Of a stretch of 64,000 nucleotides of DNA, positions 1 to 64,000 are shown one piece after another (positions within the stretch are counted from its first letter, which is position 1; the number at the start of each line of letters is the position of its first letter). Both the position numbers and the translations under genes were made by a program. Below the pieces are notes generated by a model that was given only the letters and a program-made list of their open reading frames with translations, made no database searches and had not been told where the DNA came from. Source of the stretch: a virus (Duplodnaviria > Caudoviricetes); IMG/VR virus record IMGVR_UViG_3300003375_000001, positions 64,001-128,000 of that record; one strand, written 5' to 3'.

Positions 1-36
1 CAAATTCAGAATAGGGCTCTACTGTTTAACCTCGGA

Positions 37-372
37 GTGTTTGTTGCCAATAACAACATTCGGAGGTCTCTGTCTGCGTTCACTCACAATTACCAGACGC
101 CGGACGGATCTGTAGACGTAAAAGTAAAGACGTTGGCCGCAGGTGCTACCTTTACCTTTACACCCGACATTCCTACTAGTGTGCTTTTGGTAGAAACAAC
201 AGGTACCGTGCAGGCTAGCGTCACTCTGGGTGCTTTAACGTCTCCTGTACGGTCCTCAATGACGTATCTCACTTTTATCAAACAGGTTCTATTACTTGAT
301 GACGCAGTTACTAGTGTCGTGTTTACGAACAACGGCACTTTGCCTATTCAAGTAACTCTGATTCAAGGATAG
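37..372 (+). CDS. hypothetical protein, probably virion structural (beta-rich)
   Basis: GTG start after CTCGGA; Thr/Val-rich beta-like 111 aa; just upstream of the tail module. Confidence 0.55.
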   Translation: MFVANNNIRRSLSAFTHNYQTPDGSVDVKVKTLAAGATFTFTPDIPTSVLLVETTGTVQASVTLGALTSPVRSSMTYLTFIKQVLLLDDAVTSVVFTNNGTLPIQVTLIQG

Positions 373-374
373 GT

Positions 375-1166
375 ATGGACGTAACCTTTCAAGTATATAA
401 CAAAGGTAACCTGCGTGAAAGTGTGAAGTCCATTACGCCTGAAGCGTTGTTTACTCTTCTTCAGTCCATGTACGAAAAAGGTGAAGGTGACAGACGTGCA
501 GGCTGGAGCGATATGCCTGACGAAGTTGCAGAGCTTGAACACCTTCTGCGTAAGCCGCACACGTTGACTTACAAAATGCCAATTGCGCCTATAGGCAAAC
601 TAACTTTCACGTTCACCTTAACTCCTAAACAAGGACAAGTTATGTCTCACCTTAATGAAATTGCTAGCCGGCTCTTAGAAAGTGCTGCTGGTGGCCCTGG
701 CATGGGGCGGGGCCTTATCCGTAGGCCTAGTAGCAGTGCTGAGGTTAAGAAGGAACTAACCGCTTATGACAAAGAATCTAAAGCTCTACTAAAAACTTTT
801 CTAGTCACCGTAAAGTCTAAAGGTGGTGACATTGTGTATGCCACTAAATGGTTTTCTGAGGCTATAGAAGAGAATAGAGAATTTTTAGAAGATGGTCTTA
901 ACGAAGCTGGTAGAGCCTTTAAAGGAAAAGGTGGTCCAGGTGGCTACTATTCAGCAGAGGCAGCACTCACGCCTTTGCGAAAGTTGACCTACAAGCAGTT
1001 CGCTGAGGACTACGCTTCTGAACAAGAACACTTAGGTATTCAGAAGGTTAGGGACGCCGGTAAAGCAATATCTGAGGATCCAGCAAAGAAAATAGCGTTG
1101 CTTAAGAAGCTAGGGCTGTCTGGAGAAGAGTTTCACGCCTTATGTATCATGATCAAACAGAGCTAA
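375..1166 (+). CDS. hypothetical protein
   Basis: 263 aa ORF, AGG upstream, tightly packed with neighbours. Confidence 0.7.
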   Translation: MDVTFQVYNKGNLRESVKSITPEALFTLLQSMYEKGEGDRRAGWSDMPDEVAELEHLLRKPHTLTYKMPIAPIGKLTFTFTLTPKQGQVMSHLNEIASRLLESAAGGPGMGRGLIRRPSSSAEVKKELTAYDKESKALLKTFLVTVKSKGGDIVYATKWFSEAIEENREFLEDGLNEAGRAFKGKGGPGGYYSAEAALTPLRKLTYKQFAEDYASEQEHLGIQKVRDAGKAISEDPAKKIALLKKLGLSGEEFHALCIMIKQS

Positions 1167-1180
1167 CAAGGAATCAAAAA

Positions 1181-1432
1181 ATGTCCAATCGTATTGTCAA
1201 CCTTACAGCTCACGCTCACGCTGTACCTATCGTCAATAGTGACACAGGCGAAAAGCGTGAAGTATTTGTTCAGCCTAGTGGTAAGCCTAAGCTGCCTGAC
1301 GGCTTCGTGCCAGACTCTACTTTCCTGTTTCGCAATCCTGGCTTCAAGGTCGTTTCTGACGCACCTGCCGATACGCCAGCCTCAGTTGCTCAAACAGTAG
1401 ATACCCCTGCTCCTAGCACTACTACGCCTTAA
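1181..1432 (+). CDS. hypothetical protein
   Basis: ATG 1181 with AAGGA upstream preferred over 1142; Pro/Thr-rich C-terminus. Confidence 0.6.
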   Translation: MSNRIVNLTAHAHAVPIVNSDTGEKREVFVQPSGKPKLPDGFVPDSTFLFRNPGFKVVSDAPADTPASVAQTVDTPAPSTTTP

Positions 1433-1450
1433 CTAACTGGAGATACACAC

Positions 1451-3379
1451 ATGGCAGCTCTATCGCGCCAAGGCTCTGACGTCCGTATCAACGAAATCGA
1501 TCTGTCTACTACGTTGGCGCAAAACTCCAACGTAACTGCTGCCATCGTCGCTGTGTCGTCTCAGGGCCCAATCGGACCTACCCTTTATTCTAGTTTTGAT
1601 AACTACAAAGCTGACTTCGGTAACCTGAATTCCTTGGTTAGCTATGACGGCTATTGCGCTAAGGACTACTTCGCTGAAGGTAATACACTCTGGGCAATTA
1701 GAGCTGTCAACATTGACTCCTTATATGGTTGCGCACGCGTGTACGTCGATAACACAGGTAACACGGTCATCGACCAGGCTACCATGTTCGACCCTACTAC
1801 CTTCGTGACTTGGGGAACTACATACCCTGCTGGCTCCACGCCTCTTTACCTGTTCTACTACAAACGGGGTCCCGGTAGTTCTAGCTCGAATATTAAACTT
1901 GGTCTGCGCAGTCAAAACTTGGCGGCACCTTCAGGTCTCGCTACGTTGTCTTCGTCCACTGGCGGCACCCTGTCTGCAGGCACTTACGAATACACGGTTT
2001 GCGCTGTAGGTCCTAACGGTGACTCTCTATCCGCTACTCCTGTGCAGATTGTCGTCACTTCAGGCACAAACACAAACACGGTGACTATTAGCTGGAATCC
2101 CGTTCAAGGTGCTACAGCTTATAAGGTGTTCGGTAGGTTGTCTACTAACCTCAAGTACTTGACAACTGTCGGAGCTGCTACGACGACATTGCTGGACGAC
2201 GGCCTGTACACAGTAGGGTCAGCTGCGCCCTTCACTAATGTTAGTCAACTGCCTCCAGCTTCTGTGTTGTTTAGCCTGGACGTTTACGACTTGACTTTCG
2301 ATACACAGAACCCTGTCGAAACGTTTGACTGCTCCATGACAGAGCAAGTAGACGAAATGGGCTTGCAGATGGAAACTGCCCAGCGCGTTAACTCGTTCTC
2401 GCAGTACATTCGTTGTAAGTCACACATCCCCGCTATTGTTACTTTGCCTCGTGTCTACTCCGCGGGACCTGCATTGTTAGGTACTGGTACAGCAGGTAGT
2501 GCACCTACTGATGCTAACGTGAACGCAGCCTGGAACGTGTTTTCCGATAAGCAAAACTACGTGCTGGATGTCCTTATCAACGCAGGTCGCGGTTCTGTTG
2601 CAGTTCAACAGAACATGGAACAGATTGTACGCACTCGCTTTGACTCTGTTGCATTCTTGGACGTACCTTCGTCTAGCCAAACAGCACAAGAGGCTGTCGA
2701 CTTCCGTAACCTTCAGTTGAACCTGAACTCGTCTTTCGCTGCTCTATTCTGCTCAGACCTCCTAGAGTCAGATCCAGACAACGGTAAGACTTTGTACATA
2801 CCACCATCCGGTGCTATGGCGGCCCTTATGGCCCGTACTACCCGAGTAGGTCAACCTTGGTTCTCCATGGCAGGTCTTAACCGAGGTCTCGTTAACGCGC
2901 TTGACGTGCGTAACACGTATGACGACGGTGACTCTACGTACCTGTATCAGAATCAAGTCAACTACATGCGCAAGTTTGTAGGTCAAGGCATTCCGCTATG
3001 GGAACAGTCAACCTTGTATGCTAAGGCTAGCTCGTTGCAGTTCTTGAACGTACGTGTGCTGTGCAACGTTATCAAACGAAGCATGTATAACTTCCTTTTG
3101 TACTCGTTGCAAGAGCCTGGTGACGACTTGCTTCGCAAACAAATCAAGTACGGTCTTGAAGACTACTTGTCTTACGTGGAAGGTGCACGAGGTATAACTT
3201 CGTCTACCGTTGTAGTGTCTGCTGTAAACAACCCCGCTATCCTTACCAATTCAGGTATAACTGCTGTTGCTGTTTACATCGTGCCTATCTTGGCCACTCG
3301 TCAGATTAACCTTAGCTTGCTGATAGGTAAGCAGGGGTTGAACGTGACGGAACAAGATATCGCTAACTTGACACTCTAA
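1451..3379 (+). CDS. contractile tail sheath protein with inserted FN3/Ig-like domain
   Basis: N-terminal V.INEIDLS..., GP; C-terminal W.S.AGLNRG, NQVNY, GI.LWEQ.T, LNVR.L..I, LQEP.D, IVP...T..I pattern typical of T4 gp18-like sheaths; GGAG RBS. Confidence 0.93.
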   Translation: MAALSRQGSDVRINEIDLSTTLAQNSNVTAAIVAVSSQGPIGPTLYSSFDNYKADFGNLNSLVSYDGYCAKDYFAEGNTLWAIRAVNIDSLYGCARVYVDNTGNTVIDQATMFDPTTFVTWGTTYPAGSTPLYLFYYKRGPGSSSSNIKLGLRSQNLAAPSGLATLSSSTGGTLSAGTYEYTVCAVGPNGDSLSATPVQIVVTSGTNTNTVTISWNPVQGATAYKVFGRLSTNLKYLTTVGAATTTLLDDGLYTVGSAAPFTNVSQLPPASVLFSLDVYDLTFDTQNPVETFDCSMTEQVDEMGLQMETAQRVNSFSQYIRCKSHIPAIVTLPRVYSAGPALLGTGTAGSAPTDANVNAAWNVFSDKQNYVLDVLINAGRGSVAVQQNMEQIVRTRFDSVAFLDVPSSSQTAQEAVDFRNLQLNLNSSFAALFCSDLLESDPDNGKTLYIPPSGAMAALMARTTRVGQPWFSMAGLNRGLVNALDVRNTYDDGDSTYLYQNQVNYMRKFVGQGIPLWEQSTLYAKASSLQFLNVRVLCNVIKRSMYNFLLYSLQEPGDDLLRKQIKYGLEDYLSYVEGARGITSSTVVVSAVNNPAILTNSGITAVAVYIVPILATRQINLSLLIGKQGLNVTEQDIANLTL

Positions 3380-3398
3380 TAGCCTAGGACAAACCATC

Positions 3399-3617
3399 AT
3401 GTCTTCCCTAATACTGTTGTCCCGCCGTCATAGAGCGGAGAAGAAAATTCAAGTTGTTGCTAGCGTGGCCACAAGCCCTGTTACGCAACCAGGGAATTGT
3501 CCAGGCGCCCAATGCGTATCGTCTACTCTTGCAGACGTTAAACGCGTTGGTAAAAGAATCTTAGACCGCATAGACGACATGAGTGCAACAAGCTCTCGTG
3601 CCGTGGTGTCTAAATAA
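3399..3617 (+). CDS. hypothetical protein
   Basis: 72 aa ORF with AGGA RBS filling the sheath-tube gap. Confidence 0.45.
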   Translation: MSSLILLSRRHRAEKKIQVVASVATSPVTQPGNCPGAQCVSSTLADVKRVGKRILDRIDDMSATSSRAVVSK

Positions 3618-3629
3618 CCAGGAACTGAT

Positions 3630-4148
3630 ATGGGTACTACAACACTTCAAAATCTGTTTAGTGTTTTGGATCCTCAGAAATCTTTCAATTGGGAGATTTC
3701 TATTCCAAACATTCCGGGGGTCAATGACTCCCGTCAGCTTACCTACAAAGCCATCTCAACAACCATCCCTGGTTCATCTGTAGCTCAGATTAAGCTAGAG
3801 GCTCACGGGATGGCGGTTCACTTTTCAGGTCGCCGTACGTGGCAAGGTACCTGGAATGTTACCATTGTTGAAGACCGTCAAAACAACACGCGTGACTCTA
3901 TATGGAACTGGTTCGAATTGGTTCGTAGCTGGGACAACAACACTGGTGCGTATAAGTCTCAGTATGCTGTGCCCGCTGAATTGGTTCTTTTGGATGACTC
4001 GAACAATGTCCAACGTACTATTAAGCTTGTGAATATTTGGCCTACACAACTTAGCGAACCTGCTGCTGATCAGTCGGACGAAATCATTCGTTATGACATT
4101 ACCTTCAGCTATGATTACACTCAAGAGTTTGTTGCTGGGGCAGCTTAA
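3630..4148 (+). CDS. tail tube protein (T4 gp19-like)
   Basis: 172 aa after sheath; T.IPG, W..T..ED, W..W, L.NIWP..LS, ..TFSYDY pattern; followed by a terminator. Confidence 0.88.
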   Translation: MGTTTLQNLFSVLDPQKSFNWEISIPNIPGVNDSRQLTYKAISTTIPGSSVAQIKLEAHGMAVHFSGRRTWQGTWNVTIVEDRQNNTRDSIWNWFELVRSWDNNTGAYKSQYAVPAELVLLDDSNNVQRTIKLVNIWPTQLSEPAADQSDEIIRYDITFSYDYTQEFVAGAA

Positions 4149-4149
4149 C

Positions 4150-4180
4150 AAGAGGGGCCTCGTGCCCCTCTTATCGTTTT
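4150..4180 (+). terminator. intrinsic terminator after tail tube gene
   Basis: AAGAGGGGC-CTCGT-GCCCCTCTT 9-bp stem, then ATCGTTTT. Confidence 0.75.
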
Positions 4181-4192
4181 GGAGTTACCCGC

Positions 4193-5011
4193 ATGTCCAA
4201 CTTTGACTTAGGTAGTTTTGATGTCACAAGTGCTGTTAATCAAGTCACTAACGCACTTACCAAAGGTGTTCTTGGCCCTCCCATCAAAAGCATCAACGAC
4301 TTTATAAACAAGGTATCAACCACTACGTCACTAGCTCGTAAAGAGGGCCAGTCGTTAGCGCACCAAGACTTCATCAAAGCTATATCTAGTAGACCAGACC
4401 CCTCACTGTCTTTCGACTGGATAGGCCTAATACTTGACCCCACAGTATCCACGTCGGCACAGCTACCTTGGGAATACATAGACGGCATAACAACCCCGGC
4501 TGTGAGTATAACCACTGAAGAAGTTTTCATGAATGGTCGTGTGCGTAAGTATGCTACCAAGTATGACGTTCAAACCGCAGATATAAAAATCTACAGCGAC
4601 GTTAACGGTCTAGGATTTAACTTCGCTAATACGTGGGCTCGATCTGCATATAGGCAAGACGGCTTCTGGAACTTACCTAAAGCGTACAAGAAAGACATCC
4701 AGATTTTTGTCATCGACGCAACTCGGAGCATCATAGTTGACTTCAGGCTAGTAGGATGCACGGTAACTAACTGGAATGGGTATAACTTGGATTCGTCCGA
4801 CACTCCGTTAGAGACTTCGCTGACCCTGAGCGTTGATGACTTTTACATGAACTACGATAGCGACTTCACTGCGGCTAAGTCCTCTCTCAATTCCATTTTG
4901 ACGACAGGTCTTAATGCAGGTATCGCTAACTTGACGACAGCCCTAACCAGCGGCGTGTCGTCTGCTATATCAGGTATATTTGGCTCTGACACGGGTTTCA
5001 ATATTATCTGA
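4193..5011 (+). CDS. tail tube-like baseplate protein (gp54/tube initiator-like)
   Basis: central tube fold-like segment (I..P.V.I...., ...I..Y.D, W....., L.G......W..Y.LD....LE...TLSVD) with Ser/Ala/Leu-rich termini. Confidence 0.65.
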   Translation: MSNFDLGSFDVTSAVNQVTNALTKGVLGPPIKSINDFINKVSTTTSLARKEGQSLAHQDFIKAISSRPDPSLSFDWIGLILDPTVSTSAQLPWEYIDGITTPAVSITTEEVFMNGRVRKYATKYDVQTADIKIYSDVNGLGFNFANTWARSAYRQDGFWNLPKAYKKDIQIFVIDATRSIIVDFRLVGCTVTNWNGYNLDSSDTPLETSLTLSVDDFYMNYDSDFTAAKSSLNSILTTGLNAGIANLTTALTSGVSSAISGIFGSDTGFNII

Positions 5012-5026
5012 AAACTCATACCCTCC

Positions 5027-5055
5027 TTGACGTTGTTTAACGCAAGTGGTATGCT
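5027..5055 (+). promoter_or_regulatory. sigma70-type promoter
   Basis: TTGACG (5027-5032), 17 bp spacer, TATGCT (5050-5055) with extended TG at 5047-5048. Confidence 0.7.
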
Positions 5056-5087
5056 GTATCAACCGCCACTCCCTATGAGGATTGAAC

Positions 5088-6053
5088 ATGGCAACATCTG
5101 ACGACAATCAAACCCCCGAAACAGTATCAATGCCGTTCCCGACTAAAGCAGGTAAAGCACTATCCCCAGAGCCTTCTAGGGACAGTCAAACGGTGCCAAA
5201 ATCGTCGAATTGTGCAAATACACTGAAAGACGCAGAATTCACCAAATTACGGACTTCTGCGGAAGAATCGCCGGACTACTTTACTATCCAACTTCCAAGC
5301 GGTTTTGTGTTTTACTCCTTCAAAACGTTGTCAGTAAAACTGGTTAACGGACGGGCCCAAGGCAAGTTTACACGCGCTTCAAAAGAAAAGTCCTTGCGGT
5401 ATACAGTAGAGGCTATATCCAGTCTGCTTGGTGATAACATATCTGCGTTTGACCTGACTCTGAAGGACTTCTACTACGTCATGTATTGGCTGCGCCTTGG
5501 CTCTTACCCTAACAAGTCAATGAACCACTTGGCCGTCTGTACTAACGCCGAGCACGCAGACCGCATACTAGATTCCAAGAGAGCTAAGGAAGACCAGAAG
5601 TATCCTGAGTCCAAGTGGCTTGACGAGAAAAGTGTGCGAAGTCTTCACACCATTAATAGCACAGTGCTTGAGGAAAAGGCGTTTGATAAGGACAAGTATG
5701 CTCACCTAGAGTTTCCTGCTTTAAAGGCACTAGGCATTACGCTAACTCCTGTCCTTATGAGTGACGTTGTGAACTACAGTGAGTTTATGGACCCTGAGCG
5801 CCCTGACTACGAGGAAGTAGAAGATGCAGCCAACCTCGCAGGCTACATAGGCACAGTTAAAGGTAAGGTGCTGTCCTACGTTGATCGCATGGCGGTGTAC
5901 AATGAACTTAACCTAGATGCCATTGAAGAGATTCAGAAATTTGCAGATGCCGTTAGTGACTACGGTGTTGAAGAATCCATCAAAGTTAAATGCCCGGGGT
6001 GTGGTGCGGAGATCAGGACAGAAGTGTCTATCTCCGCACACTCCTTTCTTTGA
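5088..6053 (+). CDS. baseplate hub assembly / tail assembly chaperone (T4 gp26-like)
   Basis: F.TIQLPSG, LTLKDFYY.M..LR..SY, C-terminal KCPGCG and SFL-stop; precedes tape measure; ATG 5088 has GAGG RBS. Confidence 0.7.
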   Translation: MATSDDNQTPETVSMPFPTKAGKALSPEPSRDSQTVPKSSNCANTLKDAEFTKLRTSAEESPDYFTIQLPSGFVFYSFKTLSVKLVNGRAQGKFTRASKEKSLRYTVEAISSLLGDNISAFDLTLKDFYYVMYWLRLGSYPNKSMNHLAVCTNAEHADRILDSKRAKEDQKYPESKWLDEKSVRSLHTINSTVLEEKAFDKDKYAHLEFPALKALGITLTPVLMSDVVNYSEFMDPERPDYEEVEDAANLAGYIGTVKGKVLSYVDRMAVYNELNLDAIEEIQKFADAVSDYGVEESIKVKCPGCGAEIRTEVSISAHSFL

Positions 6054-6222
6054 TAAGGTAGACGACAACTATATGTTTGTTGCTCGTCGCCTTATAGCCC
6101 AGTATCTAAACGTTCAAATAAGTCCTGATGATACCATGCTGACTATAATGTATTTGGCTGGGGAAGCACAGAACGAAAGAGCGCGGTTAGAAGCCCAAGG
6201 TAATACCGGACCACGAAGGTAA
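6052..6222 (+). CDS. gpT-like tail chaperone segment (+1 frame extension of upstream gene, or separate ORF from ATG 6073)
   Basis: open +1 frame directly after TCC TTT CTT TGA; helical DDTMLTIMYL...E sequence; abuts tape measure start. Confidence 0.55.
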   Translation, partial: DKVDDNYMFVARRLIAQYLNVQISPDDTMLTIMYLAGEAQNERARLEAQGNTGPRR

Positions 6223-6227
6223 CAATC

Positions 6228-8834
6228 ATGGCTAAGAACAGAAAAGGCGGCGTCCATGCTGCTAACCAGTCTAAAGCAAAAGCTCGTTGGAAACAAGTAA
6301 CGAAAGACCTTAGTTCACAAGGTTCCATTCCTGCTGGTGACCTTGCTAAACACCTGGCTAAAGACACGGCTGCCCTCTTTTCTGAAATGACTGGGGGTAA
6401 GCCTTCAGCCATCACTAAGTCCATCGAGAACATGCGTAAAAGCGTTGAGTCTCGATCGGATAAAGTCAACGCAATGCAACGTAAGGCCAACGCGGAGCTT
6501 GTAAAGGCTTTAAAGGCTGTCGGAGACGATGACGTAAAACGTAGAGCCGTTGAAGACGAGTTTCAGGCTAAGGTCTTTGATCGTATAGACGCTCTACAGG
6601 AAAAGCTTGGAGACAAGAAGGAGTCTCTTGACGAAAAGCTGAAGGACTTGAAGGAAGAGTTTGTAGACGGTCTCAAAGCGCAAGCTAAAGCGCTGTCCAA
6701 GTCTTACGAGGATCACTTCCAACGTACGCGTAAGCTTCGCAGCAAAGAGTACAGAGACGAACAGGCTAAACTTATTAAGTCACACAGGGAAGACAACGAC
6801 CCGGAGTTTCGTCTTCAAAACGAACTTAACGACCTCCGCAAACAACAACAAATGTTGTCGCGTGGTCTTCTCCGCAGGTATGCGGTAGATCCTTTGATAG
6901 GAAACATCAAAGATAGAGCAAGAGAGAAATGGTCAAACATAAAGCGCAAGACAGGCATAACGGCTGTCAGTAACTTCGTTGATAAGGAACGCAAGCGTAG
7001 GGACGATCTGGATGAACTCAAGTTCAAGATAGCCCAGTCCGAAGCTGAAAAGCTAACGCTTAACCCTACAGCAAAGGCTGCTAGTGGAACTCTGGAGGAC
7101 CAAGCGCAAGGGCAGCTGGCTAATCGTGAAGTAAGTGCCCTAGAAAAGATAGCGCAGTCAATAGGTAGAGGGCGCAAAGACAAGAAAGAGGAAGAGACTT
7201 CAGGCCTGTTAGAAAAGCTTGGCTTAGGCCTGCCTCTTTTAGCAGCAGCTATACCAGCGGCCATATCAGGCCTAGGTAATGTTATAGGCCGCCTGCTTGG
7301 TAAGGTTGCACCCGGAGTAAAGAATGCAGTTGCCAGTGCAGCCGAAGCGGCGTCCAATGGGGCTAGCTCTCTATATAGAGGAGCAAAGAATCTGATTACC
7401 AACCCCGTAGGTACGTTTAAGTCTTGGGTAACCTCTGCAAAGAATGCAGCGGAAGACCTCATTGAATCCGCTTTGTCTAAGTCTAGTAAGGCTTGGGGTA
7501 GTGTTCTCTCTACTATCAGATCAGCACCTGGTGAGGCTATGGAACTCATGCAGAAGGCTGGCCGCAGTGTATTTCAATTTCTCACGGCTGCCCCTAGCAA
7601 GTCGGGATTTCTGAATCTTGTCAAAGGCTTGTTCGCTAAGGTAAACCCCGCTACTGCACTGACAGGTCTTAGAAAACTCATATCTGCTGGTGTTACTGGT
7701 GTCGTGTTTGGCGTTCTTGTTGACATGCTGGTGGACACGGTAGCGTCCTCGCTAGGTCTATCACCTTCCACGGCTAGCCTGGTCAAGATGATATTGAACG
7801 CAGGTATAGCTATAGCCGTAGGCGGCGCAGGAGGCCTCGCTATATACGTGCTTATAGAAGCCTCTATATTTGCATACGAACAGTTTCAGAAGTTCCCTGA
7901 TAAGGAAGCCTTGCTAGCAAAGTTAAAGGGAACTGCGGTAAAGGCCGAAAAAGCTATTGCTTCAGGCGCTAAGGCCGCAGTTAACTACGCGGAAGACGTA
8001 ACTACTACAGCGACCGGCGCAGCATCGCACGCAATAAGTAGTGCAGTGGCCGCAGCTAACGGAGACTACCCCGCTATAGCTGCTAACGTATCGTCCCTGT
8101 CTTCAGGTATAGGTAGTGCCGTATCGAGTGCAACCGACTATGTCTTGGAAGGGGCGGGTAGCGCTTACAAAACAGTAAAGAGTGCTTTAGGCAAACTGTT
8201 TAGGCCGACCAGCCCTGACATAAATGTAGATAAACTGCATCCCGCAATGCAGCACCGATTGCTAGCCATGGCCCAAGAGTACGAGGCTATGTATGGTGAA
8301 CCTCTAGACCTGAACTCTGCTTTCCGATCGTATTCAAAGCAGGCAGAGCTGTATAGAAAAGATCCCAAGAGAGCCGCGCGTCCAGGCACGTCCTTGCACG
8401 AAGTTGGTCTAGCCGCTGACTTCAAGCCGTCTCAAGTGGATAAGCTTAAGTCTGCGGGCCTGCTTGAAAAGTACGGGTTGGAAGGCATAAGAGGTAGCAA
8501 CGAACGTCAGCACGTTCAAATGAAGGGCGGCTCTGCTCTCGCTAAAGCGAACCGGCTTACCGCAGGCGATAACGTGTCTGAAAGAGCGTCTATTGGCAAA
8601 GACGCTATGGAAACAGGGTCCTCAGATAATGCCTCAAACATAAAGGCTTCTCTAAGTGCTACAGGGTCTCCGTCAGCGTCAGGAAATCAGTCCACGTCTG
8701 CCGCTCCATCCAGTATATTCACTAGTAACTCTGGAGGTAGTGGCCTAGGCGGTATATCTATAGACTCCGTACCTACCTTCTCTTATCAAGACCATTCATT
8801 CTTTGCTCTCAACCTCGGCGCTATAGGCGGATAG
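6228..8834 (+). CDS. tape measure-like protein with M15 (VanY/D,D-peptidase-like) domain
   Basis: long coiled-coil N-half, Ala/Gly-rich hydrophobic helices (~7680-7880), C-terminal NSAFRS...Q..LY...ARPGTSLHEVGLAADF...ERQHVQ (SxHxxGxAxD / ExxH Zn motif). Confidence 0.8.
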   Translation: MAKNRKGGVHAANQSKAKARWKQVTKDLSSQGSIPAGDLAKHLAKDTAALFSEMTGGKPSAITKSIENMRKSVESRSDKVNAMQRKANAELVKALKAVGDDDVKRRAVEDEFQAKVFDRIDALQEKLGDKKESLDEKLKDLKEEFVDGLKAQAKALSKSYEDHFQRTRKLRSKEYRDEQAKLIKSHREDNDPEFRLQNELNDLRKQQQMLSRGLLRRYAVDPLIGNIKDRAREKWSNIKRKTGITAVSNFVDKERKRRDDLDELKFKIAQSEAEKLTLNPTAKAASGTLEDQAQGQLANREVSALEKIAQSIGRGRKDKKEEETSGLLEKLGLGLPLLAAAIPAAISGLGNVIGRLLGKVAPGVKNAVASAAEAASNGASSLYRGAKNLITNPVGTFKSWVTSAKNAAEDLIESALSKSSKAWGSVLSTIRSAPGEAMELMQKAGRSVFQFLTAAPSKSGFLNLVKGLFAKVNPATALTGLRKLISAGVTGVVFGVLVDMLVDTVASSLGLSPSTASLVKMILNAGIAIAVGGAGGLAIYVLIEASIFAYEQFQKFPDKEALLAKLKGTAVKAEKAIASGAKAAVNYAEDVTTTATGAASHAISSAVAAANGDYPAIAANVSSLSSGIGSAVSSATDYVLEGAGSAYKTVKSALGKLFRPTSPDINVDKLHPAMQHRLLAMAQEYEAMYGEPLDLNSAFRSYSKQAELYRKDPKRAARPGTSLHEVGLAADFKPSQVDKLKSAGLLEKYGLEGIRGSNERQHVQMKGGSALAKANRLTAGDNVSERASIGKDAMETGSSDNASNIKASLSATGSPSASGNQSTSAAPSSIFTSNSGGSGLGGISIDSVPTFSYQDHSFFALNLGAIGG

Positions 8835-8835
8835 T

Positions 8836-9957
8836 ATGTTAGGACTCAGTAACGCGCGTCTTATAGCGAAGGCTGTTCAATATCATAACGGTAAGGTAGA
8901 TGAGTACGTACCAAAGAAACAGTCTTTGCTATCTCGCGTGGCAGAGACGTTAGGCGTGAACCCTACACTACTTGCGGGCGGTGCTGTGACCATGGTTGTT
9001 GGTGCTGTAGGCGCTGCGGTATACGCGCTTATGCATGCGCACAAGGACTCTATAGACGATATGGCCGAGACTATAGAGAAGGACAACGATACCAAACTAG
9101 CGACATCGCCAACATCAGGCCCCGTTTCGGTATCACCTGCAGTACTTAACGCCTCTGCTCCTGTGCAACAGCCTGCAGTGCAAGCTACGACAGACAGCCA
9201 GCCCTTATCGTTAGCTCCACACAAAGGAGCCTCTATAACTGGAGCCTTGACTATTCAATCTGAGGCTCATGGTAACCGTAAGCTTATTACTAATACGGTT
9301 GCTACGAAACGAGGTATTGACACTGCTAGCTACGGTGCCTTTCAAATGACGGGCACTACGCTTAAGGACTACATCGCTAGCTCCAAGTATGGAGCTAAGC
9401 TTAGCGGACTTAAGCCTGGCAGCTCCGCGTTTACTAATAAGTGGGCAGAGCTAACAAATGGCATAGACGGCGATGCATTCATAGAAGATCAAAAGAACTA
9501 CTTGGTAGAAAAGCTTCTCAAGCCCTATGTTATAAAACCGCTTGCAGCTAAAGGAATCAAGTTTGACAGCTTGCCACCACGAACCCAAGAGTTCTTGTTT
9601 TCCGCCGCAGTAAACACTCCGGCTCTAGCCAAGAAGTCTGTAATGACTCTCGGAGAGGGTGCTAGCTCGTCTGACATAGTGATGGCTATCAGCAAGGCTA
9701 GGGCTGATAAGTATTCAGCCAACTCTATAGAACTGAAGACTGGTCTATATAGACGACTTGTAGACGAGGCTGACTACGCTGGGGTTAAGTTAAGCCTTAA
9801 CGATTTTTCTGGACCTGTTCAAGTGGATTTGTCCAAACTTCTAAGCCCACCTGTTAGACTCGCTCAAAACGCAGCTCCTCCCGTCTCTCTAACCACATCT
9901 CCTTTACCACCTCAGACTATATTCAAAACGAAATCAGGCATACTTGCCGTAAGTTAA
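8836..9957 (+). CDS. tail-associated lysozyme-like (muramidase/transglycosylase) protein
   Basis: N-terminal hydrophobic helix; QSE...SYGAFQM...F...W..L...F...Q...L pattern of lysozyme-like fold. Confidence 0.6.
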   Translation: MLGLSNARLIAKAVQYHNGKVDEYVPKKQSLLSRVAETLGVNPTLLAGGAVTMVVGAVGAAVYALMHAHKDSIDDMAETIEKDNDTKLATSPTSGPVSVSPAVLNASAPVQQPAVQATTDSQPLSLAPHKGASITGALTIQSEAHGNRKLITNTVATKRGIDTASYGAFQMTGTTLKDYIASSKYGAKLSGLKPGSSAFTNKWAELTNGIDGDAFIEDQKNYLVEKLLKPYVIKPLAAKGIKFDSLPPRTQEFLFSAAVNTPALAKKSVMTLGEGASSSDIVMAISKARADKYSANSIELKTGLYRRLVDEADYAGVKLSLNDFSGPVQVDLSKLLSPPVRLAQNAAPPVSLTTSPLPPQTIFKTKSGILAVS

Positions 9958-9967
9958 AGGTAACACC

Positions 9968-10987
9968 ATGTCTTTAGATAGCATACTGACGCAGGCGGCA
10001 AACGCGCTAGGCGCGTCTATAGGTGCAGCCGTTAGCCCTACCACTGCGGCAACTACTACCATGCCGCCAGACTTGTCTACCAACCAGACTCTAAAAGGCA
10101 TACTCAAAACCAAGTCTCTTCTGCCAGAATACGCTTGCTTTGTAGTTTGCAATGATAGAAAGATATACGTTGCGGCGGCCTTGCCTGATCAGTTTACACT
10201 AGGCTCTAGCGCAGAATATGACAGGCCCTTTGCTGATACTTTGCCTAACAAGGCTAGTATGATTGGAGGTATTCCAAAACTAATTGGGATGCAGCCTCTA
10301 GTTCAGGCCTTGACTGCTCGCTTTTGGTCGGGGTCGTCTTCCGGAAGCATTCGTTTACCTATAGTACTTCAAGCTCAGACTAATGAGGTCAACGATGTTC
10401 TAAAGCCGTTCGCTGACCTCATGACTCTTATGCTGCCTTCGGCTCCTAATGGCCTGGGTTCTATCCTTAGAAGCCCTGGTCCAAGCTTTAGTGTTACCAA
10501 AGCTGTTCAAGCTGGTAACAGTCTTGTTCGTAAGGTCGCTCAAGGTGCTAGCGACGCTGCAAGCTCTTTTTCCTTGCCTAGCCTATCGAGTCTAACAAGC
10601 GTAAAGGACACGGTGTCTAGTCTGATAGGAGGCCTTAACGACAACAAAACTGTGGCCCAAATAACATCAGGTATATCGTCCATAGAGTCTGCTTCCACGT
10701 CGGCTTTCAATACCCTGGACTCAGCTATCAAGAATAAGATATCTATTCAGATAGGCCGGTACATGATTTTTGACAACGTGGTAATCCGCAACGTGTCTAG
10801 CACTCACAAGGTTCAGCCAGTTGGCGGTCTATACGGATCATCGACGGGTAACATGCAGAGGATTGACGTTGAGCTAGAATTCGAGCCTTTCTTCGACTTG
10901 ACCATTCAGAGCCTTCAGTCTATTTTTCTGGATCAGACTCTTAGGGACTATATGACCTCACAATTAAAGAACGCGTCAGGAGTATAG
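9968..10987 (+). CDS. baseplate/tube-junction protein (gp48-like)
   Basis: LPDQFT....AEY, FWSG...., I.IQIGRY..FDNVVI..V....., ..VELEF pattern; position in module. Confidence 0.55.
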   Translation: MSLDSILTQAANALGASIGAAVSPTTAATTTMPPDLSTNQTLKGILKTKSLLPEYACFVVCNDRKIYVAAALPDQFTLGSSAEYDRPFADTLPNKASMIGGIPKLIGMQPLVQALTARFWSGSSSGSIRLPIVLQAQTNEVNDVLKPFADLMTLMLPSAPNGLGSILRSPGPSFSVTKAVQAGNSLVRKVAQGASDAASSFSLPSLSSLTSVKDTVSSLIGGLNDNKTVAQITSGISSIESASTSAFNTLDSAIKNKISIQIGRYMIFDNVVIRNVSSTHKVQPVGGLYGSSTGNMQRIDVELEFEPFFDLTIQSLQSIFLDQTLRDYMTSQLKNASGV

Positions 10988-10991
10988 TAGC

Positions 10992-11336
10992 ATGTCTGTT
11001 TACGCAATTGAAAATTTTCACACGCTTGAGACTTCAGGTGTTCCTGATATATTCTCTGCTCAGTATGCTAACATGAGGTTTGAAGTACCGCGGTCAGAAT
11101 ACGTTGTAGTAGACGCTCAATGGCAAGCCAATCTTCCAGGGTTAGCCGCAGCAAAACTAGGTAGCCAGTACTTATGGTGGGTCCTACTAATGTATAACGG
11201 CCTGGACGACAGCGTTAACGATGTTGTCCCCGGCGTTAAACTAGCAATACCTGACCCTCAAGCTCTGCTTACTTATCTAAGGCAAGCGCCTGCTGTTAGC
11301 AACGTAGGTCTGAACCTTGGATCAACTGTCTTGTAA
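10992..11336 (+). CDS. baseplate wedge protein gp53-like (LysM)
   Basis: LPGLAA..LGSQYLWWVLLMYNGL.D....V.PG..L.IP motif. Confidence 0.85.
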   Translation: MSVYAIENFHTLETSGVPDIFSAQYANMRFEVPRSEYVVVDAQWQANLPGLAAAKLGSQYLWWVLLMYNGLDDSVNDVVPGVKLAIPDPQALLTYLRQAPAVSNVGLNLGSTVL

Positions 11337-11341
11337 CCATA

Positions 11342-13267
11342 ATGGCTTACGAACTTGAAAACGGCGTACGTGTTGCCATATACTTTGCTGATCAAGAATT
11401 CGATTTTAGCAAAGGCAACATACTAAACTTTTTGCACATGGCCGAGTCCACGCGCTTGGGTGTGCCTATGATTCACCTTAGCCTAACGGACACCTCAGGC
11501 TGGTTTACTGACAACCCTGTGTTAGGTGATGGCATTGTAATTCGTGTAGACATAACACGTAACTCCGGCGACAACTCAAACAACACCGTTACTGAGTTCG
11601 CGTTGAACTTTTTTAATGAGACAGCCACTACAGCTGGTAAGGTATACAAGATAGACGGTTACTATAATGTACCTATCTACTGGGCTGCTTCAACTTCAAC
11701 GCCTGTTAAGGGAACAGCCTACGACGTGCTATCCAAGATATGCGATGCCACAGAACTTACCTTAGACGCGCAAGGCACTAACGATAGCCAGATATGGTAT
11801 CCTAGAAATGAGCCTTTCTACAAATTTGCCAAGAGGGTAACAAGCTATGGATACGTCTCAGACAATTCGTGCCTATCTATGGCTGTTAGTATGGACGGTT
11901 ATCTTTACCTCCGGGACATTTCCCAGATGGATGACCAGGCGTATGACTTTGGTCTGTATGACTTTACTAATCCTGACGTGTTTACTGTGGTTGGATACAA
12001 GCCGTTTGTGGCTTCAGGCGCCTTCAACCAACTTGGAGGGTACAGCTTCGAGTCTGTAGAACAGAGTATGGCGAAGGCCGACACCCGTGTCTTCACTTCT
12101 GTCCAGTTTAAGGCTAACGAATCCGGGTCTCTGATGGTTAACAACGATATAAGAGACAAGCTTCCTCAAAGCCGTGTTGCTTACGCGCCTATAGATGTAG
12201 GCAACACGCACGATGAATTTCAGAGAGCCTATTACCAAAATCAGCGTGTTGCTAACCTGTTCACGTCCGGCCTTGAGATACTTACTGACTCCATGACGGA
12301 TGTATCCGTGTTAAGTACAGTAAGGTTTAATACACCACAGGAAATAAATTCTACTGTGGTAGGCATAGACACGTACTCAGGTACTTATAGAGTAACGTCA
12401 AAGACCATCTATATTAGAAACGCAAGGTACGTAGAAAAGTTTGAGCTGGTTAGACGTACTCTAAACACCCTGGTACCTTCTGCTACTACTGGAGATGCCG
12501 CAGGGGCTCAACTAAACATACCTATCGAGTTCAAGGTACCCTCTCTATCTAACTTCTCTGTACTGGACGCTATATCTCTAGTAGGATCTATATCTAACGG
12601 TCTTCCTGACAGTCTTTCCAGTGCCGTTGACTCAGCCGAGTCAACGCTATCAGGATTGGCGTCCTCTGCTGCATCCGCTGTGTCTGGCCCTATGTCAGCT
12701 CTTACTTCTCTAACCTCTTCGGTAAGTGCATCCATGGCGTCGATTAACACCTCAGCGTTAGCGTCTATTTCCGCGGCCAAAGCAGCAAATTTGGCTGCAC
12801 ATACCGCATGGGTTGCCGCGGGGAGTATACCTCCAGCTCCTGTTGGGGTAGACCTCGTAGCGTTAGCCACTTCAGCCAGTGCGTCTATCGCAGGTGTTCT
12901 AAGTGCTTCAGCGTCAGCCATAGCTATACAACAGAATAGAGCTATCAGTGTAGGCGGTATCAAGCAAGCCCTTAGTTCTAAGCTAGACGGTCTAACCTCT
13001 CAGCTTACCAGTAGTTGTGAAGCTGCGGCCACTGAAATGACAGGGCTTATGGACTCTATAGCCGACACTACTATTGCTTCCTTACACACATCTTTTGGGT
13101 CTGTCGTAAGTAGCGCGTCTTCTGCGGAAGCGTCTGTGTCCTCTGAGGTAACTAGTGCGCAGTCTGCGTTGTCTAGTGCTATCTCTCAGGCTTCCAGTGC
13201 TATGACTACCCTTAACACAGCCAGTTCCAACTATGCTTCACAACTAATGACGGCGGCTACAACATGA
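11342..13267 (+). CDS. baseplate hub protein (gp27/gp44-like) with long Ser/Ala-rich C-terminal extension
   Basis: ES....P...L...D, D.Q.W....E....F..R, G.Y.V....; position between gp53-like and spike genes. Confidence 0.7.
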   Translation: MAYELENGVRVAIYFADQEFDFSKGNILNFLHMAESTRLGVPMIHLSLTDTSGWFTDNPVLGDGIVIRVDITRNSGDNSNNTVTEFALNFFNETATTAGKVYKIDGYYNVPIYWAASTSTPVKGTAYDVLSKICDATELTLDAQGTNDSQIWYPRNEPFYKFAKRVTSYGYVSDNSCLSMAVSMDGYLYLRDISQMDDQAYDFGLYDFTNPDVFTVVGYKPFVASGAFNQLGGYSFESVEQSMAKADTRVFTSVQFKANESGSLMVNNDIRDKLPQSRVAYAPIDVGNTHDEFQRAYYQNQRVANLFTSGLEILTDSMTDVSVLSTVRFNTPQEINSTVVGIDTYSGTYRVTSKTIYIRNARYVEKFELVRRTLNTLVPSATTGDAAGAQLNIPIEFKVPSLSNFSVLDAISLVGSISNGLPDSLSSAVDSAESTLSGLASSAASAVSGPMSALTSLTSSVSASMASINTSALASISAAKAANLAAHTAWVAAGSIPPAPVGVDLVALATSASASIAGVLSASASAIAIQQNRAISVGGIKQALSSKLDGLTSQLTSSCEAAATEMTGLMDSIADTTIASLHTSFGSVVSSASSAEASVSSEVTSAQSALSSAISQASSAMTTLNTASSNYASQLMTAATT

Positions 13268-14058
13268 GTGTACTAGGACTAAGTCAACAGTCGGAAGACG
13301 GCTACGATAGGTATCTTACCGGTAAGGTAGTTGATAACAATGACCCTGAAATGCTTCAGAGAGTTAGAGTCGTCATCCCGCGTTTATTTAGCGACGACGT
13401 CCCCGTAGACCTGTTACCGTGGATAGGTCCTAGGAATCGTAGCTTCTTTGGGATAGGCGATAACTACGGAACTATTAGCATACCTGTCATAGGCTCTAGA
13501 GTAGCAGTCTACTTACAGAATGGACAAGCAGAGTATGGACTAGTTGATCACGACTTGATCAACACACAGTTTACTCTTCCTGAAGAATTTCAGACTAACT
13601 ATCCTAATCGAGTTGGCCTGAAGACGCCAACGGGAGATGTCTTCTACTACGAGGTTAACACCGGCCAGTGGTTCTTCCGTCATAACAAGGGGACATCTAT
13701 TCGTGTAGACGCCGATGGCAATGTATTCAAGTCGGTAGCTGGAAACTACACCGAATACGTGAAAGGTAACTATACTAGGGTTGTTGAAGGTGACAACATA
13801 GAAACGGTAAAAGGTAACTCTACCCTATCATATGGAAGCACTGTTCTAAGTGTAAAAGGCTCATACGGGGTAACAGTCTCATCCGACTTTTCTAACCTGG
13901 TCTCGGGGTCTACTACAACATCTACCTCTTCTTGGACACACTCTGGGCTATTAAAGTCGTCTGATGACATAATAGCGGTTAGTACCAGCTTGATGAACCA
14001 TCAGCATGAGTATGACGACGCTGGTAACCCAAATATCACAAACATACCTAATGCTTGA
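13264..14058 (+). CDS. central baseplate spike (gp5/gpV-like, OB fold plus beta-helix)
   Basis: G.VVDNNDPE.L.RVRV.IP, W, P.IGS.V.V; V.GN repeats; terminal HQH metal-binding tip motif. Confidence 0.9.
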   Translation: MSVLGLSQQSEDGYDRYLTGKVVDNNDPEMLQRVRVVIPRLFSDDVPVDLLPWIGPRNRSFFGIGDNYGTISIPVIGSRVAVYLQNGQAEYGLVDHDLINTQFTLPEEFQTNYPNRVGLKTPTGDVFYYEVNTGQWFFRHNKGTSIRVDADGNVFKSVAGNYTEYVKGNYTRVVEGDNIETVKGNSTLSYGSTVLSVKGSYGVTVSSDFSNLVSGSTTTSTSSWTHSGLLKSSDDIIAVSTSLMNHQHEYDDAGNPNITNIPNA

Positions 14059-14066
14059 GGTAAATC

Positions 14067-14498
14067 ATGAGTCAAATAGACAATGTAGATCAGTTTAACC
14101 TCCTGACGCCGGCCAAACGAATATCCAACGCCACTTTCCTTGATGTAAATCCTCTTCCTAACCCCGGGTCTACGGAACTTCTTATAGACGCTGCCGCTGT
14201 TCTCGCGTCTATCCGCAATTTGATAAAGAGCTTCAACGGTACCCGAGGTCGTATATTCACGCCTGACTATTTCAGCGGTTTATACGAGTTGCTACAGGAA
14301 CCCTTTGACGACATAACTTCTACGAAGATGTCCATAGCTTTATACCAAAGCTTGTCCAAGTGGGAGCCTAGAGTGACTTGGGTGCCAGCGGATGTTAGTG
14401 TGTCTCCTAACTACCTAAACGTTGGCTATGACATAAGCCTTAACATAAACATTGACGGCACACTGGTTAACCACACCTTCTTACTTCCTAAGTCATGA
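14067..14498 (+). CDS. baseplate wedge protein gp25-like
   Basis: SIRNLI....G.R.F.PDY.S.L..LL.EP, L.KWEPRV. Confidence 0.9.
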   Translation: MSQIDNVDQFNLLTPAKRISNATFLDVNPLPNPGSTELLIDAAAVLASIRNLIKSFNGTRGRIFTPDYFSGLYELLQEPFDDITSTKMSIALYQSLSKWEPRVTWVPADVSVSPNYLNVGYDISLNINIDGTLVNHTFLLPKS

Positions 14499-14932
14499 AC
14501 ACAAAAACGTTTATAGTAGCTCAATGGTTAACCACGTTTTCATTAGCAGTGGTTCATGAAGTATGTCTTAGTTGTGGCATAACGCCTTCAGTTAGACCAG
14601 GGTACGGTTGCTACATACAGTCTTATAGCGCCTTAGGTAATAGAGAGTTCAATGAAATAGGATCTAACCTAGCCGTATACATAACCGGTGCTTATTTACA
14701 TCCGAATGGTTCTCTAGGCTTAATTATAGAGTCGAGAGGCCTAAGAGAACGAACAACACAGAGAGACCTAAGCGCAGTGTTCAAGGACTTGGAGGACGAG
14801 ATCCTTGTAACCTCTCAGGCTTCCGTAGCCTCTGTTGCTAGGCTTGAAAACAGACTTCGTAAGAAACCAATACTTGTCACGCTAACTGACGAGGTAATAC
14901 TTGAAACGGTGGAACAAAATGGCAAGCATTGA
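14495..14932 (+). CDS. hypothetical protein
   Basis: ATGA-coupled 145 aa ORF between gp25-like and gp6-like genes. Confidence 0.55.
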   Translation: MNTKTFIVAQWLTTFSLAVVHEVCLSCGITPSVRPGYGCYIQSYSALGNREFNEIGSNLAVYITGAYLHPNGSLGLIIESRGLRERTTQRDLSAVFKDLEDEILVTSQASVASVARLENRLRKKPILVTLTDEVILETVEQNGKH

Positions 14933-16664
14933 GTTACCAGTAACAGCTATAGACTTCGAGTCTATAAAGACGGCCCTCGGCAACAACCTAGGCAACTACA
15001 GCTCTTGGAAAGGATACCTGACCACGCAGACAGGCACTACTATCCTAGACTTTACGTCTGCTGTAGGCTCGTCCGCAGCCGTAAAGGGTCTAAGGTATTT
15101 TCAAGAAGCCTTTACTGATACCGCCACTTCAGACCGTGGCATATATTCCATAGCTGACATGCAGGGGGTGCGCCTCGCACGAAAGCTACCTGCTGTGATG
15201 CCTGTTCAGGTGTCTTACACCGCTCCTAGTTCTACGTCACCTCAGACTGTAGCTCTACCTAGGTTCTCTCAGTTTCAAGGCGGAGGCACTTACTGGTATA
15301 CACGAGACGCCATTACCGTGGCAACTGGAGCTACAGTAACGGTCAACATGTATCAAGGATATACCGTTCTGGTAACTACTTCAGGCTTAGGCTCAGACAA
15401 TCAGACGTTTCAGTCTAATGAAGCCGGCTTCGTGGTAGCTGACCAAGACGTTTATGTATTCGTTAACTCTACAGAACTAACCCGTGTCCCCTCAGGTCTT
15501 TGGAACTATAAAGGTGTGTCTGCTTTTGTAGATAGGACTTCTCCGACGGGGCAGCTCCTCATTCAATTCGGTAATGACTACTACGGGGCGAAACCTACTG
15601 CTTCTGACAGCGTAAACATTGTATACGCCATTACGTCTGGCGCTGATGCTAATAGCCTCAGTATGCTAACAGCTCGCATATCTCAAGTGACAGGCCAAGT
15701 GTCGGGCCTGTCTTTCTCTGCTTTAGCTAACCCCGCAGGCGGTGCAAACGAAGTTAGCCCCGCTCAGTTAAAGCATACTGGTGCAATTAGCTATGGTACG
15801 TTTAACTCTGCTGTAACCAAAAATCAATACGGTGAAGTAGCACTTACTTACCCCGGTGTTGTAGACGCTATAACCTTTGCACAGAGAGACATAGATCCTA
15901 CCAACGTTCACCTCATGAACGTTATTCAGGTAGTCCTGTTAACGTCTACTACTTGGACTACTGCTCAACAGGCTGCTTACATAGCGTATCTTCAGTCTTC
16001 AACCATGTATGCGCCGTACTTCAATCTTAGCTGGGGTACACCTAATAACGTTACCATTTCAGGTAAGCTGCACTGTTTCAACACTGCAAACCTTAGTCAG
16101 AGTTTGGCAGATGCTACTACCGCTCTGCAAAACCTTTACGCCTTGAAAGCGGGCAGTTTAAGCTATGACATAACTATAAATGACATCCATACTGTGGTAA
16201 AGGCTGCCAACACGGGGATAGACTGGCTTGAGCTTTACACGCCTACCACGGACTCCATAGTAAGCTCTACTCCCCTAGACGCACCTGCACTAAGTATACC
16301 AGTTACCGTTGGGGCACTGGCTCCAAATACCTATTCATACGCCATAGCCGTAGTTATGCCTAATGGTGTAATCGCACCAAAAAATTGGGCTACCATAACG
16401 ACTACAGGTTTAACGTCTTCCATCGAAGTAGACTGGAAGCCCTATCCTGGCGCTTTGTCTTATGAAGTATATGGCCGTCAGGGATCCGCAGGCTACGGGC
16501 TACTTACAACTGTTAGTGCGTCTACTCTTACTTGGACAGACACGGGGAGTGTAGCACCAACTACATTACCACCAACGTCAAACACAACACCCATTCAGTA
16601 CAACAACCTGGTAAGTATTTCACTAACGCCTGCCTACACGACGCGCGTTACCCGGGGGTCTTGA
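14919..16664 (+). CDS. baseplate wedge protein gp6 / baseplate J-like with FN3-like domain
   Basis: DFESIK..L, EAF.DTA......A...G, I.FG....G..P, GGA.E, AVT..Y.......PGV; ATG 14919 with GGA RBS. Confidence 0.88.
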   Translation: MASIELPVTAIDFESIKTALGNNLGNYSSWKGYLTTQTGTTILDFTSAVGSSAAVKGLRYFQEAFTDTATSDRGIYSIADMQGVRLARKLPAVMPVQVSYTAPSSTSPQTVALPRFSQFQGGGTYWYTRDAITVATGATVTVNMYQGYTVLVTTSGLGSDNQTFQSNEAGFVVADQDVYVFVNSTELTRVPSGLWNYKGVSAFVDRTSPTGQLLIQFGNDYYGAKPTASDSVNIVYAITSGADANSLSMLTARISQVTGQVSGLSFSALANPAGGANEVSPAQLKHTGAISYGTFNSAVTKNQYGEVALTYPGVVDAITFAQRDIDPTNVHLMNVIQVVLLTSTTWTTAQQAAYIAYLQSSTMYAPYFNLSWGTPNNVTISGKLHCFNTANLSQSLADATTALQNLYALKAGSLSYDITINDIHTVVKAANTGIDWLELYTPTTDSIVSSTPLDAPALSIPVTVGALAPNTYSYAIAVVMPNGVIAPKNWATITTTGLTSSIEVDWKPYPGALSYEVYGRQGSAGYGLLTTVSASTLTWTDTGSVAPTTLPPTSNTTPIQYNNLVSISLTPAYTTRVTRGS

Positions 16665-17401
16665 TGAACTATTCAATTCTGTGGCCTTCTTACATGGGGC
16701 ACGCGGTATGGCAGGACTTAGGCTCTGCTATTGACGCCACCTTTGCTCCAACTGTAGACGTTATTCACACGGCTCTAAAGTGGGTTAGAACTACCTACAT
16801 ACCGTCTGACGCTACTATAGCCAGCACGCAGTTTCAGCAGCTAATAGACTTTAGTTCCTGGACCACTTACGACCAGACTGTAGATATTCAGCGCCTGAAC
16901 TTTTTAGGTCTCAACATATCTGAGCCCGATATCTTGAGACCGGAGGACACGTCTAGGTTCATTCAAAACATAGGCTCGTACTGGTTTGAAAAAGGCAAAG
17001 CTAGCTTCATTGACTTTCTAGGCTTCTGCCTTAATGTCAACGTAACAGTCACTAAGCTGTGGACAGAAGATTACGTAAACTTTGTGCCTGAAGGTGACCC
17101 CAGCATAGGGACTACCGTGCTAAACGGTGGAACCTGGTATCCAACAACTCATGTTCGCCTTTTGTACGACAACTCTAACTTTGCTGGCACGCCTGTCACC
17201 AAAGTGGTTAAGCTATTCTACGACATCTGTCCCTACAACCTTGTTATAGAATCAGTGTATAGCTCTCAGAACTTGGCAGTTATAAGGACAGATCAGGTGC
17301 CAGTTTCAGTTCCACAAGCAGCACCCATCATTTTTACGGGTAACATAACCCATAGCATTCAGATTATACCCTCGCTTATAGCGCCAACACCCTCAGCCTA
17401 G
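16664..17401 (+). CDS. baseplate wedge protein gp7 / tail protein I-like
   Basis: TGATG overlap start at 16664; L...., ....KG...FI.F, position after gp6-like gene. Confidence 0.65.
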   Translation: MNYSILWPSYMGHAVWQDLGSAIDATFAPTVDVIHTALKWVRTTYIPSDATIASTQFQQLIDFSSWTTYDQTVDIQRLNFLGLNISEPDILRPEDTSRFIQNIGSYWFEKGKASFIDFLGFCLNVNVTVTKLWTEDYVNFVPEGDPSIGTTVLNGGTWYPTTHVRLLYDNSNFAGTPVTKVVKLFYDICPYNLVIESVYSSQNLAVIRTDQVPVSVPQAAPIIFTGNITHSIQIIPSLIAPTPSA

Positions 17402-17410
17402 GACTAACCG

Positions 17411-19264
17411 ATGACAACACCTACAGCCTTTTATCTTGTTGGAGACGGCGTTAACCTTATAAACAACGCCGCAACTGGAATACCTACAATCCGAATATCT
17501 CAGTTCAAGCTGGGTAGTCAGGTTAACTATCAGCCGGAGTCTACCGATCATGACATTAGGGGAACTCTCGTATATCAAGGTACTATAACAAGCGTCACCC
17601 AGTTTGATCACGATACCATTAGGGTCACTATTCAACTACCACCAAATGTGGGCCCTTTCAGCTTTGGCGAAGTAGGCCTTTACACAGATGCCGGTGTGCT
17701 AGTTGCCTTGTGCAGCTACCCAGTCTTGCAGAATAAGTTAGAAGTCACCACATCTGGTATTGTTAACCCTTGGACCATCAGTGCTTTAATTCAAGCAACT
17801 CAAGGCACTGGTATATTCTTTCTGTCCAACGCTGTTTCACCTATTGTGCCAGAGTTCCCTGACTTCTCTTACGTGACACAGCCTTCTGGCATGGTCGGAC
17901 AACCTAATGTCATAGTCGTTAGAGAAGGAACGGCTGACGGTCAACCTATAACTCTCGTAGCCAATAGCACAGACTGGTCCCCAATAGACTGGACTCCTAT
18001 CGCTACCGTAGTACCTTCGTTTGTCGATCCCGACTCTCTGTCTTTCCCGGGCATTGATCAGTTGGACGGCAGCACTAGCGGTAGGTATCTTTTGAGCGAT
18101 GGTCTTGGTAACCTTATAACCATTCAGTCAATTTACCTCAGTACGGCTTTACTTCCTAGAATTGTTACCTGGCTATACGTTACTAATTCATATACCTTGT
18201 ATGAAAAGACCTCGTATAGAACTGGTAAATCAGCTATTAGTGTATCAGACGCTAACGGCTTTGTATCCCAGATAAACAAGGTCTGGTCTGCCCCTACAGG
18301 TACCGTTGCTACGGGGCCTTCGCGTTTTGGTATAAACGACAGTGCGCTTCCTTACTACGGATACGGCCAGCCGGCTGTGTCTAACCTAACTGACGTGACC
18401 GACCCCCTTGAGTGGCAGGGGTTTATTGAGGCTCTTACGTCTACGGCCACGCTTCTAGGCCTACCTATCCCCGTTAACCTCACAGGATTTTCTGCTCAAG
18501 CTCTCTCGGCTTACAACAACGAGTACCAACTCGACACCATAAAGTCCCTCCTGTCTCAGATAACCACGAGCAGGCTTCGCATACCTACCAAGAATCTTGA
18601 GTATTCTGCTTTCGTAAATCAGATTCTTGCCACCACTAACAACAATAGAATCCATTACAACGTAACGGCCACGTTCGCTGACCAACCGTCAGAGTACGCT
18701 TACTTTAACTCAGGCGGGTCTATATGCTTCCAGTTAGAAGACGGTATAAGCAACCTACCGGCACAGACTTATACGGAGTACATGACAAGGTCTATACTAA
18801 GTCAGCTAGGCACAATTCGGTTCCATGGATTGGCTTGTGAATCGCTAGGACAACTTAAGGTAAAGGGTCGTAACTCCTTTAGCCTATCACCATCCGGCCC
18901 TTCGTATCGTGGTAATCGTAACCCCGGTATTGGCTACAGCTCAGAGTCATTCCTAGGGTTCTATTCTCTTTCAGTAGGTCAGCGCGCAGAGGTATTTAGT
19001 TACGTGGTACCTCTTGGTACAGATGGAGGCTCAGCCGCAGGCTCTCAGATTCTTGAGATAGGCATATATGCAACTCGTACAACCGCGTCGGTAATTATGC
19101 TAGAATGCTGGGTAAACATACTAGCCTACTCTGACTACGCGGCAGGAAACTTCACGGTGTCTACGCCTAGGCAGACAACAATAACGGTGTATGCTGCGCG
19201 TGCCTCTTCGTCCTACATGTCGGTCAACTACCCTACCCTGGTAGCCGACGCAACTAACTGGTAA
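17411..19264 (+). CDS. tail fibre/collar protein
   Basis: N-terminal G..L...A, FKLGS....P...D..L.G, IP..VGPF.FGEVGLY...G.L.A (P2 gpH/Mu S-like attachment domain). Confidence 0.75.
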   Translation: MTTPTAFYLVGDGVNLINNAATGIPTIRISQFKLGSQVNYQPESTDHDIRGTLVYQGTITSVTQFDHDTIRVTIQLPPNVGPFSFGEVGLYTDAGVLVALCSYPVLQNKLEVTTSGIVNPWTISALIQATQGTGIFFLSNAVSPIVPEFPDFSYVTQPSGMVGQPNVIVVREGTADGQPITLVANSTDWSPIDWTPIATVVPSFVDPDSLSFPGIDQLDGSTSGRYLLSDGLGNLITIQSIYLSTALLPRIVTWLYVTNSYTLYEKTSYRTGKSAISVSDANGFVSQINKVWSAPTGTVATGPSRFGINDSALPYYGYGQPAVSNLTDVTDPLEWQGFIEALTSTATLLGLPIPVNLTGFSAQALSAYNNEYQLDTIKSLLSQITTSRLRIPTKNLEYSAFVNQILATTNNNRIHYNVTATFADQPSEYAYFNSGGSICFQLEDGISNLPAQTYTEYMTRSILSQLGTIRFHGLACESLGQLKVKGRNSFSLSPSGPSYRGNRNPGIGYSSESFLGFYSLSVGQRAEVFSYVVPLGTDGGSAAGSQILEIGIYATRTTASVIMLECWVNILAYSDYAAGNFTVSTPRQTTITVYAARASSSYMSVNYPTLVADATNW

Positions 19265-19269
19265 TTCAA

Positions 19270-21210
19270 ATGAACCTCATACAAATTCTGTTTGCGTTTG
19301 TCATTGCTTATATCAAAGGCGAGTCGCCAGTCAAGTCGCTCTCTACCGTTATGTCGAAGGAGAATCAAGGCACACTTCTAAAGATGATACCTGGAATGAA
19401 GCCTTACATAGACGCCTATAATAGTGGAGGTGACTTGGACTGGGAAGGGCTTAGCAGCTTGGTATCGGCTTTTAACGCAGCTTACCTTAAGCAGCCTGAT
19501 GCCAAGGCTTCTTACGGAGACATCCTCAAGACCTTTGCTCTGTGGTTTAGAACAGGCAGTGCGTCTGCTTTTACTAAGCTGGAGAAGCTATCTACTAGAG
19601 TAAAAGACCAGGCAATCCCTGCGGCTTTCACTAAGGAAGAAGTAGACCAAGGGCCCATTAAAGATCAGATGACTAAGGTAGTAAAGAAGCTCGGAGGCTC
19701 TGGCTCCGCTCTTACTCCGGATGAAGCCAGAGAGGCTAAGGTAAAAAATCCTGATCTCTATAAGACCTACTTGAGTCTTAGAAAGCAGTACTCGGAGTCC
19801 TGGAAGACCGCTTTGTCGAACTATGTTCGCAACTCAGGCAAAACCATGGTCCCGTTTAAGGAAGTGGAAGCGTACTTCAAGACGCTAGGTATTCAGCATA
19901 CTATGCCCACGGGGTTTACAGGTAACATCGATGCTAAGGGTACCTGGTATACGTCGTCTGGTAAGGAAATTCAAGGCGTACCAGCTGCGGCTCTTTTCCC
20001 CACAGTTAAGATGAACCCTAAGCCTGACCATGCACCTTGGGTGTTTCAGACCGTACGAAACACCGGAGAACTGGGTAATCAGTTCTACACGCTGGAGTTT
20101 CAACGTAATCAGGCTCAGCAGAAATTTGCTAAGGTGGCTGACTTCAATCCCGACAAGATTAAAGGTGAATGGCGTTCTCTAATAACGGGCTTTGACTACT
20201 ATAACCCCAAGTGCGTTGCAGCTATAGTCATTGAACTCTTGTATAGGTCTTCACATAGAGTAGGAACCACTGGAGGTAACGCATCAGGTGGGGGCTTTGG
20301 TATCTGCACGCTCCAGAAGCAGCACTTTTACCCTCAGACTGACGGCGGAATAAAGTTCATGTACCTTGGTAAAGATAACGTCAAGTTCACCTATAAGCTT
20401 AGTCCTAACGTGGACCAGATAGCCAAGAAGATATGCGAGGTCGTTCACGAAATGGCTAAAGACAAGAAGCCAAGAGACGCCTTGTTTACTTACTGGACTA
20501 AAGGCGGTAAACCTAAACACCTCACTCCGCAAGTCGTTAACGCAGTATTCGGTAGCATGTCGGGAGGCCTCACTATCCATAAGCTTCGTACCTATAAAGG
20601 CACAAAGCTTTTCCGTGAGTATCTAGCCTCCGTGTTTTCTAAACGCACCAACGTTTCTAGCGGCGACGCGATGGAACTTCTGCGCAAGGGCGCCACACTA
20701 GTAGGTAAAGAGCTTAATCACGTCAAGAGATCGGCAGACGGGAGCGAAAACGTAACTCCAAATACTGCTATCAAGAATTACATTGACCCAAGTGCACAAG
20801 CAGAACTGTTCTTACACTACGGGTTGCCTCTGCCGTCTTACCTGGAAAAGCTTGTGGGTGGATCAGAGATAGCATCACTGGTTACTGCATCTGACGGTAC
20901 TCCTGCTGTTAAGCCTGTTGCTCCTGTAAAACCTGTAGATACGCCTACACAACCACCGGCTGTTGCTCCGGTAAAACCTGTAGCACCCGTTCAGCCTACA
21001 CAACCAACGGCCCCACCTGCGCCTGTAGCTCCCGCGCCCCAACCAGCACCAGCTCAAACTCCCCCTCAGCAGCCTGTAGCTGCGCCTCAGCCTGTTCAAC
21101 CGCAGGTACCTCAGCCACACCCCGATGACGTAGAAGAACCCATAGAATTAAGGCTTGATCCTCGCATGGAGTCGTACCTCTCTGGAGAGACAGACCTGTG
21201 GCAGTACTAG
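19270..21210 (+). CDS. DNA topoisomerase IB with N-terminal extension and Pro-rich tail
   Basis: catalytic pentad: HRVG (R), YLGKD (K), HKLRTY (R), LNH (H), AIKNYIDP (Y). Confidence 0.88.
   Translation: MNLIQILFAFVIAYIKGESPVKSLSTVMSKENQGTLLKMIPGMKPYIDAYNSGGDLDWEGLSSLVSAFNAAYLKQPDAKASYGDILKTFALWFRTGSASAFTKLEKLSTRVKDQAIPAAFTKEEVDQGPIKDQMTKVVKKLGGSGSALTPDEAREAKVKNPDLYKTYLSLRKQYSESWKTALSNYVRNSGKTMVPFKEVEAYFKTLGIQHTMPTGFTGNIDAKGTWYTSSGKEIQGVPAAALFPTVKMNPKPDHAPWVFQTVRNTGELGNQFYTLEFQRNQAQQKFAKVADFNPDKIKGEWRSLITGFDYYNPKCVAAIVIELLYRSSHRVGTTGGNASGGGFGICTLQKQHFYPQTDGGIKFMYLGKDNVKFTYKLSPNVDQIAKKICEVVHEMAKDKKPRDALFTYWTKGGKPKHLTPQVVNAVFGSMSGGLTIHKLRTYKGTKLFREYLASVFSKRTNVSSGDAMELLRKGATLVGKELNHVKRSADGSENVTPNTAIKNYIDPSAQAELFLHYGLPLPSYLEKLVGGSEIASLVTASDGTPAVKPVAPVKPVDTPTQPPAVAPVKPVAPVQPTQPTAPPAPVAPAPQPAPAQTPPQQPVAAPQPVQPQVPQPHPDDVEEPIELRLDPRMESYLSGETDLWQY
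20884..21126 (+). repeat. Pro/Val/Ala/Gln low-complexity repeats (PVKPV, PVAP, PQP) in topoisomerase C-terminus
   Basis: repeated AA(A/G)CCTGT(T/A)GC-like units encoding PAVKPVAPVKPV...PVKPVAPVQP. Confidence 0.85.
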
Positions 21211-21226
21211 CCAATTGGTGTCTATG

Positions 21227-21262
21227 GAGGGGCTATAACTGTTAATCAGGTTATAGCCCCTC
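21227..21262 (+). terminator. strong hairpin after topoisomerase (terminator or processing site)
   Basis: GAGGGGCTATAAC / GTTATAGCCCCTC perfect 13-bp stem; no clear U-tract. Confidence 0.55.
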
Positions 21263-21292
21263 AGTCTATTACAACTCGGAGTTTATACTAAC

Positions 21293-22354
21293 ATGGATTT
21301 AAGCGCATTCGAAGTTGGTCTCAAGGTTATTGAGTCCGCCTGTGGCCCCATTCCGTCATTCTTCATTCATCCTGAAAAGAAGCGTACCGTCCTATCCGGA
21401 ACTAGCGCGGGGTCCTTGGCTACGTTTAACGTACCAGGAATACTCGAAGGTCTAGAAGGGCCTATCGAAGTACAGAAGGACGTGTTCTTGTCTGCCATTA
21501 AAGGCCGCAAAGAAGGTACAGTGACCTTGGTTGATGGCCAGCTTGTAATCGTAGCTGGCTCTTATAAGACGCAGGTTAACGTTACTGACTCGCGCGAAGC
21601 CCTAGCTATAGGCGAACCTTCAGAAGGTCAAGTCTTTGACATGACACCTGAACTGCATGCTTACCTAAGCAAGACATTACCTCAACTCCGAATTGAACGC
21701 GTACACAGCGCGCTACCTGATGTTCTAGTACATTTGCGCCTTACGGCCAAACAAGCTTTCGCTGTGACCTTTGATCCTATGCAGTTGTGCTTTCTTACTG
21801 GCCCTAATAAGACAGGTACAGAGTTTTTAGCTACACTGCCTTACACCCGGTTCTCTTCTTTCATTAAAGACCTACCTGTAGCTAACTCAAGGATTGTCAT
21901 AACACCTGAGGCAATCTTTGCGTTCACTAAAACGTTCTCAGTTCAAATAGCCGTGCCTGTTGTGGATGAAAGTTCAGCCGCGTCACCGGATGAGGTGTAC
22001 GAGAAGGCTAAAGAAGTATCGAAGGTAAAGACAGACACTGCGGTTACTCTTTCTAAAGGTGAAATGGAACTGTTCCTAGACAATGCCAAAGCTCTTGTAG
22101 CCGTTGGCACTGAAGTTCAGTTCGTGCCGTCAAAGAAGGGTACAACGCTTATCGTTGATTCACCTAAAGGTAAGGTAACACTAGGCCTGAAGACCGCCAA
22201 CAAACATGAGAAGTTTGGACTGGACTACCGCTTCGTTCAAGCCTTGTTGCTTAAGTCAACAGACGAACTTAGTTTCTTTATTGTGGACAATACCTACGTG
22301 GTATCAAAGGCTAACGTAGTATACGTGGCTTTGTTGTCGGCTGGGGACGAGTAG
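21293..22354 (+). CDS. probable DNA sliding clamp (DnaN/beta-like)
   Basis: 353 aa with three repeating alpha/beta units, FGLDYRFV..LL near the end, VYVALL C-terminus; replication context. Confidence 0.55.
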   Translation: MDLSAFEVGLKVIESACGPIPSFFIHPEKKRTVLSGTSAGSLATFNVPGILEGLEGPIEVQKDVFLSAIKGRKEGTVTLVDGQLVIVAGSYKTQVNVTDSREALAIGEPSEGQVFDMTPELHAYLSKTLPQLRIERVHSALPDVLVHLRLTAKQAFAVTFDPMQLCFLTGPNKTGTEFLATLPYTRFSSFIKDLPVANSRIVITPEAIFAFTKTFSVQIAVPVVDESSAASPDEVYEKAKEVSKVKTDTAVTLSKGEMELFLDNAKALVAVGTEVQFVPSKKGTTLIVDSPKGKVTLGLKTANKHEKFGLDYRFVQALLLKSTDELSFFIVDNTYVVSKANVVYVALLSAGDE

Positions 22355-22356
22355 TC

Positions 22357-22758
22357 ATGATAGGGGTAACGTTTCCCATAACTTACCCTAGTGGTATTCT
22401 ATACGAGACTGACGATGGAATATTTTACCCGCGACACACTGTAGCTAGAGGGCATTACGTCTTTGATAGGTTTCAGCCTACGCAAGCTCTTACCACTATC
22501 TTGCTAGACATATACCACTGCGAAGACGTAGGCTATCTAATAAAGCCAAAGACTCTAGGCCGACATGTTTGGCCCACTGGCGTTATGGCTGTTGTCAACT
22601 CTCGTATAAACGACGATCAAACCTTCGTTAATAAAGACAAGGTATCCCTGGTTTTCAAAGGTGACTTCTACTTACACAACGTAGAAAACACCGCAACTCT
22701 TTTAACCATAGATTCTCTTCCTTTGAGCGTAGAGAAGCTCCTAACTATACAGGGGTAA
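22357..22758 (+). CDS. hypothetical protein
   Basis: 133 aa, packed operon. Confidence 0.65.
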   Translation: MIGVTFPITYPSGILYETDDGIFYPRHTVARGHYVFDRFQPTQALTTILLDIYHCEDVGYLIKPKTLGRHVWPTGVMAVVNSRINDDQTFVNKDKVSLVFKGDFYLHNVENTATLLTIDSLPLSVEKLLTIQG

Positions 22759-22762
22759 CGCC

Positions 22763-23113
22763 ATGGTAGTCTCTACAGGTCTTCCTCGTCCATTGCTACC
22801 TGAAGGCCATGATATAACAATAAAACTGACGGCTAATCCCAAGTCTGACTTTACCAGTATTGTCAATACGGAAGAAGCCTATCAGTTCTATAAGGGAATT
22901 CTCACTGGTCAGCTCGAATGCACTCCGGACGTATTAAAAACCAACTTCAGACTAGCTCCTCACTGGCCTGAAGTTGTAGGTGTGGTATCTGCATTAAACA
23001 ACCGTTGGCTAGACTTCAAGAAGGCTAATGACAAAACCCGTGAGTTTGTTTTCAGTAAGACTCTAGCCTTTCACGTCGATATGAAAAGAAAAGAGGGTCT
23101 ATGGCTTCTTTGA
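22763..23113 (+). CDS. hypothetical protein
   Basis: 116 aa, GGGG RBS. Confidence 0.65.
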   Translation: MVVSTGLPRPLLPEGHDITIKLTANPKSDFTSIVNTEEAYQFYKGILTGQLECTPDVLKTNFRLAPHWPEVVGVVSALNNRWLDFKKANDKTREFVFSKTLAFHVDMKRKEGLWLL

Positions 23114-23628
23114 ATGACATCAGAGAAGACGAGCAGTACCTTCAATTCAAGAAGGTCCTAAAGATAGCCGAAGGTAAGATAAGTCTCGAAGCCATTCTAG
23201 ATGAAGCCAAGCTGATTCATTCCAGTAGGCCTTCACGTAACTTGTATAAGACTAAGCTGGAACCCACTGCGGTGTTTAACGCTGCGGCTAACGACGTTAA
23301 CGCTCGGTCTCGGCTAGTCGAGGTGCGTGCTCAGGTATACAGACAACGCCGTGTAATAGCAAGAGCCACGACTGGCATGCGCACGTATTTATCTACTAGC
23401 TATGCCACGGCTATAAAAAGTCGGGCAACGACACAGCAGGAACGTAAGGCAGTACTAGATCGCATACTTAGTAAGGCTTTGGACATGGTATCAGAGTTTG
23501 ATGACACCCTGGAACAGATAGACCTCTATATCAAAGACATTGACCAAACAGGCTTTGCCATCAAGAACATCACAGAAGTCCTCAAGCTATTGATGGCTCC
23601 TAATAGTGCAGGCAAGGTAGAAGTATGA
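23101..23628 (+). CDS. helical protein, possibly UvsY-like recombination mediator
   Basis: all-helical 175 aa upstream of a UvsW-like helicase, mirroring T4 uvsY-uvsW adjacency; function by context only. Confidence 0.4.
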   Translation: MASLNDIREDEQYLQFKKVLKIAEGKISLEAILDEAKLIHSSRPSRNLYKTKLEPTAVFNAAANDVNARSRLVEVRAQVYRQRRVIARATTGMRTYLSTSYATAIKSRATTQQERKAVLDRILSKALDMVSEFDDTLEQIDLYIKDIDQTGFAIKNITEVLKLLMAPNSAGKVEV

Positions 23629-23643
23629 CGGTAGAAGCCAGGC

Positions 23644-24888
23644 TTAAGCTGACTTCAAGTAAGATACAAGTTCCTTGTACCCTTGTCTACCCTTAAATAC
23701 TTTAAGTGGTGATTTAAGTTTTTGACACCATACTATCAAAACGTAGTCTCCCCAGTTACGTTCTTCTGAAGCTAGTTGGGCGTACTTGAACTTGTTAAGC
23801 ACGCCTTTTTGCTTAACCCACCAGGTGCTCTTTACCTCTACTAGGTGCTTTACACCAGAAGACGACTTTGCACACAGATCAGGAAAGTAGTATCGCTTCT
23901 GTTCATTATTCCAATATGGAATGTATATCTTAAGTCTTTCCGCAGAATCAACGGTAAAGCCCTTTGACTCTAGCCACGCGGCTACAAAAGGCTCATATCC
24001 TTGTAATGACAGCACTCGCCCTGATACTGTTGTGAAGAGTTTTCTTGCCCTATACGTTTTAGCTGACTTTGACTTAGCGTCCTCTGACATTATGGAGAAG
24101 GGTACGCCATACTTCTCCATGCATGTAGCCATTACCTTAGCTCGTACTTTTTTGTTCTTCATAGCTGAGGTCGCCCCAAACCTTTTCATGTTTGTCGCAA
24201 CAGTCTTTCGCCTAATGTCCTTTGATTGCTGTGCGTGTTCTACTCCGTATAATGCTAGCATTTTTGCTTTTGACTTTTCCTTAACTGCTAACGATTGTTG
24301 AGGGCTTTTAACACCATGGTTCTTCTTGCAAGTCTTCTGCATGGCAGCTAATATAGTATCGCCTCTTACTTCCCAGTTTCGCTTTTGGGACTCCGAACTT
24401 TTTCGCTTGACATGATCAAGCTGTATAGGGTTATTAACTCCATACTTCTTCATCATGTCTCGTTTACGACTGGACTGATACTCTTCCGAGCCTTGCCATT
24501 CTTTTGAACAAGCCATAGAACAAAATCTGTTTTTAGGCCTAGTGAATAAATAGCCTCCACTCAAAGGTATAGTACGACCTGTCTTACACCACTGACAGTT
24601 GTATTCCCCAATCGCCATAAGGTATACTTTAAGCCATCTGTCTCTCATAGGTCCAAACCGTTTGCTGTTAACGTACTCTGACCTATCCGGAGAGTTGGGT
24701 CCCGCAACAATGGCTAACTTAATGAACTCGCTCTCACTGTTTGATATGTTCAGGTCGGACGGGCAGTTCTGTCTGACCACGTCACGCAGCTTTCTAGCGC
24801 TGGTGTACTCACCAAAATTTACCACTGCCTTGACGGCGTGCTTGAAGGTGTAAGATTTCATGTCTGATCCTAGTAAAACGTCTGACAT
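23644..24888 (-). mobile_element. free-standing homing endonuclease-like gene (Zn-finger, KxYG repeats, PD-(D/E)XK nuclease); start 24861 or 24888
   Basis: only substantial minus-strand gene; CQWC and RFCSMAC; five K/L-x-Y/H/F-G repeats; C-terminal YFPDL...LVEVKS. Confidence 0.75.
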
Positions 24889-26440
24889 AAAAATGTCTAA
24901 GTTGACTGTCTACAAAGAAAGCGGCTATCTCCTAAATGTAAAGAAGTTGACCGAGTCTCAGATAGAAGACGCTAAGGATAGGTTTACCTTCTCCCTGTAT
25001 GACCATTCTGCCTGTGACAAGTGTGAACAACTGGCCAGTAGACATTCAGAGATATGTGACGGCTGTGCCGCATTCATGGGTCACAGAGCTTTGGCTAAAG
25101 AGGTAGAACGAGGCGATCAAGTTCTTTTGTCTCTACCTTACGGGGCTAAGAAAGAAGTACGGTCTTTCCTAAAGTCACTAGGTAAGCCCTATGTAGTGGT
25201 AAACCGGCATCCTCAAGACAAACCTTTTTCTAGGCCTATTAAGTTCACTGGTCAGCTTAGAGATTACCAGCTAGACGCTCAGACCGCTATCTTGAGGGAG
25301 AAGAAAGGTATTGTCAAAGCGCCGCCTCGTTCAGGTAAGACCGTTATTGGTACAGCGACCATATGCACTATAGGTCAGAAGACCATTGTGCTAGCGGCTC
25401 AGCGAGAATGGCTTATAGGGTTTCAAGAAACGTTTCTGGGTAACGCAAATCAAGAGGCTATGTCTAACGCTAGTGCCCGTCAGATAGGGTTCTGTAAGAC
25501 GTATGAGGACTTTGTCAAGACAGACGTATGCCTTGCCACGTTTGCACAGTTCTTTAGCCCAGCTGGCAGAAACCTGCTTGGAAGAATCCGCAGCTTGTTT
25601 CCTGTCTTGATGGTGGACGAAGTTCACTTGGCGTCGGCGCTGCAAACAAGCCGTGTTCTCGCCCAGTTCAACGCTGAATACAGAATAGGTTTGACTGGTA
25701 CACCTGAGCGTAAACAAGCCGACCTCGTAAAGATTTTCTTCAACCTCATTGGTCCTATTATATACGAGGCTAAGATAGACAGACTACGTCCTCGTGTTGA
25801 ACTGCTGAATACCGAGTGCAAGAAAGATATAAATGGGTTTGGTCAGGCAGCCTTCACTAGGTTCGTCACAGCCATCGAGAAAGAGCCTGACCGAATCAAG
25901 AAGATATGCAAGCGGGTGATTCAGCTGGTTAACCAAGGTCATATGGTTCTGTTACCTGTCCAACGTGTCAAGTCGGTTGACTTATACTGCAAAGTTATCA
26001 ACCGCATGCTAGGTGAAGACGCTAAGAGGATAGCCTTTCCTTTTTATGGAAACATGACTAAGGAAAGACGTAAAGAAACAATCAACCGATGCCGGGACTA
26101 TCGAATCAAGGTTCTCGTCGGCAACGCTAAACTCATATCTGTAGGCTTGAACATTCCTAGAGCCTCTTGCATATTCGAACGGGTCACTGTATCTTCCAAC
26201 GTACCCAACTGCGATCAGCGCGTGTCCCGTATCCTTACTCCTATGGACGGTAAGCCTCAACCTCTTATAGTTTACGTGCTGGACGATAGCAAGATAATGC
26301 AAACAACAGCCCGTACAGAGTGGTGGGGGTGTATCCACCCAAGGCACCGACCATTGATGGACGCCAGAGACAGAGCTATTCTAATGGAATGGTTCAAGGG
26401 CAAGTCTCAGTCTGACATATCTGACCTTAACGACGTTTAG
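24860..26440 (+). CDS. uvsW: SF2 helicase (UvsW/Rad25-like)
   Basis: LRDYQ, APPRSGKT, VDEVH, GLTGTPER, SVGLNIPR, QRVSRILTP; start 24860 (AAGGTG RBS) or 24893. Confidence 0.9.
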   Translation: MSDPSKTSDIKMSKLTVYKESGYLLNVKKLTESQIEDAKDRFTFSLYDHSACDKCEQLASRHSEICDGCAAFMGHRALAKEVERGDQVLLSLPYGAKKEVRSFLKSLGKPYVVVNRHPQDKPFSRPIKFTGQLRDYQLDAQTAILREKKGIVKAPPRSGKTVIGTATICTIGQKTIVLAAQREWLIGFQETFLGNANQEAMSNASARQIGFCKTYEDFVKTDVCLATFAQFFSPAGRNLLGRIRSLFPVLMVDEVHLASALQTSRVLAQFNAEYRIGLTGTPERKQADLVKIFFNLIGPIIYEAKIDRLRPRVELLNTECKKDINGFGQAAFTRFVTAIEKEPDRIKKICKRVIQLVNQGHMVLLPVQRVKSVDLYCKVINRMLGEDAKRIAFPFYGNMTKERRKETINRCRDYRIKVLVGNAKLISVGLNIPRASCIFERVTVSSNVPNCDQRVSRILTPMDGKPQPLIVYVLDDSKIMQTTARTEWWGCIHPRHRPLMDARDRAILMEWFKGKSQSDISDLNDV

Positions 26441-26447
26441 AGATAAC

Positions 26448-27023
26448 ATGGCAAAGCGTCTTCTAATAAAGCTAGACAAGGACAACTTCAAGGTCAATAT
26501 ACCTGGGAGTGTTCACCGACAAGCGCCTTTCAACTTTGCACCTAATGACTTTGGCATAGGTAACGAGACTATAAAGGATAAGATCATAAGTGGTGAGTCT
26601 CAGACGCGAGGACTAGAAGCGTTTCTGAAGAACCCTTCGCATCCATGGGTGTACGGGGTTGGCTCTGCTCCTGATGACGCACACGCGAAGTACTTTGCGG
26701 CCTTCCTAGCACAGGCTTACACCAGACAAGTACCTAACTCCCGTGTCGTCTGGCATCATGTGTACGGCAACTTCAGTAATCCTCTTATAGAGAATCAAGA
26801 ACCTGCTAGCCTTCTCGTTCTTACTGGCATGGCCCCTAATTCCACAGCGGCTAGGCTGGAGAAGTGTCGTGATCTTCTTGAGTTCTACAGTGACATACCT
26901 CGCATCGTGGTGACAGCTGGAGTCGACCCTGTCACCTTCTTCTATTCTGTACTTCACCAAAAGCTAACACAGGTATACTACCAGTCCAAGAACGTTATCA
27001 AGCGTAGGGTGGAGGTTGTCTGA
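26448..27023 (+). CDS. degenerate DnaC/IstB-like AAA+ protein (helicase loader-like)
   Basis: strand order resembling DnaC (VYGVGS..D; LLVLTG; PRIVVT) but Walker A Lys and Walker B Asp absent; upstream of DnaB. Confidence 0.4.
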   Translation: MAKRLLIKLDKDNFKVNIPGSVHRQAPFNFAPNDFGIGNETIKDKIISGESQTRGLEAFLKNPSHPWVYGVGSAPDDAHAKYFAAFLAQAYTRQVPNSRVVWHHVYGNFSNPLIENQEPASLLVLTGMAPNSTAARLEKCRDLLEFYSDIPRIVVTAGVDPVTFFYSVLHQKLTQVYYQSKNVIKRRVEVV

Positions 27024-27340
27024 TGGCTAAGAAAAAAGCTAGCGTAATGATATGGTACCCCCTTACCATACCAGTTTCAAAGGTGGCGTTCAAAGACGAC
27101 GCGGTATACTATAAGAAGGTGGGTACTTCGTCCATAGACTCTGTACCTTATTCTCAGTTTATGCAAGCCATAGAGACTGACGAAGGCTACAGCTTGATGA
27201 TAAAGGTAAAGTACAAGGTTGGGGAGTTTGTAGCTACGTCTATAGACAACCATGCCAATCCAAATCTAGTGGTGTGCAAGAGAGAACATGGACACAAGAT
27301 TATTGTTAATGTGTCTTCATTGAAAGTCACAAGTCTATAA
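27023..27340 (+). CDS. hypothetical protein
   Basis: TGATG-coupled 105 aa. Confidence 0.6.
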   Translation: MAKKKASVMIWYPLTIPVSKVAFKDDAVYYKKVGTSSIDSVPYSQFMQAIETDEGYSLMIKVKYKVGEFVATSIDNHANPNLVVCKREHGHKIIVNVSSLKVTSL

Positions 27341-27341
27341 C

Positions 27342-28700
27342 ATGGCAAAACTGTTTAGTAGTCCTTCCGAGGCGATTGCGCTTCGTGCATTGTGTAGTCC
27401 TGATCGTGTCATAGCAGGTCACATGTTAGCTAGAGTTGACCAGTCCTTCTTTCACCTGGACGAGTCAAGAGAAGCCTATAACTACATCCTTGCTCATGTA
27501 AGTGAGAAGGGTGGATCACCGCCTTTCAACATATTGGTAGAGAATGTATCTCTATCCGAAGACGCTAGAGAACACCTTAAGCAAGCAAAGGTACAGCCTA
27601 AGCGAATTAAGGAAGCCGATCAGCTTATTGATAACCTTCAGAAATACAGACAGACGAGAATCTACTGGGACCTAGCCAAGTCTCTAAAGACTAAGCTGGA
27701 AGCCGCTAAGATAGATCCCTTAGAGCTAGCCGAGCTTGTCAGTAAACAACAGAATAAAGCTCAAGCCAAAAAGAGTAGTGTTGACGATCGGATGTTCCAC
27801 ATTGGAAAGAAAAGCAATGTTGCAAAGATTGTTCACAACATTATCCATGGTGAAGACACCGATAACTGGATACCCACAAGGTTTAGCGTATTCGATGACA
27901 TCAATGGAGGTTTTCCACGAGGTGGTCTAGTAACGCTAGGCGGTGCATCGTCTTCTGGTAAGTCCCACCTCGTCATTCAGTTAGCTCTTAATCAGGCGCT
28001 ACTAGGCTATAAGGTTGTGGTTGTTCCTCTCGAAATGACAGAGGAAGAATACCTCATCCGAACAATGGCTAACGTCTCTAAGACCGATAGCTTACGTATC
28101 AGTAGGAAACAGCTAACTTCGGAAGAGAAGGCTACTGTCGAAAGACGCTTTGCCAACGCTCAAAAGAAGATAGACAGGGCTGGAGGTCGTATCAGTATTT
28201 ATGTACCTGATACGGATATGTCCATCGAAGAGATCATGGCTGCGGTACACAGCTATGGTGCAGACGCCGTCTACATCGATTACATAGGCTTGCTTAAAGG
28301 TGCTGATGGAGATGACCAGTGGCGTAAGCTGGGTCAGATTTCTCGTTATGCTAAGGTATACGCAAACAACCACAATAAGGTAGTTGTGCTAGCTTGTCAG
28401 GTCGATGAAACAGGTAAGATTCGTTATAGTCAGGCCATCAAAGAACATAGCTCCTTGGCCTGGATCTTTGTTGCTACTAAGGAATCTCGTGAACGCGGAT
28501 TCCTTAACTTCAGTATGCTAAAGGGGCGTAATCAAAAGATGATTGACTTCACCTTGCGCATCGACTATGAATACTCTAGGCTGTACGACCCCGATCCTTC
28601 TGACATGGACAAATCTAGTAACATGCCTAATGAAGAATCTGGCAAAAAGAAGTCTGACATGCCAGACGAAGAATCTTTTGTACCCGACCTCTCTGACTAA
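27342..28700 (+). CDS. dnaB: replicative DNA helicase DnaB-like
   Basis: GGASSSGKS Walker A, PLEMT, VYIDYIGLL, VVVLACQ, IKEHS, KGRN. Confidence 0.92.
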   Translation: MAKLFSSPSEAIALRALCSPDRVIAGHMLARVDQSFFHLDESREAYNYILAHVSEKGGSPPFNILVENVSLSEDAREHLKQAKVQPKRIKEADQLIDNLQKYRQTRIYWDLAKSLKTKLEAAKIDPLELAELVSKQQNKAQAKKSSVDDRMFHIGKKSNVAKIVHNIIHGEDTDNWIPTRFSVFDDINGGFPRGGLVTLGGASSSGKSHLVIQLALNQALLGYKVVVVPLEMTEEEYLIRTMANVSKTDSLRISRKQLTSEEKATVERRFANAQKKIDRAGGRISIYVPDTDMSIEEIMAAVHSYGADAVYIDYIGLLKGADGDDQWRKLGQISRYAKVYANNHNKVVVLACQVDETGKIRYSQAIKEHSSLAWIFVATKESRERGFLNFSMLKGRNQKMIDFTLRIDYEYSRLYDPDPSDMDKSSNMPNEESGKKKSDMPDEESFVPDLSD

Positions 28701-28710
28701 AGGATCTCGT

Positions 28711-29091
28711 ATGCTTTTCTTTATAGTGTCTCTGTCCTTTTTGATACTAGGCATCCTGATCGGAGGTGCGCTAACCCTAACTTTGATAGACGGTGAAAAC
28801 AAGTTTATTCAAAAGCAGAAAAGCAACTTCAATGCCCGGTATGACTCTTATACCTTGGAACGTAACGCGGCCGCTATCATAATGGCCCGTCTACAAATAG
28901 GTATCAAAACGGGGTCTCACATAAACAAACGTTTCTACGAGGCCTTGTACCGAGAACTAAGCACCTGCGGCTCGCTAAGTAACTTTAGCATCACTAGGGT
29001 AGAGGAAGTGCTAAGGCTAGAACGTAAGGCTAATCTAAAGTCTGTTCTTAGAACATACGAACTGGCAGCAGCAAAGAAGGACAAGACGTGA
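28711..29091 (+). CDS. membrane-anchored hypothetical protein
   Basis: ATG 28711 after AAGGA; N-terminal hydrophobic helix MLFFIVSLSFLILGILIGG. Confidence 0.65.
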   Translation: MLFFIVSLSFLILGILIGGALTLTLIDGENKFIQKQKSNFNARYDSYTLERNAAAIIMARLQIGIKTGSHINKRFYEALYRELSTCGSLSNFSITRVEEVLRLERKANLKSVLRTYELAAAKKDKT

Positions 29092-29726
29092 AAAACAGCA
29101 TTCTTCCTTTTCCTACAGGTGACCTTGAGCCACAACACCGGTCAAAGACACTAAACAATCATTTGATATCTAGGTCGGTTGAATACGGGAAGGAACTCCC
29201 TTTTCTTCTAAGCGACAAGATAATATTGGTTAGGGAGTATTTCTTAACGGAAGTACTCCCCTTATTCCTTGCTCTGGACACAGGGATGGACGATGCAACT
29301 GACGTGGTTCGTCTTACCTTAGACGATGAACCCTCAGCCAGTTCCTTTGAAAGCATGCTACGCGATGCAACCATAGAAGCGTTAGCCATAAAGCTAACGT
29401 CTTTTGTCATCAACTACGTTGGCCTAGACAAAGAACAAGCCACGTTGTTTATGATGACCTTTATATCTAGAACACTAAAAGGCGCCGATCATGGCCACGT
29501 TGCCGAAGCCCTCATGCGCAAAATGCAGCAGATACCTGAGTTGCCGAGACCCTCAAAAGACAAAGCCCCGGTACTCGTGCGAGAAGTTCAAAAGGCTAAC
29601 GGAGATTCACGACGTAAGCGAACTGACGGAGATGAGCCTAACGATTCCCCGAGGGGAAGACGAGGACCTGCTAGTAAGACGGCAGCCAAAGCTAAAGAAG
29701 TCTCCAAGCGGAATCCTCGTACCTGA
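29088..29726 (+). CDS. hypothetical protein overlapping terminase (possible small terminase)
   Basis: GTGA-coupled; helical body and basic disordered tail overlapping terL by 236 nt. Confidence 0.5.
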   Translation: MKNSILPFPTGDLEPQHRSKTLNNHLISRSVEYGKELPFLLSDKIILVREYFLTEVLPLFLALDTGMDDATDVVRLTLDDEPSASSFESMLRDATIEALAIKLTSFVINYVGLDKEQATLFMMTFISRTLKGADHGHVAEALMRKMQQIPELPRPSKDKAPVLVREVQKANGDSRRKRTDGDEPNDSPRGRRGPASKTAAKAKEVSKRNPRT

Positions 29727-31704
29727 TGATACCATCGTCATCGATGACGCCATTGACATACCAGATGACGCGGAAGATAACTTCATAGCTAAGGCCATGG
29801 AGAGAGCATACGATCCCATAACCAATACCGTCAGGGATCTAAAGATAGACGACTCTCATATACCTGTTGCTGCAAACTTCTACGACTTCTGTGCCAACCA
29901 TGCCGGCAAGAACGTCAAGATGCCCTTTGCTAGGCAGCTATGGATAGCGATGTACCTGTTTGGTGAGGTATGCAACAAGTGTACGCATGTTAAAGCACAA
30001 GACATGTGGAATGTACCAGTTGACCTTGACCCTCATGTTCTAAATAGGAAGATGGTCTTTCTAAGGTTTGGAAAATGTCCAAGCTGCAAGTCAACTAAGT
30101 TTGAATTGATTAGAGACGGCTACCTTAACGACTACACCGAGTTGGTATTGGTCGGTGGCCAGCGTCTGGGGAAATCTACGCTTACTGCCAGCATGCTAGC
30201 CTACGCATTGCACCGCATGCTAACAGCTCCAAAGCTATCCACTATAGCACGAGGTATTCAAGACTTTACACCGCTAGTAGGCTCGTTTGTAGCTCTGACG
30301 GTTACTAAGGCGACAGGCCTACTGTGGAAGCCTGTCCGAGAAATGATAGCCGCGTCTGCATGGTTCGACAACTATTTTGACATGCTTAAAGACGCAGGTC
30401 GTAGATATGGTAGAGAGTTCTTCCAGTTTACGCCAACGGGGACCTACCTTCGCTTCTTTCATAAGAACATCGACCTATATCCCGAAGGCCCTAGCAAGAG
30501 AACACTTCGGGGGTCAACTCGCTGGGTTGCAGCGACAGACGAATTGGGTCATTTTCCTTTTGACGCCAAAGCTGACCAGGAAGACTACGAGGACGAACGT
30601 GAACGGGCTAACGCGGACGAAGTGCATACTGTCCTTAATACCTCGTTGTCTACAGTTCAAACAGAAGTTATGAGCTTCTATAAGAAGGGCATATTTACTG
30701 TTCCTCAAGCGTTGAACATAAGCATCTCCTCTCCTGCGTCGTGGAAAGACAAAATTTGTCGTTTGTATAAAGAGTCGGAAGGCTCTAAACAAGTTCTAGC
30801 CATTAAGGCTGCCACTTGGGAAATATCACCCATCTTCACGCGTGACCACCCTGTAATTACTAAAGCCTACCACAGTAATGCCAGGCGTGCTGATCGAGAC
30901 TACGGGGCTAATCCTCCTTCCCTGTCTTCTACCATATTCAACAAGGAACAGATAAAAGACCTGTTTTGTTTAGATCCTTTATACGCCATCTTGTACGGAG
31001 TGGGCTCAGACAAGACACAAGGCAAGGCCATAGAACTTATGAAGCCTGCCGTCTTCTATCCTGCTATACTAGGTCTTGACGCAGGCTATACAAACAATGC
31101 CTTTGGTTTATCTCTGACGTATCAGACACCAGAAGGTCTTGTCAAGTGCCCTAGTGTTCTGGAAGTAGTTCCACAACCAGGTAAGAAGATCGACTTCGTT
31201 TACCTATACGAAAATATCATCAAGCCTATCATCAAGCACTGTAACGTTAAGTGGGTAGTAGCTGACAGATGGAATTCTATTCATGTCCTTCAGAGCATTG
31301 ACACTGACTTCAAGGGTGTAGTAAAGACCAGCATCTATTCACTACGCAAGAAGGACTTTGACGCGTACATAGAACTTGTAGGCGCTGGTCTACTATTGAT
31401 GCCTAAGCTCGAACTAGATCATGAGCGTGTGGAAGTGGTGACTGACTATAAGAAAGACCTGCTTCAGTACCCGGCAGCTCACTTGTATTTGCAACATCTT
31501 ACTGTGCAAGAAATAGGTGGTATTCTAGACAAAGGCTCAGGCTATACCGATGACTTGTTTAGAGCTACAGTTATATCAGCCGTTCACCACTTCAACCCCA
31601 AAATCTCTGAGTACCTTAAAGAGTTTCAACCCGTAGAACGCGAGGCTCAGGATATAAGATCGGTAGTACTGGTAGTAGGTCGAAGCGGGATGGGCTATCG
31701 TTGA
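29491..31704 (+). CDS. terL: terminase large subunit
   Basis: GGQRLGKS Walker A, ATDELGH Walker B, ISISSP, nuclease LGLDAG, VVADRWNS, GYTDDLFRA. Confidence 0.9.
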   Translation: MATLPKPSCAKCSRYLSCRDPQKTKPRYSCEKFKRLTEIHDVSELTEMSLTIPRGEDEDLLVRRQPKLKKSPSGILVPDDTIVIDDAIDIPDDAEDNFIAKAMERAYDPITNTVRDLKIDDSHIPVAANFYDFCANHAGKNVKMPFARQLWIAMYLFGEVCNKCTHVKAQDMWNVPVDLDPHVLNRKMVFLRFGKCPSCKSTKFELIRDGYLNDYTELVLVGGQRLGKSTLTASMLAYALHRMLTAPKLSTIARGIQDFTPLVGSFVALTVTKATGLLWKPVREMIAASAWFDNYFDMLKDAGRRYGREFFQFTPTGTYLRFFHKNIDLYPEGPSKRTLRGSTRWVAATDELGHFPFDAKADQEDYEDERERANADEVHTVLNTSLSTVQTEVMSFYKKGIFTVPQALNISISSPASWKDKICRLYKESEGSKQVLAIKAATWEISPIFTRDHPVITKAYHSNARRADRDYGANPPSLSSTIFNKEQIKDLFCLDPLYAILYGVGSDKTQGKAIELMKPAVFYPAILGLDAGYTNNAFGLSLTYQTPEGLVKCPSVLEVVPQPGKKIDFVYLYENIIKPIIKHCNVKWVVADRWNSIHVLQSIDTDFKGVVKTSIYSLRKKDFDAYIELVGAGLLLMPKLELDHERVEVVTDYKKDLLQYPAAHLYLQHLTVQEIGGILDKGSGYTDDLFRATVISAVHHFNPKISEYLKEFQPVEREAQDIRSVVLVVGRSGMGYR

Positions 31705-31754
31705 CCTCATTTTCATGAAGCTTTTCGGAAACAAATTCAAGCCAAGAGGCATCT

Positions 31755-32411
31755 ATGACTAATTCTACAAATCAACAAGTTGCGGCGTATCACGCGTCCG
31801 CTCAGCTTGCTCTAGGTGCTGCACTTCAGAGGAAGCTTAACGTCAACACTCTTCCTCTTGTTGATGTTACTATCCCTTTGTCTGATCCTGTTTCAGGTTC
31901 AATTAAGAATCAGGCCGTCACTGTAGCTTTCTCAGCGCCAACAGGTACAGCTGGCCAAGTCTGGTTAAATGTATCACCCCAGTCCCCTACTTACGAGGAA
32001 TTTCTAGTTTATACCAATGGTGGCTGGAACGTTATTCCTCCAGGTTCCCTAGTATATAATCCAGCGTCCATTGTTGGCGTTACTGCTACTAACGTAACGC
32101 CAAACGCTACCACGTCGTCTACCGCTACGTCCGGAACTGTACAGTTGACCACGGCTAGCAACAGACTTCAGCGTTTCAATAACGCGCTTACAGCGAATAC
32201 CGTTGTCGCTACCCCAGTGACAGGCGGCCAGGACGGTATGGAATTCGAGATCGTTAGAGACGCAGGTACACCGGGTGCATTTACTCTAACAATTAGTGAC
32301 GTTACCTCTGGTAAGTCCTACACCATTGCCAGCAACACGCGTGGCTTTTGTAAAATGCGCTGTATAGGAGCAGGCGGATGGATCGTTTCAGCCGCTGGTA
32401 CACTGCCATGA
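31755..32411 (+). CDS. virion structural/fibre-like protein
   Basis: Thr/Ala/Val-rich, APTG..GQVWLN motif, beta-rich C-terminal domain. Confidence 0.55.
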   Translation: MTNSTNQQVAAYHASAQLALGAALQRKLNVNTLPLVDVTIPLSDPVSGSIKNQAVTVAFSAPTGTAGQVWLNVSPQSPTYEEFLVYTNGGWNVIPPGSLVYNPASIVGVTATNVTPNATTSSTATSGTVQLTTASNRLQRFNNALTANTVVATPVTGGQDGMEFEIVRDAGTPGAFTLTISDVTSGKSYTIASNTRGFCKMRCIGAGGWIVSAAGTLP

Positions 32412-32632
32412 TTAAAGGCATTGATACCGCTTTCTCACGGTGGGTTTCAAAACCCAAAGACGATAGCGTAGCTTCTTCGGCTTCTGCACCTACCAAGGTA
32501 ACCTCTCGTGTTGATATATCAATACCAGATCAGTGCCCCGTGTGCAAAGCTACGATGGGAAAGGCAGAAGCACACGGTATCCCTGTGTACGTCTGCCATA
32601 AGGACAGAGTAGTCCTTCCTCAACCTGATTAA
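32408..32632 (+). CDS. small Zn-ribbon protein
   Basis: ATGA-coupled start 32408; CPVC...VYVCH.DR. Confidence 0.6.
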   Translation: MIKGIDTAFSRWVSKPKDDSVASSASAPTKVTSRVDISIPDQCPVCKATMGKAEAHGIPVYVCHKDRVVLPQPD

Positions 32633-32644
32633 CCGAAACCTCCT

Positions 32645-34474
32645 ATGCTGAAAAATCGCTACTCCGTAACTGGAGGCACGCTTCGCCCCTACGCACAGCC
32701 TTCTTCCCGAGACAACTCTGCTTTGAAAAGTGCTAGGGTGACTGCCAACATGTTACCCGATGTTTCAGCAGGTACTCCAGTAGGGATGATGCCTGCTGGA
32801 GGTGTTGGTTTCAATCGTATGTTCACAGGGATTCTTCCGGAAACAGAAGAGTCCCTGATCCCGTATTACCGGGACTGCTACCAGTTCGACGCGGTGGCAG
32901 GAGCAACTATTGACATCATATCCAGCTTTCCTTTCTCGGACTGGACCTTGACAGGTATTGACTCTGAGGAAATGAAGCCGTTTAACGATACGCTTAGTCG
33001 TATCAATATGAGAGCCTTGCTACCAGAGATATCTAACTGCTATCTCAAAGACGGTGCATTCATAGGCTCTCTTATATATGACGCACGGACATCAACATTT
33101 CAAGACATCATGGTTCATGACCGTCTTAACTGTTCGATAACGCATTCGCCTCTGTTCTCTCAAGAGCCTATAATCAAGGCTAACTCTGCGCAGTACCTTA
33201 ACGCGTTTATACACTCGGATTCTCCTTATGTCCGAAAGATCATGGAGTCTTATCCTAAGGCCGTGATCGATGCCTTTACGCAAGGTGAAGCTGTTCTAGA
33301 CCCTGTCACCACTATCTATGTGCCTAGGCGCACGCAGGTAGACCAGGTAACAACTTCTTACCTGAAACGTTTGCTGCCTTTCTACATTCTAGAAAAGACT
33401 CTGTTTAGAGGAACGCTAATAGAGGCTACTAAACGCATGCGGGCTACTACCCATGTGCAGCTAGGAACAGACGTTTGGGAGCCAACGCCTAAGGAAATGC
33501 AGCAGGTTCTAGCTCAGTTCCAGATGTCTGAAATGGATCCTCTTGGCGCGTGGGTAGTTACCCGCCAAGGCGTTCAGGTTCAAGACATTCGCCAGGCAGG
33601 TGAAATGTGGAAGTGGACAGACGTTATCGACACGTTAGTCCCACATAAGCTTCGTGCTCTAGGTATCTCTGAAGCATTTTTGGCAGGAGACGCCGCCTAC
33701 GCAACAGCAGAAACTGCTATGACAGTGTTCCTCGAAAACATGGAAGGCTTTCGAGACTTTGTGAAGTACAAGACCTTTGACACAAAGATGTTCCCTCTTA
33801 TAGCCGTCATGCATCGACTGTTCAAAGATCCTACTAAGGCTAAGGCAAATACCACTGCCGAAAACTTGATGTATAACCTGTCGGATCGTACTAATCTTAA
33901 GATTCCTGACTTGCAGTGGCATAAGAAACTCATCACGAAGGACGCTAGTGAATTCGATCTGCTGGACAAGCTGAGTGAAAAGGGTCTGCCTATTCCGTTG
34001 AAGATGTTGGCTGCTGCCGGTGGAATTGATTTAAGCAGCCTACTGCAAGACTTAAAGGAAGATAGAGAGATTAGGGGAAAGATTTCCGCTGCGACAGGGG
34101 TGCCTATGCCTGCGTCGAATCAAGGTTCAGGCAATCCTGGAAGTGGCGGTGGCGATGATGACGGTGGAATGGGTTACTCTGAAGCTTCCTTGCAAAAGCT
34201 AGAAGCCCGTGCAGAACTACGTTCGCTGGCTAACCCCGTTCTAAACCGCCGCCGTTCTATCTTGCAGCGTGACTACGGAGAATCTGCTGTACCGTTGCGC
34301 ACGTCCAAGTCAGGTAAAGTACTTCACTCGGTTTATAACGAACACAAGGCTGTGCGCAAGCACGATGAGATCATCGCTAAGGCTGCTAAGAACTTGCGTG
34401 ACCCAGAAACGCGTGCCCGTGTCCGTGCCAAGATCATTGAACGAGTTGGACGTATGCCCAACGTAATCAAGTAA
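32645..34474 (+). CDS. portal protein
   Basis: 609 aa helical protein between terminase and protease; YRDCY..D.VAGA.ID, LF.G.F.G, clip-like GAWVVTRQGVQV. Confidence 0.7.
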   Translation: MLKNRYSVTGGTLRPYAQPSSRDNSALKSARVTANMLPDVSAGTPVGMMPAGGVGFNRMFTGILPETEESLIPYYRDCYQFDAVAGATIDIISSFPFSDWTLTGIDSEEMKPFNDTLSRINMRALLPEISNCYLKDGAFIGSLIYDARTSTFQDIMVHDRLNCSITHSPLFSQEPIIKANSAQYLNAFIHSDSPYVRKIMESYPKAVIDAFTQGEAVLDPVTTIYVPRRTQVDQVTTSYLKRLLPFYILEKTLFRGTLIEATKRMRATTHVQLGTDVWEPTPKEMQQVLAQFQMSEMDPLGAWVVTRQGVQVQDIRQAGEMWKWTDVIDTLVPHKLRALGISEAFLAGDAAYATAETAMTVFLENMEGFRDFVKYKTFDTKMFPLIAVMHRLFKDPTKAKANTTAENLMYNLSDRTNLKIPDLQWHKKLITKDASEFDLLDKLSEKGLPIPLKMLAAAGGIDLSSLLQDLKEDREIRGKISAATGVPMPASNQGSGNPGSGGGDDDGGMGYSEASLQKLEARAELRSLANPVLNRRRSILQRDYGESAVPLRTSKSGKVLHSVYNEHKAVRKHDEIIAKAAKNLRDPETRARVRAKIIERVGRMPNVIK

Positions 34475-34484
34475 GGACATCATC

Positions 34485-35603
34485 ATGGAAACACTAGGTG
34501 TTCTGTGGGATACGGCCACCACAAGACTTGCTAACGCAATTATCATGGACGTTCTATCCATGCAGCATGAGTGGCCTGATCTTAAGCTGTATGTACCTCA
34601 GATAGCAGAGTCCGAAGAATTGTCTATGGCCTTGAGGGCTTTGGGTGTACCTACAGTTACCGACGCGCATACCGAGGTCTGGAAACTGTACTATGAAAAG
34701 GAATGCCCCGTAGCCCCTGAATCCGCTCAACACGTTTACAAACGTAAGTTGGACGACGGTGTCAAAGACCTGTCTATGCTGCCTGGTGTTACAAACTACC
34801 CCGCGTTCAAAGACCGTACGCGACCTGCGCCTCCCTACGCGAATCCTTTTAATAAGCCGCGTCCGCAACACCCCAAGATGAACGTTGACCTGTTCTTACC
34901 TCCTTGGGCTTATCAGTGGGCATCAACGATAACAAATACGGAGAAGGCTATGGCCGATTCTATCCTCGAAAGCAATAGCAGTAGTGAACTCGGGTTTGAG
35001 AAATGGTTACCCTTCGCTGCTCAAGCGTACAATCTCAGTACCAACGTGAAAGACTATCTGATTCATCCTGCAATGGTGATGATGTCGGATGTCCCTAATA
35101 GAAATGGTGTAGCTTTTCCTTTGAAAGAACTTATCAAGTGGAACTCTGACCATGGGATGCAGGCCTATCGCACTTGGATAGGCAAGCCAATGTTTGAAGA
35201 GCACCGCTCTGACGTATTGAAAACGGCTATAGGCATCGTCATAGACGTGTCTCTATCTCCGTTAGTCGGTTATGCCAACGGCAAGGTATACAAGGTGATG
35301 GCACTTATAGCTATCGATAGGACAAAGAATTCTGACCTTGCTAGACGCATTGAAGCAGGTGAACAGAATACCTATAGCATGGGCGCTTATGTAGGAGGGT
35401 ATCACTGCTCTTACTGTGATGAAGAAGTAGGCAAGTGTGGACACATAGACCCTCGCGACCCTGTCACCTTCTACGAGCAAAACGGCAGACTGGTATACAA
35501 AAACGTCTTTGATGTTGCCGGCTACGAATTTAGCTCTGTGGAAGATCCAGCTTACATATTCTGTACGGATACGCGTGACGGCTTAGTGCTAGATCATACC
35601 TAA
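34485..35603 (+). CDS. prohead/capsid maturation protease
   Basis: WIGKPMFEEH, GIVID, YSMGA..(catalytic Ser), CSYC...CGH, YEFSSVEDPA. Confidence 0.8.
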   Translation: METLGVLWDTATTRLANAIIMDVLSMQHEWPDLKLYVPQIAESEELSMALRALGVPTVTDAHTEVWKLYYEKECPVAPESAQHVYKRKLDDGVKDLSMLPGVTNYPAFKDRTRPAPPYANPFNKPRPQHPKMNVDLFLPPWAYQWASTITNTEKAMADSILESNSSSELGFEKWLPFAAQAYNLSTNVKDYLIHPAMVMMSDVPNRNGVAFPLKELIKWNSDHGMQAYRTWIGKPMFEEHRSDVLKTAIGIVIDVSLSPLVGYANGKVYKVMALIAIDRTKNSDLARRIEAGEQNTYSMGAYVGGYHCSYCDEEVGKCGHIDPRDPVTFYEQNGRLVYKNVFDVAGYEFSSVEDPAYIFCTDTRDGLVLDHT

Positions 35604-35609
35604 CATCCT

Positions 35610-36434
35610 ATGCCGTCCGCTTCTTACTATACTCAGGTTGCTGCGGACTGTATAACTCTTGCCGCAGCTCAAGGGCTAAGCTCGTCCACACCGTCAGTAG
35701 TGGTTAACTACTACGTCCTTAATCCTGCGGGCACACCTGCGTTTTATACACAAATAACCGTAGCGTATTCTCTACCAGCCAGCATTGAGGGTACGGTATT
35801 TGTAGGAGCTAACCCACTAGTACCAGGTCAGTATAAAAAGATATTCGTCTACACCAGTGGGCAGTGGTATTTCTTATATCCTGCGGGTGTGCTATGGAGT
35901 TCTATAGCTCCTGAAGGACTTCTTACATCTGCCCAGATGATTGAAGGAGCGCTAAGTGTAGTAGGATATAATCCTTTAAATAACACGGCACTTAAGCCTG
36001 ACGGAACTGTCTTTTCTAGTAGTGGCAGCTCTGGAGGAGGATCATCTTCTTCTAGCAGTACTTTGTACGGTCCGTACGTGGCTACTGTAGACATGACCGC
36101 TGGCGTACCTGTATACATAAGGCGCTCTGACGGTCACTTAGACGAGGCCGACGCGTCCGTTTATACCAAGTGTTTTGTGATGGGTCTAACCCAAGCGTAT
36201 GTGGCTGCAGGTCATTCTGTGCAGGTGCAGACAGGTCCAGTTACGTTGTCCGATTGGACTTCTATAGCTGGCTCAACTTCTTTAGTCATAGGCGTCCCCT
36301 ACTTTTTGAACATTGGTGGCGGAATAACCACCGTGCCTCCCGTTTCTACAGGAAGCGTTGGCTCTTGCTTAGTAGGATACTCTGCTGACTCCCAGACTCT
36401 AATAGTCAAACCTTCTTCTCCAATCCTTTTATAA
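35610..36434 (+). CDS. virion decoration/fibre protein with C-terminal capsid-cement-like domain
   Basis: G.PVY...., GL....G..V...G.V, W..I.G...L..G..YFL...G.T..P...G, ends PILL. Confidence 0.65.
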   Translation: MPSASYYTQVAADCITLAAAQGLSSSTPSVVVNYYVLNPAGTPAFYTQITVAYSLPASIEGTVFVGANPLVPGQYKKIFVYTSGQWYFLYPAGVLWSSIAPEGLLTSAQMIEGALSVVGYNPLNNTALKPDGTVFSSSGSSGGGSSSSSSTLYGPYVATVDMTAGVPVYIRRSDGHLDEADASVYTKCFVMGLTQAYVAAGHSVQVQTGPVTLSDWTSIAGSTSLVIGVPYFLNIGGGITTVPPVSTGSVGSCLVGYSADSQTLIVKPSSPILL

Positions 36435-36446
36435 AAGGCAATTATC

Positions 36447-36935
36447 ATGGCAGTTCGTACACCCCTGGTTCTCGGTTCAGACGGCATCGCTCAACAGCTT
36501 CAGTCTGGCGATACTATTTCTGTGCCTTCTAATACACCTAGCATTAGGTCTGTCACTAATGGCGAGTCTTCTGCTGCCTTGACTATAGGTATGCCTGTAT
36601 ACGCAAGTGCGGCGGACACCGTAAAACGTGGTCAAGCCAATGCGAAGTCTACTAGCTATCTAGCAGGCTTAGTCTACGATGCCACAATTGCAGCCGCGGC
36701 TAACGGTAACATCGCACAATCGGGTGTTCTGGTTGCTACTACAACGCAGTGGGACGCAGTGGCAGGTACAAGTGGTGGCCTTGTGTTTAATACCAACTAT
36801 TTTCTCGATCCAGCCAACGTAGGTAAGCTTACGTCTACTGTCCCTACAACTGTGGGTCAATGCAACGTGCTAGTAGGTCGTGCAATTTCGTCCACAGAAC
36901 TTGAAGTTCTATTGCGTGATCCTATTCTGCTGTGA
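36447..36935 (+). CDS. capsid decoration/cement-like protein, paralog of upstream C-terminal domain
   Basis: same motif series ending PILL. Confidence 0.7.
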   Translation: MAVRTPLVLGSDGIAQQLQSGDTISVPSNTPSIRSVTNGESSAALTIGMPVYASAADTVKRGQANAKSTSYLAGLVYDATIAAAANGNIAQSGVLVATTTQWDAVAGTSGGLVFNTNYFLDPANVGKLTSTVPTTVGQCNVLVGRAISSTELEVLLRDPILL

Positions 36936-37204
36936 CCACTAGACTTCCTCTGGTATTAGGTGACGACGGAGAACCTCAGCAGTTACAGTCTGGGGATTCC
37001 GTCGCTTTAATAATACCAGAATTAACCTCAGACCCCGCGTCACCCATTAACGGACAGGCGTGGGTGCTGAATACCACGTTAAATGCAGCTGGAACACTTC
37101 AAGCGTTCATAGGTAGCTTTCCTGTAGTTACCCCGACAGTGCAAAGCGCGTTTCAGCTATCGTTTGCGTCGTCTCAGGGTACAAAAAGGATAACAATGTC
37201 ATGA
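36932..37204 (+). CDS. small virion fibre protein
   Basis: GTGA-coupled; N-terminus PLVLG.DG..QQLQSGD shared with preceding gene. Confidence 0.6.
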   Translation: MTTRLPLVLGDDGEPQQLQSGDSVALIIPELTSDPASPINGQAWVLNTTLNAAGTLQAFIGSFPVVTPTVQSAFQLSFASSQGTKRITMS

Positions 37205-38025
37205 GTGATTCGCACCTTAATGTACTCCAGGCTGCTTCCGGCGGAACAGCCGTAGCTACTATAACTTATACTGACTCTACCTCAACAGTAGTTCAGGCGT
37301 CAAAAACCGTAAACATAGACGCTAGTGGTAACCCTCTTAGCTCTCTGTCCTTTGCTAGTTTGTACGGTGAAGTTACCGCAGTGGGCGGATCAGTATTCGC
37401 GGCTAGTGCTTACAATAGCGTGTATACTATAGCGGCATCAGGTACATCTCCAGTAACTACTGGCTGGGAAAACGTACTGGCTGGTTCTAACATATCGATT
37501 CTTCTAACCAACACACAGGCATGTACCTTATCAGTGTATGCTTCTATTGACTCTAACGGTACGTATCAGCAACCGGTTGTAGTTTTCACTCTGGCTCAGA
37601 ATCAAGGTTTAGAAGTAAGCTTTCCTGCCAACGGTAATTACTACCAATATGTGGTTACCAACACAAGCGGGTCTTCCGGAACATTCAACCTTAACGTATA
37701 CTACGGCAGCATAGGCAGCAGTGGGCCTCTACCACTATCTTTAGCTCAGACTGTAACGCAGGCTATGCCTACTGGCTTGCAGAATGGTAAAGTTGGCGTA
37801 AGTGCTACGGCTGCGTCTTTAGGCTTAGGTATTTTGGGTGTTGGCGTAGTGGTAAGAGCATCAGGTGCCAATACTGCAAGCATATTTGTGGGCAACTCTT
37901 CTGTTTCAACAACAACTGGTTATGAGTTATCTCCGGGAGAGGCAGTTTCCCTAACGGTGTCTAACCTGTCTCAAGTATACGTTATAGCTGCCGCAGCTCA
38001 AAGCTGTACCTACATAGGATCTTAA
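37201..38025 (+). CDS. virion fibre/structural protein
   Basis: Ser/Thr/Gly-rich beta protein with C-terminal V.V.A...NT..IFVG.S.V....GYEL.PG..V motif. Confidence 0.65.
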   Translation: MSDSHLNVLQAASGGTAVATITYTDSTSTVVQASKTVNIDASGNPLSSLSFASLYGEVTAVGGSVFAASAYNSVYTIAASGTSPVTTGWENVLAGSNISILLTNTQACTLSVYASIDSNGTYQQPVVVFTLAQNQGLEVSFPANGNYYQYVVTNTSGSSGTFNLNVYYGSIGSSGPLPLSLAQTVTQAMPTGLQNGKVGVSATAASLGLGILGVGVVVRASGANTASIFVGNSSVSTTTGYELSPGEAVSLTVSNLSQVYVIAAAAQSCTYIGS

Positions 38026-38026
38026 C

Positions 38027-39877
38027 ATGCCAGTAGGAAACATAGGTTTCGGTAGTAGGTCTTCTGGTACTACTATAACAGCCGCAGACACAACCATAGT
38101 GGTAGGCGGCACTACATCTGCACCTACCCTTAAAGTAGGGCAGTCTGCACTTAGCGTAAACGTTAGGGTGTTCCGTCCACAAGACTACGGTACCCTAACG
38201 TACGATGGCTCCGTCTCTTGTGACGCAGCGTTTACTGCTATGATAGCCGCCGTGAACACGTTCGCTAACAGGTGTAAGATAGAAATACCCCCAGGTGTCT
38301 TTCTTATGTCTGCGGGTATCTTCACGCTAACTTCGACAGCACCGATAGAAATCGTCGGTAGTGGAAGATTCAATACTGTTCTTTATCAGCCTGCGAGCAC
38401 CACAGCCGACTATATAAAACTCGCTTCAGGGTCTGACGGCATTGGCCTTAGTGGATTTGCCATATATCAGAGCGGGACGCCTAATACTGCAGGTTCAGGT
38501 ATCAATACTAATGGAGCCTCTGACGTTCGTATATGTGACATGTTCTTTGTTGGTCAGTTCTATGACATCAACATAAATGCCAACAGTTACAAGGTTAGCA
38601 TAACAAAGACAGTCCATAGTCAAACAAACGGTAGCACTACTAGCGTAGGTATCTACGTAAACAACGGCGCTGTAGGTGACACTTACATTGGCCCCGACGT
38701 AGTTATGTCTAATACGGGTACCAACCGTAGGTATGCTTGCGTTCAGGTCGTGGCATCTGGTCACTACGAGGTTAACCAGAGTAACCTCACAGGATCTCAG
38801 TACGGCATTGTAATTTCTCCAGGCGCAGGTGTAATTGTCAGCTTCGGATTTCACAATGAAGTGTTGTGTGACTCTAATACCATAGCAGGCCTGTACCTCA
38901 ACGCGTCTACAGCTACCAGTACCATAAAGGCCATCAAGTCCACTACGTCTTGGTATTGCGGAACCGTATCAGGCGTAGGCACATCTGGTGTAGTTACATC
39001 CGGTGTTGCAGGCGGTATCATTGACGGCGTCAGCCATGTAAATGACCGGTTCTTGAATAATCAGCAGCACGGATACCTCCATCAGTTCGGCACTAACTTC
39101 CGTTGGGTAGGATGTGACGTTAGAGGGAATAGTGCGCAGACTGCTAACACGTATGACGGCATAAACGTTGCAGCAGGTGTTAGTAACTTCTCTGTGATTG
39201 GCGGTAAGATTGGTGGTACGGATACCGCGGCTACTGGAGGTAATCAACGTTATGGAATAAACATAGCCTCTGGTGGATCGACTCAGGTTCTTGTAGAAGG
39301 TGTGGACCTTACGGGCAACAACACTGGCGCGTACACCGGACCAAACTTGGGCAATATAGTACTGGCCAACAATTTGGGTATGGTTACGCAAAGGCCAACA
39401 AACGTAAACGGTACGACAATCCCCCTCACCACAATAACCAACGTAGACAACAACAGCGGGATTACGTTGCCTTTGGGTATGCGGATAGGTACTCACATAC
39501 GTTGGTATATAACCGCTACCAACTCAGCCACGGTACAAACGCTAACGGCTACTGTACGGTATGGTACAGGTAACTATAACGGTGACGCAGCAATTTTCAC
39601 TATTGCTTTGCCCGCAGGTACCGCCGTGGTAGGTAGCGCACTGTTTGAGGTTGACTTTATTCTTTTGTCAACCACTACAGCCATGGTAACGTTCAAGGCA
39701 TTTAACGGAAACAACGCAGCGACAGGCATGTTTGGTGCTACTTCCGTATTTAGTGCTTTAAGTACACCCGCAACCATAGTAACTACCGCCCTATCTTATG
39801 TAGGTGTTTACTTTTCTTCCGCTACAGCTTCGGCTGTTACTATCCGTAGTGTAGTGGCTCAAATGATAAGTCAGTAG
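38027..39877 (+). CDS. pectate lyase-like beta-helix protein (putative depolymerase/tailspike)
   Basis: FRPQDYG..DG..SCDAAF.A...., IEIPPGVF, IEIVGSG, then parallel beta-helix GI.I / N.I repeats. Confidence 0.85.
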   Translation: MPVGNIGFGSRSSGTTITAADTTIVVGGTTSAPTLKVGQSALSVNVRVFRPQDYGTLTYDGSVSCDAAFTAMIAAVNTFANRCKIEIPPGVFLMSAGIFTLTSTAPIEIVGSGRFNTVLYQPASTTADYIKLASGSDGIGLSGFAIYQSGTPNTAGSGINTNGASDVRICDMFFVGQFYDININANSYKVSITKTVHSQTNGSTTSVGIYVNNGAVGDTYIGPDVVMSNTGTNRRYACVQVVASGHYEVNQSNLTGSQYGIVISPGAGVIVSFGFHNEVLCDSNTIAGLYLNASTATSTIKAIKSTTSWYCGTVSGVGTSGVVTSGVAGGIIDGVSHVNDRFLNNQQHGYLHQFGTNFRWVGCDVRGNSAQTANTYDGINVAAGVSNFSVIGGKIGGTDTAATGGNQRYGINIASGGSTQVLVEGVDLTGNNTGAYTGPNLGNIVLANNLGMVTQRPTNVNGTTIPLTTITNVDNNSGITLPLGMRIGTHIRWYITATNSATVQTLTATVRYGTGNYNGDAAIFTIALPAGTAVVGSALFEVDFILLSTTTAMVTFKAFNGNNAATGMFGATSVFSALSTPATIVTTALSYVGVYFSSATASAVTIRSVVAQMISQ

Positions 39878-39930
39878 TGTACGGAATTCTGTTAACTAAG
39901 CTTTGAGTTCTCTTCTATGAAAGGTAACTC

Positions 39931-40443
39931 ATGTCCTTCAACCTTTGTACCTGGCTGGGTAGTATAGTGAAGCCCAAAAAACCTCACCATAAACATCATC
40001 ACGATGAGGACGATAGTGATGATGTTACTCCCGTAGCCAATCATATCGTCCTTCAACTCTCTTGTCCTTTTTTCACTGTCTCTGGAGAATTTCTCATGGC
40101 TCAAATCATCACCGCCGATGGCAAGACAACCGCATCCGTAGTTGGCTACTATGTCGATCCCACAACTCAACAACAAGTGACAACGCCTTCGTTGCCTTCC
40201 GCCCCTGTCTGGACTGTCACGAACGGCTTCACTCTGAAGGCTTCTGCCGACGGCCTGTCCGTCTCTATCGTCCCTACTGACGCTACTCTGGTGGCTCAAG
40301 GTACTGTCACAGTTACGTCGGGTGCTCTGACTGCTTCTGCCGATGTGTCGTACACACCTGCATCGGCTCCAGCTCCAGCTCCCGCCCCAGCCCCAGCTCC
40401 AGTAGCTACATCGCTGGGCATCGTGTTCAGCCAAGCCGTTTAA
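39931..40443 (+). CDS. Ig-like virion surface protein; second in-frame start at 40096
   Basis: W.V.......SADGLSV....G.VTVT Ig-like domain, PAPAPA linker; GGAG RBS before 40096; strong terminator after. Confidence 0.7.
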   Translation: MSFNLCTWLGSIVKPKKPHHKHHHDEDDSDDVTPVANHIVLQLSCPFFTVSGEFLMAQIITADGKTTASVVGYYVDPTTQQQVTTPSLPSAPVWTVTNGFTLKASADGLSVSIVPTDATLVAQGTVTVTSGALTASADVSYTPASAPAPAPAPAPAPVATSLGIVFSQAV

Positions 40444-40473
40444 TAGCTAACGCGTTAGCTTGTACTGACGCAT

Positions 40474-40511
40474 AAGGGTGTGTCTCGAAAGGGTCACACC
40501 CTTTCTTTTTT
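40474..40511 (+). terminator. intrinsic terminator ending the structural cluster
   Basis: AAGGGTGTG...GAAA...CACACCCTT stem followed by TCTTTTTT. Confidence 0.85.
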
Positions 40512-40534
40512 ATCCAATCACAAAAGAATAAGCC

Positions 40535-40771
40535 ATGAGTGAAAACTCCATCGATAAAGCCTGTGAAGTTGAAGCAATGCTTACCGAGGCTGCCATAAAT
40601 GAGCAAAAGCTTAGAGCTGCCAGGGAGACAGCCCGGTTAAAGTATACAGGGAAGTGTTTCTACTGCGAAACGCCGCTAGGCGGAGCTCTCCGTTTTTGTG
40701 ACGCAGACTGTAGAGATTCCTATGATCGTGAGACCACATTGAAACAACGCAGAGGAGGTAGCGTCCCATGA
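40535..40771 (+). CDS. TraR/DksA-like C4 Zn-finger protein
   Basis: SIDKA.E.E..L..AAI helix followed by CFYC......RFCDADC. Confidence 0.75.
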   Translation: MSENSIDKACEVEAMLTEAAINEQKLRAARETARLKYTGKCFYCETPLGGALRFCDADCRDSYDRETTLKQRRGGSVP

Positions 40772-41040
40772 TGTCAATACGAATGACAACCTCCGACTTC
40801 TTTAATTCGAGATTGACAGACTATCAAGCTTTCTCGAAGTCCATCCATGTAAGCATAGCAAACTTTTGTGCTCAACAAAGTCATATAGGAACCGATACTA
40901 TAAAAGACTTTGTTGATTGGTACTGTTTGAATACACTTAATTTCTTTACCGACGTGGAAGCTTACTGGAGTACGCTGGAAGAAGACGTACTCCATGTAAA
41001 CATATCACTTAAAGGTGAGAACCCAGACTTACTAAACTAA
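40768..41040 (+). CDS. hypothetical protein
   Basis: ATGA-coupled 90 aa. Confidence 0.6.
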   Translation: MMSIRMTTSDFFNSRLTDYQAFSKSIHVSIANFCAQQSHIGTDTIKDFVDWYCLNTLNFFTDVEAYWSTLEEDVLHVNISLKGENPDLLN

Positions 41041-41047
41041 GGACTGC

Positions 41048-42004
41048 ATGGCTTCATTTAAAGCCCCCGTACCTGTTCAAGCTAAACTGCACGCCAGACT
41101 CGAACAGGTATTTAAGACTGTGTTAGACGAAGGCTACGTTCAAAACAACGTAGATCCTACACGCCTTAATAAGCTCCGCATATCCTCCTTTCCGTTCTGC
41201 CCACGTCGCTGGTTCTTTGCTCTTCCATCGTCCACTGCTAGAACACGCCGTGACCCCACCATGACCCTGTTCTTTACTAGTATAGGCACAACCGTGCATA
41301 CTGTAATGCAAACAGCCATCGAGTCCCTAGACGAAGAATTCAAGGCACTTAAGTGCTGGATAGTAAGGGACTGGAAGTGTAGGAATCCTGAATGTGGCTG
41401 CGTTCACGTCTACGTGCCCAGACCTTCGGTGTGCAAGAACTGTGGCGAGTCTAACCTCGAAGGTATAGAACACACGGTGGTACACGGAAACCACATCGTA
41501 GGTCACATAGATGAGACCTTAGCTTTTCTCATGGATAAGCTTCAAGTTCAGATAACTTGCGACTACAAAACTACTTCAGGGCTTAAGATTGATAAAGGTG
41601 AGTTACCTCTGTCGGACAACGTTGCTCAGATAGAAGCCTACGCAGCCATCAAGAAGTCTCAGGGTCATCCTGTTATAGGCTGGTGCCTTATCTATATATG
41701 TCGAGACAACCCTAGCAATAGAAAGCTGGTACTCCACTTGTTTGAGGACGGTGAGGTAGAAGCCATCCTAAAGAAGCTAAGTAAGTACGAGATACGTTAT
41801 GTTAAGGCTCAACAAGCTAGGAAAGCTCTTGACGCTGAGGCAGCCTCTAAGCTCAGTCCTCTGTGCTCAAATGATTGCTTTGACAAGGACTGCAACTTCG
41901 TTGGCGTGTGCGAAGGCGGACAAGAAGCTGTCTTCAAAAAGTGCAATGAAGTTGTAGTTACCTTGCAGCGTCGAAAGGAGAAGGCCCGTGGCAAAAAAAT
42001 ATAA
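41048..42004 (+). CDS. Cas4-like PD-(D/E)XK exonuclease
   Basis: ISSFPFCPRRW, GT.VH, GHIDE, DYKTT, QIEAYA, C-terminal Cys cluster; internal Zn ribbon. Confidence 0.85.
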   Translation: MASFKAPVPVQAKLHARLEQVFKTVLDEGYVQNNVDPTRLNKLRISSFPFCPRRWFFALPSSTARTRRDPTMTLFFTSIGTTVHTVMQTAIESLDEEFKALKCWIVRDWKCRNPECGCVHVYVPRPSVCKNCGESNLEGIEHTVVHGNHIVGHIDETLAFLMDKLQVQITCDYKTTSGLKIDKGELPLSDNVAQIEAYAAIKKSQGHPVIGWCLIYICRDNPSNRKLVLHLFEDGEVEAILKKLSKYEIRYVKAQQARKALDAEAASKLSPLCSNDCFDKDCNFVGVCEGGQEAVFKKCNEVVVTLQRRKEKARGKKI

Positions 42005-42899
42005 GAACACCTTGATAGTAGTTGACGGCAACTGGCTTATAAACAGAGCACATTCCGTTTACGCTACTCACCGTAACCCCGCGGAGTCCACGGCCAAGCA
42101 GGTCATAGCCTGGATGTTTGAGTACGCGCTGGTACATCAAGCCTCTCACATGCTTCTTGCTATAGACGGAGACAACGTTTTTCGCAAAATCATATTTCCA
42201 GGGTACAAGTTATCGCGTCAAAAGAAGCGAGAGGCCGAGGCCAGAGACAGCGGTAACTTCGTTGAAGGCGTATCAAATAGCAACCCCGTTTATGAATGCC
42301 TGTCCTCGCTTTTCGAAAGAGCTGACAAATTGAAGGTACCTTATATTCAAGAGGATGCCTTTGAAGCTGACGACATTCTAGTAGGCTGTGCCAATAAGTT
42401 CTCTGGCCCTGACTGTAAGGTCGTCCTCATATGCAATGATAAGGACGACATCCAAGGGCTAATAAACGAGCACGTGGTCTTATGGACGCCGGCCATGATG
42501 AAGAAAGAACCTGTGTACGTTACCTGTTCCAGCATAGAGGCCCTAGGACATAAGTTCAAAGACTCCCAGCAGTTCCTTCACTATCAGATTCTGATAGGTG
42601 ACCCGATGGACGATGTACCTCAGCTAATGACTCCGGCCAAAGCCTACAAGGTTGTGTCCACTTACGGCAGCTTAGGGGGATGGTTCAAAACGCCAGAAGG
42701 AAGAGAATGGTTTATGAAACACTCAGGTCCTGTTAAGCTTAACCGCGAGTTGATAACAATGGTTAATCAGTCTGTGGACAAACTAACCTTGTCTAAGCTA
42801 AAGCCTGAACAGGTAGCGGGTTATGAGGACATCAAGCCAAAGAACTACTACAACTACTTTGGCCTAGCCAAAACAGCACGTAGGTCTTTGTTCGGATAG
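41988..42899 (+). CDS. 5'-3' exonuclease / RNase H (T4 Rnh, Pol I 5' nuclease family)
   Basis: VVDGNWL, DG...FRK.I.P.YK..R, EADDI, DKD, GDPMDDVP. Confidence 0.9.
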   Translation: MAKKYKNTLIVVDGNWLINRAHSVYATHRNPAESTAKQVIAWMFEYALVHQASHMLLAIDGDNVFRKIIFPGYKLSRQKKREAEARDSGNFVEGVSNSNPVYECLSSLFERADKLKVPYIQEDAFEADDILVGCANKFSGPDCKVVLICNDKDDIQGLINEHVVLWTPAMMKKEPVYVTCSSIEALGHKFKDSQQFLHYQILIGDPMDDVPQLMTPAKAYKVVSTYGSLGGWFKTPEGREWFMKHSGPVKLNRELITMVNQSVDKLTLSKLKPEQVAGYEDIKPKNYYNYFGLAKTARRSLFG

Positions 42900-42989
42900 T
42901 CCAGTAAATAGTAGTCCTAGGGAGGCTCTAGGGACATCTAAAAGGCGTCAAAAACGGCGATCTGAGAAAATGTACTGAAACAGTGAAAA

Positions 42990-43028
42990 TGCTTAAAAAT
43001 GTAGCAAAAAGTGCTTAAAAATGTAGCA
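42990..43028 (+). repeat. 17-bp direct repeat TGCTTAAAAATGTAGCA x2
   Basis: exact copies at 42990-43006 and 43012-43028 (22-bp period) in an AT-rich intergenic region. Confidence 0.9.
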
Positions 43029-43082
43029 TTTTACGAAAAATCGGCGAAAAAGTGAAGAAAATCAACTATTTAGCAGGTTTTC

Positions 43083-43091
43083 TGTTAAAAT
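43083..43091 (+). promoter_or_regulatory. extended -10 promoter with A-tract-rich upstream region
   Basis: TG-T-TAAAAT; phased A-tracts upstream; heads the accessory gene run. Confidence 0.55.
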
Positions 43092-43166
43092 GAATACGAA
43101 AACGAGTAATTGCGCACTCACAACAAACGCGCGAATCACATACGCATACGAGGATGCGAATCAATC

Positions 43167-43502
43167 ATGAAAACACCAGAGTCTATAGATGCCGCTTTGT
43201 CTAAAGTACAAGCTGGCCTTTCCAACATCACAACTATCGCCTACAACCTGCGCTGCTACATCGAAACATTGGAGCTGGAGCTTGACCTCCTTCGTCAGTT
43301 TCGTATCAAGTACATCGTGGTAGGCTATAAAGGTGACAACGAGTCCCCAGCCTATATCAGCGAGGAACACGACACCTTCGATCAAGCACTAGCCGATGCT
43401 CACGCTAGTGGTCTTATCACTCGAATTGAAGTCCGACGCGAGATTACCAAGGACGAACGTACGAAAGGCTGGTTGCTAAAGGCTAAGCCAGAAGGTAACT
43501 AA
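43167..43502 (+). CDS. hypothetical protein
   Basis: ATG 43167 with GAGG RBS; N-terminal coiled coil. Confidence 0.65.
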   Translation: MKTPESIDAALSKVQAGLSNITTIAYNLRCYIETLELELDLLRQFRIKYIVVGYKGDNESPAYISEEHDTFDQALADAHASGLITRIEVRREITKDERTKGWLLKAKPEGN

Positions 43503-43503
43503 A

Positions 43504-43686
43504 ATGAGCCAGCTCTATCACATCTTCGCCGAGAATGTGATCACGAAAGAGCGTGTTCAGTTGACAACGCATGCTATGTCCAAGGCGCAGTCGGACTACA
43601 TGGCAGGCTTGTTCTCAACTCACTCGGCGCGCATTATTCGTGTTCTTCCTCTTCCAACTGTTATCCACTTCGAGGAATCCAAATGA
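43504..43686 (+). CDS. hypothetical protein
   Basis: 60 aa, AAGG RBS. Confidence 0.55.
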   Translation: MSQLYHIFAENVITKERVQLTTHAMSKAQSDYMAGLFSTHSARIIRVLPLPTVIHFEESK

Positions 43687-44063
43687 GCTTCGCCATGACT
43701 CGCATCCCTGTGTACCGTCGTCGGCCTGACGCCCGCGGGCGCTACCTTCCAAAGGAGCCTTACTTTTACGGAGGCCACAATCAAAGAACAGCGCGACAGG
43801 CTGCTGGCTCTTTCATGAAAGAGCATAAGTTGGAAGTTAAAGCCATGAAGGCTGATCCACGTGCGCGTAAGCATGACTGGTACAGCCTTCTCGACAAACT
43901 CAGGATGGATCGTAATATCTCCGAGCGTCGTTTGAAGAAAGCGTGGAAGCGTTTCGAGGCAAAGCAGGAACCGCGTGGCCGTGTTGAAAGGGCTTACGAA
44001 AGCGCCATATGTTATGAACTGTTTTGCAAAGCGGACGACCGACTGTATCGCAGTATGCTGTGA
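43683..44063 (+). CDS. basic hypothetical protein
   Basis: ATGA-coupled, GAGGA RBS. Confidence 0.65.
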   Translation: MSFAMTRIPVYRRRPDARGRYLPKEPYFYGGHNQRTARQAAGSFMKEHKLEVKAMKADPRARKHDWYSLLDKLRMDRNISERRLKKAWKRFEAKQEPRGRVERAYESAICYELFCKADDRLYRSML

Positions 44064-44077
44064 AAGAGGAACAAAAG

Positions 44078-44308
44078 ATGAGTGCTGAAGCTATGGCCAA
44101 GTCTCTTTTCAACATAACCAGGGCCATCATTCATGGGCTCTGGGTTTATTTCTCTGTGATACTCGTTGCTGCCATAGCAATGAACGGATATCACGTCTGG
44201 GAAGAACGTCATGTCATTAACCTACCGTGCGTCGGTGGCGTTGTGATGTTTAGCGCAAACATAGTGACTCACGTAAAACGTGCGTGGACAACATGGTTGA
44301 GCTTCTAA
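44078..44308 (+). CDS. small two-helix membrane protein
   Basis: ATG 44078 after GAGGA; two hydrophobic stretches. Confidence 0.55.
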   Translation: MSAEAMAKSLFNITRAIIHGLWVYFSVILVAAIAMNGYHVWEERHVINLPCVGGVVMFSANIVTHVKRAWTTWLSF

Positions 44309-44363
44309 TTTTCTATCAGCCGTAACGACTGTATTCGTTGCATCATTAAACTCGGATCCTAAC

Positions 44364-45026
44364 ATGCCCAAACCAAAGTCCTTCAAGTCCATCATCAATT
44401 CTTTTGTGACGCCTGTAGATAAAAGAATATACCCCGTTTTTAGTCACGACGACGAAGACGACAGGCTAAAGGTATCCATCATAAATCCGTCTTTTGGGAA
44501 AGACGTGAAAAAACTGGAAGACACGTTATTAGAGGAAGGCTACACCAACCCTGAGATACAGGTAAAGTGTATTAAAGGAGACTGGACTTTTACCGCCGAG
44601 GCCACCGCCCCACAAAAGAAGGGAGAACTTACCGTATACCTGTCACCCTTGGAAGACTACTTGCGTAAGAACGAAGCTTCCGTTGTTCAGTTTCAAGCTA
44701 CAGAGGAACGGCTCAATGCCAAGGCCATCCCCGAGTTGGGAAAATTGGCGTCCGTGTTGGTTACCAAGTTTGATAAGAAAGGCAAAGGAAGCACTAGAGT
44801 GCTCTTACCTTGTTACATGGTAAGAGGTCAGTACTATGGGACTCGAGGTATATCGAATACTTGGACGATAAGGCCCGTCCTTCAAATACCAGATGACCAA
44901 GGTGTTCGTATTGAACTAGGCCCAGAAATCGAAGCTAACTACTGCTGGTTCGGTACCTACGTGGGTGACCTACGCTTGAGCCTTAGCGTAGTCTACAGTA
45001 AAGACTCCGAGTCTCAAAAAGCTTAA
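44364..45026 (+). CDS. hypothetical protein
   Basis: 220 aa ORF. Confidence 0.7.
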   Translation: MPKPKSFKSIINSFVTPVDKRIYPVFSHDDEDDRLKVSIINPSFGKDVKKLEDTLLEEGYTNPEIQVKCIKGDWTFTAEATAPQKKGELTVYLSPLEDYLRKNEASVVQFQATEERLNAKAIPELGKLASVLVTKFDKKGKGSTRVLLPCYMVRGQYYGTRGISNTWTIRPVLQIPDDQGVRIELGPEIEANYCWFGTYVGDLRLSLSVVYSKDSESQKA

Positions 45027-45055
45027 ACTACACAAGTTTCTTGAAAGGAAACATA

Positions 45056-45418
45056 ATGGCACGCAAACACGGGTTTGTCCCCTCACCAATGATCCGTACA
45101 AAGTCTCTCAAGACTCTTGCGCGGGAATATCAAGACCTGTCTGAGCAGATCGCAGCCTTGCAGCGAAAACAGAATCTTGTGCGAGGTCAGCTGCAAGCGC
45201 AGGTAGGTATTGACTACTCTACTGTAGTTAAGCTGGAGCCGGGTGCTTTCGCAAAGATCAACGTCATCAAGTCTACGCGTGAAGACTATGACGGGGCCAA
45301 GCTGCTTGAATACGTTACGCCGTCTGTGTTGGCCAAGTGCCGTAAGCGCGTTCCCTACGTTCGGGTCACGGTGGCGCCTTGCACAGAAGACGTATACAAC
45401 TCCTACTTCGAGGTTTGA
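45056..45418 (+). CDS. hypothetical protein (coiled coil plus beta domain)
   Basis: ATG 45056 after AAAGGA. Confidence 0.7.
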   Translation: MARKHGFVPSPMIRTKSLKTLAREYQDLSEQIAALQRKQNLVRGQLQAQVGIDYSTVVKLEPGAFAKINVIKSTREDYDGAKLLEYVTPSVLAKCRKRVPYVRVTVAPCTEDVYNSYFEV

Positions 45419-45420
45419 CC

Positions 45421-45648
45421 ATGTCGTCTATTACCACTTACGTCTTGTCCAACGCGGACAAGAACAGATTCCTGAGTCAGAAGTCGTTTGTAGTGTCTAC
45501 CACGTTTGACATTACAGATGCCCTGTTCTTATACGAGGACAAGGCTAGGCTTCTCCTCTCACTGGGGTCTAAGAACATGAGTTCTAATGTTCATGTTCAG
45601 GCTTTCCTTGAAGAAGCAGTCGTTACCCCTGTCACTATTACCTGGTAA
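45421..45648 (+). CDS. hypothetical protein
   Basis: ATG 45421 after GAGG. Confidence 0.6.
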   Translation: MSSITTYVLSNADKNRFLSQKSFVVSTTFDITDALFLYEDKARLLLSLGSKNMSSNVHVQAFLEEAVVTPVTITW

Positions 45649-45670
45649 TCAACTTTCAAAGGAAATCGTC

Positions 45671-46531
45671 ATGAAAAACAAACCTCTTGTTAACCTCGTT
45701 CACTTCCGTCCTGGAGCTATCGTTGAATTCAGGACTGGCTATCAGTCCGACACCGACACCTCGAACTACGTAGGCGTTATATCTCACCTCGTCCGCAATG
45801 GTGGTCACAGCTACCTGGCGGTGTTTTCCCACTGGTGGATGTCGGACAAGCCTGAAGAAGTTTTCACCGTGGACACAGGCTGCTTGTCTGATATGCAGAA
45901 GGCTGTCAACGTGGTCTGGGCTGTCAAGCTGCTTCAGCCTGCTCACCAGAACGCGACCGTCATAGTCGGCCCCAGGTACAAATTTGCTGAAATGGAGGAA
46001 CACCGGAAGAAACTTGACCGAGTCATATCAAATGGATGGGTTAAAATAAAACGTAACCAGGTCATATTTGAAATGGGCGTAGGTCAGCATGACTACCTCG
46101 CAGTGTACCTGGACAAGGGCAAATACAGCGTAGGTGAATTTGAATCCTTGGACTTCGAGAACTTGCGTATCGCATTGTTTGACCAAGGCACTATAGTTAG
46201 GCACAGGAAGAACGGCGCGGGTGGTTTTGTAAACCAGGACTCCTGGGTCTTGAACAAGAAGAGGCTGAAGCGATTCCTCGCAAGCCAGTTGAACAAGTTC
46301 AAGATCAACGGGCGTGCCGTGCAGAAGGCTGACGACGAGTTCTATGCCAGAATGTATGAAGAGGACATGGACAGAGAATATCGTAAGGAATACGGGGACG
46401 CCAAAGACAATATTACAGCGTCTGAAGCAAGATCGTGTTATGCACCTGACGAAACCTATGACGACTTCTTCGTTAGTCCTGTGACTCTTGACGAGGACAA
46501 CAGGCCTTCTGCTTCTGACCATATTAGCTAA
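45671..46531 (+). CDS. hypothetical protein
   Basis: ATG 45671 after AAAGGA; acidic C-terminus. Confidence 0.7.
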   Translation: MKNKPLVNLVHFRPGAIVEFRTGYQSDTDTSNYVGVISHLVRNGGHSYLAVFSHWWMSDKPEEVFTVDTGCLSDMQKAVNVVWAVKLLQPAHQNATVIVGPRYKFAEMEEHRKKLDRVISNGWVKIKRNQVIFEMGVGQHDYLAVYLDKGKYSVGEFESLDFENLRIALFDQGTIVRHRKNGAGGFVNQDSWVLNKKRLKRFLASQLNKFKINGRAVQKADDEFYARMYEEDMDREYRKEYGDAKDNITASEARSCYAPDETYDDFFVSPVTLDEDNRPSASDHIS

Positions 46532-46583
46532 CCTCATAATCACTGACACTTTATCAACCAAACGAAAGTAAGAAGGAAACATC

Positions 46584-47066
46584 ATGGCTACAAAAGCAAA
46601 AGGCGAATGGTCTCACGAAGTTGTGGGCGAATGGAAACAGTCTGAGGCTGTTGTGTGGAAAGCTCAAGTCTCTAAGTCGCCCGAAGGCAAGACGTTGTTG
46701 GGTGTCCGTAAGTTCATCGTTCGAGCTGACGGCAACGAGATCGTCACGAAGGATGGCTTTAACTTGCCTCAAGACAACATACTGGAAAATGTTGAAGGCC
46801 TCACAGGGTTGTTAAACACGTTGACAGACACCAGTACGCCGAAGAAGGGTAAGAAGTCTTCGTCGAGCAAGTCTAACCAAAAGCTGGTTCTTTATAAGAA
46901 GGCCACAGACAGGTACCTGGTCAACGTCGTCGATGGCGTCATCAAGGTATCTGCTAAAAAGACCTCAGCTAAAGTCTTTGATGACTCTACCGAGGTCGAA
47001 GAATTCCTGTTTGAGGAAGGTGGTGACCTTCCCGCTCTCAAACACTTCAAGCCTATTAACGCCTAA
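46584..47066 (+). CDS. PC4/YdbC-like ssDNA-binding protein with extra C-terminal domain
   Basis: V.K...GK..L.VRKF......E...TKDGFNLP matches the PC4 fold pattern. Confidence 0.65.
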   Translation: MATKAKGEWSHEVVGEWKQSEAVVWKAQVSKSPEGKTLLGVRKFIVRADGNEIVTKDGFNLPQDNILENVEGLTGLLNTLTDTSTPKKGKKSSSSKSNQKLVLYKKATDRYLVNVVDGVIKVSAKKTSAKVFDDSTEVEEFLFEEGGDLPALKHFKPINA

Positions 47067-47076
47067 GGAGGCAAGT

Positions 47077-47457
47077 ATGGACAACGCTGAACTTCTCAAA
47101 GTCACAGTAGTTCAGGTAGCTACCTTGATGGCAAAGTTAAGTAGCCATGACAAATTACTGAAGGTGATACCTGTTCACCCGAGTGAACCGCGAGCTGGTA
47201 CTATAGAAGAGAACGACGATCATGTAAGTCTATTCTTGCCTAGTTACCAAGTTGCAGAGGCGACCTCTAGACCGTTCGTCTTCTACTGGCGTAATGGAAA
47301 GCACGAGACTCTTTACGGGTCAACAGTAGAAGGCGCTTTCTCTACAAAGTACGGACGAGGTGCTATGCCTGCCCTTGACTTCTTTACTGACTACGGACCT
47401 GACATCCAGTATACTTGGAACCCCGAAACTCGTGAATGGGATAATAATCATGCGTAA
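47077..47457 (+). CDS. hypothetical protein
   Basis: ATG 47077 after AAGGAGG. Confidence 0.7.
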   Translation: MDNAELLKVTVVQVATLMAKLSSHDKLLKVIPVHPSEPRAGTIEENDDHVSLFLPSYQVAEATSRPFVFYWRNGKHETLYGSTVEGAFSTKYGRGAMPALDFFTDYGPDIQYTWNPETREWDNNHA

Positions 47458-48226
47458 CACCTATTACTACGTTCAGCGTCTTCTGTACGAAAGCGAGCCT
47501 AGATTGGGCCTTCTCAAACGTGATCCTCCTCAACATGTATCCGCTGTGGTAGCTCACGACTTTATGGGATCTTCCGAGTTCGAATGGGGATCTGTACCCA
47601 AAACTTGGAGTTACCTGACAACAGGTGAACGATCAAGTAGGAGTGTGAGCGAACTTAAGCTAGGGGTTATTCCAAAGGAAGACTTTGGAGGCAAACGCGA
47701 CTTGTTCCTTCTTTGCGATCCTGTAGACATGGACGCGGCGAGGATGGCCTTAGAATACCTTTGCGTCAAGGACGCGCCGTCTTGCAAAGAACGCACAGGC
47801 ATAAGCTCTGCGCTTTTTGACGACAAAGATCCTGAACATCGCATGTGGCTCGGCGTGGACAACTTCGTAGGCAGTACGCCAACGCCTACTAGGCCACCTG
47901 TCTTGTTTGGAACGTCCAAGCAAGAAATTATGGTGGTGCTTCTAGCGATCCTTGCACGCCGGCGCTTTTTGTTGAAAGATGTTCTGTTGGAGCAGGAAGA
48001 AATTCGAGTGTTGGATCAAGTGTTTTGGCCGCACAAAGGAAAACTCACTATTTTCAAAGTGGCGGCTGACCTGGACAACGCTGATGGTTTGCCTATGCTC
48101 CACCTTAAGCACTATACCACAAAGCGTTTCGTGCACAAGGATTATCCTCTTCGGGTGACTAATGTTAATGAAGACTTGCTTCTAAGCATAGTTGGAGCAG
48201 GTAACATCGAAACATTCTTTAGCTAA
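47450..48226 (+). CDS. hypothetical protein
   Basis: ATG 47450; FMGSSEFEWG motif. Confidence 0.7.
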   Translation: MRNTYYYVQRLLYESEPRLGLLKRDPPQHVSAVVAHDFMGSSEFEWGSVPKTWSYLTTGERSSRSVSELKLGVIPKEDFGGKRDLFLLCDPVDMDAARMALEYLCVKDAPSCKERTGISSALFDDKDPEHRMWLGVDNFVGSTPTPTRPPVLFGTSKQEIMVVLLAILARRRFLLKDVLLEQEEIRVLDQVFWPHKGKLTIFKVAADLDNADGLPMLHLKHYTTKRFVHKDYPLRVTNVNEDLLLSIVGAGNIETFFS

Positions 48227-48240
48227 GGACCAGACTAGTT

Positions 48241-48666
48241 ATGGGTAATTCTTTTGTATATAGTGTAAAAGGCCTTGGTCACTGGTATGAAAACAAGGAA
48301 GCTGACGGTAAGTACTGGGTTACTAATCCTGATTATCCAAACGAACGCTATTCATTCGAAACCGAGACGTGGGCTAGAGCCTGTACTATAGCGTTCAACA
48401 AACCTCAAACACTGAGACGTTTCATAGGTACTGTGACCACGGTCTCGGGTGTTAATGTTTCGTTTGTCAACCAGCGGCCTATGTCCTATTACTATATGGG
48501 TGATACCAAGCCGAGCTGGCTATTTATAGTGGTCAACTTAGTGCTAGGCCTCGACAAAATTATCGTGTTTGAAGATGTCACAAAGCGCATGCAAAGGGCT
48601 ATCGAAGTCAGAAAAAAGATAAAAGACGCGGTTCACGTTTTTCTTTGGGGCACAGGAAATTCGTGA
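48241..48666 (+). CDS. hypothetical protein
   Basis: 141 aa, AAGGA RBS. Confidence 0.65.
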   Translation: MGNSFVYSVKGLGHWYENKEADGKYWVTNPDYPNERYSFETETWARACTIAFNKPQTLRRFIGTVTTVSGVNVSFVNQRPMSYYYMGDTKPSWLFIVVNLVLGLDKIIVFEDVTKRMQRAIEVRKKIKDAVHVFLWGTGNS

Positions 48667-48672
48667 TATAAT
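48664..48672 (+). promoter_or_regulatory. extended -10 promoter for ligase
   Basis: perfect TG-A-TATAAT ~30 nt before ATG 48702. Confidence 0.65.
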
Positions 48673-48701
48673 GAACTGTGTCTAAACTGGAGAGAAAAGT
48701 C

Positions 48702-50645
48702 ATGACGAAAGCTGAAATGCTGGCACTGTCGCTGGCGAAGAGGAAGTCCTTGTATAGCAAGGCGAAGCAGGCTTACTACAATTCGGAAGATGGAAAGGCC
48801 ATCCTGACCGATGCTATGTTTGACCTGTTGGAAGAAAGCATCCGAGTTGAAGAACCTAAATGGTCAGGACTCAAAGCCACTGGAGTAAAGGTCGGTAAGA
48901 AAGTAGAAGCTGACCTCGACGTGCCTTGTGCGTCACTCGAAAAGATTCTGCATGACAACCCTAAGGCCTTCGAACGTTGGAAAACGGCCGTTAGTCGTCT
49001 GCACTCTCACGCACACCTGAGCCGTAAGTTAGATGGTTCATCTTTGCAAGGTACTTGGATCAAAGGTACCTTGACACGTCTTCGCACCCGGGGTGATGGT
49101 GTGAAGGGAAAAGACATCAGCTATTTCATCCCGTATGTAAGTTTGCCAAAGACCTTGGTTGGCGTACCTGACAAGCTGGTGATTCGTTTCGAGGCCGTCA
49201 TCAAGCGTTCCGTCTATGAAAAGAAGTGGGCTAAACACTTCGAGTCGGCCCGCGCTTTGTCCTCGGCAGTGTTCAATCGGCAGGACGTTCACGAAGCCCT
49301 GAAAGACGTTGACCTCGTTGCCTTGAAGGTTCAACACCCCGTTATGGCACCCGCCGTAGGCTCAACGTTTCTGTGCAAGCATTACTTCGTTACCCCAGTT
49401 GGTGGTCGGGTGCCTCTGGAAAAGCTCACTCTGGAAAAGCTTACATCTTACACCGTCAACTCAAAGCAGGACTCCGAGTATGACATGGACGGCGTTGTTA
49501 TTCAGTCCGGCTCTGAAGATCCTAATCACTTTGTTGACACTGAAGATCGGCCCAAACTGGCGAAGGCCTTCAAGGTTAACACCGAAGTGGAAGAAGCCAT
49601 CGAGACAGTAATCGTAGGCATGGTTATCAAAGCTTCGTCATTCGGCGTACTCGTCCCCAAGGCGGTCATCAAGCCTGTGAAGATTGGTGACGTTACAGTA
49701 ACCAACGCAGCCGTGTATAACTTCAAGTGGGCTATTGACCGTGGCGCAGACATCGGTGCTACCGTGAAGGTTATCAGAGGGGGTGACATCATCCCTAAGA
49801 TTGTAGCGGTCACTAAGCCTGTCAAGTTCAAGTCCTATCCTAGCAAACAAAAGTTTGGCGAATACGACTGGGATGAAACTAAAACCAACCTCGTCCTTGT
49901 AGAGAAAGACTCGAAGGCCGTCATAGCTCAAAAGTTCCTGCGCTATTTCAACAAGCTTAAAATGGCCGATACCGGTATTGCACTAGCTACAAAGCTCGCG
50001 GACGCTGGGTATACTAGTACTGCTGAACTGGTATCCCTCAGCCTCTACGAAATTTCTTGCCTACCTGGTATCAAAGACTCTGCAAAGAAGTTGTATGGCC
50101 AGCTCTCTAGGGTTAGCAAGGGTGAGTACACTATTGTAGACCTGATGGCTGCCTCCTGCGTCTTTGATAAAGGCGTAGGTAGTACAAAGCTAGAAGCAGT
50201 ATACAGACACAATCCAGCATTGATGACAAGCAAGATTCCAACGGTAGCTAAAGAGCGTCAACGGTTCATAAAAGAACTAGAGGCTGAGGTTGCTACTATC
50301 AAAGGTAACGGCTGCGGTCCTGTCTTCGCAAAACTATACGCGTCCAAGTATGTAGAGTTTCAGGACTGGCGAAAAGAAGCTGGCTACCCCGAAGTGTGTA
50401 AGCCTAGTAACTTAAAGAAGCCTTCTGGCGCTGGTGGTACGTTGTCTGGGGAAGTAGTTACCATGACGGGCTACCGCGACGCGGAAGAGGTAGCCGCGTT
50501 GGAAGCCGCAGGTGCTGTGGTAGACAAGTTCAGCGCAAAGACCACGATTCTTTTGCACAGGCCAACAGGCAAGCGGTCAACTAAGTTAGACAAGGCTGCT
50601 AACGCGGGTATGCGTGTTTGTGAATTCAAGGACCTCAAGCTATGA
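48702..50645 (+). CDS. ligA: NAD-dependent DNA ligase
   Basis: YYNS....LTD..FD.L, SLEK, KLDG, TRGDG..G.DI, YDMDGVVI, AFK, IRGGDIIPKI, HhH, BRCT; ATG 48702 with GGAG preferred over GTG 48678. Confidence 0.95.
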   Translation: MTKAEMLALSLAKRKSLYSKAKQAYYNSEDGKAILTDAMFDLLEESIRVEEPKWSGLKATGVKVGKKVEADLDVPCASLEKILHDNPKAFERWKTAVSRLHSHAHLSRKLDGSSLQGTWIKGTLTRLRTRGDGVKGKDISYFIPYVSLPKTLVGVPDKLVIRFEAVIKRSVYEKKWAKHFESARALSSAVFNRQDVHEALKDVDLVALKVQHPVMAPAVGSTFLCKHYFVTPVGGRVPLEKLTLEKLTSYTVNSKQDSEYDMDGVVIQSGSEDPNHFVDTEDRPKLAKAFKVNTEVEEAIETVIVGMVIKASSFGVLVPKAVIKPVKIGDVTVTNAAVYNFKWAIDRGADIGATVKVIRGGDIIPKIVAVTKPVKFKSYPSKQKFGEYDWDETKTNLVLVEKDSKAVIAQKFLRYFNKLKMADTGIALATKLADAGYTSTAELVSLSLYEISCLPGIKDSAKKLYGQLSRVSKGEYTIVDLMAASCVFDKGVGSTKLEAVYRHNPALMTSKIPTVAKERQRFIKELEAEVATIKGNGCGPVFAKLYASKYVEFQDWRKEAGYPEVCKPSNLKKPSGAGGTLSGEVVTMTGYRDAEEVAALEAAGAVVDKFSAKTTILLHRPTGKRSTKLDKAANAGMRVCEFKDLKL

Positions 50646-51076
50646 CTACACTGAACTATGAGAAGTCGCCGCGCCCTGTTCATAACAGTGAGCTTCCTGT
50701 GTTTCCTCTTCCCGGTTGGAAAGAAAAGGCACCCAGTCCTACCTGGGTTAACCCTGCTGCTTTGAAGCCCCGAATCGTATGGGTGGCTGGCCTTAAGTTA
50801 ACCATCCCTCGTTCTGGTTGGAATACGGATAAAGGTGCTTGGCTATGCCATAACGAATACTGGATAACGGCTCAAGGGTCTTCACCAGAAGAGGCCTACG
50901 TCAAATGGCTTAAAAGAATGCAGTCCTTTTACGTAATCAAAAGACACGGTTGGTGGAATAAACGAGGCGCGCAAAACTGGTATAACGCTAACTGTTGGGC
51001 AGTGCGATCTTACATAGGTGACAAACGCATTTGCGGGTACCTCCCACAAACCGACGAACTTGTTCTTCAAGGATGA
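50642..51076 (+). CDS. Trp-rich hypothetical protein
   Basis: ATGA-coupled. Confidence 0.6.
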   Translation: MTTLNYEKSPRPVHNSELPVFPLPGWKEKAPSPTWVNPAALKPRIVWVAGLKLTIPRSGWNTDKGAWLCHNEYWITAQGSSPEEAYVKWLKRMQSFYVIKRHGWWNKRGAQNWYNANCWAVRSYIGDKRICGYLPQTDELVLQG

Positions 51077-51354
51077 CTGTCATGATAACCATTCGAGTGC
51101 TTAGCGGTGGCGTGCACCGTTGTAATGAGAAGCGTGAGCCTCAGGCGTTTCTCGGTAACATAATCAGAGATCGTACTGACGAAGGTCCTTGGGACATGTA
51201 TCACGGTCCGTGGCGGTTCATCCAGTTAAGACCTGTCTCCCTGACTCAAGAGGACATAATCAAAATCTTTCCTAAGGTAGAGATTCTTAACATGCGTACC
51301 CGTATGTTAGGCACATGCGGAATAACTGATGACAGCATGCCGGAGGACTTCTAA
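51073..51354 (+). CDS. hypothetical protein
   Basis: ATGA-coupled start 51073. Confidence 0.55.
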   Translation: MTVMITIRVLSGGVHRCNEKREPQAFLGNIIRDRTDEGPWDMYHGPWRFIQLRPVSLTQEDIIKIFPKVEILNMRTRMLGTCGITDDSMPEDF

Positions 51355-51356
51355 CA

Positions 51357-51923
51357 ATGACAGTCTTTCAACGTGTACTCCCCGGTCATAGAAACGTATG
51401 GCCAGAGGACTTAACTGTTATTTCTAACTTCGGCCTTGTTGTTTTGTTAAAGAAGTGCAATGGGCGTATAGCTAACTGCCAGGCTAAGATTGACTTGAGT
51501 TCCTTTGACATAGACTGCCCTGACGAAAGACGAAGAAGCCTGAAAGCTAGCATCCGTCAGGCCTACTTGGACAGAGACAGTATATTGCAGGAGATGTTGG
51601 CGCGACACAAGGCTAAGTTTTGCCTAGGCGATGACATCACACTTCCACGCCTCGGAGTCAAGTCGGTTATAGCTTCCGAAATAGCCATTGCCAGAGACAA
51701 CGCAAGTGTTATACTGGCAACTGAAAAACTAAAGGCAAAGGAAGCAGACGCTGCCAGGAAACATGAACTAGACCTGCTCAGAGCAGGCAGTGAAGCAGAG
51801 GTCATGAAGACCGTTATAAAAGAAATGCTGGGGTTAACCATTTACTACCAGGTAAAAGAGGTAGTAGCTAAACGACTAAACGAACAACTTGGAGTTCAAG
51901 ATGAAGACAGTATTGAAAACTGA
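51357..51923 (+). CDS. hypothetical coiled-coil protein
   Basis: GGAGG RBS. Confidence 0.65.
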   Translation: MTVFQRVLPGHRNVWPEDLTVISNFGLVVLLKKCNGRIANCQAKIDLSSFDIDCPDERRRSLKASIRQAYLDRDSILQEMLARHKAKFCLGDDITLPRLGVKSVIASEIAIARDNASVILATEKLKAKEADAARKHELDLLRAGSEAEVMKTVIKEMLGLTIYYQVKEVVAKRLNEQLGVQDEDSIEN

Positions 51924-52191
51924 AGCAGTCAAAGCCGGTCTATGGCTATTTGCACTTATGATAGCTGCCCTTGCTGTACTATGGGGTGACTTCAGTAATA
52001 GCTTTGGAACTAACGATGTGGCTAAGAAAGTTTACGAGGAGACCGACTACGCTGCCATAGAAGCGACCTTCAACAGGTGTGTGGCTGAAGCCTCTGAAGG
52101 TGACGACGTTGTAAAGGACTGTCGCAATACAGCCGAAGAGATAGAAGAGGGTAAAGCCCTTGAACGCATCCGCCGAAAGGAACACCAATGA
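51901..52191 (+). CDS. membrane-anchored/secreted small protein
   Basis: GGAG RBS; N-terminal hydrophobic helix; Cys pair in soluble part. Confidence 0.6.
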   Translation: MKTVLKTEAVKAGLWLFALMIAALAVLWGDFSNSFGTNDVAKKVYEETDYAAIEATFNRCVAEASEGDDVVKDCRNTAEEIEEGKALERIRRKEHQ

Positions 52192-52448
52192 AAGTACGTG
52201 GTCGCTCAATCCCCGAAGCAGTTCTGGAAGAAGCTCGATCCATTCTGTCTTTGGGGCGGTATGACGAAGGCGTGTTATCTGTTTCTATAGCCTATGACAT
52301 CTGTTGCGTTGTCATGGACTCTATTCAGGAGCAGGAAAAAGAGCTGCGAAGGAGTCTAGCCATTGCCGAGTCTACTATAACAGACCGCAACGCTACTATT
52401 CTCGGCCTTCACCGCCAGATAAAGGAATTGAAGAATGAGAAAGACTGA
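52188..52448 (+). CDS. hypothetical protein
   Basis: ATGA-coupled; C-terminal coiled coil. Confidence 0.6.
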   Translation: MKVRGRSIPEAVLEEARSILSLGRYDEGVLSVSIAYDICCVVMDSIQEQEKELRRSLAIAESTITDRNATILGLHRQIKELKNEKD

Positions 52449-52935
52449 CTTTAATCCAACAGAAAATCTTAAAGAACTTTACGCCATGCTATGGGGTATA
52501 CCAGATGAAAAGTTTGAACTTGAGTGTTGGCGCTCGGTTAAAGGGGACCCAACGCTTGGCATGTATATACCTGACGAACGTTTGATAACCGATTGCGGCA
52601 CCGCGGCCTGCGCCATTGGTTTTGCTACGGCCTATCCTCCTTTTGTAAAACAAGGCCTGACCATTAGTCATAAGATCGAAGACAGTGAGCCTAGGTTTAA
52701 ACACTTCAAGGGGTGGAATGCCGTTACAAGATTCTTTGGTGTAAATGACATTCAGGCAAACTTTCTGTTTCTTAAGTCCCATTACGAGGTAGCGTCTGAG
52801 GTGCCAACCAAGTATAATGTTATGCGACGTATATTGTCTGTCTTATACGACAATGGCCATATAGACATACATCGGATGTTAGCCTGTAAAAGGGAAGTCA
52901 AAAACTTGGAATTAGGAGTCCTACCATGTCCATAA
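52435..52935 (+). CDS. hypothetical protein, CGTAACAIG family copy 1
   Basis: paralog of next gene. Confidence 0.75.
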   Translation: MRKTDFNPTENLKELYAMLWGIPDEKFELECWRSVKGDPTLGMYIPDERLITDCGTAACAIGFATAYPPFVKQGLTISHKIEDSEPRFKHFKGWNAVTRFFGVNDIQANFLFLKSHYEVASEVPTKYNVMRRILSVLYDNGHIDIHRMLACKREVKNLELGVLPCP

Positions 52936-53384
52936 CACCAGTTAACGATCCTGTAGACAACCTTAAAGAACTGTGGGCACTACTAGACGGCATACCTGAT
53001 GAGAGATTCGACCTTGAGAGCTGGCGTAGCGTTCCTGATATCAGCGACAACGATCTTATAACTGGTTGCGGTACAGCCGCTTGCGCTATAGGATGGGCCA
53101 CGGCCAACCCACTGTTTAAGGCCCGCGGTTTTTACGTTGGCCGTTACAGTCCTAGTTACAACGAGTACAATGGCTGGCGCGCGGTAGAAGAATTCTTTGG
53201 CCTAACTGGAGAAGCCGCCCTGTGGCTATTCCACAAAAACTCGTATACAGAACCTACAAAGACGAGTGTGATGAACCGCATTCTCGAACACCTGTGTGAG
53301 TTCGGGCACATCACGAAGGCTCGCAAAGACCTTCTGTGGAAGCCTATTCTCGAAGACGTGTTTGAATGTTCTACTTGCGATTGA
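52926..53384 (+). CDS. hypothetical protein, CGTAACAIG family copy 2
   Basis: paralog of previous gene; AGGAG RBS. Confidence 0.75.
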   Translation: MSITPVNDPVDNLKELWALLDGIPDERFDLESWRSVPDISDNDLITGCGTAACAIGWATANPLFKARGFYVGRYSPSYNEYNGWRAVEEFFGLTGEAALWLFHKNSYTEPTKTSVMNRILEHLCEFGHITKARKDLLWKPILEDVFECSTCD

Positions 53385-53397
53385 TAGGACAACCAGC

Positions 53398-53604
53398 ATG
53401 ACTGACGAAGACTCTGAAAAATTCGTAGGTGACGCTTCTGCGGCATTCATAGCCAAAGTTAACGACACCATTATCCCGTCCACGTTGTCGTCTCATCCCG
53501 GCCGTGTCATTCGGCGATTGAAACGTCTTGGCATAACGTCTGCGGAGATCTGGAAATGCAGTTTAAGAAAGAAACGAAAGGCGGATGGTTTCACCCTTCC
53601 GTAA
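53398..53604 (+). CDS. hypothetical protein
   Basis: ATG 53398 after AGGA. Confidence 0.5.
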   Translation: MTDEDSEKFVGDASAAFIAKVNDTIIPSTLSSHPGRVIRRLKRLGITSAEIWKCSLRKKRKADGFTLP

Positions 53605-53984
53605 AACCTCCGTGTAAGCTAGTCTTATGCAAGGTATGTATTCATCCTAGAGGTTCCATCTACTACGCGGTATGGGACTTGTATCAATGGCTGACGTTCT
53701 CTTCGGACAAGCAGGCTGCCTTGAACATGTCTCATCACACAGACATACCTTTCTATTGGCAGGTGGTTAAAGAAATAGACAGCGTACCTATGACTAGCAA
53801 GCCTCCGGGTACGGGGTGGTACAAGGTCAAGATGAAGTCGCCCGCTGTTAAACACTGTGTTTTCTGGTGCTACTGGAATGGTGTCGACTGGTCTCAACTC
53901 TTCCCTGCGTTCCCTCATAAGTCTACACGCTTGGTGTTCTCTAAGAAAGACTTAATATACCTGTCAAACAATCTAGCATTTTAA
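53556..53984 (+). CDS. hypothetical protein with two KPP...W..W repeat units
   Basis: internal duplication, GGAG upstream. Confidence 0.6.
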   Translation: MQFKKETKGGWFHPSVKPPCKLVLCKVCIHPRGSIYYAVWDLYQWLTFSSDKQAALNMSHHTDIPFYWQVVKEIDSVPMTSKPPGTGWYKVKMKSPAVKHCVFWCYWNGVDWSQLFPAFPHKSTRLVFSKKDLIYLSNNLAF

Positions 53985-54020
53985 TGCGGCCTTTCAACTC
54001 AGTAACTGGAAAGACGCATT

Positions 54021-54203
54021 ATGGCAGACGTATTAAACACCTCAGAACTTATAACTCACCTTGACCCCGATGGAGACACACTTACATGCCTAGGTTGTGG
54101 TAGCCCGATGACCGATAGTAATCAGGCCAATGTATTATGTGCCAAATGTCAGAATGACTTGGAGTCACCGTCGTCTTTCTCAAACGTTAGCCGCGACTTT
54201 TGA
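54021..54203 (+). CDS. small Zn-finger protein
   Basis: CLGC...CAKC. Confidence 0.55.
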   Translation: MADVLNTSELITHLDPDGDTLTCLGCGSPMTDSNQANVLCAKCQNDLESPSSFSNVSRDF

Positions 54204-54412
54204 TCCGTAGTCTTGCGGTGTCGGTTCTGTTAATAAGCAGTGACAAGACACCGCAAGGAGACTGCTTGGGTACTCGTAGCCCTTTAATCTACAAGATATC
54301 ATTAGGCCTATCCTGTGCCACACTATCCCTGTATCCCGCACTGAAGTCTGTCACCTCTCTAGTCTGGCTATACCTAGCATTACCTGTCAAGACCAAAAGA
54401 AAGAACCCCCTT

Positions 54413-54823
54413 ATGCCCAACACCTCGTTTACAGACCTCGAAACCCGTCTCAACAATCTACGGAGGGAAAACGCAAGCTTAGACGCTAGCCCCATTATAG
54501 TGGAACCTGGTAGTCAGCCTGTGGACTACTCTTACGGGTGTCTGCTAATTGACCTGGCAAAGAAAAATCTAGATGAAGCGTGCCCTGATAGACAGAAGGA
54601 ACGTATTAGTCTTTCTCTTGAAGTACTTCATATCGGCCTAGATAGCCTGAAGGAGTGGGCTCGTCTTAAGGGTGTACCTGTCGCTGACCTCAAAGAGCCT
54701 CGCCGTACCTTTCATTTAGAAGCTGGCGTTGTGCCCCATACCGTGTGCACCGCTGACCTAGTAACCCGACTGGGTAGTGGTGCTGCCCAAGGAGAACTGA
54801 AGCACTTTCAAAATAAAGACTGA
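54413..54823 (+). CDS. hypothetical protein (start uncertain: 54200, TTG 54266 or 54413)
   Basis: C-terminal 136 aa look protein-like; the upstream part is atypical. Confidence 0.5.
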   Translation: MPNTSFTDLETRLNNLRRENASLDASPIIVEPGSQPVDYSYGCLLIDLAKKNLDEACPDRQKERISLSLEVLHIGLDSLKEWARLKGVPVADLKEPRRTFHLEAGVVPHTVCTADLVTRLGSGAAQGELKHFQNKD

Positions 54824-54858
54824 AGCGTTGTTGTAGTCACCAAACAGGAGAAAAGCAA

Positions 54859-55215
54859 ATGTACCCAAAAGCAATAACTGGCATCGTTCAAGTAGACACC
54901 GAAGAACAGGTTGTTGATGTTATGGATAACCATAACTCGACTAAACCGAAACGAACGATAAAGCCCAAGTCATTTGATGCGTTTCTTAAACTACACAACG
55001 CCAGAAAGAAGACTGACCATCAACGTTTAGGTCAACGGTTTTGTTTCATGTATGTACCACGCAAGTGGCCCGAGTTGTTTTACGCGGACTTCCCTACAGC
55101 AAAGGAGATGATATGTGCCTGGCTTATTGAAAATCAATTCACTACCTACCTTCCCGAGGTCAACGATCTTGAAAATAGGATTCGTGAACTTCGTGCCAAG
55201 TTCGGCAAAGCTTAA
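54859..55215 (+). CDS. hypothetical protein
   Basis: AGGAG RBS; QRLGQRF...WPELFY. Confidence 0.7.
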   Translation: MYPKAITGIVQVDTEEQVVDVMDNHNSTKPKRTIKPKSFDAFLKLHNARKKTDHQRLGQRFCFMYVPRKWPELFYADFPTAKEMICAWLIENQFTTYLPEVNDLENRIRELRAKFGKA

Positions 55216-55247
55216 TCAAGCAAGCCTCTTTATAGAAAGATCATCAC

Positions 55248-55919
55248 ATGTCTCTCATTTCCAAACTGGTTTCTACTGCTACTGGTCTCGCTCATGACGC
55301 GGTCGACGCATTGACTCCCACTGAGTCAGCCTTGCGTCAAGCAAAGCGTGAAGACGCAGAAGCCATTGACAAGCTCAACGCCTCTTTGGTAGACCTGGAA
55401 GCACGTAAGACCGTCGCACAAGCTAAGTTGAACGAAGCCGACGGTACTGTCGAAAACTGGAACCGCCTTGCGCAGGACAACGCTACGGCATCCAAGGAGA
55501 ATCCTGATAATGCAGATTCCTTTGTCGCCAAGGCTCGCCAGTGTTTGGAGCATGCGCAAGCCAGCAAGGCCCAAGCCGACGCACTACGCAAGGAACTGTC
55601 AACCCTGGAAGAGTCTACGAAAGGTCTGAAGGATCAATTGCTGAAGGCCAAAAGTCAGATCGAAGACAATGCAGCGGGCATTGAAATCCTTGGCATTAAA
55701 GCGTCTGCCGCAGAAGCGAAAGAGGCCGTAGCCGACGTGGTTGCTTCCGCGACATCAGGCCTAGCACGTAACGAACTGACGGACAAGATCGTACACCAGG
55801 ACGCAGTGGCTTCAGCCCGAATCAACCTCGCTAGTGAGTCGAACCCGACAGCCAATGACTTTGAAGTGCCTAAGACTTCGAGCGTTGACGCCGCCCTTGC
55901 CGACTTGCTGAAAAAGTAA
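55248..55919 (+). CDS. pspA: PspA/IM30 family protein
   Basis: 223 aa; N-terminal amphipathic helix, ..P...L.QA.R, long coiled coil with W...A..A, C-terminal VDA.LA.L. Confidence 0.75.
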   Translation: MSLISKLVSTATGLAHDAVDALTPTESALRQAKREDAEAIDKLNASLVDLEARKTVAQAKLNEADGTVENWNRLAQDNATASKENPDNADSFVAKARQCLEHAQASKAQADALRKELSTLEESTKGLKDQLLKAKSQIEDNAAGIEILGIKASAAEAKEAVADVVASATSGLARNELTDKIVHQDAVASARINLASESNPTANDFEVPKTSSVDAALADLLKK

Positions 55920-55920
55920 C

Positions 55921-56115
55921 GTGTCAAAGGCCCTTGAGTTTAAAGGCCACACTGTTATGCCTGGAACTGTTCTACATGAGCTGCTTACCAAAGGTGAGAC
56001 AAAGAAAGCGAATGAACAGTTCCAGCAAGTGTTGACTACTTACAAAAAGCTTACTGGCGAGTTCGCTAAAGCTTCTGTTCAATCTCCCGAAACTATTGAA
56101 GGAGTTAAATCATGA
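55921..56115 (+). CDS. small hypothetical protein
   Basis: GTG 1 nt after pspA stop; GHTVMPG..LHELL. Confidence 0.6.
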   Translation: MSKALEFKGHTVMPGTVLHELLTKGETKKANEQFQQVLTTYKKLTGEFAKASVQSPETIEGVKS

Positions 56116-57359
56116 TGAAAAACCTTTACCTTATAGTCTGCGCGTTAGCCGTTACACTCGCGTATGCCTTACCGTCTGAAGACGCAGTGAAGGGCTTAAT
56201 GCGACAAGGTAACTTTGCCGTTGCAGAAGACCAGATTAAACAACTGGTTAACGCGGAGCCAAACAATGCCAAGTACTTGTACTGGCTATCTCAGTCGGAA
56301 GAGAGAAACAAGGAACTTCCGCAGGCTCTGGTGCACATTCGTCACGCTCTCACTATCGACCCCTCTATCTCGTTTGGTCGACCCGAAGTTGTAACCGCCA
56401 TGGTATCGCGTCTTGACCGACTGCAAAATCACACGTATGCACGAGCTGAGCTTAGTCAGCAGGTCGCGCGCACAGATCAACGGAGGTTGGAAAGTCAACC
56501 AGCGCACTCTGAAGACAACTCCTGGATTTGGCGCTCTGCTGTTGCTGTGTTTTTCATCCTGTGCATGATAGTAGGATCGATCCTACTTATCAAGTGGTGG
56601 GTTACGAGAACTAAGGCTATAAAAGAGCGGGCCAAGTTTATGAAGGCCAAGACAGATATTCTCACGGTGTTTTTGAACACACGTAAGAAGGCTGAAGACG
56701 CGCTTGCCATGTATCGTTTGTCTACTAATGAAGGTGACAAGACACGGGTTGATCAAGTCAGTGATGTTCTAACCAGCTACATCTATCCAGGTATAAACAA
56801 TCTTCAAAAGTTTGAGTATAAGCCTGGAGCTTACTCCGACTTATCCATACATGAGCGTAACGCAAACAACGTGGTTAGTCTGCTGTTGAAAGCACAGACG
56901 GTTAAGGTTGATGCCACACCTCTTAAAGGTAGTCTAGGAGACAAGTCTGATTCATTTCAGCAGATTTTTGGTAAAGTCTTTGAGAACGACAGACAGCCTG
57001 CAGCCAATACAAAAACAACCACCTATGCCGATTCTAGCCCACGTAGGGCTCATCGATCTGCCGGCTACGCGCCTCCACCCTCACCTCCAGTAGTTAATCA
57101 CCATGACACTACGACCGTGGTGGTAGCAGGCCAACAAAACTCTGTGGTGGATGACATTATAAGACTAGATATGGCCGAGAGTCTGCTTGAACAAACTCGT
57201 CCAGAGGTAGTGAATAACTATTATGAGCGTCCACGCGTAGACGTAGACTACACGCCAGCCCCGACCCCTAGTTACGACAGCAGCCCTAGCCTTGATATAG
57301 ATTCAGGCTCTGGTTCAGGCTTCGACTTTGACAGTGGCCCTTCATTGGACCTGGACTAA
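56112..57359 (+). CDS. signal peptide + TPR + transmembrane protein with low-complexity tail
   Basis: AYA|LP signal, P.NAKYLYWLSQ TPR ending IDP.ISF, TM WIWRSAVAVFFILCMIVGSILLIKWW, D/S/G-rich end. Confidence 0.75.
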   Translation: MMKNLYLIVCALAVTLAYALPSEDAVKGLMRQGNFAVAEDQIKQLVNAEPNNAKYLYWLSQSEERNKELPQALVHIRHALTIDPSISFGRPEVVTAMVSRLDRLQNHTYARAELSQQVARTDQRRLESQPAHSEDNSWIWRSAVAVFFILCMIVGSILLIKWWVTRTKAIKERAKFMKAKTDILTVFLNTRKKAEDALAMYRLSTNEGDKTRVDQVSDVLTSYIYPGINNLQKFEYKPGAYSDLSIHERNANNVVSLLLKAQTVKVDATPLKGSLGDKSDSFQQIFGKVFENDRQPAANTKTTTYADSSPRRAHRSAGYAPPPSPPVVNHHDTTTVVVAGQQNSVVDDIIRLDMAESLLEQTRPEVVNNYYERPRVDVDYTPAPTPSYDSSPSLDIDSGSGSGFDFDSGPSLDLD

Positions 57360-57446
57360 CTTAACTGTTAACCCTAAGCAAGAGTTAGGCCCGCGGTGCT
57401 CCTACTCTTGCAATATTTCAAACGCACCGCAAACAACTTGGAAATA

Positions 57447-57947
57447 ATGAACATGCCTTCTATTCGTTTTGATCAACTCGGCCTTCTCTCCGTATTCACT
57501 CTTTCAAAGAAGTCAGCCCTTGACCCTAGCTTTATTCTGATAAAGGTTGGAAATACAACTGCCGTCAAACGAGGAGCTGACGTAAGGCCTGAGAAGGTAC
57601 GCTTTAAGAAGTCGGCTGAAGTTTGGGAACAGCACGGGCTTACTGTAAGCTTTGACGGATTCTTGCTAGGGTTGTCACATGACGCGTTCCCAGAGGTACC
57701 TGAGTCCTCGGCTACAGGAGAATCGGAGTCTGATAGGATGACTTACATATCCACAAATGCTATGACCACGTCCATGCAAGACAAAGAGGCCGACGACTTG
57801 GTTAAGGCCCTAGAGAAGGTCCCTGACGCCATCGCAAACAATAAAAAACTGCCGATGACGAAAGTCCAGAAAAAGGCACTGCCGAAGAAGGATCCGGGGA
57901 AGAAGGTAGCCAAGAAAGCTCTTCCTAAGAAGACTTCCAAGAATTAA
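57447..57947 (+). CDS. hypothetical protein with Lys-rich tail
   Basis: KKALPKK repeats at C-terminus. Confidence 0.6.
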
Positions 57948-57958
57948 ATCCCAATAAC

Positions 57959-57993
57959 AGAGAAGCTTATAACCTAGGCTCCTCTTCCTTTTT
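57959..57993 (+). terminator. probable intrinsic terminator
   Basis: AGAGAAGC/GCTCCTCT stem (one mismatch), then TCCTTTTT. Confidence 0.45.
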
Positions 57994-58009
57994 ACTACAA
58001 AGGACAATC

Positions 58010-58969
58010 ATGAACCAATACGAAACTTACCTACGCCACGTTTTGACAAAGGGTCGCTACAAGACAGATAGAACAGGCACAGGCACCTTGTCGACCTTTG
58101 GGTATCAAATTAGGTTTGACCTCGCTGAAGGTTTCCCTTTGGTCACCACTAAGAAGGTGCACTTCAAGTCTATCGTCACTGAACTGCTGTGGTTCTTGCG
58201 TGGTGACACAAACGTCAAATGGCTGCAGGAACATGGCTGCACAATCTGGGATGAGTGGGCTCGGGCTGACGGGTCACTAGGTCCCGTGTACGGTAAGCAA
58301 TGGCGCGACTGGTCAGGAAAAGTAAGTTTACACCGTAGTGACGTGATTCACCCTTTGTATGCTAACGCGTATCTTGTCGATGAGGATAACAAAGGTGTAG
58401 TTGCTTTTCAGGAACGCATTGATCAATTACAAGACGCCATTACCAAGCTTCGCACTAACCCCGATGACCGTCGTATCATCGTTAGCGCGTGGAACGTTGC
58501 TGATATCCCTGACATGGCTTTACCACCTTGCCATGCATTTTTTCAGTTCTACACTGAGGAACTTACCTTGACGGAACGCGAAGACCTTGCCGCTGCCGAC
58601 GAGATTCCTAAATACTACATGGACGAAAATCATGTACCAACTCGTAGGTTGTCTTGCCAGCTGTATCAGCGGTCCTGCGATTCTTTCCTGGGCGTCCCTT
58701 TCAATATCGCAAGCTATGCATTGCTGACGCATATCATTGCAGCAGAAGTGAACATGGTCGCGGGGGACTTCGTTTGGACAGGGGGTGACTGCCATATCTA
58801 CAACAATCACATGGAACAGGTTCACCAACAGTTGCAACGTGACCCCTACCCCTACCCCACCCTCCTCTTTGTCAACGGCGTCAAGAAATTTGACGAATAC
58901 CTGCCTGGAGATTTTGACGTAGACAAATACGTTCATCACCCCGCCATCAAAGCACCTGTTGCGGTATGA
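58010..58969 (+). CDS. thyA: thymidylate synthase
   Basis: [62 protein letters not shown]. Confidence 0.97.
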
Positions 58970-59403
58970 ACTTCTACGATACAACAAGGCAGGTTAGTGC
59001 AAGAGACTTGCAGACCATAGCGGCGTTGTCTTGCTTTGTAGACCAAGTACCTAAGTCAGTTCTATACGAGGTAGCTTACTACGTGCAACGCTGCGAAATG
59101 AAAGGCTTTGCCACCACGGATGACCAGAGGCGTCTTTGTGCGAACAGGTACTTGGCAGGAAAGCGAAAGGTTAGCGCGCCAGGCACTGAAAGGCGCAGAA
59201 AGGCTAAAGCCGTTTGCAAACGCATTGTTAGTAATCCTCCTTCTGAACTTGTCAAAGCGTTGGAAACAGCTCTAGCTAGCGTTCCGTCTCAAAAGTCTGA
59301 TAACAAGGTAATCAACTCTATCGTGGGAAAGGTCTTGAAAATATACAAGACAGACCCTCAAGCAGTACGCGAGTTGATAGTTAAACGTTTAGCCCCTTAC
59401 TAG
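58966..59403 (+). CDS. protein with C-terminal GatB/YqeY-like helical domain
   Basis: [11 protein letters not shown]....[11 protein letters not shown] resembles the GatB/YqeY tail. Confidence 0.5.
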
Positions 59404-59411
59404 GAGAACTA

Positions 59412-59615
59412 ATGTCATTCCTATGCAATCTAGGATTTCACCGCTTCAAAAAGCGTGAGATTCACTTTAACCAGGGGGCGCCTTGGGTGCCGGAAGTACC
59501 AGTGCCTGCGTCCGTCTTGCTTCGATGTGCTTGTGGAGAAGCCAAGCTAGACCCCAGTGGAGAAATGCCAACTATCCTAGTGTTCTCTACATCGCCTGTA
59601 AAGGTAAAGTCATGA
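59412..59615 (+). CDS. small hypothetical protein
   Basis: AGGAG RBS; LC.LG.H...C.C. Confidence 0.55.
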   Translation: MSFLCNLGFHRFKKREIHFNQGAPWVPEVPVPASVLLRCACGEAKLDPSGEMPTILVFSTSPVKVKS

Positions 59616-59860
59616 GTACAATAGGCAGTATTCAATATGCAAGACCTGATACTGTGGCTAAAGTAGAGGCTCTGCACGCTGAAATTAAACATTTGCTAGA
59701 CTTGGAGAAAGAGGTTGTACTAGCCACTCAGTATAGCCACCTTAGTGACTTCTGGAAGTCGGTTGTTGAAACCAACATAGACTTCCTTAGACATCCCCCC
59801 GCCTATAGAAAATCTTGGGGCTCAAGTTCAGGTCAAAATGTACGTCTACCTGGAGATTGA
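59612..59860 (+). CDS. hypothetical protein
   Basis: ATGA-coupled start 59612. Confidence 0.55.
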   Translation: MSTIGSIQYARPDTVAKVEALHAEIKHLLDLEKEVVLATQYSHLSDFWKSVVETNIDFLRHPPAYRKSWGSSSGQNVRLPGD

Positions 59861-59862
59861 TC

Positions 59863-60231
59863 ATGAAAGAAATAGCTTTCGAAAGTTACGTGGAACACCT
59901 TTGTGAAATGAATGCCTTGCATTTTAAAGACTGCCCTAACGAACGAGGTGTCCTAAACGACGTATGCGACGTTTTGGACAAGATGGCGCAAGAAGTACCT
60001 TTCGCATACTTGCGTGGCGACGGAGTTATAGTATTCAACGAAAAGAATTCTCCGCCTCCTCAAATAAAGAACTGGCCTGCAGCCCTTAACTGGACTATGT
60101 GGCACGGTGAACATCATGAAGCTCTACGACACGGCTGGCTTCCGTTGTATCTCAACCCCTTTCAGTCTCTGCCACAACAAACAGTCTCCCCTCAACTCGA
60201 TCTTGCCATTCAAGGGCAAGAATACTGTTAA
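59863..60231 (+). CDS. hypothetical protein
   Basis: ATG 59863 after GGAG. Confidence 0.6.
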   Translation: MKEIAFESYVEHLCEMNALHFKDCPNERGVLNDVCDVLDKMAQEVPFAYLRGDGVIVFNEKNSPPPQIKNWPAALNWTMWHGEHHEALRHGWLPLYLNPFQSLPQQTVSPQLDLAIQGQEYC

Positions 60232-60246
60232 ACAATAGCAAGACTA

Positions 60247-60289
60247 AAGATGGTACTATAAGCCTTAAGCCGGTTGATAGTACCATCTT
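60247..60289 (+). terminator. intergenic hairpin (terminator or processing site)
   Basis: AAGATGGTACTAT / ATAGTACCATCTT perfect 13-bp stem. Confidence 0.55.
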
Positions 60290-60311
60290 CCCTATCTAAA
60301 CGAGGTTCACA

Positions 60312-60635
60312 ATGTCTTATACTGAACGCTGGTTAGTATGTAAAATGCATGGGGACAAGAAAGCTGTCTTCTATACGCTTTCCGTTGAAAGAAACAGTTC
60401 TACTTACAGACAAAGGATATCTTTGTTTTGGTTTAAGACCAGGGAACTCGGTAGGGCTTTTGGAAAAAAACCAGGAAACCATCGTAAGGTTAAATACTGC
60501 TTTGTAGAACCTTTCTATGAACACAGGGCCCAGTTGACCCCTATCGAAAAAGAATTCACCAGCGTGTTTGAGTTTTACGAACATATAGGGTATGATCGTA
60601 AGGCCCAACGATACAGAAAACCCACATGCGTTTGA
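60312..60635 (+). CDS. hypothetical protein
   Basis: GAGG RBS. Confidence 0.65.
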   Translation: MSYTERWLVCKMHGDKKAVFYTLSVERNSSTYRQRISLFWFKTRELGRAFGKKPGNHRKVKYCFVEPFYEHRAQLTPIEKEFTSVFEFYEHIGYDRKAQRYRKPTCV

Positions 60636-60668
60636 GTACGCGACGGTCTATTTTAACGGAGATACTGA

Positions 60669-61175
60669 ATGACTGAACCTAAACGCGCGTGGGACGCCGT
60701 TTTGTCCGAAACGAAAGAACGGCTGGCCAACCCAGTAGTAGGAGACCGCTTTCAAGAGCACTATACCTATTTTATTTATGTGCTAGCTGTAGACGACACC
60801 CACGTCACTATAGCTGACACTGTGGGATGTGAAGCCTCTTACGCTGCTAGGATGAAAGCTAAAGGCAAGTCACTGGTAGGGGACACTACCAGGTGTGAAG
60901 TGCCAGACGACTTGCGTCTAGTTAAGATGACTAGAGAAGAACTAGTGGAAAACAGAAGTGGTGTTGTTTACTTGGATACCGTGGCACTTCATAGTATAGA
61001 AGGTTGGCTCGAAGTGCTGCAGGGAAAAGAACCGCCACCAAAAGAAAAGCTTCCTGACCCCACGTACTACGAGGCCAAGAGGAAGCTAATGCTGGACGTG
61101 GCTAATGCTAAAACTGGACAAGCAATCCACGCGGTGCTGTTAAAAGCACTAGATACCTTTCAACTCTATTTGTGA
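60669..61175 (+). CDS. hypothetical protein
   Basis: GGAG RBS. Confidence 0.65.
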   Translation: MTEPKRAWDAVLSETKERLANPVVGDRFQEHYTYFIYVLAVDDTHVTIADTVGCEASYAARMKAKGKSLVGDTTRCEVPDDLRLVKMTREELVENRSGVVYLDTVALHSIEGWLEVLQGKEPPPKEKLPDPTYYEAKRKLMLDVANAKTGQAIHAVLLKALDTFQLYL

Positions 61176-61181
61176 GTCTAC

Positions 61182-61841
61182 ATGAAACATCGATTAAACC
61201 TACCAGGATTCGATTCCGACGTATGCTGGACAATAGACAAGACCCTAGAACTCTGCTATGGCCATAGGGTGTGGACGCAAGTTCTTGACGATAGATTTTC
61301 TAATGACCTAAAGTGTGCCTGCCGTCATCTACATGGACACGAAGCAAAGATTCAGGTTTACTTATCTGGATCAGAGCTGAATCCTCAAGGCATGCTGACG
61401 GACTTCCGTCATTTGGAATGGGCCAAGAAGTTGTTCAATAGCCTGATCGATCATCAATTTATTATGCACAAGGAAGACCCCTTGTTGCCTATCATTCTAG
61501 ACACCACTAAACCCGGAAGCTATAAGCCTGAGCCTCAGTTTTTAGATCAAGTGCCTCTAGGTAGCTGGACTACAGCCAGCAAGATGTTCCTAGGTACTAG
61601 AGTACTGTATAACGGAACTAACAACGCGGTAAACGAACTGTTTGACGGACTGTTAGTTGTAGACTTTGTTCCTACATCAGAAAACCTAGCCAAATGGGTT
61701 CACTCTATTGTCAACTTCCGTATGTATTCCTTGCAGGTCGCGTGCACCCGCGTGGACTGGTGGGAGACCCCAAAGAGTAGAAGCTCTCATGTTAATACAG
61801 AGTCAATCGCCTGGAATTCAGAGCCAACCTTTACCCTTTAG
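61182..61841 (+). CDS. queD: 6-carboxy-5,6,7,8-tetrahydropterin synthase
   Basis: LCYGHR, C.HLHGH, DF, .DH.F, PTSENLA, WETP.S. Confidence 0.9.
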   Translation: MKHRLNLPGFDSDVCWTIDKTLELCYGHRVWTQVLDDRFSNDLKCACRHLHGHEAKIQVYLSGSELNPQGMLTDFRHLEWAKKLFNSLIDHQFIMHKEDPLLPIILDTTKPGSYKPEPQFLDQVPLGSWTTASKMFLGTRVLYNGTNNAVNELFDGLLVVDFVPTSENLAKWVHSIVNFRMYSLQVACTRVDWWETPKSRSSHVNTESIAWNSEPTFTL

Positions 61842-61847
61842 TAGATT

Positions 61848-62399
61848 ATGGAAAACCACACTTTAACCAATGTCGAAAACGTATCTGCACGTATGTCTGA
61901 TACGATTTTTTCTGTCAAAGCCATAGTGCTGAGAGGTCTTCCAGGGTCTGGTAAGTCTACGTTGTCTAACTGGATAGTAGACACGTTGGCCTTGAAGGGG
62001 TTTACTCCGTTTCAGATTAACGCTGACTTTATTAGGTCAGGCCTTAATGCGCATCTGGGTTTTAGCCATGAGGATCGTATTCGTCAAGCAGAGTCTTTAG
62101 GTCATATAGCGAGGCTAGCCTTGTGCAACAAGTGTCTGCCCGTTGTTGACTTTGTTATGCCTACTGAGGAAACATTACACGCATTTACTAAAGGCTTCGG
62201 TACTGACAACTTCATGGTAGTGTCCATGCGCCCTTACCACGCCACAGACAAAGACAGATATGGGGATACGTCCGCTATATTCGAGGACGACGTTTCTAGC
62301 AGTTGGTACATATCTGACGACAACTGCCTTGAGCTATTCAAGTACAACTTCCAGCGTTACCCTGCCGACTTCTTTGTTCAACACCAATCACAAAATTAA
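61848..62399 (+). CDS. adenylylsulfate (APS) kinase-like P-loop kinase
   Basis: LRGLPGSGKSTL, NAD.IR.GLN..LGFS.EDR..Q...LG.IA.L, F..P; lacks the RDPKGLY lid of CysC. Confidence 0.75.
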   Translation: MENHTLTNVENVSARMSDTIFSVKAIVLRGLPGSGKSTLSNWIVDTLALKGFTPFQINADFIRSGLNAHLGFSHEDRIRQAESLGHIARLALCNKCLPVVDFVMPTEETLHAFTKGFGTDNFMVVSMRPYHATDKDRYGDTSAIFEDDVSSSWYISDDNCLELFKYNFQRYPADFFVQHQSQN

Positions 62400-62400
62400 C

Positions 62401-62835
62401 ATGACAAACTTAACTCGCAATAATCCTCGCATTTGGGTGACCTTTCAGCTTGAAGGCTTCCACAGGTACCCTGACGCACCGGACCAAGTAGCCTACTTGC
62501 GAAATGAACATCGACACATGTTCAACTTCAAGGTGACGTTGGAAGTCACACATGACAACCGTGAAGTTGAATTCCACATGTTTAGGTCAGAACTGATTAG
62601 TCTGTTTGGTAAGAACACCTTACAGATAGATCACAAGTCTTGCGAAATGCTAGCCGCCGACGTAATGAACTACCTGGATATGGCGTATTCAGGGCGCTTT
62701 GCTGAGGTAGAGGTATCAGAAGACGGAGAATGTGGTGCTGTGTTAACACGCCCTAACGTAGAAGACGTGCGTGACGTGGTGAACGACATGCTGGCAGAAC
62801 ACCGTAGGAACTCTCATGATTCATTCGGAGCGTGA
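62401..62835 (+). CDS. dpdL: QueD-like T-fold protein (DpdL-like)
   Basis: EGFHRYP..P..V.YLRNEHRHMF (LxxxHRHxF), DREVEF, SCE.LA, V.VSEDGE.GA; real start 62401. Confidence 0.65.
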   Translation: MTNLTRNNPRIWVTFQLEGFHRYPDAPDQVAYLRNEHRHMFNFKVTLEVTHDNREVEFHMFRSELISLFGKNTLQIDHKSCEMLAADVMNYLDMAYSGRFAEVEVSEDGECGAVLTRPNVEDVRDVVNDMLAEHRRNSHDSFGA

Positions 62836-64000
62836 ATACCATCAAGGCAAATCGCGCTTGGTATTTGCCGGACAAGAGTCACTTAACGGCTATTATCAAA
62901 TAGCCGTTAAGTTTGAAAAGAACAAAAACACGCAGACACTAGTTAGCCGAAACCCCAAGGTGCTAGAGATAAGGCTGCCTGATAGGACTGTGTACGTGTC
63001 GGGCAAGTCATCAAAAAGGTCTACAGTCCTTGATAGAGACGTTGATCTTATAGTGTCTACTAAACGGGACTTGAACCAGCATAAGGAAATGGGGACTGAC
63101 ATGCTTCTGTTCAATCCCATCCATGCGCCTCTTGCTATGGACACCCGTTCATACTTGCGTGAAGGCATAGACGTACTGGTCGACTCTGGAGGGTTTCAGC
63201 TAGCGCAAGGTACGTCAGACTTTGTGTCCCCATTGGAGACCGCTCAGTTCTACACTAAACATGCGTCAATAGGCATGGGGCTAGACTTCCCCTCTCCAGG
63301 TTTTATAGACAAGGCTCTATACGTGGAGAACTGTAGACTACAGGCCCTTAACAACGATTACATCCGTAGAAACATTCCTGACACCGTTAGTATGGCCCCC
63401 GTTGTTCACGGGGTTTCGCCTTTTACGCGCAAGCATTGCCTAGACACAGTTTTTAAGAAAGGCCGTGACAAGGCAATGGCACTCGCGGGCCTTATATCAA
63501 AAAGAACAGACTCGCCAGAGGCATTCAAACAGAGATTCGCGTGCATGGCTATGGTTCTAAATGAAACACGTCAGGACGTCATCTACTATCACGCTCTGGG
63601 AGCAACATCCCCTTGGATGCTGGCGTTGTACGCGCTGCTAACGAAGTCTAACTACGTGGTATCAATTGGTGGAGACTCCGTTAGTCACAGGCAGAATGCT
63701 ATCGGTGGGTCTTACAAGATACTACCGTACTTCAACGGTCCTGTCACCTTAACTCAACCGGTTACAACCAATACGCCTGCCCGACTCCCTTGTAGCTGCC
63801 CCGCGTGTGTAGCCGTAGGGGACGCTCGCATCTTGAGAGACTTTCGCATATCAGAGCTTCATCACTTGTATATGGCTAGTCATCAGAAGGTGTCCATAGA
63901 CAATTGCATTGACGCTTATATAAAGGGTCGGGTGTCGCGTGGGGAGATGTGGAAGTTTGTTATGGGCGATTCCAACCAAGGTTTCCGTACATTACCAAAC
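62816..64000 (+). CDS. dpdA: TGT/DpdA-family guanine transglycosylase, partial (runs off window; absent from ORF track)
   Basis: manually translated open frame from ATG 62816 (AGGA RBS) to the end without a stop: MLLFNPIH, VDSGGFQ, GLDFP, PVVHG, ALAG, YHALG, GGDS, CSCPAC...HH Zn site. Confidence 0.82.
   Translation, partial: MIHSEREYHQGKSRLVFAGQESLNGYYQIAVKFEKNKNTQTLVSRNPKVLEIRLPDRTVYVSGKSSKRSTVLDRDVDLIVSTKRDLNQHKEMGTDMLLFNPIHAPLAMDTRSYLREGIDVLVDSGGFQLAQGTSDFVSPLETAQFYTKHASIGMGLDFPSPGFIDKALYVENCRLQALNNDYIRRNIPDTVSMAPVVHGVSPFTRKHCLDTVFKKGRDKAMALAGLISKRTDSPEAFKQRFACMAMVLNETRQDVIYYHALGATSPWMLALYALLTKSNYVVSIGGDSVSHRQNAIGGSYKILPYFNGPVTLTQPVTTNTPARLPCSCPACVAVGDARILRDFRISELHHLYMASHQKVSIDNCIDAYIKGRVSRGEMWKFVMGDSNQGFRTLPN
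62881..62912 (+). other. perfect 14-bp hairpin inside the transglycosylase coding sequence
   Basis: ACTTAACGGCTATT-ATCA-AATAGCCGTTAAGT. Confidence 0.85.

Follow-up and report, generated by a model that had tools for sequence, protein, structure and literature searches.

A lid-less APS-kinase-like gene within a phage 7-deazaguanine cluster is a candidate PAPS supplier for a sulfated modification

In 64,000 nucleotides of phage DNA (the whole stretch analyzed, hereafter the window), a gene for an APS-kinase-like protein is embedded among genes of 7-deazaguanine modification. Judged by its sequence and structural model, the 183-aa protein is a true APS-kinase homologue, and the gene context suggests that its most likely function is to provide PAPS for a modification that is sulfated and probably carries a sugar. 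Across phages, this kinase family tracks sulfotransferases, not deazaguanine genes.

The four-gene block and its surroundings

Open reading frame calls confirmed the arrangement described in the initial annotation, i.e. four abutting or overlapping genes for QueD, a P-loop kinase, a QueD-like protein and a TGT-fold enzyme, all on the + strand. The queD and kinase genes are separated by 6 nt, the kinase gene and dpdL by 1 nt, while dpdL and dpdA overlap by 20 nt. The dpdA gene exceeds the window by 217 nt, with the first 395 of its 466 codons inside. The relevant features are:

58010-58969, + strand: ThyA, canonical-type thymidylate synthase, 319 aa (PF00303, E 5e-112)
61182-61841, + strand: QueD, 6-carboxytetrahydropterin synthase, 219 aa (PF01242, E 2e-22; motif CRHLHGH)
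61848-62399, + strand: lid-less APS-kinase-like P-loop kinase, 183 aa, candidate PAPS supplier (PF01583, 51.5 bits)
62401-62835, + strand: DpdL, QueD-paralogous T-fold protein and proposed CDG decarboxylase, 144 aa counted from an internal ATG (motif LRNEHRHMF; phrog_17812, E 3e-27)
62816 to window-equivalent 64217, + strand: DpdA-type TGT-fold DNA transglycosylase, 466 aa (profile comparison with PDB)
window-equivalent 65448-66128, + strand, outside the window: h226, sulfotransferase-like, 226 aa (motifs, Atlas features, Foldseek)

The terminator scan gave no + strand terminator-like site within the block; overall, promoter and terminator scans yielded only chance-level signal. The region had no megablast match among GenBank phages. 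Even with the Pfam threshold relaxed to E 10, DpdA and the proteins of 148, 261 and 226 aa remained without a match. Reading on past position 64,000, as had been proposed, revealed QueE and FolE about 8 kb downstream of the block as well as the sulfotransferase-like gene; QueC was not found anywhere in the 238.5-kb phage genome.

The gene identities given earlier (QueD, APS-kinase-like, DpdL, TGT-fold enzyme) agree with profiles and motifs. QueD matched the QueD-like family phrog_2389 (E 9e-30), carries the PTPS motif CxxxHGH as CRHLHGH and is 59% identical to QueD of the relative L013. Its TIGR03367 score (52 bits vs a cut-off of 89) is low, probably because of insertions. In DpdL, the motif YLRNEHRHMF represents LxxxHRHxF in place of CxxxHGH. 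Residues L33, H37, R38, H39, and F41 do not vary when the protein is aligned with homologues that include the DpdL proteins of phiST and ACP17, and tblastn identities were 51% (BCSR5), 47% (ACP17), and 29% (phiST). The initial annotation was correct in describing DpdL as a QueD paralog proposed to decarboxylate CDG: DpdL is defined by LxxxHRHxF as a proposed CDG decarboxylase (PMC10516641). FolE, QueD, QueE, and DpdA without QueC form the gene set expected for a DpdL system.

A DpdA profile built from 22 homologues matched archaeosine TGT (ArcTGT, 1iq8; E 3.4e-8) and also QTRT1 in the PDB. Invariant in these homologues are D123-S-G-G-F-Q128 with the catalytic Asp, the CxCxxC...H zinc site (C326/C328/C331/H349), and D287 as second conserved Asp. 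Although Pfam misses the DpdA of this phage, one homologue carries PF01702; those of Motura and X1 are annotated as TGT and flanked by QueC/QueE/FolE. The protein is not of the phiST DpdA3 type, as an HMM for long DpdA and a phiST gp042 query picked disjoint sets of loci (35 vs 11). A GT4 glycosyltransferase is present at 34 of the 35 long-DpdA (about 460 aa) loci vs none of the 11 DpdA3 loci. Two types of DpdL system can thus be told apart, one in which DpdA3 occurs with no glycosyltransferase and one in which the long DpdA is accompanied by GT4. When only dpdL and dpdA were expressed in E. coli, no dDG was formed (PMC10516641), and therefore a component is missing. For the ACP17 pair used there, GT4 is a concrete candidate.

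Homology, residues and lid of the kinase

The kinase matched PF01583 (APS_kinase) with E 1.5e-13 and 51.5 bits vs a cut-off of 21.1, a match that covers residues 25-125 only. Its scores on the NCBIfam equivalog (49.7 vs 138.7 bits) and subfamily (50 vs 163) models are below both cut-offs. A profile of the kinase family aligned over the full length with the APS-kinase domain of PAPSS1 (E 1e-29). For the AF2 model (pLDDT 86.8), every one of the top 50 PDB matches was an APS kinase (E about 1e-8, TMq 0.58-0.68).

The earlier description of the kinase as lid-less holds. A 16-residue deletion falls exactly at DVKGLYKKARAGEIKG of PAPSS1, and the lid is gone together with its catalytic lysine, which in APS kinases lies at the gamma-phosphate; in this alignment, the lid arginine, the residue stacking on ATP, is kept as R137. 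The same short spacing was found in 78 of 79 IMG/VR relatives. The accompanying claim that RYGDTSAIFE had replaced RDPKGLY was not upheld, because in the profile alignment the retained arginine runs straight into the equivalent of FTGIDSxYE.

Roles of APS-site residues were taken from Mycobacterium tuberculosis CysC structures (PMC4373884), where the second Asp of LDGD is the catalytic base at the 3′-OH of APS, the lid residue Lys562 stabilizes the transferred phosphate, and lid closure is reported to be essential for activity. Conservation was assessed across 33 diverse family members. The Walker A motif (GLPGSGKS, residues 30-37; family consensus GLPGSGK[ST]T) has G30, P32, G33, G35, and K36 invariant. 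LDGD appears as INAD: the second, catalytic Asp (D60) is invariant, and the first is replaced in the phage clade by a nearly invariant Asn (N58). R63, F72, and R77 of the R..LGF..DR block are likewise invariant, as is D101, a new Asp within VDFVxP. At the FTGID position, the kinase has Y139 (F or Y across the family) followed by invariant D140-T141.

Two other assignments were considered for this protein. Identity with the 5-hmdU DNA kinase was rejected, because in relatives the cluster with this kinase also has an HMUDK gene of its own. Likewise, phiST gp041 (AAA_18) was discarded as a homologue, since neither the kinase profile nor phmmer connects the two.

Genomic partners of the kinase and the putative sulfotransferase

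The lid-less viral clade comprises at least 272 loci in IMG/VR, of which 80 kinase loci were used for neighbor analysis. Unbiased clustering of neighboring genes placed a Sulfotransfer_3/1 family among the two commonest families. Targeted HMM searches recognized sulfotransferase genes at 29 of the 80 loci and none at the other 51; in 19 of the 29, the gene lies immediately upstream of the kinase and overlaps its start, in keeping with translational coupling. The signal spans 13 of 31 kinase clusters (70% identity clustering). Moreover, a nucleotidyltransferase-like domain with HxGH is fused to the kinase in 42 of 79 relatives, which recalls the layout of bifunctional PAPS synthase. In the nearest subfamily (40-53% identity; L015, L017, L099, and phiRSL1), Sulfotransfer_2 occurs in the same DNA-modification cluster as the kinase, and L013 carries an h226 homologue as its sulfotransferase-like gene. 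A sulfotransferase was present in all five of the closest contexts with enough flanking DNA.

The suggested check for co-occurrence with dpdL/dpdA turned out negative. Que genes were found at only 1 of 80 kinase loci, and the kinase family at 0 of 80 DpdL loci. Nearly all homologous kinases are from phages lacking deazaguanine genes, an outcome that the initial annotation had named as refuting. Among complete genomes, this phage and phiRSL1 both encode kinase and sulfotransferase, and the four DpdL/DpdA phages BCSR5, X1, ACP17, and Motura have neither, genome-wide.

The gene has a different neighbor in related contigs. It lies directly upstream of a ThyA homologue in L013, L015, L017, and L099, with genes overlapping or abutting, and one gene away from it in L100; the upstream neighbors vary among these contigs. 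In L013, the closest syntenic relative, queD, dpdL, and dpdA are contiguous and the kinase is 4 kb off, beside thyA. The ThyA of our phage is 55% identical to that of L100, which adjoins DHFR; tblastn at E 1e-3 connected it to none of the HMUDK-linked ThyA homologues. In this lineage, the kinase gene has moved from its place upstream of thyA, the ancestral neighbor, to the site between queD and dpdL, and its present location does not point to a part in making deazaguanines. Being neighbors within a modification operon can thus be misleading. Due to this relocation, the kinase gene now shares a + strand block with its presumed sulfotransferase partner.

That partner, h226, is the third gene after dpdA. 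Near it, the block encodes two GT4 glycosyltransferases and a PIG-L-like deacetylase, and it further includes a HAD phosphatase and a radical-SAM/SPASM enzyme. Relatives have, directly after dpdA-h148, a sulfotransferase from another family (Pfam Sulfotransfer_2 in L102, a weak match in L101). The relative L103 carries a carbamoyltransferase instead. The h226 profile is shallow, as an exhaustive phmmer search gave only nine relatives; a PR[ST]x[ST][ST] loop and the pair R102...S110 are invariant in nine sequences. In our reading, these elements are spaced like the 5′-PSB and 3′-PB motifs of sulfotransferases. Atlas features placed h226 at 0.95-0.96 to sulfotransferase clusters. The top Foldseek match of its model was the Stf0 sulfotransferase (1tex), not separable from NMP-kinase folds. 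In the VIA search, P-loop kinases tied with sulfotransferases (Z about 10), the latter aligning over 180-194 residues of h226 vs about 150 for kinases. NDST and HS 2-O-sulfotransferase domains were among the full-length structural matches.

Proposed role, alternatives and comparison with known systems

On balance, sequence and model suggest that the kinase probably turns host-made APS into PAPS for a phage sulfotransferase, here h226. The initial annotation had included PAPS supply for a sulfated modification among its proposals, and the gene context (sulfotransferase neighbors elsewhere, h226 downstream here) speaks for it. In the proposed route, FolE, QueD, and QueE would make CDG, on which DpdL and the long DpdA would act next, without QueC, so that a deazaguanine-derived base would be put into DNA. 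A sugar would be added to this base and then deacetylated, as in GlcNAc to GlcN, and subsequently sulfated with PAPS, in the deacetylase-then-sulfotransferase order of heparan-sulfate NDST. ATP sulfurylase and CysD were not found in the phage genome; APS would come from the host. The analysis establishes the homology, fold, and lid deletion of the kinase together with gene order and co-occurrence counts, and from these we infer the activity of the kinase on APS, the role of h226 as sulfotransferase, and DNA as final acceptor. Against this reading stand the deletion of the lid lysine equivalent to Lys562, the Asn in place of the first Asp of LDGD, the low NCBIfam scores, the tied fold search and missing Pfam match of h226, and the 51 of 80 kinase loci at which no sulfotransferase was recognized; a molecule other than DNA might also be the acceptor.

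Could the kinase instead serve the deazaguanine pathway? It might phosphorylate a 7-deazaguanine nucleoside or nucleotide, or aid the DpdL step, in a pre-replicative or ATP-dependent pathway variant. Spacers of just 6 nt and 1 nt separate the gene from queD on one side and dpdL on the other, P-loop NTPases of other families adjoin dpdL elsewhere (AAA_18 gp041 in phiST; AAA_28 in BCSR5, L103, and L112), and the lid deletion could alter specificity. The failure of dpdL plus dpdA to give dDG in E. coli, which implies a missing component (PMC10516641), would also fit, but GT4, found at 34/35 long-DpdA loci, is the better candidate for it. The distribution of the family tells strongly against such a role, with Que genes at 1/80 kinase loci, the kinase at 0/80 DpdL loci, and four complete DpdA/DpdL phage genomes lacking it. 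Furthermore, L013 has contiguous queD-dpdL-dpdA with the kinase 4 kb away by thyA, and the residues with which APS kinase stacks on the adenine and binds the phosphosulfate do not vary in the family. We therefore regard this role, which the initial annotation had also put forward, as highly improbable.

The ThyA association raises the alternative that the close subfamily consists of pyrimidine nucleotide kinases that act on dTMP or hm-dUMP in connection with thymidylate synthase. This genome encodes ThyA and no recognizable thymidylate kinase, and the kinase gene overlaps or abuts that of a ThyA homologue in L013, L015, L017, and L099 and is one gene apart in L100. Since all these contigs come from a single lineage of jumbo phages, the two genes may be neighbors through synteny retained by descent; across the broad family, only 1 of 80 loci has ThyA close to the kinase, and in our phage the gene has left thyA. 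The top fold matches are all APS kinases, not Tmk, the residues sandwiching the APS adenine are invariant, and a sulfotransferase occurs in every close context with enough flank. Such a function appears unlikely. About as unlikely is a non-catalytic or regulatory protein that binds APS/PAPS, handing over or sensing PAPS rather than making it. Fungal ATP sulfurylase has an APS-kinase-like allosteric domain that binds nucleotide, and the phage protein has lost both the first Asp of LDGD and the lid with the Lys562 equivalent, whose closure is essential in canonical enzymes. However, Walker A (GLPGSGK[ST]T), D60, and D101 are strictly conserved in 33 divergent sequences, the pattern expected of an active phosphotransferase, and the HxGH nucleotidyltransferase-like fusions of 42/79 relatives resemble bifunctional PAPS synthase.

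Extending the reading of the kinase as a PAPS supplier, we tentatively suggest, as a rather speculative scenario, that guanine is replaced by a 7-deazaguanine derivative bearing an amino sugar, that this sugar then receives sulfate from PAPS made by the lid-less kinase, and that the same kinase-sulfotransferase pair decorates hypermodified thymidine in phiRSL1-like relatives. If true, it would be the first case of sulfation on a base in DNA, and sulfation would be a modular, swappable DNA decoration; if the pair acts on DNA-linked sugars, a strongly anionic decoration would join the anti-restriction modifications of phages. To our knowledge, DNA with a sulfated nucleobase has not been described. 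A literature search found nothing on a sulfated DNA base, nor work joining a phage sulfotransferase or APS kinase with DNA hypermodification, a sulfotransferase with HMUDK or cysC AMGs, or phiRSL1 with a phosphosulfate kinase, and none of the literature found links lid-less clade members to PAPS experimentally. As predicted APS kinases, the clade challenges the view that these enzymes cannot do without lid closure.

Like phiST, for which dDG was shown, and ACP17, for which it was predicted (PMC10516641), this phage has FolE, QueD, QueE, DpdL, and DpdA but no QueC. Unlike phiST, its DpdA is of the long type with GT4, not DpdA3. Its lineage differs from known DpdL systems by adding h148, the rSAM/SPASM, PIG-L-like, and HAD proteins, a second GT4, the sulfotransferase-like protein, and the APS-kinase-like gene. 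The 80 other DpdL loci contain nothing of this extra set.

In common with CysC and the PAPS synthase kinase domain (human PAPSS1, 2ofx; M. tuberculosis CysC, 4bzp), the kinase keeps the fold, a full-length alignment, the P-loop, the catalytic Asp, and R..LGF..DR with the second aromatic residue sandwiching the APS adenine; the reaction APS + ATP -> PAPS is presumed. In contrast to CysC, it lacks the lid including the KGLY lysine, has Asn for the first LDGD Asp, and shows VDFV(M/C)PT with the new invariant Asp in place of FISP. The clade is viral, scores far under the NCBIfam cut-offs, and frequently has a sulfotransferase gene as partner.

The combination of kinase, sulfotransferase, and glycosyltransferases in a DNA-modification cluster also occurs in phiRSL1 (ORF230-238) and the metagenomic L015, L017, and L099, related jumbo phages whose kinases are the nearest homologues of this one (33-48% identity). 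These clusters contain a divergent, presumably hydroxymethylase-type ThyA homologue and a 5-hmdU DNA kinase (HMUDK_hel), as well as TAGT in L015, L017, and phiRSL1. Unlike such thymidine-hypermodification clusters, our phage has a canonical-type ThyA, deazaguanine genes as the base, and no HMUDK (PF18723 was not found in its genome). Finally, heparan-sulfate NDST acts as N-deacetylase and then N-sulfotransferase, and in MshA/MshB and BshA/BshB a GT4 enzyme is followed by an LmbE/PIG-L deacetylase. By analogy, the cluster combines GT4, a PIG-L-family deacetylase, and a predicted PAPS-dependent sulfotransferase-like protein; it differs from these systems in having no sequence-level membership in them and in its acceptor, which would be a DNA-linked or deazapurine-linked sugar.

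The deazaguanine block and its downstream genes

The genome of this uncultured phage is complete (238,517 bp, with direct terminal repeats), and the window corresponds to its bases 64001-128000. A 16-kb stretch across the window end was analysed as locus L002, whose coordinates convert to window coordinates by adding 59999. The block of four genes was present as initially described. These genes and two located further downstream are, in window or window-equivalent coordinates:

61182-61841, + strand: QueD (PF01242, E = 2e-22), with the canonical CRHLHGH motif
61848-62399, + strand: kinase, a 183-aa P-loop protein (Pfam APS_kinase)
62401-62835, + strand: DpdL, with YLRNEHRHMF; its start is an internal ATG, one base past the kinase stop
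62816 to 217 nt beyond the window, + strand: DpdA (TGT-fold), 466 aa, with a profile match to archaeosine TGT
65448-66128, + strand: h226, a putative sulfotransferase of 226 aa
69987-71147 (L002:9988-11148, outside the window), + strand: GT386, a GT4 glycosyltransferase of 386 aa

The assignment of the QueD paralog to DpdL is confirmed, as YLRNEHRHMF fits LxxxHRHxF, the signature separating DpdL from QueD (Cui et al. 2023, PMC10516641), and the founding DpdL proteins, those of phages phiST (29%) and ACP17 (47%), are homologues. A Pfam search of the 466-aa DpdA gave no match. With a profile of 22 DpdA homologues, matches were obtained to QTRT1 and to the archaeosine tRNA-guanine transglycosylase 1iq8 (E = 3.4e-8). 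Invariant in this profile were DSGGFQ, a zinc site of the form CxCxxC...H and, as a second Asp, D287.

Downstream of dpdA, the same strand encodes, in order, proteins of 148 aa, 261 aa and 226 aa (h226), a GT4 glycosyltransferase (364 aa), a radical-SAM/SPASM protein, a PIG-L-like protein, a DUF723 ORF, GT386, a HAD phosphatase, QueE and FolE. Of the genes sought past position 64000, QueE, FolE and a sulfotransferase-like gene (h226) were found; QueC is absent from the phage genome. The 148-aa protein (h148; L002:4214-4660, window-equivalent 64213-64659) carries a basic C-terminal tail. It directly follows dpdA in this phage, L013, L101, L102, L103 and BCSR5, and may be a DpdA partner. The DUF723/zinc-ribbon ORF (329 aa; L002:9018-10007, window-equivalent 69017-70006) lies between the PIG-L-like and GT4 genes and may be a mobile insertion; in the relative L014, the GT4 gene directly follows the radical-SAM gene, with neither a DUF723 ORF nor a PIG-L-like gene between them.

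Where a DpdL system has the long DpdA, GT386 is almost always present as well. Among 80 DpdL loci (the best of at least 576), it accompanied long DpdA in 34 of 35 cases and phiST-type DpdA3 in none of 11, at a median distance of 1 kb from dpdL. DpdL systems therefore split into two types. Expression of ACP17 dpdL and dpdA in E. coli yielded no dDG (PMC10516641), and GT386 may be the component missing from that reconstitution. In the Atlas, clusters of tRNA-queuosine mannosyltransferases are among the named neighbours closest to GT386 (feature score 0.97, TM 0.77), a likeness that serves as a lead only.

A lid-less APS-kinase homologue

APS_kinase was the sole significant Pfam family for the kinase (51.5 bits vs a gathering score of 21.1), covering residues 25-125 only. 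A profile built from 11 close homologues matched the human PAPSS1 APS-kinase domain over its full length (E = 1e-29). This alignment contained one large gap, a 16-residue deletion at DVKGLYKKARAGEIKG corresponding to the lid. RYGDTSAIFE had been taken for a replacement lid, a reading that the alignment does not bear out: with the deletion so placed, this stretch comprises the kept arginine followed directly by the equivalent of FTGIDSxYE. All of the top 50 PDB matches of the AlphaFold model (pLDDT 86.8) were APS kinases.

Published structures of M. tuberculosis CysC (PMC4373884) served to assign residue roles. All of 33 diverse members share D60 (the catalytic Asp in LDGD), the Arg, Phe and Arg of R..LGF..DR, and the second aromatic residue sandwiching the APS adenine. 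The deletion takes with it the lid lysine that contacts the gamma-phosphate; LDGD has Asn in place of its first Asp, and a new invariant Asp (D101) occurs in VDFVxPT. D101 and R29, a residue of the subfamily, are candidates for taking over from the lost lysine. The protein passes the Pfam threshold, not the NCBIfam thresholds, and lacks the mobile lid of APS kinases. Given the retained APS-site residues, the lost lid and this split between databases, we regard the kinase as belonging to a divergent APS-kinase clade.

Genomic company of the kinase family

Scanning IMG/VR for kinase relatives returned at least 272 loci. The relatives in the best 80 were lid-less (same short spacing in 78 of 79), and QueD, QueE or FolE occurred within 10 kb of the kinase in one of these 80 loci. 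Conversely, a scan with a DpdL alignment returned at least 576 loci, the best 80 of which contained neither the kinase nor any sulfotransferase. The kinase does not go with deazaguanine genes, tested from both directions, and the suggested check for co-occurrence with dpdL/dpdA thus came out negative. In the closest context (L013/L014; kinase 53% identical, synteny over about 25 kb), queD, dpdL and dpdA directly adjoin one another, with a 1-nt spacer; the kinase gene is found 4 kb upstream, where it shares 4 nt with thyA. As it is also located at thyA in the more distant relatives L015, L017, L099 and L100, the slot between queD and dpdL represents a derived relocation in this phage. In L013, a LAGLIDADG endonuclease gene interrupts thyA (L013:10525-12467), leaving pieces of 223 aa and 98 aa; the thyA gene of the window (58010-58969) is continuous.

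Unbiased clustering of five genes on each side of the 78 IMG/VR kinases placeable in their loci gave DUF2061, a small membrane protein, as the most frequent neighbour (21 of 78 loci, usually as the first gene downstream). The other top neighbour was the Pfam Sulfotransfer_3/Sulfotransfer_1 family (19 loci, in 15 immediately upstream); a 2OG-Fe(II) oxygenase family was frequent as well (13 loci). With iterative HMMs, a sulfotransferase was detected in the flank of 29 of the best 80 loci (out of at least 272), in 19 of them directly upstream and overlapping the kinase start; of the 31 kinase clusters formed at 70% identity, 13 showed the signal. In the close subfamily (L015, L017, L099 and jumbo phage phiRSL1), Sulfotransfer_2 shares a cluster with the kinase. 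In the complete genomes compared, kinase and sulfotransferase occur either together or not at all: both in phiRSL1 and in this phage (here the candidate h226), neither in BCSR5, Xanthomonas phage X1, ACP17 and Motura, three of which are DpdL phages.

We also noted that 42 of 79 kinase relatives carry a fused domain at the C terminus, about 105 aa long and containing GRYQPWHEGH...ISAT motifs (e.g. L022:8473-9225; weak match to Pfam CTP_transf_like), and that 12 further loci encode a small stand-alone version just downstream. By analogy with bifunctional PAPS synthase, which this kinase-plus-nucleotidyltransferase architecture resembles, the pair may form a minimal viral sulfate-activation module.

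These contexts bear on other readings of the kinase. Action on a deaza-nucleoside or nucleotide, as initially suggested, fits poorly with a family found almost entirely outside deazaguanine loci (1/80 and 0/80 in the two scans); what still speaks for it is that the gene adjoins queD and dpdL and that unrelated P-loop proteins recur beside dpdL, AAA_18 in phiST and AAA_28 in BCSR5, L103 and L112. These genes (L010:5290-5787, phiST gp041; L003:4078-5004, BCSR5; L103:3985-4833; L112:11375-12244) belong to other families and are not homologous to the kinase. In BCSR5, the AAA_28 gene is followed by a PP-loop (PAPS_reduct-like) protein with an X1 homologue near FolE; L103 has a DUF6071 protein at that position. 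The thyA adjacency in relatives and the absence of a recognisable Tmk gene from this genome would suggest a thymidylate-linked kinase, a reading contradicted by the fold, by conservation of the adenine pocket and by the contexts of the broad family. Loss of the lid lysine might likewise suggest a non-catalytic binder, but the phosphotransfer core is strictly conserved.

A putative sulfated decoration

h226 has few relatives and no Pfam match. An invariant loop, PR[ST]x[ST][ST], has no Walker lysine and is similar to a sulfotransferase 5'-PSB loop, and by our own motif reading an invariant Arg...Ser pair stands at 3'-PB spacing. Atlas features placed it among Stf0/Sulfotransfer_3 clusters (0.95-0.96), and the best Foldseek match was an Stf0 sulfotransferase. 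In VIA, kinases and sulfotransferases tied (Z about 10), the latter aligning over the whole length. In relatives found through DpdA, the slot after dpdA-h148 holds a different sulfotransferase family (Pfam Sulfotransfer_2 in L102, weak in L101). On these grounds, h226 is probably a sulfotransferase. L103, with the same DpdL/DpdA/GT4/rSAM core, has neither sulfotransferase nor kinase and encodes a carbamoyltransferase (L103:5625-7133), which suggests that decoration modules are interchangeable.

The kinase would produce PAPS for the sulfotransferase; since the genome encodes no ATP sulfurylase, APS must be supplied by the host. A host with the APS-reductase route and no cysC would account for a phage-borne kinase. 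The sulfotransferases neighbouring the family lend contextual support to the earlier proposal of PAPS for a putative sulfated modification.

In phiRSL1, L015, L017 and L099, the cluster holding the lid-less kinase is a thymidine-hypermodification set comprising HMUDK_hel, Sulfotransfer_2, glycosyltransferases (TAGT among them in L015, L017 and phiRSL1), as well as a divergent homologue of ThyA that is presumably a dUMP hydroxymethylase. Sugar-nucleotide enzymes also occur there (L005, i.e. phiRSL1 ORF230-238, L015, L017 and L099). Possibly, these clusters direct a sulfated, glycosylated thymidine hypermodification. As this genome lacks HMUDK and its ThyA is of the canonical type, a hydroxymethyl-pyrimidine acceptor is unlikely here. 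The gene company, a pair of GT4 enzymes with a deacetylase of the PIG-L family in a DNA base-exchange operon, would indicate an acceptor made by GT4 and then deacetylase action, with the sulfotransferase acting on the deacetylated product. GT4-then-deacetylase logic is known from mycothiol and bacillithiol synthesis, and a deacetylase-then-sulfotransferase step from heparan-sulfate NDST; the likeness of these systems to the gene set of this operon is one of analogy only.

What the first reader, a model, noticed from the sequence alone, without database searches (positions are those of the whole stretch)
62816..64000. Transglycosylase missed by the ORF track, with mixed bacterial and archaeal TGT/DpdA features
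Seen: at least 395 codons with no stop, including about 75 aa ahead of the barrel. It keeps a TGT-like LLFNPIH strand, the DSGGFQ catalytic Asp and a CxCxxC...H Zn site. At the base pocket it has LDFP and YHALG, which resemble archaeal TGT/DpdA (LDIP, HLFG) rather than bacterial TGT (LDEC, YLMG). Inference: it inserts a small base (preQ0, CDG or DG) rather than preQ1. Whether the substrate is DNA, tRNA or free nucleotide cannot be read from the sequence.
Basis: partly seen in the sequence, partly recalled or inferred. Interest (0 to 1): 0.6.

Follow-up and report, generated by a model that had tools for sequence, protein, structure and literature searches.

The report
Divergent phage deazaguanine DNA transglycosylase gene
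This is a real gene of a 238-kb freshwater jumbo phage for a very divergent guanine-swapping enzyme that most likely replaces guanine in the phage's own DNA with 7-deazaguanine, a known anti-restriction trick done here by an unclassified enzyme lineage with a predicted small helper protein.

Summary
The ORF starts at window 62816 and runs 216 nt past the window end (466 aa, P0001).

Pfam, PHROGs and NCBIfam do not recognise it. A 72-sequence family profile hits archaeosine TGT (E 3e-16), and an AlphaFold model (pLDDT 92) has the TGT barrel fold (Z about 24-26). The catalytic Asp pair, the base-binding Asp and the Zn site are invariant.

It is the only TGT-like gene in a complete phage genome. 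That genome has FolE, QueD, QueE and a DpdL-type T-fold gene (motif LxxxHRHxF) directly upstream, and no QueC or QueF. This is the published gene set for 2'-deoxy-7-deazaguanine DNA.

Across 41 related loci, 22 have DpdL nearby, 10 have QueC and none has both.

The family is separate from the DpdA1, DpdA2 and DpdA3 references and from DUF6610 (DpdA4). It is widespread in jumbo phages (Motura, BCSR5, NCTB, GR7B).

A conserved, translationally coupled 148-aa basic protein is predicted to dock on the extra N-terminal beta domain (ipSAE 0.66, best control 0.00).

Verdict: a DNA-guanine transglycosylase of a known kind, from an unclassified subfamily. DNA versus tRNA, and the exact base, remain inferred. 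Earlier scan notes cover this same genome, not other DNA.

The parts
62816..64000 (+). Transglycosylase gene: first 395 of 466 codons. It continues 216 nt beyond the window, to genome 128216.
   Evidence: ORF. Family profile against ArcTGT 1iq8, E 3.3e-16. AF2 model pLDDT 92.2. VIA Z 25.7 to QTRT1, 23.6 to ArcTGT, 23.4 to bacterial TGT.
62816..63085 (+). N-terminal beta-rich extension (aa 1-90), predicted docking platform for the small partner
   Evidence: Secondary structure. Predicted interface residues 26-91.
63182..63199 (+). DSGGFQ (aa 123-128). D123 is the general acid/base; F127 is the base-gating aromatic residue.
   Evidence: Invariant D123/S124. Aligned to ArcTGT D95/F99. Roles taken from bDpdA and TGT.
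63281..63292 (+). LDFP (aa 156-159). [quoted passage not shown]
   Evidence: D157 and P159 invariant. Aligned to ArcTGT L129-D130-I131-P132.
63401..63412 (+). VVHG (aa 196-199). His198 replaces the TGT Gln.
   Evidence: H198 is nearly invariant and G199 invariant. Aligned to ArcTGT Q169-G170. bDpdA has His181-Gly182 at this site.
63479..63499 (+). ALAGLIS (aa 222-228): loop after beta-6 that contacts the 7-substituent in TGTs
   Evidence: Aligned to ArcTGT G195-G196-V197-V198-P199. Role of the loop. Variable within the family.
63584..63601 (+). YYHALG (aa 257-262). H259 partners the nucleophile; L261 stacks on the base.
   Evidence: H259 and G262 invariant, L261 nearly invariant. Aligned to ArcTGT H227/F229/G230. 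Cap10 H226/D248 pair.
63668..63691 (+). GGDSVSHR (aa 285-292). D287 is the covalent nucleophile. The motif is a signature of the DpdL-linked subclade.
   Evidence: D287 invariant. Aligned to ArcTGT D249. GGDSVSHR against (T/S)SD(S/A)S in QueC-linked members.
63791..63862 (+). Structural Zn site: C326, C328, C331 and H349
   Evidence: All four invariant. Aligned to the ArcTGT and TGT CxCxxC...H site.
62404..62835 (+). DpdL-type T-fold gene (proposed CDG decarboxylase). Its end overlaps the transglycosylase start by 20 nt.
   Evidence: Carries the motif L-RNE-HRH-M-F, which fits LxxxHRHxF as defined. phrog_17812. 47% identical to ACP17 DpdL, 51% to BCSR5, 29% to phiST.
61848..62399 (+). APS-kinase-like P-loop gene between queD and dpdL
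   Evidence: PF01583, E 1.5e-13. NCBIfam apsK, 3e-13. Role unknown.
61182..61841 (+). QueD (6-carboxytetrahydropterin synthase) with the CxxxHGH motif
   Evidence: PF01242, E 2e-22. TIGR03367. phrog_2389.

Best explanation
The gene encodes a catalytically intact member of the tRNA-guanine transglycosylase superfamily that works on the phage's own double-stranded DNA, that is, a DpdA-type DNA-guanine transglycosylase.

Proposed mechanism:
1. FolE, QueD and QueE of the same phage convert GTP to 7-carboxy-7-deazaguanine (CDG).
2. The DpdL-type T-fold enzyme encoded immediately upstream is proposed to decarboxylate CDG to 7-deazaguanine (DG).
3. The transglycosylase flips out a guanine.
4. Asp287 attacks C1' and forms a covalent enzyme-DNA intermediate, while Asp123 protonates the leaving guanine.
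5. The incoming deazapurine is held by Asp157, His198 and Leu261/Phe127. It attacks through N9 and leaves 2'-deoxy-7-deazaguanosine in the DNA. This should blunt host restriction.

A 148-aa basic protein is encoded right after the gene, with stop and start overlapping as ATGA. It is predicted to bind the enlarged N-terminal beta domain next to the Zn site, and probably helps DNA engagement.

What is shown: fold, catalytic residues, gene content, co-occurrence.
What is inferred: DNA as substrate, DG as the base, the role of the partner.
For: Fold and residues:
- AF2 model pLDDT 92.2, pTM 0.92.
- VIA Z 25.7 to QTRT1 7nq4 (rmsd 3.6, 321 aa), 23.6 to ArcTGT 1j2b, 23.4 to bacterial TGT.
- Family profile against ArcTGT, E 3.3e-16.
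- Catalytic and Zn residues invariant in 72 sequences.

Pathway:
- FolE, QueD, QueE, DpdL motif and homology.
- No QueC, QueF, second TGT or DUF6610 in a complete 238,517-bp genome with direct terminal repeats.
- Cui et al. 2023 found DpdL in phages with DpdA+FolE+QueD+QueE and no QueC, and measured 100% dDG in phiST.

Co-occurrence:
- All six isolate phages carrying a family member encode FolE and a QueE-like gene.
- Five of the six encode QueC. The sixth, BCSR5, encodes DpdL instead.
- Of 41 loci, 22 have DpdL within 10 kb, 10 have QueC and 0 have both.
- All DpdL-linked members tested fall in one subclade (SH-aLRT 98).

DNA rather than tRNA:
- The gene sits in a conserved position among primase, sigma factor, SSB and RecA genes in jumbo phages.
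- There are no PUA or C-terminal tRNA-binding domains.
- His198 matches bDpdA His181.
- The phage has only 4 tRNAs and none has a GUN anticodon.
- Iyer et al. 2021 predicted DNA incorporation for the Motura homolog.

Partner:
- ipSAE 0.66 (runs 0.53, 0.66, 0.72) against a best control of 0.00. That mark was reached by 58 of 80 solved complexes and 2 of 110 mismatched pairs. Partner pLDDT is at least 49, and contact agreement is at least 45%.
- The partner is conserved directly downstream in BCSR5 and in 12 metagenomic loci.
Against: - No biochemical or mass-spectrometry data exist for this phage or for any member of this family.
- DpdL's decarboxylase activity is only proposed. Co-expression of dpdL and dpdA from phiST and ACP17 in E. 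coli gave no dDG.
- The protein keeps the N-terminal beta lid typical of tRNA TGTs, which bacterial DpdA lacks. Its nearest solved relative by profile is a tRNA enzyme.
- A GT4-like gene, a PIG-L-like deacetylase and a HAD phosphatase travel with DpdL and this enzyme in many phages. The base finally present in DNA may therefore be more than DG.
- Differences in pocket residues between DpdL-linked and QueC-linked members cannot be separated from phylogeny.
- The partner alone folds poorly (pLDDT 43).
Confidence: 0.6

Rival explanations
1. Same DNA transglycosylase, but the base it inserts is not plain DG. It could be CDG itself, or a DpdL/GT4/PIG-L-dependent derivative such as a sugar-bearing deazapurine. 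Alternatively DG is inserted and then decorated on the DNA.
For: A GT4-like gene lies directly upstream of the transglycosylase in most DpdL-type loci. It co-occurs with DpdL even in DpdA2-type phages (X1, ACP17). PIG-L-like and HAD genes also travel with it. dpdL+dpdA alone gave no dDG in E. coli, and the authors suggested missing enzymes. VH7D DpdA2 can insert CDG at low efficiency.
Against: phiST has DpdL without GT or PIG-L and carries 100% dDG. 7-Deazaguanine offers no obvious glycosyl acceptor at C7. No enzyme for amide or ester formation on CDG was identified in the cluster.
Confidence: 0.22
2. A tRNA-guanine transglycosylase that modifies host or phage tRNAs (archaeosine-like position 15 or wobble position 34) to tune translation.
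For: The best solved-structure match by profile is ArcTGT. It keeps a TGT-like N-terminal beta lid. The GenBank annotation of the Motura homolog is 'tRNA guanine transglycosylase'.
Against: No PUA or C1-C3 domains. The bacterial Q-pocket motifs LDEC, GGLAVGE and YLMG are absent. The phage has four tRNAs and none has a GUN anticodon. DG is not a known tRNA base. The gene is embedded in DNA replication and recombination genes and strictly linked to de novo deazapurine synthesis in phages.
Confidence: 0.08
3. It exchanges the base on a free (deoxy)nucleotide or nucleoside, so that deaza-dGTP is incorporated during replication (a pre-replicative route).
For: A P-loop kinase-like gene and a HAD phosphatase lie in the cluster. 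A deazapurine nucleoside was reported in cells infected by phage CP220 (cited).
Against: All characterised TGT and DpdA enzymes act on polynucleotides. Cui et al. argue that the modification is post-replicative in all DpdA-encoding viruses. No dGTP-depleting enzyme was identified next to the gene here.
Confidence: 0.06
4. A Cap10-like TGT-fold protein that handles a protein-linked deazaguanine, with the small neighbour as the protein substrate.
For: TGT-fold Cap10 binds a protein conjugated to 7-amido-7-deazaguanine and uses a His/Asp pair. P0001 has H259/D287 and a predicted protein partner.
Against: No QueC/Cap9-like ligase in the genome. The partner's N-terminus lacks the M(G/S)G(G/S)GG motif. 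The predicted interface is at the N-terminal domain, not in the active site. The context is a phage, not CBASS.
Confidence: 0.03

Closest known systems
DpdL-type 7-deazaguanine (dDG) DNA modification systems of phages (Cellulophaga phage phiST, Acidovorax phage ACP17; Cui et al. 2023, PMC10516641)
   Same: Same gene set: FolE, QueD, QueE and DpdL (LxxxHRHxF) plus one TGT-superfamily transglycosylase, and no QueC. The DpdL here is 47% identical to ACP17 DpdL and 29% to phiST DpdL.
   Different: The transglycosylase is of a different lineage. phiST uses the 259-aa DpdA3 (1.7 bits against the family profile; hhalign probability 10%). ACP17 uses DpdA2 (40 bits; a DpdA2 HMM gives P0001 only 0.7 bits). 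Here there is also a small partner gene, and the cluster is interrupted by sugar- and sulfate-type genes.
Archaeosine tRNA-guanine transglycosylase (ArcTGT, P. horikoshii, PDB 1iq8/1j2b)
   Same: Best profile match (E 3.3e-16, 62 bits). Shares the LDxP and xHxxG motifs, the catalytic Asp95/Asp249 equivalents and the Zn site. VIA Z 23.6.
   Different: No C1-C3/PUA tRNA-binding domains. Gln169 is replaced by His198. The N-terminal beta domain is enlarged. The context is a phage DNA-modification cluster.
Bacterial DpdA (Salmonella Montevideo, PDB 7ui4; PMC10164549)
   Same: Same predicted chemistry. It has His at the Gln position (His181, matching His198), a Phe/Leu base sandwich, three invariant Asp residues and a CxCxxC...H Zn site.
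   Different: Only 23 bits to the family profile. bDpdA lacks the N-terminal beta lid, has a 70-residue helical bundle in Ins8 and needs the DpdB ATPase. Here there is a large N-terminal beta domain and a different, small predicted partner.
Unclassified TGT-like proteins of jumbo phages (Achromobacter phage Motura QDH83434, Burkholderia phage BCSR5 QRE00062, Vibrio phage GR7B, phage NCTB, P. putida Illi-2 group)
   Same: Same family: 441, 394 and 304 bits to the profile for BCSR5, Motura and GR7B. Foldseek TM 0.83-0.85 to the BCSR5 and Motura models. BCSR5 shares the DpdL, GT, PIG-L and HAD genes and the partner gene.
   Different: Only 22-32% identical. Motura, GR7B, NCTB, Illi-2 and PhiXhv-12 encode QueC (a preQ0/G+-type route) instead of DpdL. 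Apart from Motura, they carry a different, SWIM-like small downstream gene.

Membership tests
TGT superfamily (queuine/archaeosine tRNA-ribosyltransferase fold, Pfam PF01702) | (beta/alpha)8 TGT barrel fold | tested here: met
   AF2 pLDDT 92.2. VIA Z 25.7 (7nq4, rmsd 3.6, 321 aa), 23.6 (1j2b), 23.4 (bacterial TGT). Foldseek E 4e-11.
TGT superfamily (queuine/archaeosine tRNA-ribosyltransferase fold, Pfam PF01702) | Catalytic Asp pair, base-binding Asp and CxCxxC...H zinc site | tested here: met
   D123, D157, D287, C326, C328, C331 and H349 are invariant in 72 sequences. They align to ArcTGT D95, D130, D249 and its Zn motif.
TGT superfamily (queuine/archaeosine tRNA-ribosyltransferase fold, Pfam PF01702) | Score above the Pfam PF01702 gathering threshold | tested here: not met
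   No Pfam hit even at E<=10. Only 20 of 72 relatives hit PF01702, best E 1.7e-8. This is a failure of HMM sensitivity, not of the fold.
Archaeosine TGT (ArcTGT) | C-terminal C1-C3/PUA tRNA-binding domains | tested here: not met
   466 aa. No PUA or TGT_C Pfam hit. Long relatives also lack PUA.
Bacterial tRNA TGT (Q34) | preQ1 pocket motifs (LDEC, GGLAVGE, YLMG) and a supply of preQ1 (QueF) | tested here: not met
   The motifs here are LDFP, AGLIS and YHALG. No QueF or QueC in the genome. E. coli Tgt scores 20.6 bits and lies outside the family clade.
DpdA-type DNA-guanine transglycosylases (functional class) | Encoded with 7-deazaguanine base-synthesis genes in a virus or Dpd island | tested here: met
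   queD, dpdL, queE and folE lie within 11 kb. The same linkage holds in all isolate relatives and in most of the 41 loci.
DpdA-type DNA-guanine transglycosylases (functional class) | Base exchange on DNA demonstrated | not testable with these tools
   Needs a [14C]guanine or deazapurine exchange assay, or LC-MS of virion DNA.
DpdA1 (phage 9g type) | Sequence membership | tested here: not met
   9g DpdA scores 9.6 bits against the family profile and sits on a long branch outside the family.
DpdA2 (Vibrio phage nt-1/VH7D, ACP17 type) | Sequence membership | tested here: not met
   Family profile against DpdA2: 20-40 bits. DpdA2 HMM against P0001: 0.7 bits. DpdA2 forms a separate clade (SH-aLRT 100) on a branch of 2.2. 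P0001 tblastn does not reach nt-1 or ACP17. Only four DpdA2 references were available.
DpdA3 (phiST/CP220 type) | Sequence membership | tested here: not met
   phiST DpdA3 (259 aa): 1.7 bits. hhalign E 0.003, probability 9.9%. Foldseek E 4e-4, TM 0.29/0.46. CP220 was not tested.
DpdA4 (archaeal virus type, Pfam DUF6610 PF20314) | Match to PF20314 | tested here: not met
   No hit in P0001 or anywhere in the genome.
DpdL-dependent dDG pathway | FolE+QueD+QueE present, QueC absent, T-fold protein with LxxxHRHxF | tested here: met

The most novel reading that the evidence does not exclude
This family is a sixth, undescribed DpdA subfamily typical of jumbo phages. It descends from an ArcTGT-like ancestor and works as a heterodimer. 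A fast-evolving small basic subunit (the type found here, or a SWIM-zinc-finger type in QueC-linked phages) docks on a family-specific N-terminal beta domain and delivers the enzyme to DNA. The DpdL-linked subclade (signature GGDSVSHR) inserts 7-deazaguanine, or a GT4/PIG-L-dependent derivative not yet seen in DNA.
Probability: 0.35. Interest if true: 0.7.

Novelty: new variant of a known kind. Interest (0 to 1): 0.5.

Why it matters
- 7-Deazaguanine DNA modifications protect phages from restriction enzymes and CRISPR nucleases. The enzymes that install them are tools for making nuclease-resistant DNA.
- This lineage is invisible to Pfam, PHROGs and NCBIfam. It is nevertheless common in large environmental and isolate phages, with at least 222 clusters at 50% identity. 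Current surveys therefore probably undercount deazaguanine-modified jumbo phages.
- The strict either/or between DpdL and QueC around one enzyme family offers a natural experiment on how a TGT pocket is retuned from preQ0 to DG.
- The predicted small partner may explain why dpdL+dpdA pairs failed in heterologous tests. It gives a concrete extra component to add.

Tried and rejected
- Pfam, PHROGs and NCBIfam scans of P0001 gave nothing. A single-sequence PDB search gave only E 0.23.
Presence in cellular genomes and prophages was therefore not tested.
- ArcTGT, QTRT1 and bDpdA sequences could not be put in the tree because no reference was retrievable. Their relation rests on profile scores and structure alone.
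- A guessed accession for the DpdA4 virus returned the wrong virus, HGTV-1. DpdA4 was tested only through Pfam DUF6610.
- Supplementary tables of Cui et al. 2023 are not held. I could not see how BCSR5- or Motura-type enzymes were labelled there.
- A word-index search for the 148-aa partner found only itself. The Atlas search gave low-confidence GNAT and PBP look-alikes, which I discarded. The AF2 model of the partner alone was poor, pLDDT 43.
- L-type and SWIM-type partners show no detectable homology.
- The APS-kinase-like protein against the phiST ATPase gp041: no similarity.
- Pocket residues as predictors of DG versus preQ0: the differences exist but track phylogeny, so I rejected them as evidence.
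- No model coordinates were available for a pocket-volume analysis.
- Sequencing runs: one freshwater metagenome holds the stretch and is probably its source. No RNA holder is listed.
- A search for 'DpdA5' in the literature returned nothing.
Full report
**The sequence.** The window is bases 64001-128000 of a 238,517-bp IMG/VR virus record with direct terminal repeats, estimated 100% complete. It comes from a freshwater metagenome. An ATG at window 62816 opens a frame with no stop up to the window end. In the genome it runs to 128216 and encodes 466 aa (P0001). An AGGA lies 8-11 nt upstream. The start overlaps the end of the preceding gene by 20 nt, and the stop overlaps the next gene's ATG as ATGA.

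**Is it a gene, and of what family?** Metagenomic relatives of 40-63% identity cover the full length. An exhaustive phmmer search finds 222 clusters at 50% identity with E<=1e-3, 92 of them at E<=1e-10. P0001 itself matches nothing in Pfam (even at E<=10), PHROGs or NCBIfam. PF01702 finds nothing in the whole genome. A profile built from 72 family members gives these matches:
- archaeosine TGT 1iq8: E 3.3e-16, over profile positions 81-441
- eukaryotic QTRT1: E 2e-9
- bacterial DpdA 7ui4: E 3e-4
- bacterial TGT: E 5e-4

The AlphaFold2 model is confident (pLDDT 92.2, pTM 0.92). It aligns to all TGT structures at Z 23-26 (Foldseek). Structure does not discriminate among the TGT branches.

**Active site.** D123, S124, D157, P159, G199, H259, G262, D287, C326, C328, C331 and H349 are invariant across the 72 sequences. 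The HMM alignment to 1iq8 gives these pairs:

| P0001 | ArcTGT 1iq8 |
|---|---|
| D123 / F127 | D95 / F99 |
| L-D157-F-P159 | L129-D130-I131-P132 |
| H198-G199 | Q169-G170 |
| A224-G225-L226-I227-S228 | G195-G196-V197-V198-P199 |
| H259 / L261 / G262 | H227 / F229 / G230 |
| D287 | D249 |

According to the bacterial DpdA structure paper, the roles are as follows. The first Asp is the general acid/base and the last is the covalent nucleophile. D130 and His181 read the Watson-Crick edge, and Phe99 and Leu236 sandwich the base. The Gly-rich loop after strand 6 contacts the 7-substituent. P0001 therefore has a complete catalytic apparatus. Like bacterial DpdA, it has His where tRNA TGTs have Gln. 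The His of YHALG corresponds to the hydrogen-bond partner of the nucleophile (the Cap10 H226/D248 pair), not to a base-contacting residue.

**Which branch?** Scores against the family profile:

| Sequence | Bits |
|---|---|
| BCSR5 | 441 |
| Motura | 394 |
| GR7B | 304 |
| ArcTGT | 62 |
| QTRT1 | 40 |
| DpdA2 of ACP17 | 40 |
| DpdA2 of X1 / nt-1 | 27 |
| bDpdA | 23 |
| E. coli Tgt | 21 |
| DpdA2 of VH7D | 20 |
| DpdA1 of 9g | 9.6 |
| DpdA3 of phiST | 1.7 |

- A DpdA2 HMM gives P0001 0.7 bits.
- hhalign against phiST DpdA3 gives probability 10%.
- DUF6610 (DpdA4) is absent.
- In an IQ-TREE tree of 52 rows, the 45 family rows form one group (SH-aLRT 81). DpdA2 is a separate clade (100) on a long branch. 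DpdA1, DpdA3 and E. coli Tgt are long branches outside. ArcTGT could not be included.

The enzyme belongs to none of the described DpdA subfamilies I could test. I could not see how the authors' supplementary tables label its relatives. The Motura homolog has been noted before as a predicted DNA transglycosylase.

**Context and the likely base.** The gene order upstream is queD (CxxxHGH), an APS-kinase-like gene, then a 143-aa T-fold gene.
- The T-fold gene carries exactly the DpdL motif LxxxHRHxF defined by Cui et al..
- It is 47% identical to ACP17 DpdL, 51% to BCSR5 DpdL and 29% to phiST DpdL.
- queE and folE lie about 7.4 kb (queE) and 8.2 kb (folE) downstream of the gene's end.
- The genome has no QueC or QueF and only one TGT-like gene.

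This is the gene set that Cui et al. associate with 2'-deoxy-7-deazaguanine. phiST, which has it, is 100% dDG.

All six isolate phages with a family member encode FolE and a QueE-like gene. Five of them (Motura, Illi-2, PhiXhv-12, NCTB, GR7B) encode QueC; only BCSR5 has DpdL instead.

I scanned 41 loci with HMMs built here: 32 from IMG/VR, 3 other metagenomic and 6 from isolates. Within 10 kb, 22 have DpdL, 10 have QueC, 9 have neither and none has both. All DpdL-linked members placed in the tree fall in one subclade (SH-aLRT 98). That subclade is marked by GGDSVSHR around the nucleophile, against (T/S)SD(S/A)S in QueC-linked members. This signature tracks phylogeny, so I do not use it as evidence for specificity.

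**DNA or tRNA?** No experiment exists. The following favour DNA:
- the strict linkage to de novo deazapurine synthesis in phages
- a conserved position among primase, sigma-factor, SSB and RecA/UvsX genes in jumbo phages
- the absence of PUA-type tRNA-binding domains
- the DpdA-like His198
- a phage tRNA set (Phe-GAA, Leu-TAA, Arg-TCT, Met-CAT) with no Q-type anticodon
- the fact that DG is known only from DNA

The following favour tRNA:
- the ArcTGT-like profile
- the retained N-terminal beta lid, which bacterial DpdA lacks

**The N-terminal domain and a partner.** The first ~90 residues form a beta-rich extension. The next gene encodes a 148-aa basic protein (P0174).
- It is conserved immediately downstream in BCSR5 and 12 metagenomic loci.
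- Most QueC-linked phages (Motura is the exception) carry instead a small protein with a CxC...CxH (SWIM-like) motif at the same place.
- A complex prediction scored 0.66 (three runs: 0.53, 0.66, 0.72) against a best control of 0.00. That mark was reached by 58 of 80 solved complexes and 2 of 110 mismatched pairs.
- Partner pLDDT was at least 49 and contact agreement at least 45%.
- The interface joins enzyme residues 26-91 and 319-342 (beside the Zn site) to partner residues 19-23, 56-66, 72-81 and 110-123.
- The partner alone folds poorly.

This supports binding but does not show it. It gives the extra N-terminal domain a plausible role.

**Open point.** A GT4-like gene sits directly upstream of the transglycosylase in most DpdL-type loci, and accompanies DpdL even in DpdA2 phages (X1, ACP17). 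PIG-L-like and HAD genes often join it. phiST lacks them and still has dDG. They may decorate the base or the DNA further. Other notes of this scan treat that cassette.

**Verdict.** The gene is a DpdA-type transglycosylase of a DpdL (DG) pathway, from an unclassified jumbo-phage lineage with a predicted small partner. It is a variant of a known kind rather than a new kind of system.

Noticed in passing
just beyond the window: genome 128213-128659 (L005:213-659): A 148-aa basic ORF whose ATG overlaps the transglycosylase stop (ATGA). It is conserved downstream of the enzyme in BCSR5 and 12 metagenomic loci, has no family match and folds poorly alone. It is predicted to bind the enzyme's N-terminal domain.
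   Followed up: yes
L009:10556-11020, L019:9565-10017, L020:9308-9712, L021:9505-10116; own genome 167501-168523 (-): QueC-linked relatives carry a different small gene directly after the transglycosylase, with a CxC...CxH (SWIM-like) motif. The window's own phage has a 340-aa homolog of this elsewhere in the genome (50.7 bits).
   Followed up: partly
L005:5987-7147 (genome 133987-135147) and L002, L012, L018, L022-L028, L042-L050: A GT4-like gene lies directly upstream of, and often overlaps, the transglycosylase in most DpdL-type loci. It also occurs in the DpdA2-type phages X1 (51% identical) and ACP17 (24%). A PIG-L-like deacetylase and a HAD_PNKP phosphatase often accompany it. DpdL and QueC never co-occur (22 / 10 / 0 both, of 41 loci).
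   Followed up: partly
L051:9371-12881 and L052:7453-10963: Three tandem paralogs of the transglycosylase family lie side by side in a QueC-type cluster of an IMG/VR contig.
   Followed up: no
P0152 (796 aa), P0161 (981 aa): Two distant family members are interrupted by inteins with LAGLIDADG homing endonuclease domains.
   Followed up: no
L016:11785-12597: The closest long-contig relative (54% identical enzyme, 238-kb contig) has a Sulfotransfer_2 gene two genes downstream of the transglycosylase. The window's phage has an APS-kinase-like gene at 61848-62399.
   Followed up: no
L019 (Pseudomonas phage Illi-2, PP496436.1): The annotated CDS of the Illi-2 homolog starts about 220 nt downstream of where the tblastn match and the open frame begin. 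The deposited gene model looks 5'-truncated.
   Followed up: no
L008:7070-8956 (Achromobacter phage Motura): In Motura the family member is preceded by QueC and an asparagine-synthetase-like amidotransferase. This suggests a G+- or ADG-type product made by a split Gat/QueC arrangement.
   Followed up: no
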